A stretch of DNA of 64,000 nt, from assembly GCA_965220625.1 (NCBI GenBank), contig CBDCQN010000003.1:1162186-1226185 (forward strand), in the 5' to 3' direction. Below the pieces are notes generated by a model that saw only the letters and a list, made by a program, of their open reading frames with translations, had not been told where the DNA came from and did not search any database. This document shows, in pieces, positions 1-64,000 of this stretch. The number at the start of each line of letters is the position of its first letter. The stretch's first letter is position 1. The position numbers and the translations under genes are program-made. Origin of the DNA: Dehalococcoidia bacterium (lineage in GTDB: Bacteria; Chloroflexota; Dehalococcoidia; Lucifugimonadales; UBA3495).

Positions 1-107
1 ACGGTGAGCTAATCGGCGCCGTCGGCGGCAGTGGCGGGACCGCCCAAGAAGATGAGGACGCGGCCCTCGCCGGGATTCAGGCGGCCGGGCTTTCGGCAAC
101 CGCGTAG
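1..107 (+). CDS. GlcG/HbpS-like (DUF336) heme-binding protein, C-terminal fragment; the 5' end lies outside the window
   Basis: Frame 3 reads GELIGAVGGSGGTAQEDEDAALAGIQAAGLSATA then TAG at 105-107. This is the G-x-IGA-x-G-x-SGG...D C-terminal signature of DUF336, and it resembles the full-length paralog at 58763..59176. Confidence 0.55.
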   Translation, partial: GELIGAVGGSGGTAQEDEDAALAGIQAAGLSATA

Positions 108-124
108 GGGCCTTCGAAAATGTG

Positions 125-150
125 AAGGGCAGGCCTAATTGCCTGCCCTT
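125..150. terminator. GC-rich hairpin between convergent genes (aagggcaggc / gcctgccctt, 6-nt loop)
   Basis: Perfect 10-bp inverted repeat read directly from the sequence. On the minus strand it is followed by cacattttcg, downstream of the NHL gene. Confidence 0.45.
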
Positions 151-170
151 ACGGAAAAACGGTCCGATGT

Positions 171-193
171 AGGGGCAAGCTTGGCTTGCCCCT
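171..193. terminator. Second hairpin between convergent genes (aggggcaagc / gcttgcccct)
   Basis: 10-bp inverted repeat centred on aagctt, lying directly 3' of the NHL gene stop at 205. Confidence 0.4.
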
Positions 194-204
194 TAGTTTA
201 ACCG

Positions 205-1245
205 CTACCGTTTCCGGTAAACTTGGAACCGGTGCCGGTTCGTCTCCAAGACGTAAAGGCGTCCCTCCAAGTCCAAAGCCACCGCAACCGGCCCCCAGAA
301 ATAGGGCTCTGTCTGGGAAGACACATGATATGGCGTGTCCAGGTGGGACGGCAAGGTCGGCAGCAGGTTGGAGCGGTCCCGCTCCACCTTTTCTTCCGGA
401 TTGGAGTCGAAATATTCCTGGGCCCACTTGGAAACGGTAGCCTCTCCCCGCAGCAGCACCTGGAAGCCACCCTCGGAGTCCAAGACCTGCACACGCTCAT
501 TGCCCCAGTCGGCGACGTAGATGTAGCCTTCGCCATCCACCGCCACCTGCGTGGGCCTTTGAAACTGGCCTTCACCGTTGCCCGAAGAACCGAAGGCAGC
601 CAGGAACTCGCCGTCAGGGGTGAACTTCTGGACGCGGTCGTTGCGCCAATCGGCGACGTAAACGTTCCCTTCGCCGTCGGTGGCAACTCCCCACGGTAGA
701 TTGAACTGCCCTTCTCCGCTGCCAAAGGAGCCCCACTTGCGGATAAAACTTCCATCTGTACCGAACTTCTGTACCCGTGAGTTGTGCTGGTCCACCACAT
801 AAACGGAATCATCTGGTCCGACGGCTATGCCAGCCGGGCCGTTGAACTCGCCGTCGCCTTGCCCCGGAGCGCCCCACTTGTCCAGGTAATTGCCTGAGGA
901 GTCGAACACGCTGACCCGCTGGTTGTGCTCATCGGTAATATAAAAGCGCTCCCGGCTATCGAAGGCAACAGCCACCGGCCAGACAAATTGCCCGTCACCC
1001 GAGCCGCCGCCATTGCCGAATTCGCCCAAGTAGTCTTCGTCCAGGTTGCAGATGCCGATCCGGATACCGGCGGCGCGGGCGGGGTCCGCCCGGTTCAGCA
1101 CGAAGATCCGCCCGTCCTTGGCGACCGCAAGGTCGTAGGGATTGGCGAACCCCCGGCCGTTCAGGCCGTTGCTGACGATACCGATGGTCTTGATGTAGTC
1201 CAGTACGATACTGGAGGTTTGTGTTTGAGTGGTCAATGCCCTCAC
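205..1245 (-). CDS. NHL-repeat (six-bladed beta-propeller) protein
   Basis: 346-aa ORF with about 6 repeats of the F-x-x-P-x-G-V-A-x-D-x-x-G-x-x-Y-V-x-D-x-x-N-x-R-V-Q-x-F type. GTG start at 1245 is preceded by gagaggg. Confidence 0.8.
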   Translation of the reverse strand: MRALTTQTQTSSIVLDYIKTIGIVSNGLNGRGFANPYDLAVAKDGRIFVLNRADPARAAGIRIGICNLDEDYLGEFGNGGGSGDGQFVWPVAVAFDSRERFYITDEHNQRVSVFDSSGNYLDKWGAPGQGDGEFNGPAGIAVGPDDSVYVVDQHNSRVQKFGTDGSFIRKWGSFGSGEGQFNLPWGVATDGEGNVYVADWRNDRVQKFTPDGEFLAAFGSSGNGEGQFQRPTQVAVDGEGYIYVADWGNERVQVLDSEGGFQVLLRGEATVSKWAQEYFDSNPEEKVERDRSNLLPTLPSHLDTPYHVSSQTEPYFWGPVAVALDLEGRLYVLETNRHRFQVYRKR

Positions 1246-1270
1246 CCTAACCCTCTCCCAGAGAGAGGGG
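1244..1270. repeat. Short palindromic module 'CCTAACC + CT-arm/loop/GA-arm' (ccctctc ccaga gagaggg)
   Basis: 7-bp stem read from the sequence. Related copies lie at about 45675-45705, 54797-54835 (inverted) and 54858-54890. Confidence 0.5.
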
Positions 1271-1274
1271 ATCT

Positions 1275-1409
1275 ATCTGTGCCCTCGCCAAAGGCGGAGA
1301 GGAGGTTTATCTGTGCCCCCGCCAAAGGCGGAGAGGAGGTTTATCTGTGCCCCCGCCAAAGGCGGAGAGGAGGTTTACCTGTGCCCCGCCCAAGGCGGAG
1401 AGGAGGTTT
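1275..1409. repeat. Tandem repeat, 4 copies of a 34-bp unit (atctgtgccc[c/t]cgccaaaggcggagaggaggttt)
   Basis: Copies at 1275-1308, 1309-1342, 1343-1376 and 1377-1409 (the last is 33 nt and diverged). Each unit holds a small GC hairpin (ccgcc aaa ggcgg). The repeat is intergenic, between the DUF1800 stop and the NHL start. Confidence 0.85.
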
Positions 1410-1444
1410 ATTAGGCGCCCTCTGCTTTAATGTTCCTTCACCTT

Positions 1445-2860
1445 TTAGGCCAGCTGGTACTCTTTGGTGGCGGCTATCAGGCGCAGCATTTGGCCTACAC
1501 GTTGCTCGGCCTGGTCGCCGGGCTCCCGGTCTCGCAGGTCCAGGTCGCCATGGCGCGACGCGTAATCCACCAAAACGGAACGGGTCTCGTCGCTGACTTC
1601 GATGGGACCCAGCAGGTCCACGCAGCCGTCGGCCAATTCGGCCGGAGTGAGCACACCGTCGTTGTCGGATGCCAGACGGTTGATGATGGAGCGCACGCCA
1701 GGGCTGCTGACGTCGGCCAGTTCTTTACCGGCGAAATTCACCCGCTCGACCAGGCTGCCGCTGTCGATCCACTCCGCGCCTTCGTGCCAGCCTTCCACCG
1801 TGGGCGGTTGCAGCAGTCCCTGGCCCATATAAAGCATGTTGTTGGAGACTTTCTCGATGCCCAAGGTCGGCGTCTGGTAGCTCCCGGCCATCCGGATCGC
1901 GCCGACAACCATCTCCACCGGGCCCTTCACTCTGGCGAACCGGGCCTCCGGGGACTTGAAGTATTCGGAGTTGAACAGAGTCCGGAGCACGTCCCGGACC
2001 TGGTAGCCCGACTCGAAGTACGTTTCCATCATCGCGTCGACGGCCCGGCGTCCCTGCTCGGTGATCTCATCGGCGGCAAAGAACTTGAACAGTCTTGTGC
2101 AGACGAACTCGGCAGTGGCGTCCTGCTTGGCGATGATGTCGATAATGTCTTCACCGTTGAAGTCGCCGGTCTCGCCCAAGAAGGTTTTCTCGCCGTCGTC
2201 GTGGTCTTCTTGGCGGTAGTCAAAGTGCCAGGCGATGCGGCCGTAGGGCCAGATGGAGTCCTTGTAGGCCCGGACCGCCATGTACTCCGCGTTGGCCAGG
2301 GTCCAGCCGGTGAAGGCGCGGGCACATTCCTTGATGTCGTCCTCGGTATAGTTGCCGATGCCCATGGAGAAAAGCTCCAGCAACTCCCGGCCGTAATTCT
2401 CGTTGATGGCGTCGCCGTGGTTGTCGTTGTTGTCCAACCAGACCAGCATCGCCGGGTCTCGGGAAATCTCCAGCAGAAGCTCGTCGAAGCGCCCCAACCC
2501 GGAGCGGCGGAACATTTCGACCTGGTTGAGCTGGGAGCGGGCTTGGTTGAGCTTGGAGTAACCGGTAGCTAACAGGCCGTGCCAGAACAGGGCGACCTTT
2601 TCCTCCAGCGGGCACCGGGTGCTGATCATCCGATACATCCAGTAAGCTGCTGACCCGGCCAAGTCACGCAGTTCCGACTGCTCGACATGGTATCGCCGGA
2701 TCAGGTCATCGGGCATGTTGTTGGCGTCGGCGGGCTCCAGCAGTTCTTCTACCGTGGCCTCGTACCCCTGCTCCAGGTAGCGTTCCAACTCGTCGCGATT
2801 CGCGCCGAAACCGGCGCGGCGCAACAGGTGGGCCATCAGGGCGGTGTCGTTGTTGCTCAT
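1445..2860 (-). CDS. DUF1800 domain protein
   Basis: N-terminus MSNNDTALMAHLLRRAGFGA is typical of DUF1800. I prefer the ATG at 2860, preceded by gaggaaggaa, over the ORF-track start at 2920. Confidence 0.8.
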   Translation of the reverse strand: MSNNDTALMAHLLRRAGFGANRDELERYLEQGYEATVEELLEPADANNMPDDLIRRYHVEQSELRDLAGSAAYWMYRMISTRCPLEEKVALFWHGLLATGYSKLNQARSQLNQVEMFRRSGLGRFDELLLEISRDPAMLVWLDNNDNHGDAINENYGRELLELFSMGIGNYTEDDIKECARAFTGWTLANAEYMAVRAYKDSIWPYGRIAWHFDYRQEDHDDGEKTFLGETGDFNGEDIIDIIAKQDATAEFVCTRLFKFFAADEITEQGRRAVDAMMETYFESGYQVRDVLRTLFNSEYFKSPEARFARVKGPVEMVVGAIRMAGSYQTPTLGIEKVSNNMLYMGQGLLQPPTVEGWHEGAEWIDSGSLVERVNFAGKELADVSSPGVRSIINRLASDNDGVLTPAELADGCVDLLGPIEVSDETRSVLVDYASRHGDLDLRDREPGDQAEQRVGQMLRLIAATKEYQLA

Positions 2861-2937
2861 TTCCTTCCTCGCTGTCAGGCTTTCTACGTCCTGTCCGGCG
2901 TAGCGTAGCGGTGTCCACACACCAACCGGCTTGGGCG

Positions 2938-3384
2938 CTACCGTGTCCTAATGCCCGGCGTTTGCTCGAATTGTTGAGAAGGCGGCGGCTCCGTGAACGG
3001 CTGGGTGTTGGCTTCCGCCTCCAAACGCCTCTGATTCCACGCTTCCCACCGGTCTCGCTCCCTGGCCTCGCCTCGGGCCTCGCCTTCTTTGTACTGCCGG
3101 TACTGCTCCTTTCGGTACTTTTCCAGCATTAGAGTGAATATCATGACCACCTCCACCAGAGCGATGCTTTCCGCAGCGATTGCCACTACTCCTGACCCTA
3201 CGTCACGCCCAATGTCGAATATGGTTTCCGGCCATGGGCTCTCTGTTGTTGAGAATGCCTCGTACCAGACCGCCAAGCCCAGCACACAAAGGATTTGGGC
3301 CGAGAATATCGCAAAATACAGCCTCCGCCAATACTCCGGTACGCTCCATATCGATGTCCGCTGGTCCAGGTCAGAGCTTGTCAC
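2938..3384 (-). CDS. Small membrane protein (2 predicted TM helices plus a charged Lys/Glu/Arg tail), hypothetical
   Basis: 148-aa ORF with hydrophobic stretches FAIFSAQILCVLGLAVW and GVVAIAAESIALVEVVMIFTL. GTG start has no clear SD. It is wedged between the DUF1501 and DUF1800 genes. Confidence 0.4.
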   Translation of the reverse strand: MTSSDLDQRTSIWSVPEYWRRLYFAIFSAQILCVLGLAVWYEAFSTTESPWPETIFDIGRDVGSGVVAIAAESIALVEVVMIFTLMLEKYRKEQYRQYKEGEARGEARERDRWEAWNQRRLEAEANTQPFTEPPPSQQFEQTPGIRTR

Positions 3385-3391
3385 CGTTAGC

Positions 3392-4525
3392 TTAAGCGCG
3401 AAACAGGTCGAACCGCTCGAAGTTGCCGTTCACGATGGGGTCGGGGTCCAAGCCAAGCCATTTTTCCAGAATTGCAGAGTAGGTGCTGCGAAAGTCGTTG
3501 TTGGGACGGAGGTCTCCTTGAATCTGGTCGGCCTCTGACAAGGACGGGTACTCGCCGTACATGCCGCCGTTGACCGCGCCGCCGATCAGAAAGGCGACCC
3601 CGCCGGAGCCGTGATCGCTGCCGGTGCCGTTGTCTTTGATACGGCGGCCAAACTCGGAGAACACGAGAACGGCTGCATCGTCCTCTCGCCCGTGCTCCTT
3701 CAGGTCATCCATCAGGCTGCCCACGGCCCCGGCCACGTCGTCCCAGAGGGAGGCGTGGGTCGGCAGTTCCCCGGAGTGGGTGTCGAAACTGCCGTGCTGA
3801 GTGTAGTAAACACGCGTCCCAAGGCCGGCCAAGAACACTTGGGCGATGCTCCTCGCGTTCTGCGAAAGGGAGTCACCGCGGTACTCCACCGGCGAAGAGT
3901 ACTGCGCGGGAGCGGTCCGGAGAATGTCCGCGCCCTCGTAGGCGTCGCGGCCGGTCTTGGCGAGCATGTCCATCACCGGGTCGCGGCCGGCGGCGGCTCC
4001 ATACATCTTGGTGAAAGCCTCCAGGGTGAACATACGCAGTTCTTCGTCCTGAACGTCGGGGAACAGTCCATAAGTAGCCAGGTCGCCGACGGAGGCCACC
4101 GACACGCCGGGGCAGCCGAGAGCCCGCGGCAGGCCCCGGCCGAAGTTGATGCCGGTCAGCACGTTCTCGCCTTGGGGGTCGATGTCGCGGATGGCACGGC
4201 CCAGCCAGCCCTCGGTCCCGATGGCCTCGGGCTCAGCCGTGTGCCAGATGTCCATGGAGCGGAAGTGGGAGCGGTTGGGATTCTCGTAGCCGATCCCGTT
4301 GATGACCGCCACCTTCCCCTCGTCCCACAATGCCTTCATCGGCCCCATGCTGGGGTTGAATCCCACCTTGTCGTCCAAGGGCAAAACCCGGTCTTGCGGA
4401 ATGTTGACCGTGGAGCGGAAGTCGTAGTATCGCCCGTCGCCATAGGGCACCACGGTGTTCAGGTAGTCGTTCCCTCCGGAAAGCTGGATGACTATCAGTC
4501 CCTTTTCGTGCTTGTTAGTAGTCAT
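3392..4525 (-). CDS. DUF1501 domain protein (sulfatase-like fold)
   Basis: 377 aa. GLIVIQLSGGNDYLNTVVPYGD and the C-terminal SEFGRR...N..GSDHG motifs are typical of DUF1501. SD aagagga lies upstream. Confidence 0.85.
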   Translation of the reverse strand: MTTNKHEKGLIVIQLSGGNDYLNTVVPYGDGRYYDFRSTVNIPQDRVLPLDDKVGFNPSMGPMKALWDEGKVAVINGIGYENPNRSHFRSMDIWHTAEPEAIGTEGWLGRAIRDIDPQGENVLTGINFGRGLPRALGCPGVSVASVGDLATYGLFPDVQDEELRMFTLEAFTKMYGAAAGRDPVMDMLAKTGRDAYEGADILRTAPAQYSSPVEYRGDSLSQNARSIAQVFLAGLGTRVYYTQHGSFDTHSGELPTHASLWDDVAGAVGSLMDDLKEHGREDDAAVLVFSEFGRRIKDNGTGSDHGSGGVAFLIGGAVNGGMYGEYPSLSEADQIQGDLRPNNDFRSTYSAILEKWLGLDPDPIVNGNFERFDLFRA

Positions 4526-4812
4526 TTGCTGAGTCCTCTTGGTATCTGTCGATTTAATACAAATCTACTATGCTCAAGCTGAACGGGCAAGGGGCGTCGG
4601 ATGCAGCTACGTCTGTGAATCACAAACTCATGCGGGATATCCTGGAATGCGTGAGTCGCCAAGGAATGGAAAATCCATCGGCGGTCCATACAGGCGCCGC
4701 GAGCTGTGAGGCGATGGCCATCGTCAGCGCCGCCGGCAATTCCTCGCTGAGAATACGTCATCGACGGAGCCGCCCGCCGGGCAGCGGGTCGCTCGGTTGC
4801 TGCCTGAAGCAG

Positions 4813-5991
4813 CTACTCCCCGGTGTACCTGGCGCCCTCTGCAGCGGGCTCGCCAACGGGCCGCCAAGCGAAGCGACCCGAGTAGGGGTTGGCTATTCCC
4901 TCCATCGCGTCGGCGGTCAGCCTTCCCAAAACCGGGGCGAACTTGAAAGCGTGCCCGCTTCCGCCGGTGGACACTGTCAGGCCTTCAATATCCGGGTGCC
5001 TTCCGATGAGGAAGTTTCCATCCCAAGTATCGCAGTAGACGCACATCTTGGAACCGGACAAGGGCATGTCGGCCAATTCCGGGAGAGAGCGGGCCAGGAA
5101 GTCGCGGCACCGGGCTTCGTCACCTTCTTGAAGGACCCGTGGAGCGTCCGGAGGCACCGAGTGTCCCGGCCCGTGGTTGGCTATCTTGAGCACCCCTTCC
5201 TCGTTCGCCGGAAATCCATACCAACCGGACCGAGGCATGTCCGCGCCCCAAGGAGGGAATTGTGGTCCCCGGAAACGCTCGGGATTGGGCGGCCTGAAAT
5301 AGAGAATCGGCTGTCCTGAGGGTCTCATGAAACCGGAGAGTTCGGGCAGCAGCGTCGGCGTCCACACACCGGCCGAGACCACGACCCGGTCGGCGCGGAC
5401 TTGAGAGCCGTCGGCGGCTGTCACGCCACGGACGGCGCCGTTCTCTTGAATCAAGGAGTTTGCCGAAAACCCGGTCCTGACGGCTATCCCGGCCGCCTCC
5501 GCGTCCCTGGCCAACAACGACGTAGCAGTTGCGGCCTCTGCCCAGCCTCCCCGGGGGTTCAGGTACCCGTCGACGTAGTAATCGGAGTTCCATCCGGGGA
5601 ACCGTTGACCGACGGACTCGGCTGACAACCGTTGCAGCGCCCACCCCTGGCCGCTGAGGGTTTCGAAGGATTGTAGCTCGAACCCGCCCCGCTCCAATGG
5701 TTGGCTGCTCAGAAGCATGAAGCCGTCTTCGTGGTAAACGGCCCGGCCCCAGCGGGCATTCCATTGGTGCCAGCCGTCAATCGCCTCGGCCCCCAAGCGG
5801 CTGTACAGCGTGTCCGTGCCGTAATCCATACGGACCATGCGGCTGACGTCGTTCGACGCCGCCGAGGGATGGGGGACCGGGCCGGGGTCAACGACCGTCA
5901 CGCGGTAACCCCGCTCCCGGAGAGCCAGCGCCCCGGTCAACCCGAAAACGCCTGCGCCCACAACGACTACTGCGGTATTCCGCGTCGCCAT
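4813..5991 (-). CDS. FAD-dependent oxidoreductase (DAO / sarcosine-oxidase-like family)
   Basis: N-terminal VVVVGAGVFGLTGALALRERGYRVTVVD is a Rossmann GxGxxG motif. 392 aa. Confidence 0.8.
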   Translation of the reverse strand: MATRNTAVVVVGAGVFGLTGALALRERGYRVTVVDPGPVPHPSAASNDVSRMVRMDYGTDTLYSRLGAEAIDGWHQWNARWGRAVYHEDGFMLLSSQPLERGGFELQSFETLSGQGWALQRLSAESVGQRFPGWNSDYYVDGYLNPRGGWAEAATATSLLARDAEAAGIAVRTGFSANSLIQENGAVRGVTAADGSQVRADRVVVSAGVWTPTLLPELSGFMRPSGQPILYFRPPNPERFRGPQFPPWGADMPRSGWYGFPANEEGVLKIANHGPGHSVPPDAPRVLQEGDEARCRDFLARSLPELADMPLSGSKMCVYCDTWDGNFLIGRHPDIEGLTVSTGGSGHAFKFAPVLGRLTADAMEGIANPYSGRFAWRPVGEPAAEGARYTGE

Positions 5992-5992
5992 C

Positions 5993-6595
5993 TTACCCGG
6001 CCGCTTGGACCATGGCCCTCAGGTCGTCCACGCTCAGGTCTCCCCAGCGTTGCTCACCCCCGATGAGGTAGGTGGGAGTCCCGGTGATGTCCCGGGCCCG
6101 GGCAGCCTGGTATTCCTCCACCACCTGGGCCCGATAATACCCGGACTCCAGCAGGGGCCCCAGTGCCGCCCAGTCGAGACCGCTCTCTTCGGCGAGTGCT
6201 TTAATGACGGCGACATTCCCTAAATCGGCCCGGCGCTCCCAGAATGCTCCCGCAGCCACGTGATGGAAGCGGCCGTCCAATCCCTGCTCTTTGGCGTAGG
6301 CGGTAGCCTCGTGGGCCATCAACGTATTGGGCGACCAACTGGGCCGGTGCATGGTGAGTCCGACGCCCCGGGCCCGCTCTTGCATCGCCGGATTGAGCTC
6401 GGTCTCGGTCTCGCCGTCGAATATCCGGCGGGGTTCGCCCTCAGGAGGCCGGTCAGGCCCCAGCAGGTAGGGGCGGCGATGAATGGTAAGGCTGAACTCT
6501 TGGGCCAATATGTCGAGCCTGCCCAGGCCGACGTAGCAGAAGGGTCAAGTGTAGTCGTGCCAGATGGTGACTTCCACGGATTTGGTCGCAGCCAT
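5993..6595 (-). CDS. DsbA-family (FrnE-like) thiol oxidoreductase with in-frame TGA at the first Cys of CxxC; candidate selenoprotein (alternatively a pseudogene)
   Basis: The ATG at 6595 (preceded by ggaagga) reads MAATKSVEVTIWHDYT-[TGA 6547..6545]-PFCYVGLGRLDILAQEF, in the same frame as the track ORF 5993..6508. The track ORF alone lacks the redox motif. Confidence 0.6.
6512..6532 (-). promoter_or_regulatory. Candidate bacterial SECIS-like hairpin downstream of the in-frame UGA
   Basis: Minus strand GTCGGCC-UGGGCA-GGC(U)CGAC gives a 7 bp stem with one bulged U and a G-rich 6-nt loop. It starts 13 nt after the TGA. Confidence 0.4.
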
Positions 6596-6685
6596 AATTC
6601 CTTCCTGTTCATCTTATTAGCGGTGGGCCAGATAGGGCGGCGCAGGCCCGAACCGTCCGCGATACGGGCCTGCCGGTAAGAGCGA

Positions 6686-7639
6686 TTAGTCGCCGGCCGC
6701 GCTGGGGGCCGCTGCGCGGGCGAAGGCGTTGCCCAATGCGGCGTTGGCCTCGGCCATGGCATCGCCGCCCGCATCGACGACGCCCACCATGCCAAAGAAG
6801 CCGTGAATCATACCGTCGTACCGGGTGGCGGTTGTCTCCACCCCGGCTCCTTCGAGCCGGCAGGCGTAAGACTCTCCTTCATCCCGCAATGGGTCGAATT
6901 CAGCGGTAATCACCAACGCCGGGGGCTGGCCGGCGAGGCTCTGGGCCTGCATCGGGGCGGCGAATGGATTGGAGGCGTCGGCATCGTTTGCCAGGTACTG
7001 GTCCCAATACCAGACCATGCCGTCGCGCAGCAGCATGTACCCCTCGGCATTGTCATTGTAGGAGGGAGTCTCGAAGTTCCGGTCGGTGACCGGGTAGACC
7101 AGCAGTTGGAAGGCGATGTCCGGCCCGTTGCGGTCGGCGGCCATCAAGGAGATGGCGGCGGCCAGGTTGCCGCCGGCGCTGTCGCCCCCCACGGCGATGC
7201 GGGTGGCGTCGCCGTTTATGGACGCCGCGTTGTTCACCGCCCAGACGGTGGCGGCATAGCAGTCTTCCGCCGGGCCGGGGAACTTGGTCTCAGGGGCCAG
7301 CCGGTAGTCCACGGAGACTACCACGCATTCGGCGCCGACACAGAGGTGACGGGCCGATGCATCGGCCGATTCCAGGTCTCCAATCACCCAGCCGCCGCCG
7401 TGGAACCAGGCCAGTATAGGGAACGGCCCCGCCCCTTCCGGAGTGTAGATTCGCACGGGGACATCGCTGTCTGGACCGGGAATGGTCCGGTTTTCCACCT
7501 TGGCGACCTCGGGACCGACGGCACGGGGCCGGGTGCGGGCGTTGGCCCGGGCTTCCTCGGGGGTTACGGTATGCGCCGGGGGCAGGCCGAGGGCGTTAAT
7601 CTGTTCTATTACCGCCTGTGCTTGCGGGTGTAGTGGCAT
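6686..7639 (-). CDS. Alpha/beta hydrolase, HSL-type esterase/lipase
   Basis: HGGGW oxyanion motif and GDSAGG nucleophile elbow. I prefer the ATG at 7639, preceded by ggaggacgacg. Confidence 0.85.
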   Translation of the reverse strand: MPLHPQAQAVIEQINALGLPPAHTVTPEEARANARTRPRAVGPEVAKVENRTIPGPDSDVPVRIYTPEGAGPFPILAWFHGGGWVIGDLESADASARHLCVGAECVVVSVDYRLAPETKFPGPAEDCYAATVWAVNNAASINGDATRIAVGGDSAGGNLAAAISLMAADRNGPDIAFQLLVYPVTDRNFETPSYNDNAEGYMLLRDGMVWYWDQYLANDADASNPFAAPMQAQSLAGQPPALVITAEFDPLRDEGESYACRLEGAGVETTATRYDGMIHGFFGMVGVVDAGGDAMAEANAALGNAFARAAAPSAAGD

Positions 7640-7907
7640 CGTCGTCCTCCGAATATCGGTCCGGGGCTTCATAATTTGGAGCGCCCGACCTTACGTTAAA
7701 AGACCTTCTCTATCCTAGCGGCGTCGGGTGGCCGTGGCAAACGCTCCTGTCACTCTTCCGTGTACGGCGGACGCAACGCCGTCCCACTACCCGCTTGCCA
7801 AGTACCCCATCCACTCCAGTCGTTCTAGACGGCATGGAACCCGGCCGATAAACTGTCTCGTAACATCTCCTGCTGGAAATCATGCCGATAACTGACCGGA
7901 GGACGGT

Positions 7908-8690
7908 ATGACCGGCGTCACAACCCGGCTGCATCCAGACCCTCGGGCCTGCGCCGTTGCCCGCGCCGTTGCCGACGCCGTCTACCCTGATACCGTCATC
8001 CTGTTCGGCTCCCGGGCCAGGGGAGACTTTACAACGGACTCCGACGTCGACCTGCTGATCGTCATGGGCGCCGAACACCTGACCCATGAGGAATTCATGC
8101 GCGGCAGCAAGGTCGCACACGATAAATCGGGAGAGGTCTACGGCCACCCGATGGGCGTAGACGTCGTGCACCTGAACGTAAACGACTTCAACGAAGGCCG
8201 TCGAGCCAGGAATCACGTGGCTGGCCAAGCCGTGCGGGACGGCGTCGACCCCAACGGAGAGAGAGTGGTCTACGACAACCCGGAGCCCACCAACTGGCCC
8301 GACATACAACAGCGCATTATCAACGCCAGGCGGGAAGTCCGTGTGTTGAAAGTCTTGGTAGAGGCTGATTCGGCCCCGGAGGCAATCGGCTTTCACGCGC
8401 AACAGGCGTTGGAAAACGTGCTGAAAGGCTGGATTTCGGCCTTGGACACAGACTACGGGAACACCCATAACTTGGGCGACCTGGCGGCGATAGTCAGGAC
8501 CCATCCCGACGAAATGGCCACCCCCACCGGAGAAAGATTGTCTTGGCTGACCGCCTATGCCGTGAGATACCGCTACGTCGGGGTGCAGGTCGATTTGCGG
8601 GACCGGTTCGGTCTGCTGTCCTCAGTAACCGAAACCGTAGAGGCCATCATCGCCCGCATCGGCGCCTTGACGGAAAGCGGCGAGGAGTAA
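7908..8690 (+). CDS. Fused nucleotidyltransferase (MNT-like) plus HEPN domain protein
   Basis: N-terminal LFGSRARGD...DSDVDLL is the GS-x-x-x-GD / DxD NTase motif. C-terminal GFHAQQALENVLKGW...THNLGDL is HEPN-like. SD ggagga lies upstream. Confidence 0.7.
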   Translation: MTGVTTRLHPDPRACAVARAVADAVYPDTVILFGSRARGDFTTDSDVDLLIVMGAEHLTHEEFMRGSKVAHDKSGEVYGHPMGVDVVHLNVNDFNEGRRARNHVAGQAVRDGVDPNGERVVYDNPEPTNWPDIQQRIINARREVRVLKVLVEADSAPEAIGFHAQQALENVLKGWISALDTDYGNTHNLGDLAAIVRTHPDEMATPTGERLSWLTAYAVRYRYVGVQVDLRDRFGLLSSVTETVEAIIARIGALTESGEE

Positions 8691-8753
8691 CCCAGAACCG
8701 GAAAATCGCGGCAACTTAATCCCAAGCCGGAGTAACTCGAGGAGCAAGATCGT

Positions 8754-9962
8754 ATGACCCAAGCCCGCCCCGCCATCATCGACACACTGGACGCCTTCTG
8801 CACCGATACTGACGCGTTTCTGGAAGGGACACCCGGCGGCCCGCTATCGGCCCTGACCTTCGCGGCGAAGGACATCTTTGACGTGGCCGGCCACGTCACG
8901 GGCGGAGGCAACCCCGATTGGAAGGCCACCCACGCTCCGGCGGAACGCACCGCGTGGGTCATTCAGACGCTGGTCGACGCCGGAGCCGACATGGTGGGCA
9001 AGACCCACACCGACGAACTCACCCGCGGCATCCTGGGGGTTAACGCCCATTACGGAACGCCAATCAACCCCAACGCGCCGGGCCGGGTGCCCGGTGGTTC
9101 ATCCAGCGGGTCGGCAGCCGCCGTAGCCGGAGGCTTGGTGGACTTTGCCTTGGGATCGGACACCGGGGGATCGGTGAGGATACCGGCCAGCTTCTGCGGG
9201 CTCTACGGTCTCCGGCCCACCCACGGCAGGATACCCTTGGACGGCATCCTGCAACAGGCCCCAAGCTACGACACTATCGGATGGTTCGCACGGGACATCG
9301 AGACCTTTGCCCGGGTTGGGTCGGTGTTGTTTGGGGCGGACATCGCGGCCGGAAGGCCCAGGAAGCTGACCATCGCCGAGGACGCCTTCGCGGCGGCCGA
9401 CGATTCCGTGGCTGCCGCCCTCAGGCCTGTGGCGGAACGACTTCGAGGACTTGCAGCCGACACCACGAGCGTTACCCTCGCCCCGAACGGCTTCGACGCT
9501 TGGGCGACCCAACAGAACGTCCTGCAGTCCCGCGAGGCTTGGCACACCCTGCGCGACTGGATCGACGAGGTCAATCCCCGTTTCAGCTATTGGGTGAGCG
9601 AGCGGTACAGCATGGCCGGAGCCATCACCGACGAGCAGATCGAAGAGGCCGCCGCAGTGCGGGATGCCGCCCGGGAGCGGATGAACGAGATTTTCGCCGG
9701 GGGCGGGATGGTGTGTCTGCCGACCTCTCCGGTGCCGGCTCCCCTTCGAGCAGAGAGACTCTCGGGACGCCGCGACGTCCAAGCCAACATGTTGCGCCTC
9801 ACCTGTATGGGCGGAACGACGGGACGGCCCCAGTTATCGATACCCGTCGCCACGGTGGATGGGCTGCCGGTCGGGCTGTCTTTGATGGGCGAGCGGGGGG
9901 GCGATGAAGAGTTGATAGGATTCGCCATGGAGATCAAGAACGCCTTGGGAATCGGCCAATAG
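8754..9962 (+). CDS. Amidase (amidase-signature family)
   Basis: GGSSSGSAAAVA and GSDTGGSVRIPA signature motifs. 402 aa. Confidence 0.85.
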   Translation: MTQARPAIIDTLDAFCTDTDAFLEGTPGGPLSALTFAAKDIFDVAGHVTGGGNPDWKATHAPAERTAWVIQTLVDAGADMVGKTHTDELTRGILGVNAHYGTPINPNAPGRVPGGSSSGSAAAVAGGLVDFALGSDTGGSVRIPASFCGLYGLRPTHGRIPLDGILQQAPSYDTIGWFARDIETFARVGSVLFGADIAAGRPRKLTIAEDAFAAADDSVAAALRPVAERLRGLAADTTSVTLAPNGFDAWATQQNVLQSREAWHTLRDWIDEVNPRFSYWVSERYSMAGAITDEQIEEAAAVRDAARERMNEIFAGGGMVCLPTSPVPAPLRAERLSGRRDVQANMLRLTCMGGTTGRPQLSIPVATVDGLPVGLSLMGERGGDEELIGFAMEIKNALGIGQ

Positions 9963-10049
9963 ACGAGCCCCCCGGGCCGGACTGAGATTCGGCCGCCGAC
10001 ACGATTTGAGATGCGCGCCGGTTAACGTAGCGCGAGTAGAGGACATGCA

Positions 10050-11135
10050 ATGGCACATCAGGTAGACGGAGTAATAGCCGGTTCCAAGGGCGCCCCCGTC
10101 AGGGTGGAAAGGATTCTGGTGCCCGACCCCGGCCCTGGGGAGGCGTTGGTGCGTGTAAAAGCCTGCGGGGTCTGCCACACGGACCTTCATTACCGGGATG
10201 GCGGCATTAACGACGATTTCCCTTTCCTGCTGGGACATGAAGCCGCCGGGACCGTGGAGAGCGTCGGCGACGGCGTCGCCAACGTTGCGCCCGGGGACTT
10301 CGTAATCATCGCTTGGCGTTCGCCCTGCGGCACGTGCCGGTCCTGCGTGCGGGGGCGGCCTTGGTACTGTTTCGGCAGCCGCAACGCGTCCCAGCCCATG
10401 ACGCTGGCCGACGGCGCCCCGCTATCGCCCGCCCTGGGCATCGGCGCGTTCACCGAGTTGACCCTGGTGGACGCGGGACAGGCCGTCAAGGTGTCTCCCG
10501 AGGCCCGGCCGGAAGCCGCCGGGCTGGTGGGCTGCGGCATCATGGCTGGCTTGGGCGCGGCGGTCAATACGGGCGCGGTCGGACGCGGCGATTCCGTGGC
10601 CGTTTTCGGCTGCGGCGGCGTGGGAGACGCGGCCATCGCCGGCTCCCGCCTGGCCGGCGCCCACACCATCATTGCCATAGACATTGACGACCGTAAGCTG
10701 GAGTTGGCCCGGCAATTCGGCGCCACTCACACCATAAACGCCAGGTCCACAGACCCGGTCGAGGGCGTCCGTGCCCTGACCGGCGGCAACGGGGTGAACG
10801 TGGCCATTGAAGCCGTGGGCAATCCGGTGACCTTCGAGCAGGCATTCTACTCGCGGGACCACGCCGGGACGGTCGTCTTGGTCGGGGTGCCGACCCCGGA
10901 GATGAAAATAGAATTGCCGCTTTTGGAGGTGTTCGGCCGGGGCGGCAGCGTGAAGTCCTCCTGGTACGGCGACTGCCTCCCCTCCCGGGACTTCCCCATG
11001 TTCATCGACCTCTATCTTCAGGGCCGCCTTGACCTGGACCGTTTCGTGTCCGAGACCATCGGCATAGGAGACGTCGAGGAAGCCTTCCACAAGATGGAGC
11101 GTGGAGAGGTTTTGCGTTCGGTAGTGGTGTTCTAG
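10050..11135 (+). CDS. Zn-dependent class III alcohol dehydrogenase (S-(hydroxymethyl)mycothiol/glutathione dehydrogenase-like)
   Basis: [14 protein letters not shown]...[17 protein letters not shown] zinc-ADH motifs. 361 aa. Confidence 0.85.
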
Positions 11136-11148
11136 CCGGGCTCGGCGT

Positions 11149-12939
11149 TCAAGTCGCGGATGTTTTCTGGTGCCGTCCTATGTAGCCGATGACAACCTTT
11201 CGCAGGTCGCGGTCCCAATCGAAAGCGATGCGGATGGTGCGACGGGGATCGAAGCTGGTGCCCTTCCCGATATGCTCTTCGAGCCAGATAATGCGGCCAT
11301 TGACCCTCGTGGTGTACGAGTTGCGATACGTGGCCATAGTCGTGTCGTGCTGGCTCGTCTTGTACCACATTTCGCTGGCCTGCCGGCACGACCCGTCCAG
11401 ATCAGTGTTCTTGGAAGAGCCGGTCCGGGCCTCATAGTAGATGGTGGCCAGCCACTCAAGCGCATTCCAGACTTTGTCCGGCCATTTGAACGGATTGCCC
11501 TCAACGCTGGAATTGGAATTAAGCTGGAACAGCAGCCGGTGGCTGAGCCGCTCCATAGCAAGGCCAACCGCGCCGCTCACGTCCTCTATCGCCGGTGCGT
11601 TTTCGCCGGTATCACCGTCCTGGGAACCCAGCGCCAACCTGAAGCCTTCCTCTTTGCTGCGGCTGTCGAATAGCTGCTCCTTGAGAATTCGGACTTCCTG
11701 CTCCAGGTCGTCGTTTTCCTGTTCAAGGTCCTGCCGTTCCAGACGCAACAGGAGGTAGTCCTCTATCTCGCAGGGCGGCACTTCGCTGAATTCCTCACCT
11801 GCCGGGACATGGTGTTCGCCCGTTGCCAGAGGCGAATATTCCGCCGGCAGGGACTCCGGCCGGCCGTAAATGTCGTCTCGTCGACGGCCTTCAGCGGTAA
11901 CTCCATCGCCGTCCTCCGGGAGCAGGGAAGGCTCAGGCTCTTCATCTTCGTCGGGCTCGTCGCCCCCATCCATCGTGGCGTTCAGGGCGTTGCCGGCGTC
12001 CAGAATGCGAGGCAGCAACTCAGCCCGCCGCACCGAGCGGGACAATTCCTCGGCGACAAATGGCGCCCGATCGTGAATCGGAGCGTATTCGGCCAGCAGT
12101 CCCTGAATGTCCGTCGCCGCGTCGTGCGCTATCTCCAACCCCAAGTGGGGGTGGACGTTTGCGGAGGCCCAAGCACGAGGATGCCACTGGAAGAACGCAA
12201 TCAGCTGCGGGAATTGGGCCCGGATGTCGGTAAGCAATTGATCGAGAGTCGCGGCCCGGCTGCGCTCCTGTTCTTTGGCTTCGATCAAGCTTGAGACACT
12301 CTTGACGAAATCCGGAATCGCCTGTTCCCATTCCGGCCCATGAGAAGGGGTCGTGACCAGCCGATTGAGAGTGTCGGCCAACAGAATTTCCAGGCTGATT
12401 TCTTCGTCCGCTTCGAATTCGTCGGCCTCTGCAATCACTGTTCCGGCGACGCAACAGACCATGAGCGCCACTTCGTCCTCGTTGGCCTCGGTGTGGCTTT
12501 CCAGAAAAGAAGCGCGGGCATCTTCCTGCGAGCCATTGTTCACGGCCAAGGCAATTGTGCTCCCGGCATAATCGCAACCCGTCGTGGCCATCCCGCGGCC
12601 TGCCAGGTGAGCGTCGACGGCTGACCGCAACGGTTCTTGTGACTCGACCCAGACCCTCAGCACCGCCCCGGCCAGGTTATCCTGCCGTTGTATTACCTCC
12701 GCCACCGGCTCGCGCAACCGGAAGGGTGGCGCCAGTCCGGCGTACCGGAATCCGGCCACCTCGACACAATCGTCGACCGCTCTCCGAATCGCCGCCCGCG
12801 CTTCCCCGGAGGATTGTTCCCGCCAATCAAGGGCCCGTTTGACGACCTCCTCACGGAATTCCTGGGACATCCGTCGAAAGAGAGAGCTCAATCCAGTTTC
12901 GGCTGAGTCCGGCGACCGGTCCTTGAGAGGCTCTGACAT
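11149..12939 (-). CDS. Large hypothetical protein (596 aa) with an acidic linker, a coiled-coil segment and an uncharacterised C-terminal domain
   Basis: Long ORF with coding-like composition and no enzymatic motif that I recognise. It looks less GC-rich than its neighbours. Confidence 0.6.
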   Translation of the reverse strand: MSEPLKDRSPDSAETGLSSLFRRMSQEFREEVVKRALDWREQSSGEARAAIRRAVDDCVEVAGFRYAGLAPPFRLREPVAEVIQRQDNLAGAVLRVWVESQEPLRSAVDAHLAGRGMATTGCDYAGSTIALAVNNGSQEDARASFLESHTEANEDEVALMVCCVAGTVIAEADEFEADEEISLEILLADTLNRLVTTPSHGPEWEQAIPDFVKSVSSLIEAKEQERSRAATLDQLLTDIRAQFPQLIAFFQWHPRAWASANVHPHLGLEIAHDAATDIQGLLAEYAPIHDRAPFVAEELSRSVRRAELLPRILDAGNALNATMDGGDEPDEDEEPEPSLLPEDGDGVTAEGRRRDDIYGRPESLPAEYSPLATGEHHVPAGEEFSEVPPCEIEDYLLLRLERQDLEQENDDLEQEVRILKEQLFDSRSKEEGFRLALGSQDGDTGENAPAIEDVSGAVGLAMERLSHRLLFQLNSNSSVEGNPFKWPDKVWNALEWLATIYYEARTGSSKNTDLDGSCRQASEMWYKTSQHDTTMATYRNSYTTRVNGRIIWLEEHIGKGTSFDPRRTIRIAFDWDRDLRKVVIGYIGRHQKTSAT

Positions 12940-13159
12940 ACCAAGTCCTTCCCATGCGGCCGATTGGGAGAAACGGCCTTATTGCCATCTATCTTATGGT
13001 CGGTCGAATGGAGACGCAATCCGTCTATGGATCAACCCTGTCGCCCTGCGGCGGAACGAAGGGTCATTCCACCACATACGAGACTCTTCGCTCCCCTTCA
13101 GATGATCGGTTCGGGCGATGCTATACTAGACGCTGAAACCGTGATTCGTGAGGTTAAAC

Positions 13160-14005
13160 ATGCAATACGGCGGAATGATGTTCGTCACCGACTATTCCAT
13201 GCGCCCCGACGACCTGGGCCGGGCGCTCGAGGAGCGTGGATTTGAGTCCCTGTGGGTGCCGGAGCACACTCACATACCGAGCAGCCGCACAAGTCCTTGG
13301 CCCGGCGGGCCTGATCTGCCCCGCATGTACTGGCACACCTACGATCCCTTTGTGGCCCTCACCGCAGCGGCCGGGGCCACCACCAACCTGAAGCTGGCCA
13401 CCGGCATCTGCCTGATAATTGAACGCGACCCAATCACCACGGCGAAGGAAATCGCCAGCCTGGACCAGATTTCCAACGGCCGCTTCATCTTTGGCATCGG
13501 AGGCGGCTGGAACGCCGAGGAGATGGAGGACCACGGCACCAACTTCCGACGCCGCTGGCGCGTCTTGCGGGAGAACATCCTCGCCATGAAGGCCATCTGG
13601 ACCGAGGAGGAGCCCGAATTCCACGGACGGCACGTCAACTTCGACAAGATGTGGGCCTACCCCAAGCCAGTGCAAAAACCGCACCCGCCAATAATCATGG
13701 GCGGCGACGGCCCCACCACGTTCGACCGGGTGTTGGAGTACTGCGACGGTTGGCTGCCCATCAGCGGCCGGGCCGCCGAAGGGCCCAGTCTTCCCGAGAA
13801 AATCCAAGCCTTGAAGCGCCGCGCCGAGGACGTCGGCCGGGACCCCGACACCATCTCAATCTCCGTCTTCGGCGTCCGGCCCGACCCCGAGAATGTGGCA
13901 GGAATGGAGGACGCCGGGGTAGACCGGGTGATTTTCAGTTTGCCATCCGAAGAAGCTGATACCGTCACGCCGCTCTTGGACGAGTACGCCCGCTTGATTT
14001 CCTGA
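13160..14005 (+). CDS. LLM-class F420-dependent oxidoreductase
   Basis: MQYGGMMFVTDYSMRPDDLGRALEERGFESLWVPEHTHIP is typical of the luciferase-like F420 family. The ATG at 13160 is preceded by gagg. Confidence 0.8.
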   Translation: MQYGGMMFVTDYSMRPDDLGRALEERGFESLWVPEHTHIPSSRTSPWPGGPDLPRMYWHTYDPFVALTAAAGATTNLKLATGICLIIERDPITTAKEIASLDQISNGRFIFGIGGGWNAEEMEDHGTNFRRRWRVLRENILAMKAIWTEEEPEFHGRHVNFDKMWAYPKPVQKPHPPIIMGGDGPTTFDRVLEYCDGWLPISGRAAEGPSLPEKIQALKRRAEDVGRDPDTISISVFGVRPDPENVAGMEDAGVDRVIFSLPSEEADTVTPLLDEYARLIS

Positions 14006-14046
14006 CCGCCGGGCAATCCCGAACCCAACCAGGAGGGGACCGCAGC

Positions 14047-15453
14047 ATGGAAAAGCAGGATATTCCCTTTCTAACGGTCACTGAGCTTTCCCGTCTCATC
14101 GAGGCCAGAGAGGTCTCACCCGTAGAAGCCACTGAAGCCTATCTGGACCGCATCGACGGCTTGGACTTCAAGTACAACGCCTACCTGACCGTTACCCGCC
14201 GTGACGCACTGCATGCCGCTCATGAAGCGGAACAGGCCATTGGCAGAGGCGGGTATCTGGGCCCGATGCACGGCATACCGGTGGCGGTGAAGGACCAATT
14301 CTGGACCCGGGGCGTCCGCACCACCGGCGGCACGCGGATTCTGGCCGACTTCATCCCTGGCGAGGACGCCACGGTGGTGGCTAATCTGAAACGGGCGGGC
14401 GCGGTCCTGCTGGGCAAGACCAACATGACGGAATTCGCCATGGGCGGCGGGTTCGAGCGTTTCAGCCCGCCCCGGAATCCATGGGACCTGGACATGCGGA
14501 CCGGCGGCTCCAGCGGCGGTTCGGGCGCCGCCACTGCGGCCTACCTCTGCGCCACCTCGCTGGGTGAGGACACCGGCGGCTCCATACGCTTTCCCGCCAC
14601 TTGGTGCGGCGTGGTCGGTCACCGGCCGACCTGGGGGCTGGTCAGCCGGTACGGGGTAATGACGGGGATCTGGTCCATGGACACTGCGGGTCCCATTTCC
14701 CGCACCGTGGAAGACGCGGCGATTACCCTCACCGCAATCGCCGGGCCGGACCCGCTTGACCCGTACACCCGGCAACAGCCGGTCCCCGACTTCCAGAAGG
14801 GCCTGAACGCGGACCTGCGGGGCATGAGAATAGGCATCATCGCGGAGCAACTGGAGGACGAGTGGGTCGAAGAGGAGACCAGGACGGCAGTCCTGCAAGC
14901 CATGGCCGTGTTGGGGGAGTTGGGCGCAACCGTGGAGCAGACTTCAGTCCCTTTGACCAAGCACAGCCCGCTGTTGACCCAGGTCCCGTTGATAACGGAA
15001 CCCGCCGCAAACCACCGCGAGTGGGTCAGGGAGCGGCTGCGGGACTACGGCCACAACAATCGTATCGGCTTGCTCACCGGCAGCATCATGCCGGCCCACG
15101 CGTACAACAAGGCCCAGAAGCTGCGCACAATGTTGAGGGAGCAGGTGCTGGAGTCGTTGGAGCGGTACGACGTTCTGGTGACGCCGACCTCCGGCGTACC
15201 GGCACAGCCTATACTCGAGGACCGTATCCTGACCAGCAAGGAAGACGGCCTCCCCATGAGATACCTGCAAACACGGACCTTCAACCTGGCCAGCTCACCG
15301 GCGGTGTCGCTGCCCTGCGGCTTCAGTGACCGGGGGCTGCCCATTGGCCTGCAGATTGGCGGAAGGCCCGGCGCGGACCAAACGGTGCTGAACGTGGCCC
15401 ATGCCTACGAGCAAGCCACCCCGTGGCACGAGCGGCGCCCGCCCCACGCCTGA
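14047..15453 (+). CDS. Amidase (GatA-like amidase-signature family)
   Basis: [12 protein letters not shown] and [11 protein letters not shown] motifs. 468 aa. Close paralog of 59765..61177. Confidence 0.85.
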   Translation: [468 protein letters not shown]

Positions 15454-15478
15454 ACTTTCTGTTGCCCGCTTAGCGCGG

Positions 15479-16285
15479 CTAGGTGCCTATCCGTACCGGG
15501 TCTACCGCGTCTTTTACCGACCGGATTATCGACAATGCGGTCAGTCGTCCGGTCTTGGGGTTTTCGGAAGGGATGTTTTCGATATGCACCGAGAGGAAGC
15601 CGAAGTCTCCTTCGACCTCGATGTCGTGGCAGTTCCGCTTTAGTCCCGGCGCCGCTACCATCGTTACCGTGGTCTCGTCGGGACCGATGCCGGCCAAACT
15701 GACTGCGGCCGACACGTTGAGATTGGAAGGGAATCCGCAGCAGGCGGCCCGTGCCGAGCCCGAAAATAGCTCACGCTCGCGGTCCAACCCGGCCAGGCTA
15801 ATGCCGTGTTCTACCAGGTAAGGCGCTCCCTCCAGCGCCTCGGGCGGTTTGCGGGAAACCATGGTCACCCGGTCAATGCGCCCCGCCGAAGCCGATTTGA
15901 TGCCGTCTAAGCCGGCGATGGCTCCAGACGGCACAACCAAGCGGCAGCCGGTGTCCCTCGCCCTTTGGATGATCTCGGGGTGGTCGAGAAGCGCGCCGAC
16001 ACTGATGACCACGAGGCCTTTTCCGGCGTCGAAGGTCGATTCGGCCAGTTCGGGTACGACATGACTGCCGGCGGTCTCGACCAGAAGGTCCGATCGGGCG
16101 ATCAGGTCGTCACGCTCCAAGTATGGAGGTGCGTCTCGGAGAGTTGACAGGAACTCCCGTGCGGGACCCTCGGTACGACTCGTGACCCCTGCTATCGCTA
16201 CCGGGCCCAAGTCTCCGTCGTCGTCGGCTTTGAGCAGAGCCTTGCCAATCGCCCCGCAACCCACTATTCCCAAGGTAGTCGCCAT
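15479..16285 (-). CDS. nadX: L-aspartate dehydrogenase
   Basis: MATTLGIVGCGAIGKAL N-terminus and C-terminal IEVEGDFG...ENPKTGRLTALS. I prefer the ATG at 16285, preceded by agggag. Confidence 0.75.
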   Translation of the reverse strand: MATTLGIVGCGAIGKALLKADDDGDLGPVAIAGVTSRTEGPAREFLSTLRDAPPYLERDDLIARSDLLVETAGSHVVPELAESTFDAGKGLVVISVGALLDHPEIIQRARDTGCRLVVPSGAIAGLDGIKSASAGRIDRVTMVSRKPPEALEGAPYLVEHGISLAGLDRERELFSGSARAACCGFPSNLNVSAAVSLAGIGPDETTVTMVAAPGLKRNCHDIEVEGDFGFLSVHIENIPSENPKTGRLTALSIIRSVKDAVDPVRIGT

Positions 16286-16387
16286 ACAACGCACTCCCTT
16301 ATGGGGCGGACAGGTAGCGGGCGAAACCAACGCTAAAACGAAGAGCCGCCAAGGCGGCGGCTCTTCTACCAAGTCTGAGGGGGAGTA

Positions 16388-16693
16388 CTAGCGCCTCATG
16401 GTGCTGAAACAATCGCTGCAGTACACCGGTCGGTCTCCCCGGGGTACGAAGGGCACCATGGTATCTATGCCGCACTGGGCACAGACGACGGGGTGCATCT
16501 CTCTGGGGGCGCCGCCGCCGAACCCGCCGCCGCTGCCGCCGCGCTGTTGGTTCTTCCGGGCGCTGCGGCACTCGGGGCACCGCTTGGGCTCATTAGTGTA
16601 ACCACGGGAAGCGAAGAACTCCTGCTCTCCGCTGGTAAACGTGAAGGGCGCTCCGCACTCCACGCAGGTCAGACTTTTGTCTGCTAGGGCCAT
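16388..16693 (-). CDS. Zinc-ribbon protein with two CxxC...CxxC pairs and a Gly-rich spacer
   Basis: CVEC...CPEC and CAQC...CSDC pairs around RGGSGGGFGGG. 101 aa. Confidence 0.7.
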   Translation of the reverse strand: MALADKSLTCVECGAPFTFTSGEQEFFASRGYTNEPKRCPECRSARKNQQRGGSGGGFGGGAPREMHPVVCAQCGIDTMVPFVPRGDRPVYCSDCFSTMRR

Positions 16694-16949
16694 CGGGTAA
16701 CCTCCGACTTATTTTGAATAGGCTCAGTCTAGGCTATCCGAGGCTGCAGGCAACTGATGGCAACCGGCACCGGGACACCTTAACTAGCACCGAGGCTTAT
16801 TATATCACCAAAAGGGGGTATCCTGTTACCAATCCCGGAAATTCGACGAGATTTCATTCATCGTCGTCATTTCATGGCTACTCAACTCTATTATTGCTCT
16901 TCTATGGCTGCTTTTTTGCGGTTACTCTTTTGTGGATACGCTTTTGCGG

Positions 16950-17402
16950 TTACTCTTCGGGAGGCAAGTAGGCCACGGGCACAACCGCGCTGCCTTTACC
17001 GGCGCCGGTCGTGTCGCCGTTCTGGTTCTCGGCCTTGATGTCAACGGTCACCCGGTTGCCGTTGGCCTCCCGAGACATTTCGCTGATTGTGCCGGAGAAG
17101 GTGATGGTGTCTCCGGGCCGCACCGGCCGCAGGAACCTGAGGTCTACCATGCCGGTATGGTTGAAAACGTCGGCGCCGAAATACCGGCGCAGCATTTCGA
17201 TGGCGAATGTGAGGGACATTCTGCCCGACGCGACCGTCCCCGAGGTGCCCAGGGTCTCCCGCGCCGCCTCTTCGTCGGTGAACTGGGAGGGGCCGGTCTC
17301 GCCCGAGCTCCCTTCAAACAGGTTGATGGCCTCCTGGGTCATGTGCTTCACCAAGGGATTGACCGGCGCGCCTGGTTCGTAGCTGCGTTCTACCCGCCCC
17401 AC
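16950..17402 (-). CDS. MaoC-like (R)-specific hydratase/dehydratase, hot-dog fold subunit
   Basis: GSSGETGPSQFTDEEAARETLG...ASGRMSL resembles the MaoC active-site region. I propose the GTG at 17402 (SD ggagg 10 nt upstream), which overlaps the upstream gene stop by 13 nt. Confidence 0.65.
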   Translation of the reverse strand: MGRVERSYEPGAPVNPLVKHMTQEAINLFEGSSGETGPSQFTDEEAARETLGTSGTVASGRMSLTFAIEMLRRYFGADVFNHTGMVDLRFLRPVRPGDTITFSGTISEMSREANGNRVTVDIKAENQNGDTTGAGKGSAVVPVAYLPPEE

Positions 17403-17800
17403 TTCTTGCCTACCTCCGAAGGCTGCTTGAGCTCGTGGGTGATCACCCGATCGATCAAGCGGCCGTCTTCGTCCACCGAAACGGCCTCGGTGACGATGTA
17501 GTTCTTGCCCCTCCGCAGATACTTGTCGGCGATCCAGGCGGTCACGGTCAGGCGCTTCCCGGCCAGCGGTGGGTTGTAGCAGTGGAAGGCGCACCGGGCG
17601 TTCACCGAACCGCTGTCAGTGTATCTGGCGTTATATTGGCGGACGTCGACTTTGTGGGAGATGGTCGGGAAGCTGGCCTCCGGGTCCATGACCCCCTCCC
17701 GGTACCCGTCGATCATCTCTTGGGTGAGGACGTAGTCGAACTTCTCGAACGTTTCCCCAACCTGGAGGGCATCCCAGTCCAACGGCAGCCGGGTGTCCAT
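17390..17800 (-). CDS. MaoC-like/hot-dog fold protein (partner subunit)
   Basis: 136-aa core starting MDTRLPLDWDALQVGETFEKFDYVLTQEMIDGY. The alternative TTG at 17815 has better SD spacing. Confidence 0.6.
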   Translation of the reverse strand: MDTRLPLDWDALQVGETFEKFDYVLTQEMIDGYREGVMDPEASFPTISHKVDVRQYNARYTDSGSVNARCAFHCYNPPLAGKRLTVTAWIADKYLRRGKNYIVTEAVSVDEDGRLIDRVITHELKQPSEVGKKWGG

Positions 17801-17864
17801 GTCGTTCTCTGCCAAAGCGTTCCCTCCTGGGAAATTCCTAATTCTTAATTCCTCATTCCCGATT

Positions 17865-18656
17865 TTAGCGGCCCTGCCACTCCGGCGGGCGTTTTTCACT
17901 GAAGGCCCGGGGACCTTCCTTGAAGTCTTCGGTGCGGGTCAGGGTGGAGAACAGGATGTTCTCGTAACGAAGGGCGTCCTCCAAGGCTCGGCCAAGGCTG
18001 CGCAACATCGACTCCTTGGCTGAGCGGACACCCAGGGGCCCGTTGGCGATGATGGTTTCGGCGTAGCGTTCGGCAGTCGGCATCAGGTCGGCCGCTGCCA
18101 CCACATCCGTGACCAGACCGATACGCAGTGCTTCGCCGGCGTCGATCTGATCGCCGGTAAGCTGCATTTTGAGGGCGTTGCCCAACCCGACGATCAAGGG
18201 GAGTCTGACAGTGCCGCCGTCACAGTGGTGAAAGCCCCGCTTCACCTCGGAGCAGCCGAACCGGGCGTTTTCCGACGCTATTCGGATGTCGCAGGCCAAG
18301 GCCAGTTCCAGTCCGCCGGCCAAGGCGTAACCGTTGACGGCGGCGATTATCGGCTTCCAGATCTCCAGGCCTCGGGTGATCCCGCCGAAGCCGGGCCGGT
18401 GGGCGTCCTGTCTGAGGTCGTAGATGTCCCGTTTAGCGAGAACTGGGGTGTAGGTCTTGAGGTCGGCGCCAGCACAGAAGGCCCGTTCGCCCTCTCCGGT
18501 GACGATGGCGACCCAAGCATCCGGGTCGTCTCGAAAATCCTCCCAGACCGCCACCATTTCCGCCTGCTGCTCGGGCCCCAGTGCGTTCATGGCCTGAGGG
18601 CGGCAGATGGTGATGAAGGCAATCTGGCCCCGTTTCTCGTATTTGATGTCGGTCAT
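17865..18656 (-). CDS. Enoyl-CoA hydratase/isomerase (crotonase) family protein
   Basis: MTDIKYEKRGQIAFITICRPQAMNAL...FCAGADLK are crotonase motifs. I prefer the internal ATG at 18656. Confidence 0.8.
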   Translation of the reverse strand: MTDIKYEKRGQIAFITICRPQAMNALGPEQQAEMVAVWEDFRDDPDAWVAIVTGEGERAFCAGADLKTYTPVLAKRDIYDLRQDAHRPGFGGITRGLEIWKPIIAAVNGYALAGGLELALACDIRIASENARFGCSEVKRGFHHCDGGTVRLPLIVGLGNALKMQLTGDQIDAGEALRIGLVTDVVAAADLMPTAERYAETIIANGPLGVRSAKESMLRSLGRALEDALRYENILFSTLTRTEDFKEGPRAFSEKRPPEWQGR

Positions 18657-18860
18657 GGTGCGGGGGACTCTGAACGCCCCGGCCCTCCAGCCTCTCGGAT
18701 AGCCCAGTGGTGAGTTTAGGGTGAGTCTAGAAGGTGCTTCCCGGCGCGTCAACCGCAGTCGAATGGCGGCTGGTCGCAACGGTCGTTTTCGACCGCTGTA
18801 GTCCAAGTGACTTATTCCATTGCCGATGATTACCCCTGCCAGACGGAGGGGAGCACTTAT

Positions 18861-21800
18861 CTATCCCCAGTTCTTTGACTTGGGAAGGTCGTAGACCGTC
18901 TTGATTCCTTCGATCCGGGTGGCCACTACGTTCATCGAGCCGTCGCGACGGGACACGAAACCTTCGACCTTCAACACCGGCTCCTTGATGGCCAAGCGAA
19001 AACGCTTGAAGACTTGCGGCCACACCACCAGCGGAGTGTGCCCGAACTCGTCCTCCAGGGTGATGAAAACGGCGTTGGAGTTGGGGTGCTGCCGGCGTAT
19101 CACCAGCCCGGCAACGCTCACCTCCTTGCCGTCTTCCACCCCGGCCAACTGGTCGCTGGACAGTATGCCGGGGTCCATCAGCGGTCTGAGATGCGCCATG
19201 AAGTGTCCCTTGGGATGAAGCCCCATAACCCGGTATTCCGCCATCATGTTTTCCCACGGGGTCAGCGCCGGCAGGTCCGCCGAGTCCTGCTCCACCGGCA
19301 GAGGAAGAACCTGCTGGATGCCCACCGGACGGTAGCGCAGCCCCACCTCCCACACCGCCGCCCGGCGGTCGGGGGTGAAGGCGTCGAAGGCCCCGGCGGC
19401 CGCCAGGTTGTCCAGCATCTCCTGTTGCAGCCCGGTACGCTGCATCGCGTCGGCCAAGCTGTCGAAGGGCCCGCCCCGCTCCCGGGCCTCGACCACCGCC
19501 AAGGCCCCGGCCTGCCCGACGCCCTTCACATTGAGGAATCCCAACAACAGCGACTCGTCTTTGATCACGCATTTAATCCGGCTCTCGTTGATATTGGGGT
19601 TCAGGACATTCACGCCGTGCCGTCTGGCGTCCTCCTTCAGAGTCTCCAGGTTGTAGAAACCCATTGGCTGTTGGTTGAAGATGGCCACGAAGAACTCCAA
19701 CGGATAGTAATACTTGAGCCAGGCCATCTGGTAAGCCGTGATCCCAAAGGCGTAGGCATGGGACTCGGGGAACATGTACTGGCCGGAGAATTTTTTGAAT
19801 ACCTTCACGGCCGTGGCTTCGGGAACACCCCGGCCGGCGCAGCCATCTTTGAATCTTTCCCAGTACATCTCCAGCAGGGTCCGGTTATTCCGGCGGCCGA
19901 AGGCCCTCCGCAGATCGTCCGCCTCCTTGGGGCTGAAGCCGGCGACGTCCGTCGCAAGTTGGTTTACCTGGTCCTGGAAGAGAATGATCCCTTTGGTACG
20001 GGCCAGCGCCCGTTCTTCCAACGGATGGTCGAACTCCCAAGGAACGCCGTGAACGTACCTTTCGATAAACTGGGTGACCCCGTCATTCACCCCAACCCCC
20101 GGGCGAACGGCGGAGACTTCATACGCCATTTCCACCAGGTTGCCGGGCTTGATGCGGGTTACTGTCTGCATCTGGGCCGCCGACTCCACCTGGAAAATCC
20201 CCACGGTGTCGGCCCGGTGAATGGAGCCGTAAACGTTCCGGTCTTCGAAATCGATCCGGGACAGGTCGATGTAGCGGCCCGTGCGTTCCTCGATCAAGCC
20301 CAGGGTTTCCTGCATTTGGGAAAGAGCGCCCAAGGCCAGGAAGTCGATCTTGACGAACCCGGCGTCATGAATGCTGTCCTTGTCCCAGTGGCATATGTAG
20401 CGGCCGTCTATGGCGGCTTGCTGTACCGGCACCACGCTGGTGAGGGGTGAAGAGCCGATTATCATACCCCCAGGATGCTGGCCGAGGTACTTGGGGAATC
20501 CCTCCAATTGGGGAGCCAAGCTCACCAGGTCCCTCCACACCGGCAGGCCCACCTTGTGCCGGAAGTCAGGCAGGGACAACATCTCCTCCTCCAGACCTTC
20601 GGCGTGGCGAACGTCCATCCTCTTGGCCAGCTTGTCCACGTCTTCGGAGGGAAGACCCAAGGCCTTGCCCACGTCGCGAACGGCGCCCTGCATCTTGTAG
20701 GTGGCGATCATGCCGGTAAGCACCGCGCGGTCCCATCCCCACTTTTCGTGCACCCGTTTGATCAGCTCCTCCCGGATGTTCCGGGGGAAATCCAGATCTA
20801 TGTCCGGCACCGACCCCATCTCGTCGTTCAAGAAACGGTCAAGGGAGAGGTCGAACTGCAGGGGGTCGATGTGGGAGAGGCCAATCAGATAGCCCACCAG
20901 CAAAGCCACCGAAGAACCCCTTCCCCTACCTGGCGGCCTTTCCTCTATGGATATCTCCCGTTCGGTCAGACCCAGGGACACCATCACTTCATGGGCCAGT
21001 TGGATGATCTCGTAGTACACCAGGAAGAAGCCGGCAAGGTTGTGCTTTCGGATCAGCCGGAACTCCTCATCCAGCCGTTCCTGGACCCGGGGCGTTATGG
21101 CGCCGTACCGGCGTACCGCCGCCTCGCGGCACAGCTTTTCGAAATAGGTCTGGGGGTTGTAACCGTCGGGCACCGGATAGGACGGGAACTCGTAGCCGTG
21201 ATTGCGGGTCAGGTCGAAGTCGCAGCGCTCAGCAATGCGGGTCGAGTTGTACAGGGCCTCCGGGATGCCTTTGAACAGCGCCGCCATCTCTGACGCCGGC
21301 TTGAGATAGAAGTTGGTGTTGGGCCGGCGCTCCCGGTGGGTCTCCTCCAGGGTCTTGTTGTGGCGAATAGCCACCAGGGTGTCCTGCAGCCGGCGCCGTT
21401 CCGGGACATGGTAGTGGACGTTGTTGGTGGCAACCACAGCCACGTCCAACTCGCGGCCCAATTGGAGCAGGCGCTTGTTCCGCAGGGTGTCCCCGTAAGC
21501 CAGGTTCTGCTGCAACTCGATGAAGACGTTGGCAGCCCCGAACCACTCCAGGTAGTCTCTCAGACGGGCCTCCCCCTCCTGTTGCCGGCCTTCAGCCGCC
21601 AGGCCGGGGACCTGGCCCTTCCCGCAGCCGGTCAGCAAAATGAGGCCCTCGGCGTGTTCCGGCAGCCGCCCGGGGTCCAGCTTGGGATCGCGCCGGTCTC
21701 CTCCGATGCGAGAGTGAGTGACGAGTTGACACAGGTTGCCGTACCCCACCGCAGTTTCCACCAGCAGGGTAAGGTGGGAGCCGTCGACAAGAGTAACCTC

Positions 21801-22001
21801 GGCCCCGATGACGGGCTGAACACCCACGGATTTCGCCGCACGGGCAAACTCCATGGCCCCGCAGAGGTTGTCATGGTCGGTCAAGGCCAGCGCAGGATGC
21901 TCCAGGGCCTTGGCCTGGACCAGGAGTTCGCCGATGGAGGACGCGCCCTCCTGGAAGGAGTAATTGCTGTGGCAGTGGAGCTCGCTGTAGCTGATGCTCA
22001 T
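18861..22001 (-). CDS. dnaE2: Error-prone DNA polymerase, Pol III alpha family (DnaE2/ImuC type)
   Basis: 1046 aa. N-terminal PHP motif YSELHCHSNYSFQEGAS and the overall length are typical of DnaE2 rather than replicative DnaE1. Confidence 0.8.
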   Translation of the reverse strand: MSISYSELHCHSNYSFQEGASSIGELLVQAKALEHPALALTDHDNLCGAMEFARAAKSVGVQPVIGAEVTLVDGSHLTLLVETAVGYGNLCQLVTHSRIGGDRRDPKLDPGRLPEHAEGLILLTGCGKGQVPGLAAEGRQQEGEARLRDYLEWFGAANVFIELQQNLAYGDTLRNKRLLQLGRELDVAVVATNNVHYHVPERRRLQDTLVAIRHNKTLEETHRERRPNTNFYLKPASEMAALFKGIPEALYNSTRIAERCDFDLTRNHGYEFPSYPVPDGYNPQTYFEKLCREAAVRRYGAITPRVQERLDEEFRLIRKHNLAGFFLVYYEIIQLAHEVMVSLGLTEREISIEERPPGRGRGSSVALLVGYLIGLSHIDPLQFDLSLDRFLNDEMGSVPDIDLDFPRNIREELIKRVHEKWGWDRAVLTGMIATYKMQGAVRDVGKALGLPSEDVDKLAKRMDVRHAEGLEEEMLSLPDFRHKVGLPVWRDLVSLAPQLEGFPKYLGQHPGGMIIGSSPLTSVVPVQQAAIDGRYICHWDKDSIHDAGFVKIDFLALGALSQMQETLGLIEERTGRYIDLSRIDFEDRNVYGSIHRADTVGIFQVESAAQMQTVTRIKPGNLVEMAYEVSAVRPGVGVNDGVTQFIERYVHGVPWEFDHPLEERALARTKGIILFQDQVNQLATDVAGFSPKEADDLRRAFGRRNNRTLLEMYWERFKDGCAGRGVPEATAVKVFKKFSGQYMFPESHAYAFGITAYQMAWLKYYYPLEFFVAIFNQQPMGFYNLETLKEDARRHGVNVLNPNINESRIKCVIKDESLLLGFLNVKGVGQAGALAVVEARERGGPFDSLADAMQRTGLQQEMLDNLAAAGAFDAFTPDRRAAVWEVGLRYRPVGIQQVLPLPVEQDSADLPALTPWENMMAEYRVMGLHPKGHFMAHLRPLMDPGILSSDQLAGVEDGKEVSVAGLVIRRQHPNSNAVFITLEDEFGHTPLVVWPQVFKRFRLAIKEPVLKVEGFVSRRDGSMNVVATRIEGIKTVYDLPKSKNWG

Positions 22002-22145
22002 CGTCTGACCGGAGACTGCCTTCGACCTTTAGGAAACGTGGGCAGATGGTAATAAGCGCCATCCCGGTAGGCAAGGGGCTTATGTCACTGGCCGCAGGTA
22101 TTACCCGACGGAGACGCGAGGCCGGACTGGAGAGATGTCCCCGCG

Positions 22146-22826
22146 TTACTCCAGCGCCAAGTCCCTTTCCTCCAATTCATGCCAGTAGACGGCGCCGGAG
22201 GTTATCTGCCAGCTTATGGAATCGTTGTTTCTGACGCTGGCGATGGCGGCGCGGGCGGGCAGGCCAGTTAACTCCGTCAAGAAACTGGCGTTGCGGAGGG
22301 CCCGGTTAGTATCGCGGGAACCACCAGTGAATGAGACTTCGACCGCGATGTACTGGACGGTTTCGCCGTCCGTCGCTTCGATTACGAGGTCGGCGCGCCG
22401 GAAGCTCTTGAGTTCGTTGGTGAGGGCCGTCCCCTCCGCCGCCTTCAGCGCCATCCGGTATAGGTCTTCACGGGGTATGGTCCGTATGTACTCCAGTCCC
22501 ATGTCCATAGCGGTGGCCGCGGCTTCCCGGATGGCGACTTCCTGGGTAACGTAGCCCTTCAGCCAGCCGACGCTGTCATCTATTCCGTCCAAGCGTTTCC
22601 CTATACGCTCGTTTATCTCTTTTTGAACCGCGACGAACGATTTCATCTCGGCATTGAACTGTTTCTGCTCTGCGACGAACACAGACATCTGCTCGACGAA
22701 GGCGTCGAACTTGGCTGGCAACTGCAACAGTTCCTCACCGAGTATCTGGGCGCGGACCGCGGCTTTCCACTGGGGGTTTTCCGAGAGGGCCCGCAGGAAG
22801 TCATCCTGGCTGCCGATGGTGGTCAT
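22146..22826 (-). CDS. Hypothetical protein: N-terminal coiled coil plus C-terminal restriction-endonuclease-like (PD-(D/E)XK-like) region
   Basis: 226 aa. Heptad-like N-terminus (FVEQMSVFVAEQKQFNAEMKSFVAVQKEINERI). C-terminal RRADLVIEATDGETVQYIAVEVSFTG resembles a D...E-x-(K/S) nuclease core. The assignment is tentative. Confidence 0.5.
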   Translation of the reverse strand: MTTIGSQDDFLRALSENPQWKAAVRAQILGEELLQLPAKFDAFVEQMSVFVAEQKQFNAEMKSFVAVQKEINERIGKRLDGIDDSVGWLKGYVTQEVAIREAAATAMDMGLEYIRTIPREDLYRMALKAAEGTALTNELKSFRRADLVIEATDGETVQYIAVEVSFTGGSRDTNRALRNASFLTELTGLPARAAIASVRNNDSISWQITSGAVYWHELEERDLALE

Positions 22827-23187
22827 GGCTTTTCACTTGCCGGAAGTTACTTGTTAATTGTAACAGTACCGGTATTCAGTAGATTCTGACGTTCCGTCCA
22901 GATTTCCTCCGTCAGATTTTCGCGCCAGCAACTGGAAACCTTGGGTAACGCGCCGATTTTTTTAGTTTCCCTCTCATTTCCGCTCATTTCCGGTCATTTT
23001 CACCCCGGAGGCTGCGGCGGGGGGCGGGTGAGATTTTTGACGTCCGGCGTTATTTAGATTCAGAATCAGGATTGCGCTATTCCGGGAAGGCACCATGGTG
23101 ACGCATCGTTACCGGCGTTGGAAAGGGACAAGTGTCACAAGGCCCCGCGGAACTATTTCTGTGGGTGAACAGGAAGCGGACCAGGCT

Positions 23188-25752
23188 TTAGCGTAGCAGA
23201 ACGTGAAATTGCGCCGGGTCTTGACCGAACTCGGCAAGTAGTTGCCCACACAGACGAGCTATATCCTTCCCGGTATAGTTGGACTCTAGGTGCAGGCCAT
23301 TTGACAACCGCTTGTCGTTTTTGAACCTTTGTCCCTGGGGATGAAGCGGCGTTGAGTGAATCAGATACCTCTTGCTCATATTTCCCACTGTAACTGGACA
23401 TTTTGATCCGACGATGAGTCCTTCCCTTACCAACCAGTCAGCCGTTTCTGAAAGAAGAAAAGGCCAACTCTGAACGGATATTTCGATTCCCTTTGGGTCT
23501 CGAAAACGCAAAGGTTTAACGTGAGCGCCCGTGGTTGGCTCTATTCCTCCCCATTCGCCCATCTGAACAAATGTCAGCCACCGGTTATTGGCGACGATTT
23601 TCAAGCCGTTGGCTTCCATAGCCTGTATAACCTTGGCAGGGAATCCGGACTTGGGATTCTTCCGCCAACCTTTCCCCTTTGCCCAATGGTACATCCCCTT
23701 GATTTCGTCGGTGGCCTGGGATTCAACCATCGCGGACAGGCTCATATCAGCTACCGTGCCGTCCGGGTGCGTTACCTTGACACCGTACACGCTCCCGCCG
23801 GTGGCGATGAAGTCGACGCGGGCGCGTTCCCGTTTGCGTCCTTCTTTTTCTTGAGCCTTTTGAGCGGCCTTGGCTTCGCGTTCCGCTTTCTTATCTGCTG
23901 TGGCAGCACCGAAGTCTTCCGGAGTAGACACAACCGCTTCCTGAACGGGTTTTTGTGGAAGCAGCCCGGCTTCCCGCCCTTCCGCCTCCAGCAACTGCAA
24001 CACGCGCTCTCTAGCGTTGTCGTAGATTAGCTGTCCGTCCACAACCCTGGCTTCCAACTTAGCCAGTTCGTCTTTCCAGTCCTCAAGCTCCCGCTTGATG
24101 CCATCTTCCCATGCGTTGTATAGCCGGTGCTTTTCGGGACCACTTTGCGGACGTTCCTGCAGCGGCAGATTGGCAATGTCCTGCTCGAATGCCTTTTCAA
24201 GCTCGTTATCGTCAGCCAACTCCGATTCCCTGGCAGAAATAAGGGAACGCAACTCGCGTTTCCGTTCGTCGTTCGCGCCGGTGACGCGCCGCCGTTCCTC
24301 GTCCAACAGGTCCCGAAGGAAAGAGTCCCTGTCCGGCTCCAGTTCGACGACCATCTCTTCTTCCTCGGAGTTGTCCAGTTCGGCTAATTCTCTCAATTCA
24401 TCGGTGACAGGCAACTGCGCCTGGATATGGGCGTCATAGTGGCAAAGGTCGCAGACCAGTTCGTGGAGGTCGCCGCAGTGGTTTTCATAGCTCCAGCGTT
24501 CCCAAGCCCGCCACTTGCCGCAACGTGAACAGTCTTTGCCGAAAGGTGCGCCGCAATTAACGCAAACGTAGCTGGCGGCGGGGGAAACGCCATCGCATTT
24601 ATCGCACCGGACGACCGGCGCCTCACCACCGGGATCGGTCCCCCGAGGCAGCAGAGACCACTCTCGCTCTTCCTCCGGCAGGCCGTGGATTCCTGCATTG
24701 CCCGCAAGGTCGAGAATCAGGCAGTCCTGGTAGCCACCGTCGGACTTTGGACGCAGGCCGCGGCCCACCATCTGCAAGTACAACGCAAGGCTCATGGTGG
24801 GGCGGGTGATGACCACGCAGGAAGCGTCGGGAAGGTCGAACCCCTCGGTGGCGACGGCTACGTTGACCAGCACCCGAATGGTCCCGTTGGCGAACGATTC
24901 GATGGCCCTGGACCGTTCTTCCAATGGTGTGTCGCTAAGCATTACGGCGGCAGGGATTCCGGCATCGTTGAATATCGCCGTCAGGTTGTTGGCATGGTCC
25001 TTGGAGACGGCATAGACGATGGTCGGACGTCCGGCGGTGTGGAATTGCCAGAAGCGGAGCGCGCCCGCGGTCATGACGTCGGGGCGGTCCTCATTGGCCC
25101 GCTCGATTCCCGATTCGTTGTAGTCGCCTGTAGCGGCAATCGCGCCGCCGCGTATCATTTCTTCCGACGTCGGCACAAGCACATTGGCTTTACACAGCCA
25201 GCCATCAGCCCGCAGTTGGCGGACCTGGGGGCCACAGTAAAGTTGGTCGAACAGATGGTTGAACCCTTCGGTCCTTGACAGCCGCCAAGGAGTGGCGGTC
25301 ATGCCTAAAATCCGGCCCGGCCACTGTTTAATCGCCCGTTCCCAACCGTCGGCGGTTGCGTGATGAGCTTCGTCGATTACCAGCAGGTCGTCGCTATCAT
25401 AGATGTCCCAGATTTTCCCGTTATTAGCGCGTCTACCAACGGTCTGGGCCATCAGGATAACCACACCATTACGAAGGTATGGCGCCTCGTCACCTACACG
25501 CCAAGCCAGATTGTTGATTACCGACACACGAGCATCATTCAACATCCGGCGGGTCTGCTCGGACAGTTCAGCCCGGTGGGTCAGCCAGACGGCCTTGCGG
25601 CCATCCCGTAACCAGCGGGCCAGCAGCGCCCCGGCAATGTGTGTCTTGCCGCCGCCAGTGGGCAGTTGCAGCATCACCCGCGATTTCGGGGCCCTCAGAG
25701 CAGCTTCCATCTGTTCCAAAAGTTTCTGTTGATAGTCGCGGAGTTCTGTCAA
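23188..25752 (-). CDS. SF2 DEAH helicase, RadD-like, with multiple CxxC zinc ribbons and a long uncharacterised C-terminal extension
   Basis: LRDYQ, PTGGGKT (Walker A), VIDEAHH, GMTATP and VNVAVATEGFDLPD...QMVGRGLR motifs. CDKC/CVNC/CSRC/CDLC cluster. TTG start at 25752 is preceded by gaggga. Confidence 0.8.
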   Translation of the reverse strand: MTELRDYQQKLLEQMEAALRAPKSRVMLQLPTGGGKTHIAGALLARWLRDGRKAVWLTHRAELSEQTRRMLNDARVSVINNLAWRVGDEAPYLRNGVVILMAQTVGRRANNGKIWDIYDSDDLLVIDEAHHATADGWERAIKQWPGRILGMTATPWRLSRTEGFNHLFDQLYCGPQVRQLRADGWLCKANVLVPTSEEMIRGGAIAATGDYNESGIERANEDRPDVMTAGALRFWQFHTAGRPTIVYAVSKDHANNLTAIFNDAGIPAAVMLSDTPLEERSRAIESFANGTIRVLVNVAVATEGFDLPDASCVVITRPTMSLALYLQMVGRGLRPKSDGGYQDCLILDLAGNAGIHGLPEEEREWSLLPRGTDPGGEAPVVRCDKCDGVSPAASYVCVNCGAPFGKDCSRCGKWRAWERWSYENHCGDLHELVCDLCHYDAHIQAQLPVTDELRELAELDNSEEEEMVVELEPDRDSFLRDLLDEERRRVTGANDERKRELRSLISARESELADDNELEKAFEQDIANLPLQERPQSGPEKHRLYNAWEDGIKRELEDWKDELAKLEARVVDGQLIYDNARERVLQLLEAEGREAGLLPQKPVQEAVVSTPEDFGAATADKKAEREAKAAQKAQEKEGRKRERARVDFIATGGSVYGVKVTHPDGTVADMSLSAMVESQATDEIKGMYHWAKGKGWRKNPKSGFPAKVIQAMEANGLKIVANNRWLTFVQMGEWGGIEPTTGAHVKPLRFRDPKGIEISVQSWPFLLSETADWLVREGLIVGSKCPVTVGNMSKRYLIHSTPLHPQGQRFKNDKRLSNGLHLESNYTGKDIARLCGQLLAEFGQDPAQFHVLLR

Positions 25753-25869
25753 CGGTATCCCTCTGTCACAGACGATTCGGGGTTGCCGTATCGTCAGAAT
25801 CCAATGTTATCACGATAAAATAAAGAGGTGGCATCCGGACGTGGCATTTGCGTGTCACTGAGGCTTGCG

Positions 25870-25898
25870 TTGGAAAAGTCGGGCGGCAGGACTACAAT
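25870..25898 (+). promoter_or_regulatory. Candidate sigma70-type promoter (TTGGAA-N17-TACAAT) for the LLM gene at 25927
   Basis: Hexamers read directly at 25870-25875 and 25893-25898, 17-nt spacer, 28 nt upstream of the ATG. Confidence 0.4.
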
Positions 25899-25926
25899 GT
25901 ATTGTGCGACTGAATGGAGGCTAGCT

Positions 25927-26991
25927 ATGACTCAGACAAAGGCGTTGGAGACCTCGTTGGATTTCGGGATCTTCGACTGGATCGAGTGGGACAGCTCTCC
26001 GGCCCATGAAATCTACGAAAACCGGCTGCGAATGTTGGAATTCGCCGACCGGAACAACTTCTATTGCTATCACCTCGCGGAACACCACATGACACCCCTG
26101 AGCGTGTCGCCGTCGCCGGCTGTGTTCCTGGCGGCGGCGGCCCAACGCACCAGCCGCATCCGTCTGGGTCCGCTGGTATTCCTGCTGCCCTTTTACAACC
26201 CTATCAGACTCCTTCACGAAATCTGCATGCTCGACAACATCAGCAACGGCCGGCTGGACTTGGGAGTGGGAAGGGGCATCGTGCCCATGGAGGCCGAGAA
26301 GTTCGACGTCGACTTGGGGCAGAGCTGGGACATGTTCAACGAAGAGATGAACATCCTGCTCACCGGGTTCACCGACGGGACGATCAATCACAATGGAAAG
26401 CACTATAACTTCGAAGACGTGGAGCTATGGATCAAGCCGTACCAGAAGCCCTATCCGCCGCTATGGTACGCCAGCAACAATTTGGAAACGGTGCCGTGGA
26501 TGGCCCAACACAATTTCAACACCAGCCATGTGTTCGCCACCAACGAGGTCACCAAGGCCCATTTCGACCTCTACAAGCAGGTATGGTCGGAACAGCGGAA
26601 TGCCAACGGGATGAACTCCCACGTCGAAGTCCCCAAGCTGGGGCTCACCAGGCACGTTTACATCGCCGAGACCGACGAACAGGCGATGCGGGAATGCCGG
26701 GCCGCCTTCCAGGCCTGGTTCCACAACATCAATTTCCTCTGGAACAAAGCGGGCAGCGACTTCCTCAACTTCATCCGCGACTTCGACAGCCTGTTGGCCC
26801 AAGGAGTCTTCATCGCCGGGTCGCCGGCAACCGTCCGGGAGCAGGTGCAGCAGGCGGTGGATGAGACCGGGATCAACTATTTTTGCTCGATTTTCGCTTG
26901 GGGCGATCTCACCCCCCAACAAGTAAGCCAATCGATGGACTTGTTTGTTGGCGAGGTGAGGCCCCACATAACACCCTACTCCACTGCTTAA
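25927..26991 (+). CDS. LLM-class flavin-dependent oxidoreductase
   Basis: LDFGIFDWIEW...YHLAEHHMTPL luciferase-like motifs. The ATG at 25927 is preceded by ggagg. Confidence 0.8.
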   Translation: MTQTKALETSLDFGIFDWIEWDSSPAHEIYENRLRMLEFADRNNFYCYHLAEHHMTPLSVSPSPAVFLAAAAQRTSRIRLGPLVFLLPFYNPIRLLHEICMLDNISNGRLDLGVGRGIVPMEAEKFDVDLGQSWDMFNEEMNILLTGFTDGTINHNGKHYNFEDVELWIKPYQKPYPPLWYASNNLETVPWMAQHNFNTSHVFATNEVTKAHFDLYKQVWSEQRNANGMNSHVEVPKLGLTRHVYIAETDEQAMRECRAAFQAWFHNINFLWNKAGSDFLNFIRDFDSLLAQGVFIAGSPATVREQVQQAVDETGINYFCSIFAWGDLTPQQVSQSMDLFVGEVRPHITPYSTA

Positions 26992-27002
26992 ACGGGGTTC
27001 TC

Positions 27003-27024
27003 CCAAGGCTTTTTTCGGCCTTGG
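27003..27024. terminator. Hairpin between convergent genes (ccaaggc / gccttgg, T-rich loop)
   Basis: 7-bp perfect stem read from the sequence, with no clear U-tract. Confidence 0.35.
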
Positions 27025-27052
27025 CCCAGGCTAATAAAGCGGGTGCGGCGGT

Positions 27053-28204
27053 CTATTCTATGCTGGCGGCGTCGACCCCGGTCTTGAGAATCTCCCGGAG
27101 CAGGGAGGTGGCGTACGCGCCGGCCGGCAGGGTGACATCCACCATGTAGCCGTCGGCGGCCGGAGTTAGAGACAAGCCCTCGGGCCGCACCCGGCTGATC
27201 CGCCAATCGCCGCGGGCGACGCTCCGAAGGTCGCCGCGGGTCAACCCGAAGTGGTCAAGGACCTCCTGCTCGACGGCTCCGGCCTCGCCGCCGTTTCCCC
27301 GGACCTTGCGTCCGTAAAGGGGCAGGACCGCGCTGATCTCCAAGCGCCGGGCGCGGTCCGACTCTACTTCCACCCGGGCGTCCTCCACCACGAACATTCC
27401 GCCGGTGTCGTGCTTTTTGGCCCGGTCGCCTCGGACGATGCGGTCGTGCATGCCACGCTCGATTCGCAGCTTCAGTATCCAGTTGAAGAGATGGGACTGC
27501 AGGGCCGAGAGGAAGAACCGGTGCAGGTTGCGGCCTCCGGGCACCCGCTCCCCTCGCAGCAACCGCATCGCGTCGATTACGTTGCTGTTGAAACGTCCGA
27601 ACCTCTGGGGCCCAAAGTAGTTGGGCAGTCCTGCGGATTCCAGTAGCGTAATTATGGCCTCCGCACTGGACGCCCAACCTGGTTCGGGCCTGCGGACGGT
27701 GATCTGGAAGCGGTTGCCGCGAAGGCGGCCCGCGACGAGCGCCCTGTCGTGACGGGAGGTTTCCAGCACCCGGAGGCCGTCGACGTCGTCCAAGGATTCG
27801 AGGGCGGAAGCGGATTCTTCCGGCACGCTGAGCCATTGCCGGGTAACGGCGTGCTTGTCCTTACGACCGGCCACTCCGATGTCATTGAAGGCGACGCCGC
27901 GGTCGCGCAACATCGCCGCCAGGTCGTGGGTCGTCAGCCCCCGCTTTTCGATCAGGGCGTAGGCGAAATCTCCCTGCCCGGAGGGATAGAACGCCGGGAT
28001 TTCGGTGACGACGAAATCGTCGACACAACTCCGGATAACGCCTCCCGTCCCCGGCAGGCCGGCCGAGACGGCGGGCAAGACCGACCAGTCGAAACGCAGG
28101 TCGGGGCTGCCGTCATTTGACGGCGAACTCTCCGGTTCCGCAGGTCCGGTGAGCGCCGGGGCGTTAAGCGCCCCGTTGCCGGAAGATTTCGTTGGCGAGG
28201 TCAA
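27053..28204 (-). CDS. truD: tRNA pseudouridine(13) synthase TruD
   Basis: GRKDKHAVTRQW catalytic motif and FVVTEIP N-terminal region. The start is uncertain because the ORF overlaps the upstream gene by 41 nt. Confidence 0.75.
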   Translation of the reverse strand: MTSPTKSSGNGALNAPALTGPAEPESSPSNDGSPDLRFDWSVLPAVSAGLPGTGGVIRSCVDDFVVTEIPAFYPSGQGDFAYALIEKRGLTTHDLAAMLRDRGVAFNDIGVAGRKDKHAVTRQWLSVPEESASALESLDDVDGLRVLETSRHDRALVAGRLRGNRFQITVRRPEPGWASSAEAIITLLESAGLPNYFGPQRFGRFNSNVIDAMRLLRGERVPGGRNLHRFFLSALQSHLFNWILKLRIERGMHDRIVRGDRAKKHDTGGMFVVEDARVEVESDRARRLEISAVLPLYGRKVRGNGGEAGAVEQEVLDHFGLTRGDLRSVARGDWRISRVRPEGLSLTPAADGYMVDVTLPAGAYATSLLREILKTGVDAASIE

Positions 28205-28958
28205 TAGCGGCCCTGGTGAAGGGCAGTCCTCCGTAGAAGGTGGTGTGAATAAACACCTCTACGATTTTCTCCTGGCTCATGCCAATGTTGAGGCCGGCCT
28301 GGATGTGGCTGCGCAACGGCCCCTCCCGGCCCAGCGCAGTCAGGCAGGCCAGGGTGCAGATGCAGCGACTTTCCAGGTCCAGGCCCGGCCGGGTCCAAAC
28401 AGCTCCCCAGTAGTACTCAGTGGTAAGGCGATTGAACTCTCGTTCGGCCTGGGTCACCGGTTCGGGCCCGGGGCCGCCGGGCGGGCTGCCCAAGTACTCC
28501 TGGCGGCGCTCCACACCCCGGTTGTACAGGTCTTCGGGCGTGTCGTTGGGGTCGAACACCAGTTGCGGCGAGAAATCGATGCCCTGCTCGTCGAACACCT
28601 TCTTGGCCACCCCCATGGCGTTGAAGGCCGTGGGGACCCCGCCGTAGAAAGCGGCGTGAATCATGACCTCGATTACCTGCTGGGGCGTCAGTCCCAGATT
28701 GACGGCGTTGCTCACATGGCGGGTCAGTTGGTTTTCCCGTTGCAAGACGGTAAGCACGGAAAGTGTAACCATCTCCCGGTGCTCGATTTTCAGCCCGGGA
28801 CGCCGCCAGATGGAGCCGAACAGCGCCTCGTCGGCGATACGGTGCAGGTCAGGCGCCATTTCCCGGGACGCCGGGACCGAACCGGAGCTGGGGGAGCCCC
28901 CGCCGAACTTGGCACGGATTTCCGCGCCCCTCTGTTGCCGTTCGTTCAAACTCGTCAT
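28164..28958 (-). CDS. Carboxymuconolactone decarboxylase (CMD/AhpD-like) family protein, two tandem CMD domains
   Basis: Two repeats of the R-x-G-L-x-x-x-x-R/H-x-x-x-T-L...H-x-x-F-Y-G-G-x-P pattern. 264 aa. Confidence 0.75.
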   Translation of the reverse strand: MTSLNERQQRGAEIRAKFGGGSPSSGSVPASREMAPDLHRIADEALFGSIWRRPGLKIEHREMVTLSVLTVLQRENQLTRHVSNAVNLGLTPQQVIEVMIHAAFYGGVPTAFNAMGVAKKVFDEQGIDFSPQLVFDPNDTPEDLYNRGVERRQEYLGSPPGGPGPEPVTQAEREFNRLTTEYYWGAVWTRPGLDLESRCICTLACLTALGREGPLRSHIQAGLNIGMSQEKIVEVFIHTTFYGGLPFTRAAIDLANEIFRQRGA

Positions 28959-29010
28959 TTCACCCCTGAGGTCCGAATGGTCGAGTTGGATCCGCGGTTG
29001 TGCCCGGCTT

Positions 29011-30093
29011 CTACCCCAGGTGCTCGATCTTGGGCGCGACTTCCTCCATGAGCAGCCGCTGAGAGCGTTGCACCAGCGAATGATCGTCGGGGTCCATAGT
29101 CACGTTGAGCAGGTAGCCAAAGCCGCCGGTGTCTTCGTAGCTCTTTTCGACCTTTTCGGCGACTTCCGCCGGGTCCCCGACAATCCAGATGTTCTCCATC
29201 ATGTAGTCGACGTCGACTTCCTCGTCAGTCATGGACTGATCGTTCTTCAGGTAGCCGAGGATGCCGCCGGCCTTGCGGTTTTTCCACTGGTGGTCCTCGA
29301 AGGGCTTACCCAAAACGACCCTGGCTTCCTCTCGGGCCGACTGGGGCGTTTCGCCGACATAGATGTCGCGGCCCAAGCGCAGATCGCTGCGTTTGGCCTC
29401 GCGGCCGGTGCTGGCGGCCCCTTCCTCCATGGTCTTCCACATGTCGGGGATGAACCGGTCGGGCAGGTTGCTCATCGGAATCCAACCCCGCGCCCCAGCC
29501 ATCCGTATCGTGTCTGTGGTCGGGGTGGAGGCGGCTACGCCGATGGGAGGATGGGGGTCCTGGTACGGCTTGAAGTAGAGGCGGCGGCCCAGCTCGGACA
29601 TGGCCTCGGGGGCGTGGACCTGGTAATACTTGCCTTCGAAACCGAACTTGCCTTCATCGGCGGCGGCCCAGAGCCCCAAGACCACTTCCAGCGCCTCTTT
29701 GCCCTGCTCACGGACATCGTCCATGCTGTCGAAGTTGACGCCGTAGAGTTGCAGGTCGGTGGGCAGCGAGCGGATCCCGATTCCCCAGTAGAACCGGCCC
29801 CGGGCCATGTGGTCGATCATGGCGATGCGGTGGGCGGTGTCCACCGGGTGGTGCAGGGGCAGCATGGTGACGCCGGTGCCCATAACGATGTTCTCGGTGA
29901 GCGCCAACGCTTGGGCGATCAGCAACTCGGGGACGGGCGCGTTTTCCCAGGTCTCGGTGATGTGCTCGCCGATCCAGGCCTCGTGGATGCCGAGGCGGTC
30001 GGCCTGCACGATGAGCTCTATGTCGCGGTCGTACGAATCGGACGGCGTCCGATGTGGGGGATGCAGGGGCATCATGAACAGCCCGAATTCCAT
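29011..30093 (-). CDS. LLM-class flavin-dependent oxidoreductase
   Basis: MEFGLFMMPLH...AWIGEH luciferase-like N-terminus. 360 aa. Confidence 0.8.
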   Translation of the reverse strand: MEFGLFMMPLHPPHRTPSDSYDRDIELIVQADRLGIHEAWIGEHITETWENAPVPELLIAQALALTENIVMGTGVTMLPLHHPVDTAHRIAMIDHMARGRFYWGIGIRSLPTDLQLYGVNFDSMDDVREQGKEALEVVLGLWAAADEGKFGFEGKYYQVHAPEAMSELGRRLYFKPYQDPHPPIGVAASTPTTDTIRMAGARGWIPMSNLPDRFIPDMWKTMEEGAASTGREAKRSDLRLGRDIYVGETPQSAREEARVVLGKPFEDHQWKNRKAGGILGYLKNDQSMTDEEVDVDYMMENIWIVGDPAEVAEKVEKSYEDTGGFGYLLNVTMDPDDHSLVQRSQRLLMEEVAPKIEHLG

Positions 30094-30171
30094 ATTCGTC
30101 CTCCTTGGTCCCTATCGCCGGTCCCTATTGCCGAAGAAGTTTAGTCGCTTCGCGTGCCCGGCGGCCGTGTA

Positions 30172-31083
30172 TTAGCCCGGCCGGGGCGCCGGCACCGGCA
30201 GGCCCGGAACGTTTAGTTGGACCGACCAGAGTGTGTCCCAGGTCGTGAAATACAGGGTCTTCCAGTCTCCGCCGCCAAAGCCGAAGTTGGTGGTGATGGG
30301 CCGGTCGTGCTCGATGGTGCCCAGGTGATCTCCCGAAGGACCAATGATCCAGACGCCGCCGGAGCCGCCGACGTACACGTTGCCCTCCACGTCGACCTTC
30401 ATGCCGTCAGGGAAGCCTGGGCGCTCGCCCAGGTTGTTGCTGAACACCCGGCTGGTCGCCACGGCCGGAAGTCCGTTGGGCAGCATGTCGAAGGCCCGCA
30501 GGTGGCCGCGCCGGGAGTCTATGATGTAGAGAATCGACTCGTCAGGCGAGAACGCCAGGCCGTTGGGGCCGACGAAATCGCGGGCGATGAGCGTGATGCT
30601 TCCCAGGTCCGCCGAGACCCGGTAGACGCCGGGAAAGCCGAGGTCCCATTGGGTCGGGTTGGCAATACCGGCACTGGGGTCGGTGAAGTAGATGGAGCCG
30701 TCGGATTTCACGACCACGTCGTTGGGCCGGTTGAGCTGGCGTCCCTGGAAGCTGTTGGCAATCACGGTGATGCTGCCGTCAGGCTCTTGGCGGGCGACCC
30801 GCCGGGCCTCGTGCTCGCACGCTACCAAGCGTCCTTGGGGGTCGCGGGTCAGACCATTGGCCTGATAGGTGCCTTCCGCGAAGACCGAGGCCCCCTCGCC
30901 GGGGGTGTACTTGATGCGGCGGCTGTTGTGAATGTCGCTGAAAAGAAGGTAACCGCCCTCCTGCCACCAGACCGGGCCTTCCGCAGGGCCCATCTCTCCG
31001 CCGTAACCGGTGGCCAACTCCTGAACGGCCTGGTCCGTGTCGATCAACCGGGCCAACGCCGGGTCCAACTGCGTGATTGGCAT
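30172..31083 (-). CDS. SMP-30/gluconolactonase/LRE family protein
   Basis: EGPVW...LLFSDI, RPNDVVV..DGSIYFTDP and PDGMKVD motifs. I prefer the ATG at 31083, preceded by gaggaa. Confidence 0.8.
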   Translation of the reverse strand: MPITQLDPALARLIDTDQAVQELATGYGGEMGPAEGPVWWQEGGYLLFSDIHNSRRIKYTPGEGASVFAEGTYQANGLTRDPQGRLVACEHEARRVARQEPDGSITVIANSFQGRQLNRPNDVVVKSDGSIYFTDPSAGIANPTQWDLGFPGVYRVSADLGSITLIARDFVGPNGLAFSPDESILYIIDSRRGHLRAFDMLPNGLPAVATSRVFSNNLGERPGFPDGMKVDVEGNVYVGGSGGVWIIGPSGDHLGTIEHDRPITTNFGFGGGDWKTLYFTTWDTLWSVQLNVPGLPVPAPRPG

Positions 31084-31258
31084 GAACGATTCCTCGCCGA
31101 AGTGGGTTGGCGCCAGTATAGCACTCGTGCCCACTGCGGACATCAGAGAAACGGGGATGAGGACGCGTGATGGCTGCTTCCAAGGCAGAGGCAAAGGGGC
31201 CCTCAGTTTGTATAGAGGACCCTTGTGTTACCTGCGGTCGTGACCCCGTCCCGCGGGC

Positions 31259-33451
31259 CTACCGGCTGTACCCCGAGGGCGTCGGCGGGAGCTTCCGGCC
31301 TCTTGCGGCGCCGGTGATTTCTCCGAGGACGAACCGGAAGTCTTGGTAGGCAATCAACCGCCCCAGGCTCCCCTCTAGCGACTCGAGCAGACGGGAGAGT
31401 GAGGCCAGTTCGGAGTGGATGTCCGGATAGTAATCGCCGCCGGCATGTTGCAGGCCGCTATAGCGGTCCGCCGACAACGCTACAATGGCGCCGAACTGCA
31501 ACAACGAGGCGCCGGTCCGGAAGCGGTCGCCGGGACGGCCCGAGACTTCGGCGCGCTGACCCCGCGACTCACCGGAACCGGGCACGACCCAGCGCAGTTC
31601 CACGCCGCCCAGGTCGACCTCACCGCCCGGGCTCCACGCCTTGGGGTGCAACTCGAGCTCGTAGAAAACCGTGGTGGCCGCGCCGGAGGGTATCTCGGCG
31701 AACTCCTTCCGGTCTTGGACAAACGTCTCATCCGCAGTGACCCGGTTCTCGTACCCCACGATGCGCCAGGACCGTACAAGGTCCGGGTCCCAGGTGACTT
31801 GGGCGCGGGCCTGATCGGCGTATGGATTGGATAGCGCCAGCCAGTTCTCCCGGCTGAAGGTCATCCGGGCTTGGTCCGTAGTGTCCAGGTACCGGTACCA
31901 GCCGTTACCGTACTGGGCAAGTTGCTCCAACAGGTAGTCGTTGTAGTTCTCGACGCCCACGCCGATGGTAATCAGCCGCAGGGGGTTCCGGCCGTCCGGC
32001 CTGTCGTCCGGGTCGCGGGCCGTCTCCAGTATGGCGAAAGGATCGGTGGCGTCGACGTTGGCCACGCCGTCGGACATCAGAATCACGTAATTGTAGGCAT
32101 CGGGACGGCGCCGCCGGGCCTCGTCGGCCAACCGGACCCCCAAGTCCAGGCCAGCCTGTACGTTGGTGCTGCCGTGGGGTTGCAGCGCGCTGATGGAATC
32201 CTCCACAAACCGGTCATCAGGGTCCCGGTGTTCCACGGTAAGGTGATTGAGAACGTAGTCGGTAAAATGCACGACGGCGATGCGGTCTTGGGACCGCAGG
32301 CTTTGACGGATGGTCTCGGCCGCCTGACGGGCGATGGCCACGCGGTTCCCGCTGGCCATAGACCCGGAGGCGTCCAATACCAACGTCACGTTCAACGGCG
32401 TGTGGTCGGGGACCTCGGCGGCTTGAAAAGCGATGCGCGCCAAGTGTTTTCCACCGTCCAAGGGGTGTTGGACCATGTCGCTGGTAATGGCGAACCCCCA
32501 ATCGTCCGACGGCGGCCTGTAGCCGTAGTCGAAGGAGTTGACCCACTCCTCGGCCCGCACGGAATCGGGGGCGACCTCGTAGCCGGACCGGGCCCAGTTC
32601 AGGGCCAGTTGGAATGAAGTACGGTCCGTGTCCAGGCTGAAAGTGGAAACGGCGTCTTCGGCCGTGGGAACAAAAGGCAGCCGTCCGTAGTCCCTGAACG
32701 TCGTGGCGCCGGGCCTGTTGGGTTGAGGCTGAGCCGTCGGAGGCAAGTAACCATCCCCCCGTGGCGCCATCGTCGCTGCCGGCGCACTTTCAGCGGCCGC
32801 AGCCGCAGGGGTAGCGGCTGCGGCCCAAGGCGCTTGGGTCGGAGCCGGCTGAGGCGCGGCAGTCGGCATGGGCATAGCGGTAGCGCGGGGCTCGGCGGCC
32901 GGCGCTTCGGTGGGGGCGGGGGCGGCTATTGGAGTGGCGGCGGGCTGGAGGGCGGCAGCAGGCGCTTCCTCACGACCGGGCGAATCCGCTTGGTCGCGTT
33001 CGGACTCAACAGCGGCAGCCAGCGGAGCCGGCGTTTCCTGCGCCTTGGGAACGCCGGTGGCGGCGGGGAGCCCCGCAGGTCGGGACGCTGCGGCAGGCGG
33101 CGCCGCCGTCGCGTCTTGGCCCGATGCCATCGAGCCCGGTTCGCCGTCGCCGTCTCCGACGAACGTCCAGATGCCGGCGACAGCCACCACGGCGACCACA
33201 GTCACAACCGCTGCCGCCAGCGCGGGGGCCCATCGCCGTTGGCCGGTTCCGGTGAGCAGCCACAACCCCGGAAGCCGCCGGGTTGGCTTCTCCTCCATGC
33301 GGCCCTCCAACTGCTGCCACGGGTCGCCCGGGTGGACAAGGTCGCTGGCTTCAGACGCGAAATGGTCTCGAAGGACGCCTTCCATTTCCTGGTCGAATTC
33401 CCGGCCGGATTCCCGGTCGGATTCCTCGTTGGCCGAACCGTTAGCGGCCAT
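31259..33451 (-). CDS. Membrane-anchored anti-sigma-like protein fused to a vWA (YfbK-like, vWA plus DUF3520) ectodomain
   Basis: One TM helix (AAVVTVVAVVAVAGIW), a long Ala/Pro-rich linker, a VLDASGSM vWA MIDAS motif, and an 11-nt overlap with the ECF sigma gene. Confidence 0.75.
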   Translation of the reverse strand: MAANGSANEESDRESGREFDQEMEGVLRDHFASEASDLVHPGDPWQQLEGRMEEKPTRRLPGLWLLTGTGQRRWAPALAAAVVTVVAVVAVAGIWTFVGDGDGEPGSMASGQDATAAPPAAASRPAGLPAATGVPKAQETPAPLAAAVESERDQADSPGREEAPAAALQPAATPIAAPAPTEAPAAEPRATAMPMPTAAPQPAPTQAPWAAAATPAAAAAESAPAATMAPRGDGYLPPTAQPQPNRPGATTFRDYGRLPFVPTAEDAVSTFSLDTDRTSFQLALNWARSGYEVAPDSVRAEEWVNSFDYGYRPPSDDWGFAITSDMVQHPLDGGKHLARIAFQAAEVPDHTPLNVTLVLDASGSMASGNRVAIARQAAETIRQSLRSQDRIAVVHFTDYVLNHLTVEHRDPDDRFVEDSISALQPHGSTNVQAGLDLGVRLADEARRRRPDAYNYVILMSDGVANVDATDPFAILETARDPDDRPDGRNPLRLITIGVGVENYNDYLLEQLAQYGNGWYRYLDTTDQARMTFSRENWLALSNPYADQARAQVTWDPDLVRSWRIVGYENRVTADETFVQDRKEFAEIPSGAATTVFYELELHPKAWSPGGEVDLGGVELRWVVPGSGESRGQRAEVSGRPGDRFRTGASLLQFGAIVALSADRYSGLQHAGGDYYPDIHSELASLSRLLESLEGSLGRLIAYQDFRFVLGEITGAARGRKLPPTPSGYSR

Positions 33452-33998
33452 TGCCTTTTACCTCCACGTCCATAAACTCGCGGAGTTCCTCCCGGAGTTG
33501 GCCCAACGCCCGGTGCAGGCGGGACTTGACCGTCCCCTCCCGCAACCCGATGGACCGGGCCAATTGAGGGACCGTGAGTTCGGCGAAATACCGCAGTACG
33601 ACGACCTGCCGGTGTTCCGGGCTCAGTCTTTCCAGGGCCTGCCGGACCGTTTGCCGGCTCTCGTTTATCTCCAGCGACTCGGCGGGGCCGGCCGACTCGT
33701 CGGGCCGGTCCCATTCACCCAAGGGAGCGGTGACCACGGCTCGTTTCCGTTGATGGGAGAGGACGGCGTTTACCAGGACCCGCATCAGCCAGGGTTTGAA
33801 GGGGCGTCCGCGGCGGAAGCTCCGGATGCCTTTCCAGGCCGACAGCAATGCCTCCTGCACCTGTTCTTCCGCCAAGGCCCGGTCGCTCGTCATAAGAAAC
33901 GCCGTGCCGAAGAGAACGTCCTTGTACCGTTCCACCAAGTAGCGGAAGGCATCGCGGTCGCCGTTCTGGCAACCGAGAACGGCTTCGTCGTCTGTCAT
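33441..33998 (-). CDS. ECF (sigma-70 family) RNA polymerase sigma factor
   Basis: 185 aa. Region 2 (FRYLVERYKDVLFGTAFLMT) and region 4 (LSPEHRQVVVLRYFAELTVPQLA). Confidence 0.85.
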   Translation of the reverse strand: MTDDEAVLGCQNGDRDAFRYLVERYKDVLFGTAFLMTSDRALAEEQVQEALLSAWKGIRSFRRGRPFKPWLMRVLVNAVLSHQRKRAVVTAPLGEWDRPDESAGPAESLEINESRQTVRQALERLSPEHRQVVVLRYFAELTVPQLARSIGLREGTVKSRLHRALGQLREELREFMDVEVKGNGR

Positions 33999-34154
33999 CT
34001 GTAGCCCTCATGGGACTTCGAAATGGGTTACGCCGAATAATACGCGCCGAAGCGGCAAATCGTTCCGCCGTTTGCTCAACGGAAAATAAACGGCGGGTGT
34101 GAGCGGAGAGGTTGGACAATGACGAAGGCGCGTCAGGGTCCGAGGCAGACACGG

Positions 34155-34192
34155 CAAAAAATGATACCCCTTGGCGTTCGGCCAAGGGGTAT
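34155..34192 (-). terminator. Rho-independent terminator downstream of pstS (ataccccttggc / gccaaggggtat followed by a T-run on the minus strand)
   Basis: Perfect 12-bp stem at 34164-34175 / 34181-34192. The plus-strand A-run at 34155-34161 is a U-tract on the minus strand. Confidence 0.6.
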
Positions 34193-34357
34193 GCGGGGAC
34201 ACAGAGCGTCTCAAGAAAATGCTCCTCATCCGTCGTCTTGAGGAGCGTGAACTGGATAAGCGGACTGGCGCGGCCTCCGCTCTCCCCAAAGCGGAAGCCG
34301 CGTTCGTCCCTCAATAATGGGCCCTGTCCACGGGCCCCGGTGATTGGCGTTAGTGGT

Positions 34358-35437
34358 TTACTGGCTGGCCTCGAGTACTTCCTCGACGGTCCCGCTCAGC
34401 TTGGCGTCACCGCCGAACACGGCGCCGGTCGTGCCATTCTGGAACTTGGCCAGTCCCAATTCGTAGACCCGGTCCTGGAAAGGTATGTAACCGGTCTCGT
34501 TGATGAGATTCCGGGAAGCGTTGTCGAGGTAGAATTTGATGAACTCCTTGATGTGGGGCTCGTCCAGAACATCGGCCCGGACGTAGATGAACAGCGGGCG
34601 GGACAACGGGCTGTACGTTCCGTTGTTGATCGTCTCTGAGGTAGGGATGATGCAGCCGTCTCCGCCGTCGATGCCGACGACCTTGAGGATGTCTCTGTTC
34701 TCTTCGTAGTAGGCGTAACCGAAATAGCCGAGGGCGCCGCGGTCGCGGGAGATTCCCGTGACCAGCACGTTGTCGTCTTCACTGAAGATGCCGTCGCCGC
34801 GGGAGGCTTGGGACTCGCCATTCACCGTCTCAGTGAAGTAGTCGAAGGTGCCGGAGTCGGTGCCCGGTGCGTAGAGCCTCAGGTCCTCATCGGGCCAGCC
34901 AGCCCGCACCTGGCTCCATTTCTTGACCACGTCTTCCGCTTCCGGGGCCCATACCGTATTAAGCTCGTCGACGGTCATGCAGTCGACGAAGTCGTTCTCG
35001 TTGTTCACCAGAACGCTGAGGCCGTCTATGGCTACCGGGATTTCCACGTAGTCGGTCCCGGCGTCGGCGCAGAGGTCGATCTCTGACTGTTGGATAGGCC
35101 TGGAAGCGTCGGAGATTACGGTCTCGCCGCCGCAGAACTTCTTGAAACCGCCGCCGGTTCCGGAGATGCCGACCACCACCCGGACATTGCCGTCGGTCAT
35201 TTCGCCGAACACCTCGGCCATGGCTTCGGTGACGGGATACACCGTGCTGGAGCCGTCAATTTCGATAAGCCCCTCCAAGTCCGTCAGTTCCATCTTCGCT
35301 TCGGCCGGGGACTCGGCCGCTGCCGTGGGGGAAGCTTGACTGGCTTCGTCACCGCCGCAGGCGACCAAGGTCACGGCCAGCATTGCCAGCCCAACCAGTC
35401 CAGGTAAGAGCGGATTTCGTACCGGGAACGCGCTCAT
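34358..35437 (-). CDS. pstS: Phosphate ABC transporter substrate-binding protein PstS
   Basis: Signal/lipobox-like N-terminus (LVACGG) and IDGSSTVYP...[13 protein letters not shown] motifs. 359 aa. Confidence 0.85.
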
Positions 35438-35493
35438 TCTTTACTCCTGTTTTTTACACATGATGAGGAATCAGCATCAGGGTATGCCGAGGC

Positions 35494-35521
35494 TTTGAAT
35501 GGCGCGTTACCGAAATGTTAA
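35494..35521 (-). promoter_or_regulatory. Candidate Pho box: three hexamers with exact 11-bp phasing (TTAACA / GTAACG / TTCAAA on the minus strand)
   Basis: Plus-strand tttgaa at 35494, cgttac at 35505 and tgttaa at 35516, which is 57-84 nt upstream of the pstS ATG. Resembles Gram-positive-type PhoP TT(A/T/C)ACA repeats. Confidence 0.35.
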
Positions 35522-35585
35522 AGAAGGATTAAGGCCGGGTTAGGCAGCGATTAATCGCCCAGCTCCCGGAGCGTACAGCCATGAC

Positions 35586-35610
35586 GGTGAACGGAAAAAT
35601 TGGTGAACGG
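35586..35610 (-). promoter_or_regulatory. Direct repeat CCGTTCACC x2 (16-nt period) upstream of pstS
   Basis: Plus-strand ggtgaacgg at 35586-35594 and 35602-35610. GTTCACC is the core of actinobacterial-type PHO boxes, but the spacing is atypical. Confidence 0.3.
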
Positions 35611-35648
35611 CCGGTAAGAGGAGAGACCCGTGGAGCAGGACGGCCGTA

Positions 35649-37466
35649 TTACGGGGCTTTGGGCACCTGGAACCGGAAGGTGCTGCCCACGTCTTCGCGG
35701 CTTTCCACTGTGACGGCGCCGCCGTGGGCCGTGACAATCTGCTTGACTATAGCCAACCCCAAGCCGGAGCCGCCGTCCTGGCGGGCCCGGTCCGCCTTGT
35801 AGAAACGCTCGAACAGACGGGGCAGATGGCGGCTGGCGACCCCGCACCCTGTATCGCTGACTTCCACCGCCGCGGAAGGGCCGTCATCGCCGACTTTCAG
35901 CGAGATGCGGTCGCCCGGTTGAGTGAACTTCAGAGCGTTTTCGACCAGGTTCACCAGCACTTGATGCAACCGGCGGCGGTCTCCCCAAGCTTGAGACGGG
36001 GTCGAAGAAGCATCCACCTCTACGGTCACGCTCTTGCGGCTCCCGATATCCGCAAACTGGGACTGCACGTCCTCAGCCAAGGAAAGCAGGTCGACCGGCG
36101 CCAAGTCCAACTGCGGTTGCCCTCCTTCGAGCCTGGAAAGGTCCAGCAGGTCGTCACCCAATACGGTCACCCGGTCTATCTCACGGTGCAGGCGCTGGAG
36201 GAAATCAGATGCGATGTCTGTCTCCTGTAACGCTCCATCCTCCAGGGTTTCCACCATCGCTTTCATGGCCGCCAAGGGGTTGCGAAGCTCGTGAGACACA
36301 TTGCTGACCAATTCCTGCTGGCTGCGCTCGACCTGCCGGATGAGAGTCAGGTCGTGGAGGGTAAGCAGCACGCCGGGCGGATCGGCGCCACCCCCCAACG
36401 GAGTGGCCACGGCGCTGACTATCCTGTGGGGAAGGTAGAGTTCCAGGTCGGCGTGCTGCCGCTCCCGTTGCTCGAAGCATTCGGCTATGAGGCGTCTCAG
36501 GTCCGGATAGAGCGGCACCCACTTCAGGGAGATGCCGCTACTCTCCGCCAGCCATGCCCCGTCCATCAAATCTTCCGGGTTGACGCCGTTGGCCCCGGTG
36601 TCGGCCACACCCAGCAGTTCCCGGGCTGCGGGATTGAGGAAAGTGACCCTTCGGTCCGGACCGATCACCATGACCCCATCGGCCATGACTTCCAGCACGA
36701 CCGACAGCTTGTTTCGTTCTTCGGTAAGGTTGCGGATGGAAGACTGGAGGGAGCTGGCCATGTAATTGAACGCTTCAGCCAGTTCCCTGGTCTCATCAGC
36801 CCCCGTAACATGCAGGGGAGGGTCGAGGTTGCCTTCGGCGAAACGGCGGGCGCCGGCAGCCACGTACCGGACGGAGCGTGATCCTCGCCGGGCGATGTAG
36901 AGGCCCATGCCGATCGCGATTGCGGCCACGACAAAGCCTCCCACCGAGACGGAGGCGATAACCCTGTCCAGGTTGGCGTCGATCCGGGAGGTGGGAACCC
37001 CGATTCGACCAACTCCCAAGAGCCGTTCCCCGCGGCGGATTGGCGACGCGGTGTACAGCAATTCTCCACTAGTGGGCGAATCGGCCCTGGCAACCCGGCC
37101 CAGTCCGGACCCCAGGGCTTCCCGCACCTCCGGCTGACCTGCCTGGTTGGCCAGGTCTTCGGGTGGCTGCCAGGTGTCCGCCAATACTTGGCCGTCGGCC
37201 CCAATGATGGTGACCCTGGCGTCGACGAGTTGACCGGCGCGGTCGGTGGCCGCCCGCAGACCGGGGAAGTCCGGGGGTTCTTCCAGATACCGGGCCGCCG
37301 CTTCGCCCACTAGCCCGGCTTCATGGGCCAAACGCTCTTCCAGGTCGGCCACGTAGGAGTCCTGGATGATATCCACCACGAAGAAGGCAACCACCGCCAG
37401 AGACACGAGGATAAGCACCGCGTAGGCCAGTGCAATTCGCCACTGTAATGACCTGGGGAACCTCAT
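35649..37466 (-). CDS. Sensor histidine kinase, PhoR-like (TM, HAMP, PAS, HisKA, HATPase)
   Basis: SNVSHELRNPL H-box and C-terminal G-boxes. The ATG at 37466 overlaps the response-regulator stop (ATGA). Confidence 0.8.
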   Translation of the reverse strand: MRFPRSLQWRIALAYAVLILVSLAVVAFFVVDIIQDSYVADLEERLAHEAGLVGEAAARYLEEPPDFPGLRAATDRAGQLVDARVTIIGADGQVLADTWQPPEDLANQAGQPEVREALGSGLGRVARADSPTSGELLYTASPIRRGERLLGVGRIGVPTSRIDANLDRVIASVSVGGFVVAAIAIGMGLYIARRGSRSVRYVAAGARRFAEGNLDPPLHVTGADETRELAEAFNYMASSLQSSIRNLTEERNKLSVVLEVMADGVMVIGPDRRVTFLNPAARELLGVADTGANGVNPEDLMDGAWLAESSGISLKWVPLYPDLRRLIAECFEQRERQHADLELYLPHRIVSAVATPLGGGADPPGVLLTLHDLTLIRQVERSQQELVSNVSHELRNPLAAMKAMVETLEDGALQETDIASDFLQRLHREIDRVTVLGDDLLDLSRLEGGQPQLDLAPVDLLSLAEDVQSQFADIGSRKSVTVEVDASSTPSQAWGDRRRLHQVLVNLVENALKFTQPGDRISLKVGDDGPSAAVEVSDTGCGVASRHLPRLFERFYKADRARQDGGSGLGLAIVKQIVTAHGGAVTVESREDVGSTFRFQVPKAP

Positions 37467-38155
37467 CCGTCCAACCGGTACCCGACACCTCTGATGGTGA
37501 TGATCCGGGGCCCGACCGCGGGCCCCCGGTATAGCTTCTGCCGCAGCCACCGGACGTGAACGTCCACGGTCCGGGCGTCCCCGACGTAATCGTGCCCCCA
37601 CACCCGCTCCAGTATCTGCTCTCGGGTGAAAGCCCGGCCCTTGTTGGCGGCCAGAAGCGTCAGGAGTTCAAATTCCCGTGGGCGTATCTCCAACTCTTCG
37701 CCGGCCAGGGTCACCACATGGCTGGCCTGGTCTACGGTGAGGTCTCCCACGGTCAGCCGGTCCGAAGTTTCGGTCCGGGGGGCGGGAATGCGGGCCCGGC
37801 GCAACAGGCTGTGAATCCGGGCTATCAGCTCTCGCATACTGAATGGCTTGGTCACATAATCGTCGGCGCCCACCTCGAGGCCGACGACGCGGTCGATCTC
37901 CTCCCCCTTGGCAGTCAGCATCAGAATCGGCACCTGAGTCTCTTGACGCAACAGACGGCACACTTCCACGCCGTCCATCTTGGGGAGAATAATGTCCAGC
38001 AACACCAGGTCCGGAGATTCCTGCCTCGCCTTCAGCAGGCCCTGTTCTCCGTCGCTGGCTACCATCACTTGGTATCCTTCCCGGGTCAGGCTGAAGCGGA
38101 GGGCTTCAACCAGGTTCTCTTCGTCTTCCACCAAGAGGATGTTTTCCCCGGACAA
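37463..38155 (-). CDS. OmpR/PhoB-family response regulator
   Basis: Receiver domain (ILLVEDE...DLVLLDIILPKMDG) plus a winged-helix C-terminus (RTVDVHVRWLRQKL). 230 aa. Confidence 0.85.
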   Translation of the reverse strand: MSGENILLVEDEENLVEALRFSLTREGYQVMVASDGEQGLLKARQESPDLVLLDIILPKMDGVEVCRLLRQETQVPILMLTAKGEEIDRVVGLEVGADDYVTKPFSMRELIARIHSLLRRARIPAPRTETSDRLTVGDLTVDQASHVVTLAGEELEIRPREFELLTLLAANKGRAFTREQILERVWGHDYVGDARTVDVHVRWLRQKLYRGPAVGPRIITIRGVGYRLDG

Positions 38156-38317
38156 TCCACCACCCCCTTACCGCGTCCGATTAGCGTCTCATGGGCGTCT
38201 TATCCGCGTTTTCGTCAATTTGCACCGGTCTTCACCGCAGCTTCGCAAGCAAGCCGGGTTTACAGGACGACGCGTCTAATAGCCAATCGGTATTATACCG
38301 GGCTGAAACAGCGACAC

Positions 38318-38348
38318 AAAACCGCCGGCCTTTGCGGCCAGCGGTTTT
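38318..38348. terminator. Terminator hairpin 3' of the ABC ATPase genes (aaaaccgccggcc / ggccagcggtttt)
   Basis: 12 of 13 bp stem flanked by an A-run and a T-run, so it could act bidirectionally. It lies about 50 nt downstream of the stop at 38396. Confidence 0.55.
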
Positions 38349-38395
38349 AAGTTGTCACGCGGATGGCTCGTGCGGTCCCTCTAGCAGCGGTCCCT

Positions 38396-39364
38396 CTAAT
38401 AGAGGTGGCAGGATACCAGGTGGTCGGCGCCCACGTTTTTTTGCACCGGAATTTCCACCGAGCACCGGTCCATGGCGAAGGGACAACGCGGGTGGAAACG
38501 GCACCCGGAGGGCGGGTTGATGGGGGAGGGGACCTCTCCGGTCAGCACTATCTCTTCCCGAACGACATCGGGATGGGACGGAAGGGCCGCCGAGAACAAG
38601 GCCTTGGTGTAGGGATGGAGCGGGTTTTCGTACAACTCTTCGGTTGGGCTGTACTCCACAATCTGGCCCAGATACATGACCGCAGTCTGGTGGGCCATAT
38701 AGCGGACTGTCGCGAGGTTGTGGGCGACGAGCAGGTAGGCCACTCCGGTCTCCCGCTGCAAATCCACCAGCAGGTTCATCACTTGGGCCCGGATGGAAAC
38801 ATCCAAGGCCGAGACAGGCTCATCCAGAATGATCAGCTTGGGATATGACGCCAACGCGCTGGCAACCGCCACCCTTTGCCGTTGGCCGCCGCTGAACTCG
38901 TGGGGGTAAAGATCGGCTTGGGCCTTGTGCAGGCCCACCTGAGTCATTACCTCCTCCACCCGGTCGTCCCGTTCCTGGTTGGTGACGTCGCGGTTGACCA
39001 CCAAGGCCTCGGAGACGATGTCCCTCACCCTCATGCGTGGGCTGAGAGACGACCAGGGGTCTTGGAAGACGGCCTGGACTTGAGTCCGAAATTCCTTGAG
39101 TTCCTGGCCCTTGAACCCCTGGATATCGTTCCCATCCAGCAGGATGCGGCCCCCGGTCGGTTCCTCCAACCGCAGAATCAGCTTGGAGGTGGTGGTCTTG
39201 CCGCAGCCGGACTCGCCCACCAGACCCAGGGTCTCGCCCTCGTTGACGACGAAGTTGATGCCGTCCACTGCCTGAACGTGCCCCACGGTCTTCATCATGA
39301 TGAGACCCTTGGTGACGGGGAAGTACTTCCTCAGGTCTTCGATTCGCATTAATTCCTGTGCCAC
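38396..39364 (-). CDS. Oligopeptide/dipeptide ABC transporter ATP-binding protein (OppF/DppF type)
   Basis: GESGCGKTT Walker A, LSGGQRQR signature, and a C-terminal CRFHPRCP oligopeptide-type extension. Confidence 0.85.
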   Translation of the reverse strand: MAQELMRIEDLRKYFPVTKGLIMMKTVGHVQAVDGINFVVNEGETLGLVGESGCGKTTTSKLILRLEEPTGGRILLDGNDIQGFKGQELKEFRTQVQAVFQDPWSSLSPRMRVRDIVSEALVVNRDVTNQERDDRVEEVMTQVGLHKAQADLYPHEFSGGQRQRVAVASALASYPKLIILDEPVSALDVSIRAQVMNLLVDLQRETGVAYLLVAHNLATVRYMAHQTAVMYLGQIVEYSPTEELYENPLHPYTKALFSAALPSHPDVVREEIVLTGEVPSPINPPSGCRFHPRCPFAMDRCSVEIPVQKNVGADHLVSCHLY

Positions 39365-39394
39365 TCTGAACTCCTGGGTTCAAACGAATTGATA

Positions 39395-39441
39395 GCGCCT
39401 GATTTTGACGGCGCCTGTTTCCCGTTTAGCGCCTGTTTCCC
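39395..39441. repeat. Short direct repeats GCGCCTG(T/A)TT(CCC) in the spacer between the two ABC ATPase genes
   Basis: gcgcctgatttt at 39395, then gcgcctgtttccc at 39411 and 39429. A fourth gcgcctgg is at 39462. Confidence 0.6.
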
Positions 39442-39469
39442 TTTTAATGAATGGGATTGCCGCGCCTGG

Positions 39470-40444
39470 CTAACTGGCCGCCACCGGTTCGGCCCAAGCC
39501 GGGTCCAGCATCCAGCAGTCTGCCGTATGGCCCTCTTCCACCTGGGTGATCGGCGGGTATTCCCGGTGGCACAACTCCCGGGCGTTCTGGCACCGGTCCG
39601 CGAAGCGGCACCCGTCGGGGAGGTCATAGAGTGCGGGCGGTTGGCCTTCGATGGCGTACAGGCGATCTGTCCGTTCCATCTGCGGGACCGAGGCCATAAG
39701 CGTTTGAGTGTAGGGATGGTTGGGTTTGTTGAACAGGTCCCTTACGTTGGCGTGTTCCACGATCCGTCCGGCGTACATCACCGCAACCCGGTCGCACATA
39801 CGGGCAACGATGCCGAAGTCGTGGGTGATGAAGATGATGGCCAAGCCGGTTTCCGCCTGAATGTCCTTCAGCAACCGGAGATATTGCAGTTGGATGGTCA
39901 CGTCCAAGGCCGTGGTCGGCTCGTCGGCGATGATCACCTTGGGCTCGCAGGAAATGGCGATGGCGCCGATGACTCGCTGCTTCATGCCGCCGCTCATCTG
40001 GTGGGGGAAGTCATCAAGGCGGCGTTCCGGCGCCGCAACGCGCACGTTCTTCAAGGCGTCGACAGCCTTGCCGAGCATCTGCCGCCCGGTGCCCGACTGA
40101 TGAATTCCCAGAGCCTCGCGCAACTGGTTCCCGATGGTGAACACCGGGTTCAGAGACGTCTGCGGGTCCTGCAGGATCATGGATATTTTGCGGCCGCGGA
40201 TATCCCGCATCTCCCGGTCGCTCTTGGGGACGATGTCCTCCCCGTCCAGGATAATTTCCCCCGACACAATTCGGGCGGCGGGCTTGGGGATGAGCCGCAA
40301 CAGGGATAGCGCGGTCATTGTTTTTCCGCATCCGGACTCCCCCACTATGCCCAGGGTCTCGCCTTGGCGAAGGGAAAAGTTTATCCCGTCTACGGCCTTG
40401 GTGGTGCCCCAGCGGTTGAAGAAGTAGGTGCGGAGGTCGCGCAC
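39470..40444 (-). CDS. Oligopeptide/dipeptide ABC transporter ATP-binding protein (OppD/DppD type); start codon uncertain
   Basis: GESGCGKT and MSGGMKQR motifs. The conserved N-terminal ...DTVLEV continues in frame upstream of the GTG at 40444 with no ATG, GTG or TTG available. Confidence 0.8.
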   Translation of the reverse strand: MRDLRTYFFNRWGTTKAVDGINFSLRQGETLGIVGESGCGKTMTALSLLRLIPKPAARIVSGEIILDGEDIVPKSDREMRDIRGRKISMILQDPQTSLNPVFTIGNQLREALGIHQSGTGRQMLGKAVDALKNVRVAAPERRLDDFPHQMSGGMKQRVIGAIAISCEPKVIIADEPTTALDVTIQLQYLRLLKDIQAETGLAIIFITHDFGIVARMCDRVAVMYAGRIVEHANVRDLFNKPNHPYTQTLMASVPQMERTDRLYAIEGQPPALYDLPDGCRFADRCQNARELCHREYPPITQVEEGHTADCWMLDPAWAEPVAAS

Positions 40445-40964
40445 CTCCAGAACAGTGTCGCCAAAATTCGTAGCGATGTTACACCTGCCTTTGTTTGGGC
40501 TCCAACCGGTCGCCCCAAAAGTTTATGTCGATAACGAACAAAGCGGCCGGGCCAGTAGTCTGGCATTCCGGCTTGGACTGGTACTCTACTAACATTGATA
40601 GGGCATGTCAACCGGAAAATACTGTTCCATAGACCCGCGTGAATGCCGTTAACAGTACGTTAACATTTCGTTGGATTCTGCGACGATATACTGTCTCGGA
40701 ACAGTCCGTCTGTTACATGAAACCGTAGTTGCAGCCGGTTCAGGACTGATTACGAATCCCATCCCTGAAGGAGTGGACCGCATCGGTCTTGAATCAAACG
40801 GGATGGGCTGCCGGGATAAAGACCGCTTGATCAAGTTGCCGATACTGCCGGAGAAGGCCTGCTCATGAAGTTAAAATAGCGGAGCGTGGACAGACCGCCG
40901 CCCTTCGGGGCATACTTAAGGCAAATTCTCGAGAGAGTCCCATCAACACGGATAGGAGGACGAT

Positions 40965-41408
40965 ATGGCGACCGAGACTGACCGGATTACCTTGGTTCAA
41001 ACCGACGCGTTGGTGAAAATCACTGAGATGGACCACATCGTATTGCGGAACAAGGATGTCGAAACCTCCCTCCGCTTCTACGTTGAGGTCTTGGGTCTCA
41101 AGCCGGAGCGGGTGGAGCAGTGGCTGGCGGGCGAAGTCCGGTTCCCCTCGGCCCGGCTCAATGACGACACGATCATCGATTTCTTCGGCAGCGACCAAGA
41201 ACCCACCGGCAAAGATGGCGCGAAGAACCAGGACCACTTCTGCATGGTTATCGAGCCCACTGATATGGAAGAGCTCAAGTCCAGGTTCGAGGCCTTGGGA
41301 GTCGGGATTCAAGCGGGGCCCGGCAAGCGCTGGGGTTCCCACGGCGACGGGATCTCCCTCTACGTCTACGACCCCGACGACAACGTTGTCGAGCTGCGCT
41401 ACTACTAG
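40965..41408 (+). CDS. VOC family protein (glyoxalase / bleomycin resistance / dioxygenase fold)
   Basis: MDHIVLRNKDVETSLRFYVEVLGLK...DHFCMV pattern. SD ggagga lies upstream. 147 aa. Confidence 0.8.
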   Translation: MATETDRITLVQTDALVKITEMDHIVLRNKDVETSLRFYVEVLGLKPERVEQWLAGEVRFPSARLNDDTIIDFFGSDQEPTGKDGAKNQDHFCMVIEPTDMEELKSRFEALGVGIQAGPGKRWGSHGDGISLYVYDPDDNVVELRYY

Positions 41409-41584
41409 GGAAGATTGCGCTCGCCCCGCCTCTCCCTTATGAACGGCTCCTTTGTTCACGCGAGGGAGGACCGTAATCTCACCGTTGTTCAGGGCAGCTC
41501 CGTTGCCGCCTTTGTTCTCGCGAGGAAGAACCCGCCAGCGAATGCGGACGGCAGGCGACCCCATAGGTGATTAACGCAGGCGCT

Positions 41585-42520
41585 ATGAACGAGTCGGTTA
41601 TCCAGACCAACGGGCTGACGAAGCACTACGGCCGAATACGAGCGGTGGACGGGCTGTCCCTGAATGTTCCGCATGGACGCATCTTCGGGTTGCTGGGGCC
41701 CAACGGCTCCGGCAAGACCACGCTGATGAGTATGCTGCTGGGGCTGGTGCGGCCCACGGCGGGCAGCTTCACCCTGTTCGGCGCCGCGCCGGAGCGGGGC
41801 GGCCTGGAGCGGCAGTTGCACCGGATCGGGGCCATTATCGAGACGCCCTCCTTCTACCCGTACCTCTCGGGACGCAACAACCTGGCCTACTTCCAAGGCA
41901 TTTCCGGGCGCGGCCATTCCGGCGAACTGGATAGCCTGCTGGAGCGGGTCGGGCTGGGCGGGCGCGGCGGCGACAAGTTTCAGACCTACTCGCTGGGGAT
42001 GAAGCAAAGGCTGGGACTGGCCTACTCGCTGCTGGGCGACCCGGAACTGCTGGTGCTGGACGAGCCGACCAACGGCATGGACCCCGCAGGCATGGCCGAG
42101 GTGCGGGAGCTGATTCGCGGCATGGGCGACGGCGGGCGCACCGTCATCCTCTCCAGCCACCTGTTGAACGAGGTGGAGCAGGTGTGTGACAGCGTGGCCA
42201 TCCTGTCCCACGGCCGGCTGATCGCCCAGGGGGACGTGTCCGAACTGCTGCGGGAGCGGGGGCAGGGACAGTTACGCCTCCGCACCACCGACGATATCAA
42301 AGCGCGGGAAATCCTGTCGGCCCTGGCCTGGGTGGACAGCATGGGCGCCGACAACGGCTACCTGGTCGCCGGGGTGGACGCGGCCCGCTCTTGGGAGATA
42401 ACCGCCGCCCTCAGCCGCAACGAGGTTTACGTCGCGGAAATGACGCCCTCACAGATGTCGTTGGAGCAGTACTTCCTCGATGTTACCGACGAAAATTCCG
42501 GCCGCGGCGACGTGACCTGA
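41585..42520 (+). CDS. ABC transporter ATP-binding protein (ABC-2 / export type)
   Basis: GPNGSGKTT Walker A, YSLGMKQRL signature and LLVLDEPTNGMD Walker B. Confidence 0.85.
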   Translation: MNESVIQTNGLTKHYGRIRAVDGLSLNVPHGRIFGLLGPNGSGKTTLMSMLLGLVRPTAGSFTLFGAAPERGGLERQLHRIGAIIETPSFYPYLSGRNNLAYFQGISGRGHSGELDSLLERVGLGGRGGDKFQTYSLGMKQRLGLAYSLLGDPELLVLDEPTNGMDPAGMAEVRELIRGMGDGGRTVILSSHLLNEVEQVCDSVAILSHGRLIAQGDVSELLRERGQGQLRLRTTDDIKAREILSALAWVDSMGADNGYLVAGVDAARSWEITAALSRNEVYVAEMTPSQMSLEQYFLDVTDENSGRGDVT

Positions 42521-43356
42521 TGGCGATGGCGATTCAGGTGGCCCTGCTGACCCGGTGGGAGTGGTTCAAGCTGCGCCGCCGCTGGGTACCGTGGATACTG
42601 CTGGGCTTCGTCCTGGTGATAGAGCAACTTATATTCTGGCTGGTGGTCACTCTTGGCGACGACGTATCCTACCGGTCGACGTCCGAGAATATCGCCAACG
42701 GCTTGGGATTTTCCGCCTTTTTCGGTCCGTTCATCGCGGTGATCCTGGCCGCCGTGGTCGTGGGCGGGGAATACGGATGGGGCACGCTGCGCCCGGTGCT
42801 CAGCCTCGGGGCCGGACGGTGGCCGTTCCTGGCCTCAAAAGTGACGACGGTGGTGCTGGTCACTGGCGCCATCCTGCTCATCCTGTCCGTAACCGTGGCG
42901 ATCAGCGGCTTCATCGCCGAGGCGGCCCTCGCCGCCCCGGAAGCCGAATCCTACGGCAACATTTCGTGGCTTAACCTGCTGGCGCTCTACTGCCGGATGA
43001 TTTACGGGTTCCTGCCCTACATCGCGCTGGCGCTGTTCGTCGTAGTCCTGACCGGCTCTAACGGGGTTGGCATCAGCCTTTCTTTGGGCTACTACATCGC
43101 CGAGACGGTCATACTCGTCCCCATCCTGAGCAACTTCGACTGGTCCGAGCGGGTCTTTGCCTTTGTGCTTGGCCCCAACGTCGGCGCGTGGCAGGCGGTG
43201 GAAGGGGGTGGCAACAACGCCACTATCGCCACCATCGGCGGGATGCCCGAAATGGCCCACGGCGTCATCTTCGTGACCATTTATGCCGTAGTCCTGGCTG
43301 CTGCCGCCCTGGCCCTCTTCCTGCGCCGCGACATCGCCGGCGCCAAGGGCGGGTAG
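42520..43356 (+). CDS. ABC-2 type transporter permease
   Basis: About 6 hydrophobic segments. The ATG overlaps the upstream TGA (TGATG). Confidence 0.7.
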   Translation: MAMAIQVALLTRWEWFKLRRRWVPWILLGFVLVIEQLIFWLVVTLGDDVSYRSTSENIANGLGFSAFFGPFIAVILAAVVVGGEYGWGTLRPVLSLGAGRWPFLASKVTTVVLVTGAILLILSVTVAISGFIAEAALAAPEAESYGNISWLNLLALYCRMIYGFLPYIALALFVVVLTGSNGVGISLSLGYYIAETVILVPILSNFDWSERVFAFVLGPNVGAWQAVEGGGNNATIATIGGMPEMAHGVIFVTIYAVVLAAAALALFLRRDIAGAKGG

Positions 43357-43511
43357 AAGCAAAGCAGCCCGGCAGCCCTCTCCTTTTTCTGACTACGGAG
43401 AACCAGGAAGCCCCGAGTTGAACAGCGTCAACTGTCCGGTTAAGGCAGACTCCCTTATGACTTCCTGCCGGAGACGACGCATTTCGTCGGAGGTGGACCG
43501 ACGGTGGGGGA

Positions 43512-43916
43512 TCAGTAACGACTGTATATCTTATCCGGGGTTATGGTAACCAGGATCCGGGGCTGTTCCTTCCATCGCTCGATGTAGTCGTCCACTTGGT
43601 CTTCGGCGACGTAGCGCTCAACCACCAGCCTGGCGCGGTCCCAGAAGTCCTGGTCCTCAATCGCGGCGCTTCCTTGGACCACCAGATAGTCGGAAGCCAG
43701 GGGTGGCTCGTAGACGCACACCGCCATGCGGGGATCGCGGCGCAGGTTGAAGTACTTCAGCCGCTCCTTGGTGGTGACGAAGCTAAGGCGGCTGCCGTCA
43801 TAATGATACCAGTTGGGGCTCAGTTGCGGCGAACCGTCACGGTTGATGGTGGCCATCACCGCTATTTTCGTTCCCGCCAGAAATTCCTCGATCTCTTGCT
43901 GGTCCAACTCGACCAC
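43512..43916 (-). CDS. Pyridoxamine 5'-phosphate oxidase (PPOX) family, F420/FMN-binding split-barrel protein
   Basis: IAVMATINRDGSPQLSPNWY...KYFNLRRDPRMAVCV pattern. 134 aa. Confidence 0.75.
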   Translation of the reverse strand: MVELDQQEIEEFLAGTKIAVMATINRDGSPQLSPNWYHYDGSRLSFVTTKERLKYFNLRRDPRMAVCVYEPPLASDYLVVQGSAAIEDQDFWDRARLVVERYVAEDQVDDYIERWKEQPRILVTITPDKIYSRY

Positions 43917-43965
43917 CTCGTACTGAAATCCGGGGCGAAGTCTGGGGTTGCGTGTAGGCCAGGGT

Positions 43966-45510
43966 CTAAGCCGTCTGGGTCTTGATCCACTCGGCCACCC
44001 GCTCGCCGATCGTTATGGTGGTGAGGTTGGTGTTGGCGCGAATGACGTCGGGCATGATGGAGGCGTCGGCCACTCTGAGGTTCTCCATGCCATGCACCCG
44101 GCCGTACTGGTCTACCACAGCCGTCGGGTCGGAGGCCGGACCCATCTTGCAGGTGCCCGACAGGTGCTGGCCGATGTCCACGTTCTCCAGCATCCATGCA
44201 TCCAGGGCGTCGTCGGAGGCTAGGTCCGATTCCTTGGGCTCTATCAACCCGTCAACGATGTCCCGGAACGACTCATGCTCCATGAATTTGGCCGACATGC
44301 GGACCGCTTCCCTCAACCGCTCCCGGTCCCAGGGGTCATCCAGATAGTGGCAGTTGATGCTGGGCTGCTCGTCGGGGTCGGTGGAATTGAGATAGACCTC
44401 TCCCTGGCTCTTGGCCAGCTCCAGGATGCAGGTGAACCGGATACCCTCTTCGGCGTAGGGGTCGCCGCCCAAGGGAGTGGAGAAGGACGACGGCAGTATC
44501 TGCATGTCGTTGCGCAGGTCGGAACCGGTGGCGGTGTAGCGCAGCACCGTCTGGATTCGTGGCGCGTCCGGGTCCAAAGGAAAGTCCGCCTTGGTCCTCA
44601 CCCTGACGGGCACCAGAGGATGGTCCCTCAGGTTCTGCCCCACTCCGGGCAGGTCCTTGACCACCGGGACCCCCAATGACCGCAGGTGCGCCGCCGGGCC
44701 TACGCCCGAAAGCAATAACAGGTGCGGTGAGGCAATGGCGCCCGCCGACAGCACGATGAGGCCGGCTTCGGCCGTAAAGGTCTCACCGCCGCTGCTGACC
44801 TCCACCCCCGTGGCCCTCTGGCCGTCGAACAGGACCCGCCTGACCTGGATGTTGCCCCGGATAGTGAGGTTAAGCCGGTGGCGGTTGGGGTTGATGTAGG
44901 TCAGCGCCGTGCTCATCCGGACGCCGTTGGGGTTGTTCATGGGCAACGGCCCCACACCTGAGGAGTCGGGATGGTTGTGGTCGTACACTTCGGCGTAGCC
45001 ATCGGCGGTGCAGGCCGAGTAGAAGGCGTGCTGCAGGGGGAGCCACGCCTCCGGTTTGTGGCGCCGTACCGGGACCGGGCCATCGAAACCGTGGAAGTCG
45101 TCCCGGATGTCCGTGTCGGTCTCCAGCTTCCGGAAATACGGGAGAACGTCGATGTACCGCCATTCGTCGTTGCCCCATTCGGCCCAGCGGTCGTAGTCCT
45201 CAGGGACGCCCCTCAAGAAGACCTGCCCGTTGATGGCGCTGGTGCCGCCCACCACACGGCCCCGGGGCACGGCGACTTCGGTGGACCGGGTGGCGCTGCC
45301 CTTGCCGGTGAATGACCAGTTGTGGGGCGCACCCGTCTCCGACGCCCGGGGCGAGTACCCGAATTTAAGGTCGTCCGGCAACTGTTCCAAGTCAGGATAA
45401 TCGGGGCCGGCCTCCAGCAACAGCACTGAACGTTCCGGGTCTTCGGACAAGCGGGTGGCCAGAGAGCCGCCAGCCGAACCGGCGCCGATTACTATCACGT
45501 CGTATTTCAT
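43966..45510 (-). CDS. GMC family oxidoreductase (choline dehydrogenase-like)
   Basis: YDVIVIGAGSAGG N-terminus, GGTSAINGQV, and a C-terminal GTCKMG...VVD..GRVHG motif. Confidence 0.85.
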   Translation of the reverse strand: MKYDVIVIGAGSAGGSLATRLSEDPERSVLLLEAGPDYPDLEQLPDDLKFGYSPRASETGAPHNWSFTGKGSATRSTEVAVPRGRVVGGTSAINGQVFLRGVPEDYDRWAEWGNDEWRYIDVLPYFRKLETDTDIRDDFHGFDGPVPVRRHKPEAWLPLQHAFYSACTADGYAEVYDHNHPDSSGVGPLPMNNPNGVRMSTALTYINPNRHRLNLTIRGNIQVRRVLFDGQRATGVEVSSGGETFTAEAGLIVLSAGAIASPHLLLLSGVGPAAHLRSLGVPVVKDLPGVGQNLRDHPLVPVRVRTKADFPLDPDAPRIQTVLRYTATGSDLRNDMQILPSSFSTPLGGDPYAEEGIRFTCILELAKSQGEVYLNSTDPDEQPSINCHYLDDPWDRERLREAVRMSAKFMEHESFRDIVDGLIEPKESDLASDDALDAWMLENVDIGQHLSGTCKMGPASDPTAVVDQYGRVHGMENLRVADASIMPDVIRANTNLTTITIGERVAEWIKTQTA

Positions 45511-45574
45511 GCCTATCTCCTTATCAGGTACTGCGATGCTCGCTGTTCCAGACCGGTCTGGCGGCCCGGGGAAG

Positions 45575-45725
45575 CTAGGGAACCTCTGAATAAGTCAGCG
45601 ACATGGCGGCGAAAGCCGGAATCCCGGAGGGTAGATTAGGGAGGTCAGCTATGCAATGAACGCCGGCACCCCCATCCTAACCTTCCCCCGTCGAGGGGGA
45701 AGGGACTTGTTCAGAGGTTCCCTAG
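45575..45725. repeat. MITE-like 151-bp element bounded by perfect 16-bp terminal inverted repeats (ctagggaacctctgaa / ttcagaggttccctag)
   Basis: Arms at 45575-45590 and 45710-45725 read directly. The interior carries a 9-bp hairpin (ccttccccc gtcga gggggaagg) preceded by cctaa, plus a 16-nt match (45608-45623, reverse orientation) to the 58.6-kb repeat. Confidence 0.65.
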
Positions 45726-47731
45726 TCGCCCACCGGCTGAGTTTCCTCAACGCGGCCCCGTAGCAAATCGTAATGCTCGGCAGCCTGGGCAGCGACTCCC
45801 TCCAGGTCCTCTTTCAGCAGGTAGCCGTCCTCGATCAACCGGAGCGAAGCCTCGTTGACCAGGTCCAGGTAGTGTTCCCTGGAGTCGTACCGCTCTTCGA
45901 TGGAGGAACGAGGGTCCCCGGATGCCTCCCTCAATTCCCGGGTGGCGGCAAAAGGAATGGTGGACCCACGCAGGGTCCCGCCGGAAGCGCCGCCCGTGGA
46001 CAGCGCGTGCCCTCCGCCGCCAGTGGACGGATGACGGGTGTTCCACCCCGTATGGGTCGCTACCGGGACCGATACGAAAGGCAGCACAATCCCCGCTATT
46101 TCATTGCCATCGCTGTCGACGGCGGAAACCAGCGCGGGAAAGACCGCGCCGATCTTTCCCGGGACGACCGTTGGCGTCCCGGGGTCCGGTCCGAAGTCCA
46201 GCCGGGTAAACCTCCGCGCGGGGACGGGGATGGCGACGCCCGGAATCGCCTCCAGTGTCTGCCCGGCCTCCGCCATCGTCACCGCGGTCCCGTCGGCGAT
46301 CCGAGGGTACCGGCTGAGAGGGGGCGCGACGCCGTCGGTTACCCACCGGTCGAGATTGGTTAGAGCGGCACGCAGCAACGGACGGTAGTCCAATCCGTTA
46401 AAGCAGTGCCGACCCCGGTAACCGTCCACCGGATCGGTATCGGTCAGGGGGAAGGACCCCAAGCCGTGTTGGGCGCTCGCGAACACGTAAATTCGGACCT
46501 CTTCGGGCGGCTCCAGGTCGGCCTTTCCGTCCAGGGTAGTGTGGGGCAGAGAGCCGTGGCCGGCCCAATACTCGGACGGCGTATAGGTGTACATGATCTT
46601 GGGCAGCGTCCCCTGCGCCGCCAGCCGAGAGAGCAGCCCGTCGGTCAGTCCGGTCTCCGGGTCGGTCTGCTCGCCGTCGCTGAACGGGAACAGGCTGTTG
46701 GTGCTGCGGCTGGCCTGGCTGGAGGGCTGGGCGAACCGCTGGTTGAACTCGCCCCGTTTTCCTCCGGCCACGTGGGGGATGAAACCGTCGAAGACCGTCC
46801 GGCCGGCTTCATCCAGGTTGAGGCCTTGGTACAGGAACTGGCGCAGGAAACGTCCGCTCTGGGAGACCCCGAAGGCATAGACTTTTTCGACTTCGCGCCC
46901 CGCCTCATTTCCGGCTTCGGGACCGCCGGACCTCAGGTGCGAAGCAATGTCCCTGGTCGCCAACAGCCCAAGTCCGGCCACCGGAGCACCGGTGGTGGTG
47001 TAGACCACCTGGTACACCTTGCCGGGCTGGAACCCCGAAGGCAGATAGACGTGGGTGGCGTCCGGAATGCGCCGGCCGTCTTCGAGGCGCGAGAAAAACC
47101 ACTCCCGGCGGGGTATGACATCTTCCGGAGCGTCCTCGTGCTCCTGGACCGTCAGCACCGACTCCCAGTCCTCCAGGTTGTTGGCGGCGTAAGCCCGGTG
47201 CATCCGGTCGGACAGGTACTGCACCTGGGTGGGGCTATTGGTCTGGAAGGTGACGACGATCCTGCCTGAAACCGGGCCGTCCCCGGTATTGGCCTCCGGC
47301 AGATAGATGCGCATCAGCCCCGGCGTGTCGGGAACGTCATGCTGCCAGCCGCACCAGGCCACGGTGTAGCCTTCACGCATCAGGAAGCCGTTGCCCGCGT
47401 CCATCGGGGCGTCCGGCGCAACCTCGGGGGCGCTGTTGATGTTCCTCAAGGCCAAGGGTTTGCCCCGGTTCAGGACATCAAGCACCACCCGTCCATTCCC
47501 GCGGGTCGGGTCGACGGGCCGCAGGAGTCTGAAATCCGAAGAAAACTCCACCAGGCCGTCAGCGTTCTGCGGGGCCAAGCCGATGTCGGTGACCGTCTCG
47601 TTGGCGTTATTAGCGGGATCGACAGCGAAGTGGACAGTGCCGTCCAATTGCTCGTAGGGGCCCACGTCGCCGAAGGAGCGGCCTCCGGCGAAAGCCTGCC
47701 GGGAAGCAATCTCCATCTTCGTAACCGGCAT
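45722..47731 (-). CDS. Uncharacterised alpha/beta-hydrolase-domain protein (large, about 670 aa family)
   Basis: N-terminus MPVTKMEIASRQAFAGGRSFGDVGPYEQLDGTVHFAVDP matches, from memory, a conserved hypothetical family with a C-terminal hydrolase-like domain. The ATG at 47731 is preceded by ggaggg. Confidence 0.6.
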   Translation of the reverse strand: MPVTKMEIASRQAFAGGRSFGDVGPYEQLDGTVHFAVDPANNANETVTDIGLAPQNADGLVEFSSDFRLLRPVDPTRGNGRVVLDVLNRGKPLALRNINSAPEVAPDAPMDAGNGFLMREGYTVAWCGWQHDVPDTPGLMRIYLPEANTGDGPVSGRIVVTFQTNSPTQVQYLSDRMHRAYAANNLEDWESVLTVQEHEDAPEDVIPRREWFFSRLEDGRRIPDATHVYLPSGFQPGKVYQVVYTTTGAPVAGLGLLATRDIASHLRSGGPEAGNEAGREVEKVYAFGVSQSGRFLRQFLYQGLNLDEAGRTVFDGFIPHVAGGKRGEFNQRFAQPSSQASRSTNSLFPFSDGEQTDPETGLTDGLLSRLAAQGTLPKIMYTYTPSEYWAGHGSLPHTTLDGKADLEPPEEVRIYVFASAQHGLGSFPLTDTDPVDGYRGRHCFNGLDYRPLLRAALTNLDRWVTDGVAPPLSRYPRIADGTAVTMAEAGQTLEAIPGVAIPVPARRFTRLDFGPDPGTPTVVPGKIGAVFPALVSAVDSDGNEIAGIVLPFVSVPVATHTGWNTRHPSTGGGGHALSTGGASGGTLRGSTIPFAATRELREASGDPRSSIEERYDSREHYLDLVNEASLRLIEDGYLLKEDLEGVAAQAAEHYDLLRGRVEETQPVGD

Positions 47732-47813
47732 ACAACCCTCCACTTTCTCAACGCAGCGGACGCCGCGAGAAAATCAAAGAATTCTGCGTTGTTCTCTGGT
47801 CTTTGGGGTCGGA

Positions 47814-48968
47814 TCACCCACGCAGCGGGCGGAAGAACTCCCGCACTTCATGGGCCAAAAGTTCCGGCTCCTCCAAGGCGGCGAAGTGACCTCCCCGGGG
47901 CATCTCCTGCCAGCGCCGGACGTCATACGAACGCTCGGCCCATTCCCGGGGCGGCCGGGCGATTTCTTGGGGGAACAAGGCCATTCCCGCCGGGGCCGGA
48001 ACAATTTCATCCGGCTCCATCGTCCAGAGATGGCTCTGGTTTTCTTTGTACATGCGGACCGAAGAACCGATGGTGCCAGTAACCCAGTAGATGGTGACGG
48101 TGGTGAGCAGCTCGTCCTTGGTGTAGCTGCTTTCCACGTCGCCGTGGCAGTCGCTCCAAGTCCGGTACTTCTCCACGATCCAAGCCGCCAGCCCCGCCGG
48201 AGAGTCGTTCAAGCCGTAGGAAAGGGTCTGGGGCTTGGTTCCTTGTATGTGGTTGTACCCTCCCTCGTCTTGGAACCACTGGTCCCGCTGTGCCATGTGG
48301 GCGGTTTCTTCCTCGGTCAGCGAGCGGGCGCCCGGACCCAGGTAGGGCGTGGGCCGGGTAACGGAGGTCAGGTGGACGCCGTACAGCTTGTCGTGGTGGG
48401 CGTAGCCCAAGCGTGAGGTGACTCCGGCGCCAATGTCGCCGCCTTGGGCGGCGAACTTCGGATATCCCAGGTTCTCGGTCATCAGCTTGGCCCACAGATC
48501 GGCTACTTTCTGCATCTGCATTCCGCGTTCGCTGGTGGCTTGGGAAAAGCCGAAGCCGGGCAGAGATGGGGCCACCACGTCGAAAGAGTCGGCCGGATCG
48601 GCCCCGTGGGAGCCGGGATCGGCCAGCAGCGGGATGATCTTGGTCATTTCGAAGAAGGTGCTGGGCCAGCCGTGGGTGATTACCAAGGGGATGGGATTGG
48701 GGCCCGTGCCCCGCTCGTGGATGAAGTGGATATCCAGCCCCTCGACTTCGCTCTTGAAGTGGTGGAAGGCGTTGAGCTTCTTCTCTTGGGCCCGCCAATC
48801 GAATTCAGTGCGCCAGTAATCCACCAACTCCTTGATGTAGTCCAGGTTACTGCCGTAGTCCCACTCCGCGCCGGGGATTTCGTCGGGCCAGCGGGTGTGG
48901 GTCAGACGCACCTGCAGGTCGTCCAAGACCGACTGGTCTACCGCGATCTCAAAGGGTCTCACTTCCAT
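47814..48968 (-). CDS. Epoxide hydrolase (microsomal EH-like, N-terminal EHN domain)
   Basis: RPFEIAVDQSVLDDLQVRL..TRWPDE and HGWPSTFFE motifs. 384 aa. Confidence 0.85.
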   Translation of the reverse strand: MEVRPFEIAVDQSVLDDLQVRLTHTRWPDEIPGAEWDYGSNLDYIKELVDYWRTEFDWRAQEKKLNAFHHFKSEVEGLDIHFIHERGTGPNPIPLVITHGWPSTFFEMTKIIPLLADPGSHGADPADSFDVVAPSLPGFGFSQATSERGMQMQKVADLWAKLMTENLGYPKFAAQGGDIGAGVTSRLGYAHHDKLYGVHLTSVTRPTPYLGPGARSLTEEETAHMAQRDQWFQDEGGYNHIQGTKPQTLSYGLNDSPAGLAAWIVEKYRTWSDCHGDVESSYTKDELLTTVTIYWVTGTIGSSVRMYKENQSHLWTMEPDEIVPAPAGMALFPQEIARPPREWAERSYDVRRWQEMPRGGHFAALEEPELLAHEVREFFRPLRG

Positions 48969-49000
48969 GACGCGACTCCTCGACGCAACTCCTTGGCCGT

Positions 49001-50017
49001 CTACACGTCGATGCTGTAGACGCGGGCGGCGGTATCGTGGAACAGGGCGGCCCTTTCCGACGGGGAATAGCCATGGGAGAGCCGCTTGAAGGCGTTGTAC
49101 ATCACGTTGTACGAGAAGGAGACCTTGTCGACCGGAAAGTTGCTTTCAAACATGCACCGGTCGGGACCGAACTTCTCAATGCAGTAGTTCATCCACGGTC
49201 CGATGGACTCGGCCAACTCCTCGGAGCCGATGGGCTTCTCACGGGTGTGCCAGTCGAAACCGATGCGCGGCATTCCGACGCCGCCCAGCTTCATCACAAT
49301 GTTGGGACATTCTCCGCACGCGTCTATCCCGGCCCGCCAGGCCGGGATGACTTCGTCGTCGCGCCCGCCATAGGGGCCGATCCGCATCATCCCTCCTATG
49401 TGATTGAGGACGATGGTCAGGTCGGGCATTTGCTTCGCAAAAGCGGCCAAGTCCGCCATCTGGGGGAAATAGAGGGAGTTTTCCAGGACGAGCCCCATGT
49501 CGACCAGAACTTGGGCGCCGGCCCGGAAGTCGTCCCTGGAGAGGCAGCCCTCCACCTCGCGGTCCTCGACGTCCGGATGGGGGTCCCACCCCACGGAGTG
49601 CCGGATGCCGCGGAACCGGTTGGGACTGGCAGCCTGGAGGGCCTCGAGCACGGGCCGCGCCCCGTCGCCCAGCTTCAGGTCGGTCCGGCCGATAATGCCG
49701 GCGGCGGCCTGTCCCGGGCCGTACTCGCCAGTGGCGCTGGCGTCGGCTATGGCCTGCACGAACTCCACCTCGCCGACCGACCGCATCTCCTCCGGGCCAT
49801 CGGTGCGGTAGCTGGACCGGGCTTCGACGAACACAGTGGAACGCACGTTATGTCCACTTGTAATGTCGGCTGCCAGGTCGAGAAGCAGGTATTGTTGGTA
49901 ATCCAGCGGTTCCGGCCGCTGCACCCAGAAATGGTGGTGCGGGTCGCAGATGGTCAACTCGGCTTCCAGGGCCGGTTCCGGGGTCAACGCCAGCCATTCA
50001 TTTCCTGTTGGTGGCAT
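49001..50017 (-). CDS. Amidohydrolase-2 family (TIM-barrel metal-dependent hydrolase)
   Basis: ICDPHHHFW metal-binding motif near the N-terminus. I prefer the ATG at 50017. Confidence 0.75.
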   Translation of the reverse strand: MPPTGNEWLALTPEPALEAELTICDPHHHFWVQRPEPLDYQQYLLLDLAADITSGHNVRSTVFVEARSSYRTDGPEEMRSVGEVEFVQAIADASATGEYGPGQAAAGIIGRTDLKLGDGARPVLEALQAASPNRFRGIRHSVGWDPHPDVEDREVEGCLSRDDFRAGAQVLVDMGLVLENSLYFPQMADLAAFAKQMPDLTIVLNHIGGMMRIGPYGGRDDEVIPAWRAGIDACGECPNIVMKLGGVGMPRIGFDWHTREKPIGSEELAESIGPWMNYCIEKFGPDRCMFESNFPVDKVSFSYNVMYNAFKRLSHGYSPSERAALFHDTAARVYSIDV

Positions 50018-50096
50018 AGTCAAGGCTCCATTTGGGTGATTGGCGCCGTCTTGGGCGGCCCAATAATAGCATACGCAAAAGGTGTAAAATCGGAGC

Positions 50097-51122
50097 GTGG
50101 AGAAACTTGGCTTCAAATTGAGCATCCTCGACCAGAGTCCGGTAAATGAACCGGAGACGGCTACGGATGCGTTCGCCAACACCGTGGAGCTGGCCCGCAA
50201 GGCCGAGGAATGGGGCTACCACCGGTTCTGGGTCGCCGAGCACCACGGGTCCAACCGGGTAATGGGCTCTTCGCCCGAAGTGCTGATGGCGCACCTGCTG
50301 GCCAAGACGGCCCGCATCCGTATCGGCTCCGGCGGCGTGATGTTGCAGCATTACAGCCCGTACAAGGTCGCCGAGAACTTCAACGTGCTGGCGTCACTGG
50401 CCCCTGGCCGGGTGGACCTGGGAATCGGCCGGGGGCCCGGCGGCCTGCCCCAGTCCACCAAGGCGCTGCAACGGGACGCGGTAAACGGGACGATGCCCGT
50501 TTCGGAAAAGGTGGCGGAGCTCCAACGGTTTCTTTGCAACGAGTTGGAAGAAGACCACCCGCTGTACGGCCTGCAGGCCAGCCCTCTCCCTCCGCAGCCG
50601 CCTGAGCTTTTCATGCTGGGGACGAATCCCTCCAGCGCCGAGTTCGCCGCCGGACTCAGGATGCCCTACGTCTTCGCCCTGTTCCTGCACAACGACGAAG
50701 ACGTGATGCTGCAGGCAATCAAGACCTACCGGGCCCTGTTTCCTTCCGCCGGCGGTTGCCGGCCCCGGGCGATGCTGGCGTTGCCGGTCATCGTTGCCGA
50801 GACCGACGAAGAGGCCGCCGGATACGCCGCTCGGGTCAAGGTGGTGCGCATCCGGCTGGCCAGCGGGCGAACGCTCACCGTGGGCAGCGTCGAAGCCGGT
50901 GAGGAGTTCGGCCGGCAGTCTGGAGAGGAATACACCCTGAGCGTCAAGGACGCCAGCGTAGTGCACGGCTCTCCCGGGACCGCTCTGGCCAAGCTGCTGG
51001 AAGTCCGGGACGTGTACCAAGCCGACGAAATTTTCGCCGTGACCGCAATCGACAGTTTCGAAAAACGGTTGCGCTCCTACCAACTGCTGGCCCAAGCCTA
51101 TTATCGAAGCGTCGAAAGCTGA
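50097..51122 (+). CDS. LLM-class flavin-dependent oxidoreductase (luciferase-family group 1 / MsnO8-like)
   Basis: LSILDQSPV...[11 protein letters not shown]...[17 protein letters not shown]. The GTG start is uncertain. Confidence 0.8.
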
Positions 51123-51141
51123 TTCAGAGGACCGCAGAAAT

Positions 51142-52482
51142 ATGGCGACAGAACGGAAAATGCGCCTGGGTACATTTCTCGCCGGGACCGGGAGCAACAT
51201 GGCATCCTGGCGTCACCCCAACGCGGTGCCCGACGCCGCCATCAATCTTGAGTACTACCGCTGGCTGACCCGGCGGGCCGAGGAGGCCAAGCTGGACTTC
51301 GCCTTTTTCGGCGACGGCCTTTACATCAGCGAGAAGTCCCATCCCAACTTCCTGAACCGTTTCGAGCCGCTCACCCTGCTGGCGGCCTTGGCTATGGACA
51401 CCACCCACATCGGCCTCGCCGCCACCTTGTCGACCACCTACAGCGACCCGTTCACCGTCGCCCGCCAATTCTCGTCCATAGACCACTTGAGCGACGGACG
51501 GGCCGGATGGAACATCGTCACCTCTCCCCTCGAAGGCTCGGCCCTGAACTACGGCAAGCCGGAGCACCCGGCCCACGACCTACGCTACCGCATGGCAGAC
51601 GAGTTCATCCAGGTGACCAAGGGGTTGTGGGACTCTTGGGAGGACGGAGCGTTCGTCCGGAACAAGGAGACTGGCCAGTTCATAGACCCTGAAAAGTTGC
51701 ACCGGGTAGACTACAAAGGGGAGTTCTTCTCGGTGCAAGGGCCTCTCAACATCTCCAGGTCGCGCCAAGGACGACCCGTGCTGATCCAGGCCGGTTCCTC
51801 CGAGGCCGGCAAGAGCTTCGCCGCCAAGGTAGCCGACGCGGTGTTCACCGGGCAGGCCAACCGCTCCGACGCAGTCATGTTCTCTAAAGACGTCAAGGGG
51901 CGGGCTGCGGCGGTAGGCCGGGACCCGGCCGAAGTCCTTGTCCTCCCCGGCTGTTCCCCCATCGTCGGACGGACGGCTGCCGAGGCGGAAGCGAAATACC
52001 GGGAAATCGCCGACCTCGTGGTGATGAACGACGCCCTGAACTACTTGGGCCGGTTTTTCAATGATATCGATTTCACCCAGTTCGAGTTGGACGCTCCGTT
52101 TCCTGATCTCGGCGACTTCGGCCGCAACGGCTGGGAGAGTACCACCGACCACATCAAACAGGCGGCCCGGGAAGAAGGGTTAACGCTGAGGGACGTGGCC
52201 CTGCGGTCCACCACACCCAGGCACGAGTTCATTGGCACGCCGTCCCAGGTGGCGGACAGAATGCAGGAGTGGTTCGAGTCGGGCGCGGCCGACGGTTTCA
52301 TGCTCAGCGGCTCGGTGCTTCCCGACGGTTTCATCGACTTCATAGACCACGTCCTGCCCATACTTAAAGAACGCGGACTGTTCCGCACCGAATACGAGGC
52401 CGATACCCTCCGGGGCAATTTGGGGCTGCCCAAACCCGAGAACCAGTTCGCCGCAGCCAAGACGTCCGCGGTCCTGCCTTAG
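51142..52482 (+). CDS. LLM-class monooxygenase, NtaA/SnaA/DszA family
   Basis: 446 aa. [20 protein letters not shown]...[10 protein letters not shown] motifs are typical of the nitrilotriacetate-monooxygenase component A family. Confidence 0.85.
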
Positions 52483-52517
52483 ATACCCGTTAAGCGGATA
52501 ACCCGGGAGGTCTCGAT

Positions 52518-53084
52518 TTGGCCACGTTACTCGCTATCCACGGTACTGTGACTCGACCGGGGCGGTTGCATCAGGCGTTGCAGGCTGCCTTGGAGGGAGT
52601 TGAAGGCCATCCGGGAGTCAGCACCAGCCTGCTCGACCTCGGGCAATACCGGGTGTCCTTCGCCGACGGGCGTCCGCTGACCGGTTACTCCGACGATACG
52701 CAGGCTGTGGTGGAGAAGGTGACGGCGGCGGACATGTACCTGATCGGCACCCCGATTTACCGGGCGTCGTTCACTGCGGCCCTGAAGAATATCCTGGACC
52801 TGACACCCGTCGACGGCCTGATGGGTAAGCCGTGCGGGCTGGTGGGAATGGGCGCCACAGACCACCACTACCTCGCCCTGGACGCCCAACTCCGTCCAGT
52901 GCTGGCCTGGTTCGGCGCCCGGGTGCTTGCGGTCCCGGTCTACCTCCAGTCGCGCCACTTCCAGGATGGCCAATTGTCCGACCCTCAGGCGGTGGAAGAC
53001 CTTCAGTCCCTGGCCCGGGCGGTAGTCGCCGCTCGCGAGGCGCGGGCCCATGAGAGACCGACGCCGCTGGCAGCCCGTTACTGA
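52518..53084 (+). CDS. NAD(P)H-dependent FMN reductase
   Basis: Flavodoxin-like fold. GTPIYRASFTAALKNILD motif. Lies directly downstream of two LLM genes. TTG start. Confidence 0.75.
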   Translation: MATLLAIHGTVTRPGRLHQALQAALEGVEGHPGVSTSLLDLGQYRVSFADGRPLTGYSDDTQAVVEKVTAADMYLIGTPIYRASFTAALKNILDLTPVDGLMGKPCGLVGMGATDHHYLALDAQLRPVLAWFGARVLAVPVYLQSRHFQDGQLSDPQAVEDLQSLARAVVAAREARAHERPTPLAARY

Positions 53085-53102
53085 CTGCCGGCCTTCTTCC
53101 CT

Positions 53103-54422
53103 CTACGCCGGAGCGCCTTGTTCCACTGGCTCCCGGACACTTTCACCCGGCCTCCGGTCGCCTATCGACAGCACCAGAATGGCCGCCACCGCCAGCAGGA
53201 CGATGTTGGACCAGATGGCGACCTCGTAGTTGCCCCGTTCGTCGTACAGGACACCGCTGAGGTATGCGCCGATTCCGGACCCGATGGGCATCACGGCGAA
53301 CATGGTCCCGTATATCTTCCCCAAGTTGCGGAGGCCGAAACCGTCGGAGGCGTAGGCTGCCGTGATACCCACCACGGCGTTCCACGAGAACCCCACGAGC
53401 AGTACGCCGATCAAGAGGGGCGCGAGGCCAAAGGCCGGGAGCCCGGCAAAAGAGACGCCCATCGACAGCAAGACCACGACGAATCCCACCAACCTGAGCT
53501 GGTAGGAGATGGCCAACCACCGCCGCCGCCCTCGGTTGTCGGACATGTTCCCCAAGTATAGTGCGCCGATGATGGCGGTGGCGCCGATGAGGCTGAACGC
53601 CCCGGCGGCGACCATTGGATGATATCCCAGGTCTCTCGCATAGGTTACGAAATGAGCATTCACGAAGCTCATTGAGTAGCCTCAAACGAAATACCCGAAA
53701 GTCAACCTCTGGAACATCGGGGTCCGTATCGCTTCGCCGAATGTGGAATCGCGGAACGCCGCGGCGGTGCTGTCGGACTTTTCATCGCCGGCCTGCGAAC
53801 CGGACATCGGACGTTCCCCGTAAGCCTGCAGGCCCATGTCCTCGGGACGGTTCCGGATCAACCAGACGCCGATTGGAAGAATCAGCACCATCAATAACAG
53901 CCCCAGGAACAAGTATGCCTGCTGCCAGGTGAACAACACCAAAAAGGCGGACGTGGCGGGCACCAAAAACATCGCTCCAAAGGACCCGGCCCCGCCCACC
54001 AGGCCGAAGGTGACGCCCCGCCGCGACAAGAACCATTCGGCGACGATCTTGATGAGGATAGGGCCGGTGCCCAAGGTGACCCCGATGCTCATCACGCCGA
54101 ACACCAGGTAGAGCTGCCACAGGTTGTTGACCAACGGCAGCATGAGCAGCATCCAGCCCATGATTGCCACGCCCGCCAGCGCGGACCACTTGGCGCTGTA
54201 ACGGTCCGCCAAGTAGCCGGCCACAGGCCGCAGCAGCCCCGAAAGCACGTAGGTGATGGCGAACGCCAAGGAAAGTGTGCCGCGGCTCCAGTCGAACTCC
54301 TCGGTCATCGGCTTCAGGAAGACGCCAAAGGAAAACTGCCCCCCGGCCACACCGAAGACAATCAGGGCGCACCCAACGACAACCCACCAACCGTAGAAGG
54401 TGTTTCTAAAAAGAGAAGGCAT
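53103..54422 (-). CDS. MFS transporter interrupted by one in-frame TGA (53684..53682) at a conserved Cys-Gly position; either a pseudogene or a Sec-recoded gene
   Basis: Track ORFs 53682..54491 and 53103..53672 are in the same frame. The junction reads TFGYFV-[TGA]-GYSMSFVNAHFVTYARDLGY. Together they give about 439 codons and about 12 TM helices. Confidence 0.6.
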
Positions 54423-54471
54423 TTCCTGCTCCCGGGACCGGCTCCGGTCGTAAGCGAATATTAACGGCGGG

Positions 54472-54699
54472 TTAACGCCTTGTCCACGCACTATGCCCCG
54501 GTTTCGCCGAGGCCTGCTGCCATGCCCGATTCCTAGTGCCGGTGATGAACCCGGCGTAGCCCTCGTGGAAGATGTACAAGGCGGAGCAGCCTTGATCCTT
54601 GTTGCCGTCTTCGCCGTGTATCGCCCGCCGGTAGTCGTTGGGAATGGCGGCGCACTCGTGGGTTATGACCCCGGGGTTAAGACGCCTGATTAATTCCAA
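54472..54699 (-). CDS. Small coding-like ORF, or the 3' remnant of a disrupted gene (hypothetical)
   Basis: Strong G/C preference at third codon positions across ...VITHECAAIPNDYRRAIHGEDGNKDQGCSALYIFHEGYAGFITG. Only a TTG start is available. The upstream side abuts a palindromic repeat element. Confidence 0.3.
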   Translation of the reverse strand: MELIRRLNPGVITHECAAIPNDYRRAIHGEDGNKDQGCSALYIFHEGYAGFITGTRNRAWQQASAKPGHSAWTRR

Positions 54700-54760
54700 G
54701 CGCCAGCCGGTCAGGCTGAGTCACCGTCACCCATCGGATGGGTTTGCTCAGACTTTCCGG

Positions 54761-54924
54761 CAATCCGGTGTAAGTGTTCAGACTTGATGAGTGTCCCTTC
54801 CCCCCGGCGCACTGGGGGGAAGGTTAGGAAGGGGGGAGGTTGGCGTTGGAACTCCTCCACCCTAACCCTCTCCCGTGTGCAGAGGAGGGGACACTCATCT
54901 ACTCTGAACAGTTACAATCCGGTG
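54761..54924. repeat. Nested palindromic (MITE/REP-like) element with about 30-bp imperfect inverted ends and two CCTAACC-type hairpin modules in opposite orientation
   Basis: tgtaagtgttcagacttgatgagtgtccc (54769-54797) versus the reverse complement of ggggacactcatctactctgaacagttaca (54887-54916). Inner hairpins are ccttcccccc...ggggggaagg and ccctctccc...gaggagggg. Confidence 0.6.
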
Positions 54925-54963
54925 AATCCCTTGAAATAATTGTCCCCTATCGAAGACAATACA

Positions 54964-55254
54964 GTGGTGGAAATCACCTATACCGAAGTCTTCGAGAAGT
55001 GGCTTAACGGACTACGTGACCAACGGGCGAAGGTCTTTATCCTCACTCGGATTGAGCGCATCGAGGACGGGAACTTCGGCGATTACAGGTCGGTTGGCAA
55101 CGGTGTTAGTGAACTCCGCATCAACGCCGGTCAAGGCTACCGGGTTTACTATACGATTCGCCGAAGTACAGTAGTGATTCTGCTCTGCGGAGGCGACAAG
55201 TCGAGCCAAAGGCGAGATGTAAGACTCGCTCAACGGATGGCTGGTGAAATCTAG
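54964..55254 (+). CDS. Type II toxin, RelE/HigB-like 'addiction module killer' (Gp49-like) family
   Basis: VEITYTEVFEKWLNGLRD...GVSELRINAGQGYRVYYTIRRSTVVILLCGGDKSSQ. I propose the GTG start at 54964 (the track TTG is at 54940). Confidence 0.8.
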   Translation: MVEITYTEVFEKWLNGLRDQRAKVFILTRIERIEDGNFGDYRSVGNGVSELRINAGQGYRVYYTIRRSTVVILLCGGDKSSQRRDVRLAQRMAGEI

Positions 55255-55263
55255 GGAGGTACG

Positions 55264-55554
55264 ATGGATCTCAAGAAATTGAATCTCAAGAAATTCGACG
55301 TGATTGACTTTCTTGACAGCGATGAAGCGATGGTCGAGTACCTCAATGTGGCCTTGGCGGAGAACGACCCGAAATATTTCGCCAAAGCCCTCGGCAACGT
55401 CGCACGCGCCAAAGGGATGACCTCTGTCTCCGAGGCAAGCGGCTTGGGCCGTCAAGCCCTGTACCGGGCGCTATCCGACGAGGGGAACCCGCGTATTGAC
55501 ACTTTGTTCAGGGTTTTGGAAAGCCTGAACATCCGGCTTGCTATCACCCGGTAG
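55264..55554 (+). CDS. Type II antitoxin, HigA-like 'addiction module antidote' HTH protein
   Basis: FDVIDFLDSDEAMVEYLNVAL...GNVARAKGMTSVSEASGLGRQALYRALS..GNPRIDTL. 96 aa, starting 9 nt after the toxin stop. Confidence 0.8.
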   Translation: MDLKKLNLKKFDVIDFLDSDEAMVEYLNVALAENDPKYFAKALGNVARAKGMTSVSEASGLGRQALYRALSDEGNPRIDTLFRVLESLNIRLAITR

Positions 55555-55696
55555 AATGTTCACGCCACCCTGAAGCTAGGCCCATATCGCGGAAGGGGGC
55601 GACATCGGGACAGTCTCGCTTTAAGATAGTCCCTTAATCGAGCTGTAGCCGGAATGAATCTCAAGCCGGTCAGGCGTTGGGCGGCAAGGTGGACCG

Positions 55697-56800
55697 ATGA
55701 AGGCTTCGTACCTGGGAGCGATGGGTTACGCGCACCGCAGCGATTTCCCTCCCACTTGGCCAACGCCGCCGGCGTACAACGATCCCGAGACTTCGGTCCG
55801 GAGCTATCAGGACGGGATCGAAGAGTGCGAGTTCGCCGAGGAATCGGGATTCGAGTGGATCAGCTTTTCCGAACACCACTATTCCGGCCGCATCGCCACC
55901 GGGGCGCCCTCGGTGGTGGCGGCCGCAGTGGCCGAGCGCTGCCGCAGGGTCAAGATAGCCATGCTGGGGCACCTCCTGCCGCTGAACAACCCGGTCCGGG
56001 CGGCGGAGGAGCTCGGACTGCTCGACAATCTGACCAACGGCCGGTTGGTCATGGGATTCCTGCGGGGCACCCCGAACGAGGACCAGACCTACAACGTCAA
56101 CCCGGCGGAGGGGCGGGGCCGGATGTTGGAAGCCATGGACCTCATTCTGAAAGCCATGACCGAGCCGCAGCCGTTCTCTTGGGAGGGGCGATACTACCAG
56201 TTTCGCACGGTCTCGGTCTGGCCGCGCCCGGTGCAGCAACCCTTCCCGCCGGCCATCGTGGCGACCCGCAGCGACGACGCGGTGGAGTACGCCGCCCGCC
56301 ACCGGCTCGGCTTGGGGGTGTCGTTCCTGCCAGTCGACGACGTGGGCCGGATCGTCGATAAGTACCTTCGCTGGTGCGACGACGCGGGCTGGCAGCCTGG
56401 GCCCGACCAGATGGTGTTCCGCGGCAGCATCTACCTCGCCGAAACAGACCGGCAGGCCCAAGCCTGGTTCGATCAGCAGACCGACCAAGGCAGGGCTCGG
56501 GGGATGGCGTTGCGTTCGAGCGTGTCCCAAGTAATTCAGGCGGCCCGGGTGGGCGATACGGTGGACTACCGCAATGTTTTCGCAGGCAGCGCTTCGGGGG
56601 ACATTGTGGGCGGCGCTCCCGGCCTGACCTTCGTCGGCGGGCCGGACTCCATCTTCGAGCAGATCAAGGCATACCACGACCGTTGCGGGATCGGAGTCAT
56701 CGACCTCTTCTTCCAGCAACCCAGCCTCACCCACAAAGACGTCATCGCGGAGATCGATCTGTTCGGCCGGGAAATCTTGCCCCGGCTCAAAGAGTTGTAG
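55697..56800 (+). CDS. LLM-class flavin-dependent oxidoreductase
   Basis: GFEWISFSEHHYS...NGRLVMGFLRG luciferase-like motifs. 367 aa. Confidence 0.8.
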   Translation: MKASYLGAMGYAHRSDFPPTWPTPPAYNDPETSVRSYQDGIEECEFAEESGFEWISFSEHHYSGRIATGAPSVVAAAVAERCRRVKIAMLGHLLPLNNPVRAAEELGLLDNLTNGRLVMGFLRGTPNEDQTYNVNPAEGRGRMLEAMDLILKAMTEPQPFSWEGRYYQFRTVSVWPRPVQQPFPPAIVATRSDDAVEYAARHRLGLGVSFLPVDDVGRIVDKYLRWCDDAGWQPGPDQMVFRGSIYLAETDRQAQAWFDQQTDQGRARGMALRSSVSQVIQAARVGDTVDYRNVFAGSASGDIVGGAPGLTFVGGPDSIFEQIKAYHDRCGIGVIDLFFQQPSLTHKDVIAEIDLFGREILPRLKEL

Positions 56801-56821
56801 TCCCGTGGGGCGGAGCCGCTG

Positions 56822-57574
56822 GTGAGCTACCCAGCCACCTTCAACGAAGGCCGCGTTGAGGTCGAAGGGGTCACCGTCCGTTACCGCGAGGCGGGGAGCG
56901 GGGACCCGGTGGTGGTGCTGGACGGATGGCCTTGGCGGTTCCCAGCCCTTCAAGAGGCGCTGGCCGGAAGCTACCGGGTCCTGGAAATTGAGATTCCGGG
57001 AGACGTCGCGGCGGACACAGCCGGGCCCTCTGACCTCTCGCATATTACCGGGCCGGCCGCGTCCTCGTTGGTGGAAGGACCTTACACGCTGATCGGGACG
57101 TCCGTGGGCGCTTCGGCGGCCCTGTGGCAGACGCTGCTGTACCCGGACGCGGTATCAACCCTGGTCCTCATTTCGCCCTTGGCGTTGCGGCCCGCTGGGT
57201 ATGGATATTCGGGCATCGACGCCGCATTCGCCCATCCCCAAGCGGTGGAGTTCCCGAGAGCCGACGACCGTCGGGAGGAATCGGCGCTGTCCCTCATTCG
57301 CTCGGCGAGCCACGACGACGGGCTGGAATCGCGGTTGGGGGAAATACCATGCCCAACCCTGGCGGTATTCGGCCAAGAAGACCGGCTGGTGGCCGCCGAG
57401 GCGCCCCGTATCTACCGGGAGAAAATCCCCAACTGCAACATCTCCTTCGTTTACGACGCGGGGCACGTAATTGCGGCGGAGCGCCCGGAGGCGCTCACTA
57501 GCCTCGTCGCTGACTTCATTCAACGCCGGGAGACCTTCATCGTCGACCGAGGCAGCGGAATCATCAACCCGTAG
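56822..57574 (+). CDS. Alpha/beta hydrolase
   Basis: 250 aa. GTSVGA nucleophile-elbow-like motif and a C-terminal DAGH. GTG start. Lies directly downstream of the LLM gene. Confidence 0.7.
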   Translation: MSYPATFNEGRVEVEGVTVRYREAGSGDPVVVLDGWPWRFPALQEALAGSYRVLEIEIPGDVAADTAGPSDLSHITGPAASSLVEGPYTLIGTSVGASAALWQTLLYPDAVSTLVLISPLALRPAGYGYSGIDAAFAHPQAVEFPRADDRREESALSLIRSASHDDGLESRLGEIPCPTLAVFGQEDRLVAAEAPRIYREKIPNCNISFVYDAGHVIAAERPEALTSLVADFIQRRETFIVDRGSGIINP

Positions 57575-57611
57575 GCCGTCCACGCCCAGGTACATTCGGG
57601 AGAGGGGCAAA

Positions 57612-58034
57612 ATGGGAGCAACTCACGTAACCGTAGCCATACGGAACCTGGCAGAACCGGACCAAGTCTGGGAGGGACTCTTCCTGGTCGACACCGGAGC
57701 AACCGATTGTCTTGTACCCAGACGGTACCTGGAAACCATTGGCATAGCGCCCCAAGGACAACGGACCTACAGCATGGCCGACGGCAGGGAAATCAGGATG
57801 GACATCGCTGCCGCACAGGTAGAGTTCATGGGTGAAATCGTCGGGGCAACCATTGTGTTTGGGGACCCGGACGCCGAGCCCCTGCTGGGCGTAACTGCCC
57901 TGGAATCAGTCGGCATTGAAGTTGATCCCCATAACCAGACACTTAGAAGGATGCCTTCAACCCGCCTCAGGGGTTTCGAAGCGGAGGATAACGTCATAAC
58001 GTCCACGTTTGTTGAGGTTGCGGCGGCTCTATGA
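57612..58034 (+). CDS. Retropepsin-like (clan AA) aspartic protease family protein
   Basis: LFLVDTGATDCLVP D-T-G-A active-site motif. 140 aa. The ATG at 57612 is preceded by gggagagggg. Confidence 0.65.
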   Translation: MGATHVTVAIRNLAEPDQVWEGLFLVDTGATDCLVPRRYLETIGIAPQGQRTYSMADGREIRMDIAAAQVEFMGEIVGATIVFGDPDAEPLLGVTALESVGIEVDPHNQTLRRMPSTRLRGFEAEDNVITSTFVEVAAAL

Positions 58035-58080
58035 TATTTTCGGAGTGATATCCAGAAACAATCAAGGGAGTGCTGACAAT

Positions 58081-58560
58081 ATGGCGACCAAACGACCGGG
58101 CGAAAAATACCTTGGGGATGCCCTGCACGTGCCCATCTCATCCGACGGGCAGGTTACCGCATACGTGTGGCCTGTACGGGTGCTGACCATCAGCGGCCAC
58201 GGGTGCGGCGGGCCGACTATTGGAGTTGACGTGGGCAACGAAGAGGTGCTGCGGTTCGATTGTCACGACAACCGCGGCCACTGGCACGGGGGCGGGTATG
58301 ACCGCTCCGGTATGCCGGGCAACTCCCACCGGGATTTCCCAGCCGGCTTGACCGGGGTGGACAGCCAACTCTCTTGGTCGTTGCAACAGCTCGGCGACAA
58401 GGCCCCGGAGCTGCTGGAAGAGGCGCAACACGGACCCGCAGCCCAGTTGGTGGAACCCGCGATGCTTGAATCGGCGCTTGCGGCAATACGGTCCCACCTG
58501 CAAGGGCAGGGCGACCTCCGGGGACAGGCGATCAAGGAGAACTTGATCGAATCTCCCTGA
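58081..58560 (+). CDS. Hypothetical protein (159 aa; His/Gly-rich CHDNRGHWHGGGYD segment)
   Basis: The ATG at 58081 is preceded by agggag. No family recognised. Confidence 0.5.
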   Translation: MATKRPGEKYLGDALHVPISSDGQVTAYVWPVRVLTISGHGCGGPTIGVDVGNEEVLRFDCHDNRGHWHGGGYDRSGMPGNSHRDFPAGLTGVDSQLSWSLQQLGDKAPELLEEAQHGPAAQLVEPAMLESALAAIRSHLQGQGDLRGQAIKENLIESP

Positions 58561-58592
58561 TCGTATCGAACAGACACCGGGGAGGTTACGTA

Positions 58593-58717
58593 GATTCCGG
58601 CTTTTGCCGGAATGACGGGAGGGGTGCTGGCATCTACGCAACCCACGGGCTTCCAGACATTGGGGACGCGACGTGGATTCCGGCTTTCGCCGGAATGACG
58701 GGTGGGATGCTGGCATC
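58593..58717. repeat. Two direct copies (83-bp period) of a 42-bp REP-like palindromic unit gattccggcttt[t/c]gccggaatgacggg[a/t]gg[g/a]gtgctggcatc
   Basis: Copies at 58593-58634 and 58676-58717. Each contains the hairpin ttccggc-tttN-gccggaa. They lie between convergent gene ends. Confidence 0.75.
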
Positions 58718-58762
58718 CCAACCCTGTAGGGATGACTCATGTCTTCCGGCTCCGGGCGGGCC

Positions 58763-59176
58763 TTAAATCCCCAGAGCCGCTACTCCCGCCTTGGCGATGG
58801 CCTCGTCGTCAAGGCCGCTGGGGAGCCCACCGACTCCGATGGCCCCGACCACCGCTCCTTGGTGAAAAACGGTGACCCCGCCCGGAATTGAGACCAACTG
58901 CGGGTCTCCGAAAGACTCTATCGTCCGGCCCGAGGAACTCAGTTGCTCGGCGAATGCCAGAGTGTCCATGGAGCGCATCGCCGCAGTATAGGCCTTGCGT
59001 ATGGCGTAGGTGGGTCTCAGACACCGGTCCATACGGGCGTAGGCCAGCAGGTTGCCGGCGTCGTCTACGACCGCCATGTCCACTTTCCGCCGGTCGGGGT
59101 CTCTGTTGAAATCGGCGATCATCGCTGTAATCGCGTTCTGGGCCTGTTCCAAACTGATCATCGGTTTGTCGTACAA
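58763..59176 (-). CDS. GlcG/HbpS-like heme-binding protein (DUF336)
   Basis: 137 aa. ...GGVTVFHQGAVVGAIGVGGLPSGLDDEAIAKAG. Confidence 0.8.
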   Translation of the reverse strand: MYDKPMISLEQAQNAITAMIADFNRDPDRRKVDMAVVDDAGNLLAYARMDRCLRPTYAIRKAYTAAMRSMDTLAFAEQLSSSGRTIESFGDPQLVSIPGGVTVFHQGAVVGAIGVGGLPSGLDDEAIAKAGVAALGI

Positions 59177-59218
59177 GTCGTCAACCTCCGTGAAGAGTTA
59201 TTTGGGAAACGTGCCGGC

Positions 59219-59746
59219 TCAACTTTGTCCTGCCGTTCGTTGCTGTTCCTGAAGTTCGTCTATCCGCTCCCGGGTCCTGCCATAGATCTGCGGGACGTCC
59301 CAGCCTTGCAGGCCGGCGTAGGTGTCGATCTGCGACCGGTGGTGCACTTCGTGCTCCAGCAGCATCATCAGGACCCGCCAGCCGCTGAGAGCGCCGTCGG
59401 TGTCGATCATCTTGATCCGGCGGTCCAGCCACTCCGCAGGGGTGCCGTCGATTCGCCGGCGGAACTCCGCCGCCGATTCCTCCAAGGCAGGCGCCCAGTC
59501 AGTCCGGGACTCGGTGCTGGGCACCGGCCAATCATAGACCCAACCTTCATTTCGATACGCTCGGGCGAAGTACATGCGGGACTCGGCGATATGGTGGACG
59601 ATCTGGTTGATGCTCCAGGACTTTTCGCCCTCGCCGACCGGCGGGGCCCACGACTCGGCGGGCTCCGGCAGGGCCTGTACGTCCCGGAGGGTGCGCCGGT
59701 GAATGGAATCGAAGTAACGCAGGTACGCCTGCGGATCGGTAATCAT
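59219..59746 (-). CDS. DinB-family (four-helix bundle) protein
   Basis: 175 aa. IVHHIAESRMYF and LEHEVHHRSQI His motifs are typical of DinB/YfiT-like proteins. Confidence 0.75.
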   Translation of the reverse strand: MITDPQAYLRYFDSIHRRTLRDVQALPEPAESWAPPVGEGEKSWSINQIVHHIAESRMYFARAYRNEGWVYDWPVPSTESRTDWAPALEESAAEFRRRIDGTPAEWLDRRIKMIDTDGALSGWRVLMMLLEHEVHHRSQIDTYAGLQGWDVPQIYGRTRERIDELQEQQRTAGQS

Positions 59747-59764
59747 CGTTCGGCTGCCTCCACC

Positions 59765-61177
59765 CTAGATTTCGGCAGTAGGGGGTCTCATGGTATGCCA
59801 GGGCGTGTTCTGCTCGTAGGCGTGGGCCAGCCTGAACACCATTTCCTCTCCGCCGGGCGGCCCGGCAATTTGCAGGCCCACGGGCAGCCCAAGTCCACCG
59901 AACCCGCAGGGCACCGAAATGGCTGGCACGCTGGAGAGATTGAAGGTGTTGGTGCGCATGAAGGGCAGCCGGGACGCGGTCTCCTTGCTGGTCACCGGCG
60001 GGTCTTCCTGGAGCCGGACCGCCTGCCGCCCAGAGGTCGGCATCACCAGCACGTCGTAGGTCCGTAAGGCCGCCAGGACTTCCTCCCGCAGGAGGCTGCG
60101 AAGCTTCTGGGCCTTGTAGTACGCCTGGGCAGGGACCAGGCTACCGGTGAGCAGTCCGATACGATTGTCGTGGCCGTAATCGTGGATTCGTTCCCGGACC
60201 CATTCCTTCATGTTGAATGCCGGCTCGACCGCCAGCAACGTACCGCCGATGGTGTTCGCGTGGGCCGCCAACGGAATTGAGACCTCCTCCACGTCGGCGC
60301 CCAGTTCGGCAAGCGTGGCAGCGGCGGCGCTGACGGCCGTGGCTACGTCGGGCTCCACCAGGTCGCTGTGGAGCAACTCCGTAACGATTCCCACCCGCCG
60401 GCCCTTGATGTCGCCGTCCAACGCCTGGCGGTAATCGGGCGCCGGTTTGGTCCAGGTAGTCGGGTCCTTCGGGTCGTGGCCAGCGATGGCCGACAGGGTG
60501 ATGGCCGCGTCTTCGACCGTGCGGGAGATCGGCCCGATGGTGTCCATCGACCACACGCCCCGCATCAGCCCGTAACGGCTCACCCGGCCCCAGCCGGGCC
60601 TCAGGCCGACTATTCCGCACCAGGCCGCCGGGCGGCGAATAGATCCGCCGGTATCCTCTCCCAGGGAGGTGGCACAGAGAAAGGCGGCCGTGGCCGCTCC
60701 GGAACCCCCGCTGGAGCCGCCGGCCGATATGTCCAGGTCCCAAGGGTTCCGGGGCGTGCTGAACCGGTGGGTGAACCCGGTGATGGCAAACTCGCTGAGG
60801 TTGGTCTTGCCCAAGAGAATGGCGCCGGCGTTCTTGAGGTTGGAGATTACAGTGGCGTCGTCATCCGGGACGAAGTCGGCCAGGATGCGCGTACCCCCGG
60901 TGGTGCGTATGCCCTTGGTCCAGATCTGGTCTTTGACCCCCACCGGGATGCCGTGCATCGGGCCGCGGTAACCGCCGGCCAGTATTTCCTGCTCGGCCTG
61001 CCGCGCTTCTTCCAAGGCCCGCTGCCGGAGCACGGTGATAAAGGAGTTGAACTTGAAGTCAAGGTCGTCGATCCGTTGCAGGTAGGCCTCGACCACCTCC
61101 ACCGGAGACGCCTCTTTGTTCTGGATGAGGCTGGCGAGCGCCGCCACGGAGTGGAGAGGAAGTTCGTTCCGGACCAT
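59765..61177 (-). CDS. Amidase (GatA-like amidase-signature family), paralog of 14047..15453
   Basis: GGSSGGSGAATA and EDTGGSIRRPA motifs. I prefer the ATG at 61177, preceded by ggagg (the track start is 61258). Confidence 0.85.
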   Translation of the reverse strand: MVRNELPLHSVAALASLIQNKEASPVEVVEAYLQRIDDLDFKFNSFITVLRQRALEEARQAEQEILAGGYRGPMHGIPVGVKDQIWTKGIRTTGGTRILADFVPDDDATVISNLKNAGAILLGKTNLSEFAITGFTHRFSTPRNPWDLDISAGGSSGGSGAATAAFLCATSLGEDTGGSIRRPAAWCGIVGLRPGWGRVSRYGLMRGVWSMDTIGPISRTVEDAAITLSAIAGHDPKDPTTWTKPAPDYRQALDGDIKGRRVGIVTELLHSDLVEPDVATAVSAAAATLAELGADVEEVSIPLAAHANTIGGTLLAVEPAFNMKEWVRERIHDYGHDNRIGLLTGSLVPAQAYYKAQKLRSLLREEVLAALRTYDVLVMPTSGRQAVRLQEDPPVTSKETASRLPFMRTNTFNLSSVPAISVPCGFGGLGLPVGLQIAGPPGGEEMVFRLAHAYEQNTPWHTMRPPTAEI

Positions 61178-61342
61178 TTCGGCCTCCAACGGTTGCCCGC
61201 CCCCGGTTCCCACCACGGGGCTGGTTGCCATGATAGGCGTCAGGCTCAAGGCAGTCAACGCGGAGCGGTCTGCCGGGGTCTGCCGGTTGACTGTTCAGTT
61301 TATGGGGAGGGTAGGACCGTTCATGGCGAGCACTCCATAAGG

Positions 61343-61437
61343 GGTTTGGCACTGGTTTGGCGGAATCGAGGCTGAAGTTTTTAATTCTTGGGCCATTCTG
61401 AGCCAAAGTGCGCCATCAAGCGGTTTGGCGGAATCGA
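61343..61437. repeat. Repeated box GGTTTGGC(GGAATCGA) upstream of the amidase gene
   Basis: The 16-mer ggtttggcggaatcga is at 61354-61369 and 61422-61437, and the half-box ggtttggc is at 61343-61350. This intergenic stretch looks AT-richer. Confidence 0.6.
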
Positions 61438-61556
61438 TGCAGGAGCTTTGCAGAACAATGCTCTTTTAATTCCTATTTGTTGTGCAGAATTTTCATAAAT
61501 GCGCGGTCTCTTGGCCTGTTTGTCGTCTGGGGCCTCTCTTGGGCCAATTCGTCAGC

Positions 61557-61793
61557 TTATCTTTCTACCTCTTCGACGCCAGCATGAGTGCAGAGGTGCT
61601 GCCTGCCGGCCCGAACGGCGCACATGGTCACCACGCGGTCTTCGGGGACATCAACGGCCACAAAGTCGGGTTCGTCCAGCATATCGAGGCTATGGCGTTC
61701 CCAGGAGACGTTCCAGCACTTGATCAGGCGGTCGGTTCCAAGTACGCAGGCCCGCCGTCCGCTGGTGCTGATGTCCGTGGCTGCCTCGACCAC
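61557..61793 (-). CDS. Short coding-like ORF or gene remnant, hypothetical
   Basis: High GC at third codon positions. The frame stays open upstream to about 61893 without an ATG. A GTG at 61793 is the first canonical start. Confidence 0.3.
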   Translation of the reverse strand: MVEAATDISTSGRRACVLGTDRLIKCWNVSWERHSLDMLDEPDFVAVDVPEDRVVTMCAVRAGRQHLCTHAGVEEVER

Positions 61794-61962
61794 CTGCTGC
61801 TGACGCGGCGGGTCGGGGTGATCGTCGGGTCCGCTTAGTTCACCATCTGGCAGGGAGCGTGTAGGGCCATGTGGTTGAAGGAGCGCAGTGAGCAGTCACT
61901 ACCGGCGCCCTAGACGCAGGGTCCTTTGTGTCCGTTGTGCATCTTCGAGGGAGTGGACAGGC

Positions 61963-63708
61963 TTATTCCCGGGAGGCTGGGGATGCCGTGAGCATGTCGC
62001 AGTAATGGAGCCCGACGCTCGCTAGGTCGTTGATGGTCACGTCCCTGAAGGCGGCGGGAATACAGCCACTGATGGAATTGCCCGACAGTTTCACAGTAGT
62101 GAGATTCGGCAGCTGGCCCAGCGAGGCGGGTATCGTGCCCGTCAGAGAGTTGCCGCTCAGGTCCAGAGCTGTCAACGCCCATAGGATCTCCAGCTTGTAC
62201 GGAATGCTCCCGCTGAGACCGCTGGAGGACAGATTGATCCCCGTTACACGCTGGGGTGTTCCGCTGACAGTTATGCCGGTCCAACTGTCAATGGGAAGGT
62301 CGGCACTCCAGTTCAATGTGGCTGTTCCCGCCAAGGCGTCCCTTGCATCCAACAGAGCAATACAGTCGCGGAGCAGGGCCCGGTTAGCGGCCTTATTCCG
62401 CACCGCATCTCCCTGGGCGCAGGCTGGCACCGGCGGCGGTTGTGTTGGGCGCCCGTCAGGGTGCTCGTAGGCCCCCGTGTCTAGGTAGAACTGGGCCAGA
62501 CGGTTGGCGTCGGTGATCAGCATCGGTAGCTCTATACCATCTGCTCGGCCTTCAATGCCATCCGAGGCTATGCGGCCACCATACTGTGTTACCCGGGACT
62601 GGTGGGCTGTGTTAACCGCTTCGGTGAAGGTCGGCAGGTCCATCTCCAGGGCGCCACGGTGGGTCTGGTACTCGTCCGGTCTGTTGGCCCTCCAGAAGTT
62701 TCTATTTGGATGCACCGCGATGACCGTCCCATCGTCCTGACGCTGTACGGCCCATGTGAGGAAGACCTCCCACACCTCGGTCGGGTGGTAATGCCGTGGA
62801 CCGATGAACAGAAGGTACTCTCTGCCGTAGATTCCTTCACCATCCCTGGCTGGTGAACTACTTATTGGACTATAGCCATCCACAAGTATTGTTTCTTGGA
62901 TCCGTCTAATCCGGTCTACAAGTTCCTCCTCCGTCAGTACTTCCTCTACATTCCTGCCAGTCCGAGCGGCGGCAGCCTCTACATCAAAAGATCCTTCGAA
63001 GTAGCGACTAGTCGCCACCAGGACGGTCAACCGGGGTGGGCCGCTGCTCAGAATGTAAGCGTTTGCCCTCACCTCTGCGTAGCACTGGATGAGCCTTGTG
63101 CTCTCTATGGAAATGTAGTAGTCAGGATCCCCGTATGACGGTATGCGGAGTGGAATTGCCGACACGCATCGCGCTTTCTCGGGGATGTACGTACCTCGTA
63201 CAACGATGTGTGGGATCAATTTGAATGAACGACCGTCCATATGTTGCCGTATGGTCTGGGGTTGTTCCCCCCCAATCGGCGCCAAAGCCCCGTTCTCCAG
63301 TCACGGCAGCCATCCAATTTGTATCGACGTCACAGGGGTCACGGTTGGAGCCTCCAATGGGAGTGCATGGCGGTATCTCATCTGCCAGGTACTCCTGTCC
63401 CTGTTTAGTGACGACTGTCGGGGCTACGATCACGGGGGTGGCAGCCCCGGAGGCGGGCATAGGCGCTGCGGTCGCGGACGCGGGGGGCGGTAGGGCTGCA
63501 GGCCTGGTGGGCATCTCATTCGAACCACCGGGCGGCTTCGTGGGCGGAGTTACGGGTACGTTGGCCCGGGGCGTGTGCGTGGGGGAGTCGATGACTTGCG
63601 TCTCCACTGTGCCGTCATCGCCACAGGCCCCGGCGTCATTGAGAGTCCCATTGCCATCAGGAAAATCAGCAGCAGGGCCGGTCGAATTCGTGAGGTCGGC
63701 CTTCTCAT
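61963..63708 (-). pseudogene. Secreted/lipoprotein-type leucine-rich-repeat (LRR) protein gene disrupted by two compensating frameshifts
   Basis: The ATG at 63708 gives signal peptide MRRPTSRIRPALLLIFLMAMG... in the same frame as the LRR-bearing ORF 61963..63285. The middle part (63122..63607, containing AGAC|GDDG and a Pro-rich linker) is in another frame. One shift is at the G7 run at 63267-63273. Confidence 0.6.
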
Positions 63709-64000
63709 TACTTCACCGTCTGGCGCGGGGTGGTTCCTGACGCTCGAAGGGGCTTTGGTAGTTGGTTCTTGAAGAGGTCCAATTCTATCAGGTCTGCCAG
63801 TTTGCCCAGTTCCGCCGGTATTTCTCCGGTTAACTGGTTTTGATAGAGACTCAGGATCTTCAGGTTGGAGAGTTGCCCGAGTTGGGGCGGTATCCGGCCC
63901 TCCAGCCGGTTTTCACCCCGATTGAAGTGCGACAAGATTCGACAGTTGCCCGAGTTCCGGTTGTATTTCTCCGGCCAGGTTTCCGTCGTACAGATTTATG
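63708..64000 (-). CDS. LRR protein, 3' part (gene continues beyond the window), with an apparent frameshift at a G4 run
   Basis: LEGRIPPQLGQLSNLKILSLYQNQLTGEIPAELGKLADL LRR units. Upstream LRR units (GEIQPELGQLSNLVAL) lie in a different frame that ends in TGA at the cggggtga site (63913-63920). Confidence 0.55.

Follow-up and report, generated by a model that had tools for sequence, protein, structure and literature searches.

In Escherichia coli fdhF, UGA is recoded in a SelB-dependent manner by a stem-loop that lies inside the coding sequence and carries the apical loop GGUC. The consensus for bacterial SECIS (bSECIS) elements comprises an apical loop of 3-9 nt with G at its first two positions, an upper stem of 4-16 bp, a UGA-to-loop distance of 16-37 nt and a minimum free energy (MFE) of -7.5 kcal/mol or lower (PMC13188914). 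One of the selenoprotein families of the Sargasso Sea metagenome study of 2005 is a "DsbA-like protein, COG2761" (PMC1088965). A 2026 review names it "DsbA-like protein form 1, PF01323, UxxC" (PMC13188914), and form 1 appears in a 2022 review as well (PMC9312934). The original prediction for the locus described here pointed to selenocysteine (Sec)-containing DsbA-like proteins from marine metagenomes, correctly, as the Sargasso Sea study demonstrates (PMC1088965).

Here, we analyze a 64-kb stretch of DNA (the window) in which a DsbA-like gene is interrupted by an in-frame TGA. We consider it very probable that this is a real selenoprotein gene, a member of the known "DsbA-like, UxxC" family. 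Because that family has been known since 2005, the practical outcome for this gene is an annotation correction rather than a discovery.

Gene structure and domain content

The coding sequence of the predicted Sec-containing DsbA/FrnE-like thiol-disulfide oxidoreductase occupies positions 5993..6595 of the minus strand and is identified by its translation, its Pfam match and its match to FrnE. It runs from an ATG at 6595..6593 to a TAA at 5995..5993, a length of 200 codons plus the stop, and a Shine-Dalgarno (SD)-like ggaagga (6599..6605, minus strand) lies 3 nt 5' of the ATG. The in-frame TGA (6547..6545, minus strand) stands in the context MAATKSVEVTIWHDYT[TGA]PFCYVGLGRLD. On the evidence of its conservation, its Cys-containing homologs and the synonymous diversity around it, this codon is probably read as Sec, residue 17, at the first (nucleophilic) position of the motif U17-P-F-C20, where the N-terminal Cys would otherwise stand. 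The TGC at 6536..6538 (minus strand) encodes Cys20, the resolving cysteine of UxxC, which is invariant in all loci. The protein ends in ...RAMVQAAG at residue 200 and has no Cys beyond Cys20. The ATG, the purine-rich ggaagga, the TGA and the start of the downstream FAD oxidoreductase at 5991 are all present where the original prediction had placed them. The automatic open reading frame (ORF), in contrast, begins at a TTG at 6508 and lacks the redox motif.

When the TGA is read as Cys, the Pfam DSBA domain (PF01323) matches residues 9-194, corresponding to positions 2-188 of the 191-position profile (E=4e-30), a near full-length match that scores 105 bits where the cut-off is 25.6. Because this match spans the TGA, the 5' extension of the ORF is part of the domain. 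By inspection, the N-terminus MAATKSVEVTIW has no hydrophobic leader, with strand beta-1 beginning at residue 7-8, and the protein therefore appears to lack the N-terminal signal peptide that marks a periplasmic E. coli-type DsbA.

TGA is an ordinary stop elsewhere in the window. It was confirmed at 14003-14005, 15451-15453, 37463-37465 and 42518-42520, on one strand or the other, where the original prediction had cited it, and it terminates 14 of the 54 large ORFs picked from the window. There is therefore no global reassignment of this codon, again as predicted.

An alternative reading is that the UGA does stop translation here and that the product is an N-terminally shortened protein of ~171-180 aa initiated at GTG or TTG, the 16 upstream codons being leader or untranslated sequence. 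Nearly all database copies of the protein are called in this way, including NCBI entries named "DsbA family protein"; they are 165-182 residues long and contain no active site. A GTG (Val) codon directly after the motif is usable as a start in many loci. However, the 16 upstream codons match strand beta-1 and the active-site motif of DSBA. A DsbA fold without these two elements would be non-functional, and yet the remainder of the protein is under purifying selection across 55 loci.

Conservation of the UGA codon and of the sequence upstream

We compared the gene with 58 related loci, almost all of them from Dehalococcoidia and representing species in a one-genome-per-species collection. A TGA is present at the homologous codon in 55 of the 58. 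These copies come from 55 independent assemblies, produced by several projects with several sequencing technologies, and the encoded proteins are 55-96% identical. This breadth bears on the possibility that a TGC or TGT was misread in sequencing or assembly, or was recently turned into TGA by a pseudogenising mutation. A single substitution would convert TGC to TGA, and the window probably derives from a long-read metagenome assembly, as contig names such as ctg222507_6x_l suggest; an identical copy of the gene is found on that contig (ena:ERZ25072076:ctg222507_6x_l). The recurrence of the same TGA in 55 independent assemblies, in a gene that is otherwise intact, makes such an origin exceedingly improbable, and on these comparative sequence data we regard it as already refuted.

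The region 5' of the TGA is conserved as protein. Across the 16 upstream codons the amino acids are kept while synonymous positions vary; four different codons are used for the Val at -10, and four for the Thr at -7. An ATG lies exactly 16 codons before the TGA in 43 of the 55 loci, and a purine-rich SD-like motif precedes the gene in 46 of 55. The stop at this site is TGA every time and never TAA or TAG. Full-length homologs with Cys at the position of the TGA have the upstream part contiguous with the rest of the protein. Each of these observations argues against termination at the UGA, which we judge to be very unlikely and much less plausible than Sec insertion.

Cys aligns to the TGA in the full-length homologs P0002, P0102 and P0118 (DYTCP[FW]CYV) and in FrnE (DIACPWCYIG), and approximately 45 more distant metagenomic homologs also have Cys at this position. 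Two comparisons had been proposed along with the original prediction, namely the alignment of Cys-containing orthologs with the TGA and the conservation of the TGA and its downstream hairpin in relatives. The first finds Cys in P0002, P0102, P0118 and FrnE, and the second finds both elements retained in the 55 related loci. A Sec-containing DsbA/FrnE-like protein, as originally proposed, is thus backed by the domain, the conservation of the TGA, the Cys homologs and the existence of a known family.

We also screened the window together with 61 related loci, a total of 9,284 in-frame TGAs with open flanks. The TGA of the DsbA-like gene was the sole conserved group with a protein-like context. 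Other conserved groups of in-frame TGAs, in the window and the flanks of 58 loci, were rejected as off-frame artefacts rich in Arg, Pro and Ser.

A SECIS-like hairpin in the coding sequence

A SECIS-like hairpin (6512..6532, minus strand) follows the TGA and overlaps the codons for V-G-L-G-R-L-D. Its 5' arm spans 6532..6525, its apical loop GGGC 6524..6521 and its 3' arm 6520..6517 plus 6515..6512, with U 6516 bulged. The original prediction had described a 7-bp stem with a bulged U and a G-rich loop; the bulge and the loop are as described, but the stem folds as 8 bp. The claim that this segment is a SECIS element agrees with the published bSECIS model, since the hairpin lies within all four of its constraints. 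It has a 4-nt loop (GGGC), an upper stem of 4 bp followed by the bulge and 4 more bp, a UGA-to-loop distance of 20 nt and an MFE of -11.5 kcal/mol for a 28-nt segment.

RNAalifold recovers the same hairpin independently, and 91% of its alignment cells are paired compared to 22-54% in slid controls. Pair 21:30 covaries, with CG in 46, UA in 5 and UG in 2 of 53 distinct rows, and the compensatory change from C-G to U-A occurs in L033 and in the group formed by L049, L051, L052 and L053. Covariation is confined to this one pair, and its shuffle control is modest, with 19 of 500 shuffles matching the observed score.

The hairpin and the UGA context are under selection at the RNA level. Synonymous diversity, which averages 0.46 over the gene, has its two lowest stretches at the UGA context (0.14 for codons -3 to +3, the lowest of all) and at the hairpin (0.155 for codons +6 to +11). 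For codons +5 to +11, synonymous diversity is 0.21 in the Sec clade compared to 0.54 in a control clade of Cys forms, in which the amino acids are equally invariant and yet synonymous variation is not suppressed. Individual codons are fixed accordingly: Arg is encoded by AGG or AGA in all 53 distinct sequences, against a preponderance of CGN in the rest of the gene, and the two Leu codons are CTC in 53/53 and CTG in 51/51 distinct sequences.

Two other kinds of evidence were considered and dropped. The folding energy of the hairpin does not exceed that of shuffled sequence (z = 0.18) in this GC-rich region, and its significance comes from conservation rather than from energy. The nearest Cys-form homologs, L059 and L060, keep a similar hairpin, and distant Cys forms often fold at this site too, so that a fold at this position cannot by itself tell a Sec form from a Cys form; for this reason the contrast between the two was drawn from synonymous sites. 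A search of Rfam, with the gathering threshold on the whole window and E<=10 on the regions of both TGAs discussed here, gave no relevant SECIS match, the only match to SECIS_3 being on the wrong strand and at chance level.

Selenocysteine machinery and decoding

Searches of the 64-kb window and of ~1.2 Mb of flanking DNA from relatives (20-kb flanks per relative) recovered no selA, selB, selD or tRNA-Sec. ARAGORN detected no tRNA-Sec in the window and 58 loci, and tblastn of approximate E. coli SelA, SelB and SelD queries against the window and related DNA returned one weak GTPase match only. Sec-pathway genes were likewise absent from the Pfam annotation of the ORFs picked from 15.5 kb onward in the window, and from the Pfam labels on called genes in the first 16.5 kb (L061). 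Because the DNA searched consists of the window and these flanks, we infer the Sec machinery of the window genome from relatives and the literature. Related locus L044, which has the same TGA, comes from the metagenome-assembled genome Dehalococcoidia bacterium UBA1141, for which BSepDB reports 49 selenoproteins (PMC13326102). BSepDB searched only genomes with at least two of SelA, SelB and SelD (PMC13326102).

Another alternative is read-through without Sec, in which a near-cognate or suppressor tRNA would insert Trp, Cys or Arg at the UGA and the hairpin would stimulate read-through in general. Such a reading draws on the fact that Sec machinery was not observed directly in the window and related flanks, and on L054, in which the codon is CGA (Arg), so that at least one copy has a residue that is neither Cys nor Sec. 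However, L054 also has W-to-L and T-to-P changes beside the site and looks degenerate rather than like a working alternative. The site is that of the nucleophilic redox Cys, a classic position of Sec/Cys exchange, and the hairpin fits the SelB-type bSECIS model. Moreover, the family is already established as a selenoprotein family (PMC1088965, PMC13188914), and the same TGA occurs in a relative whose genome reportedly encodes 49 selenoproteins and Sec-pathway genes. We therefore give read-through without Sec a very low probability, on a par with that of termination. RNA-dependent Cys biosynthesis (PMC5424206) was also considered, as a route by which Dehalococcoidia might read UGA as Cys, and judged irrelevant.

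Under the preferred reading, Sec insertion, the ribosome would initiate at the ATG at 6595 and translate 16 codons. At the UGA (6547..6545), Sec-tRNA(Sec) would be delivered by the Sec-specific elongation factor SelB, which the mRNA stem-loop at 6532..6512 would keep in position; the spacing from the UGA to its GGGC loop is 20 nt. Translation would then run on to the TAA at 5993 to give a 200-residue protein. Sec17 is predicted to lie at the N-terminus of helix alpha-1 in a thioredoxin fold with a helical insert, where it and Cys20 could form a selenenylsulfide/selenol-thiol redox pair for thiol-disulfide exchange.

Neighbouring genes

The gene directly downstream (4813..5991, minus strand) encodes an FAD-dependent oxidoreductase similar to DAO and sarcosine oxidase (Pfam DAO, E=6e-51), for which the nearest NCBIfam model, N-methyl-L-tryptophan oxidase, scores below cut-off. 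A gap of 1 nt separates its ATG at 5991 from the DsbA-like stop codon, and the gene holds this place in most related loci. The 1-nt gap had been taken to suggest co-translation; the gap stands, and conserved adjacency of an operon-like kind is the better description. Upstream (6686..7639, minus strand) is a hormone-sensitive-lipase-family esterase of the LipP1 family (Pfam Abhydrolase_3, E=4e-76; NCBIfam LipP1, 422 bits compared to a cut-off of 350), called as a 317-aa gene in L061. Nearly all related loci have the esterase at this upstream place, L059 with its Cys form among them. The Sec-DsbA protein may have some link to its conserved esterase and FAD-oxidoreductase neighbors.

In this analysis, at least 53 species of Dehalococcoidia carry a well-supported Sec-DsbA-like gene, in a conserved cluster that also encodes an esterase and an FAD amine-oxidase-like protein. 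Such a spread agrees with reports of unusually large selenoproteomes in some Dehalococcoidia. Functional or metabolic inference drawn from the shortened database entries misses what is probably a selenium-dependent redox enzyme.

A second in-frame TGA in a transporter gene

Two scans of the window for TGA-interrupted genes yielded only two credible cases, the DsbA-like gene and a gene for an OFA/MCT-like major facilitator (MFS) transporter (54422..53103, minus strand). The latter is interrupted in frame by a TGA at 53684..53682. At least 120 close MFS homologs (62-91% identity), all among the matches listed, end at the position of the TGA, and TGA was present in 8 of the 8 distinct orthologs for which DNA was examined. 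It replaces a Cys in the first helix of the C-terminal half, which we take to be TM7; of 137 full-length relatives, 55% have Cys there. A hairpin with invariant nucleotides follows the TGA.

This TGA/Cys pair is independent evidence for Sec decoding here. An MFS selenoprotein family does not appear in the selenoprotein catalogues and reviews from 2005-2026 that we examined, and the gene may represent an undescribed family. If the case is real and undescribed, it would add a new selenoprotein family, and, if true, it would be the first instance of selenocysteine within a membrane helix of a major-facilitator transporter; we consider it more consequential than the result for the DsbA-like gene. 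It is conceivable, although we put the chance at somewhat less than even, that the two genes are the visible part of a large and partly catalogued Dehalococcoidia selenoproteome.

Comparison with known systems

The window gene shares with DsbA-like form 1 the PF01323 domain, the UxxC motif with predicted Sec in place of the first Cys, and a bacterial-type SECIS inside the coding sequence just 3' of the UGA; like the window gene, form 1 is routinely mis-annotated as shortened. The match to form 1 is one of domain and motif, and orthology to its published representative NIP15863.1 and to the Sargasso sequences is putative. The clade of the window gene is specific to Dehalococcoidia and lies in a conserved esterase/Sec-DsbA/FAD-oxidoreductase cluster, of which the literature on DsbA-like selenoproteins that we examined makes no mention. 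Homologs are named "predicted DsbA family dithiol-disulfide isomerase" by JGI, a name that presumably agrees with the COG2761 label. As judged by sequence, the window gene is a member of the known "DsbA-like, UxxC" family and of its FrnE-like (COG2761) cytoplasmic branch.

FrnE of Deinococcus radiodurans (5CNW, 5COH, 5CP1, 5XWH), a disulfide oxidoreductase of the cytoplasm, is the nearest solved structure by sequence (5CNW, E=1e-13, 28-29% identity). We modelled the Cys-form ortholog P0002, which is 69% identical to the window protein; the model (pLDDT 90.3) has FrnE as its top Foldseek match (TM 0.80-0.84) and places residue 17 directly before helix 18-34. Like the window protein, in the latter case by inspection, FrnE is DsbA-like and has no signal peptide. 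The CPWC of FrnE aligns with UPFC, and the cis-Pro loops G-[TV]-P are aligned (...GTPTY... and ...GVPFF...). FrnE uses Cys where the window protein is predicted to use Sec. At 260 aa it is also ~60 residues longer, and it has a C-terminal tail with Cys239, named in the title of 5CP1; the window protein has no such Cys-containing tail, which may be specific to Deinococcus rather than family-defining.

A DsbA-like fold is also shared with 2-hydroxychromene-2-carboxylate isomerase and kappa-class glutathione transferases (2IMD, 3FZ5, 3RPP; TM 0.67-0.74), which give only weak sequence matches to the window protein. To our knowledge these enzymes have no CxxC dithiol-disulfide redox pair, whereas UxxC is complete in the window protein; they are related to it by fold and are not functional analogues.

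At the RNA level, the hairpin and the fdhF-type SECIS of E. coli are both stem-loops within the coding sequence, ~11-12 nt after the UGA, with a small G-rich loop and a bulged U. The apical loop is GGUC in fdhF and GGGC in the DsbA-like gene, and the U bulge, which is 3' here, is 5' in the fdhF stem. Beyond the loop the two share no sequence similarity, and the window hairpin is a putative SelB target.

A probable selenocysteine codon in a DsbA-family gene

The gene at 5993..6595 (minus strand; 200 codons and a TAA) very probably encodes a genuine selenocysteine (Sec)-containing DsbA/FrnE-like oxidoreductase with a functional SECIS. The original prediction, that an in-frame UGA replaces the first Cys of the CxxC motif and specifies Sec, is supported in our sequence comparisons by conservation of the TGA, a Sec/Cys pair with homologs, a downstream hairpin and synonymous constraint. 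Its structural details are all present in the sequence: the frame opens at an ATG (6595..6593) with ggaagga just upstream (6605..6599), is interrupted once, by an in-frame TGA (6547..6545), and ends at a TAA (5995..5993), and the mechanically called ORF begins at a TTG (6508) and lacks the redox motif. The product begins MAATKSVEVTIWHDYT[TGA]PFCYVGLGRLD. When the TGA is read as Cys, residues 9-194 match positions 2-188 of the 191-position Pfam DSBA profile (PF01323, E=4e-30), so the stretch of 16 codons before the TGA supplies the domain's first beta strand and its active-site loop. In this window, which has a GC content of 62%, TGA is otherwise an ordinary stop, as had been claimed: it terminates 14 of the 54 large ORFs picked and occurs at all four sites offered as examples.

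Nearly all entries in a homolog protein search were called at 165-182 residues, which is 80-90% of the query. The only full-length homologs, P0002, P0102 and P0118, read DYTCP[FW]CYV with Cys opposite the TGA, the alignment expected of a Sec/Cys pair. Scanning a one-genome-per-species collection gave 58 loci, nearly all of them in MAGs of Dehalococcoidia; 55 have TGA at exactly this codon. Two of the remaining loci encode a 38%-identical CPHS protein (L057) and a distant DsbA (L058). The third, a Dehalococcoidia ortholog (L054:10001-10596, contig CBDEFY010000001.1), has CGA (Arg) in place of TGA and two substitutions shortly before it, T-to-P and W-to-L (DYPRPYC), with a retained downstream hairpin sequence; it probably reflects either decay of the copy or loss of Sec. 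Two loci, L017 and L056, share contig CBDCFB010000002.1; L056 is a second, partial copy at the very end of the contig, identical to L017 over the 66-mer downstream of the TGA, and the pair may represent a duplication at the contig end or, if the contig is circular, an overlap in its assembly.

Upstream of the TGA, residues are conserved (V.V..W.DYT) and codons vary synonymously, with four codons each for Val -10 and Thr -7 (counted from the TGA). In 43 of the 55 loci an ATG opens the frame exactly 16 codons before the TGA, and 46 have an SD-like purine run ahead of the ATG. Taken together, these comparisons exclude a sequencing error or pseudogene and make it very unlikely that the gene yields a truncated DsbA product begun downstream of the motif. 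As an internal control, we collected 9,284 in-frame TGAs flanked by open frame from all fetched DNA; apart from the DsbA TGA, no conserved group among them had a protein-like context.

A SECIS-like hairpin under RNA-level selection

RNAalifold, applied to 66 nt from the TGA in 56 sequences, independently predicted the stem-loop that had been proposed at 6532..6512, where a bacterial SECIS is expected. On the minus strand, the 5' arm (6532..6525) and 3' arm (6520..6517 and 6515..6512, with U 6516 bulged) enclose a GGGC loop (6524..6521). Pairing is retained in 91% of cells, compared to 22-54% in controls with the 3' partner shifted, and one pair covaries (C-G in 46, U-A in 5 and U-G in 2 of 53 distinct rows), the U-A form occurring in L033 and the L049/51/52/53 group. 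A published bacterial SECIS model specifies a loop of 3-9 nt with G at the first two positions, an upper stem of at least 4 bp, a UGA-to-loop spacing of 16-37 nt and an MFE below -7.5 kcal/mol (PMC13188914); the hairpin lies within all four limits, with a spacing of 20 nt and an MFE of -11.5 kcal/mol. It is no more stable than shuffled sequence (z = 0.18) and matched none of the Rfam SECIS models. Many distant Cys forms also fold at this position, as do the closest Cys-containing homologs, P0002 (L059:2044-2652) and P0118 (L060:4524-5123), so the presence of a hairpin alone proves little. The stable hairpins of these two close homologs have CTG for CTC, with loss of the bulged U, and P0002 has CGG for AGG; they may be relics of SECIS elements that outlasted a change from Sec to Cys, or by-products of the G-L-x-R-L codons.

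We regard selection at synonymous sites as the decisive evidence. Synonymous diversity averages 0.46 across 54 distinct genes, and its two lowest stretches are codons -3 to +3 around the UGA (0.14) and hairpin codons +6 to +11 (0.155). Arg +9 is AGG or AGA in all 53 distinct sequences, compared to a predominance of CGN elsewhere in the gene; every sequence counted has CTC for Leu +10 (53 of 53) and CTG for Leu +7 (51 of 51). The metagenome scan supplied 26 Cys-form relatives (CPWCYVGWARLE) as a control clade. Their residues at the hairpin codons are as invariant as those of the Sec clade, but their synonymous diversity over codons +5 to +11 is 0.54, versus 0.21 in the Sec clade.

Gene neighbourhood

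The gene lies in a three-gene cluster (4813..7639, minus strand) with an equivalent region in about 47 loci, between a LipP1-family hormone-sensitive-lipase esterase and a DAO/sarcosine-oxidase-like FAD oxidoreductase of the sarcosine/N-methyltryptophan-oxidase type. Most loci keep this order, the Cys-form L059 among them. Co-translation with the oxidoreductase had been suggested; its ATG lies 1 nt beyond the Sec-DsbA stop and the adjacency is conserved, which supports an operon-like unit, the better description of the arrangement, and indicates nothing definite about function.

A second in-frame TGA in an MFS transporter gene

Two adjacent ORFs (53682..54491 and 53103..53672, minus strand) share a frame and are split only by a TGA (53684..53682). 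Read through from an ATG at 54422, they form a gene (53103..54422) for a 439-residue OFA/MCT-like MFS protein. The 120 best homologs listed (62-91% identical, Chloroflexota) all end at the TGA position, several of them on the same contigs as Sec-DsbA loci, and all eight distinct orthologs with DNA have TGA in frame. The surrounding sequence, FGYFV[TGA]GYSMSFVNAHF, is invariant except in L115 and L116, where Leu replaces the Phe five positions ahead of the TGA. The three codons between the TGA and the next ATG show only synonymous third-position changes (all four Gly codons, TAY, TCN), evidence for translation across the site and against two separate genes with a restart. Among 137 full-length representatives, the residue opposite the TGA is most often Cys (76), then Ala (10). 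We take this second case as independent evidence of UGA decoding as Sec in this organism. A downstream hairpin (53671..53653, minus strand) has invariant nucleotides and only a marginal fit to the bacterial SECIS model.

Two proteins approximately 41% identical to the window MFS protein, P0311 (248 aa, ending LTAGFFT) and P0321 (241 aa, ending LTAGIFA), terminate at the same helix position, suggesting that the in-frame stop may extend to other MFS subfamilies.

In both TGA genes, the codons just upstream of the UGA are synonymously frozen and end in U (6548..6556 and 53685..53690, minus strand). ACT precedes the DsbA TGA in 50 of 53 sequences and is a minority codon at other conserved Thr positions of that gene; GTT precedes the MFS TGA in 9 of 9. 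Such a pattern suggests that, in this lineage, the 5' context of Sec-UGA is under selection.

Comparison with known proteins

The nearest families to the MFS protein are L-lactate and oxalate/formate MFS transporters (PDB 6G9X). None of the published selenoprotein catalogues and reviews compared lists an MFS selenoprotein, and the gene may represent an undescribed candidate selenoprotein family.

Among solved structures, the DsbA protein is closest in sequence to Deinococcus radiodurans FrnE (5CNW, E=1e-13), with CPWC aligned to UPFC and the cis-Pro loop aligned as well. In a structural model of the 69%-identical Cys-form ortholog P0002 (pLDDT 90.3, pTM 0.86), strand beta-1 spans residues 8-13 and the Sec position, residue 17, comes directly before helix 18-34, followed by a helical insert, beta-3/beta-4 and a C-terminal helix; Foldseek ranked FrnE first (TM 0.80-0.84) and SCO1869 next. 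Unlike FrnE, the window protein lacks a Cys-containing C-terminal tail. By inspection it has no signal peptide, and no NCBIfam model reaches its cut-off, in agreement with the truncated NCBI names of its homologs.

We found no tRNA-Sec, selA, selB or selD in the window or the fetched flanks of related loci. BSepDB, whose search was confined to species with two or more of SelA, SelB and SelD, credits 'Dehalococcoidia bacterium UBA1141' with 49 selenoproteins, one of the highest counts among bacteria (PMC13326102); one TGA-form locus (L044) derives from the UBA1141 MAG. The suggestion that Sec-containing DsbA-like proteins had been inferred from marine metagenomes proved correct: a 'DsbA-like protein (COG2761)' was described as a new selenoprotein family with a predicted SECIS in the Sargasso Sea study (PMC1088965). 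The family also appears in genome surveys (PMC1794560; PMC5029168) and in 2022 and 2026 reviews as 'DsbA-like protein [form 1], PF01323, UxxC' (PMC9312934; PMC13188914). The Sec-DsbA gene is thus a further member of a known selenoprotein family and of modest interest for that reason; the MFS case merits separate follow-up.
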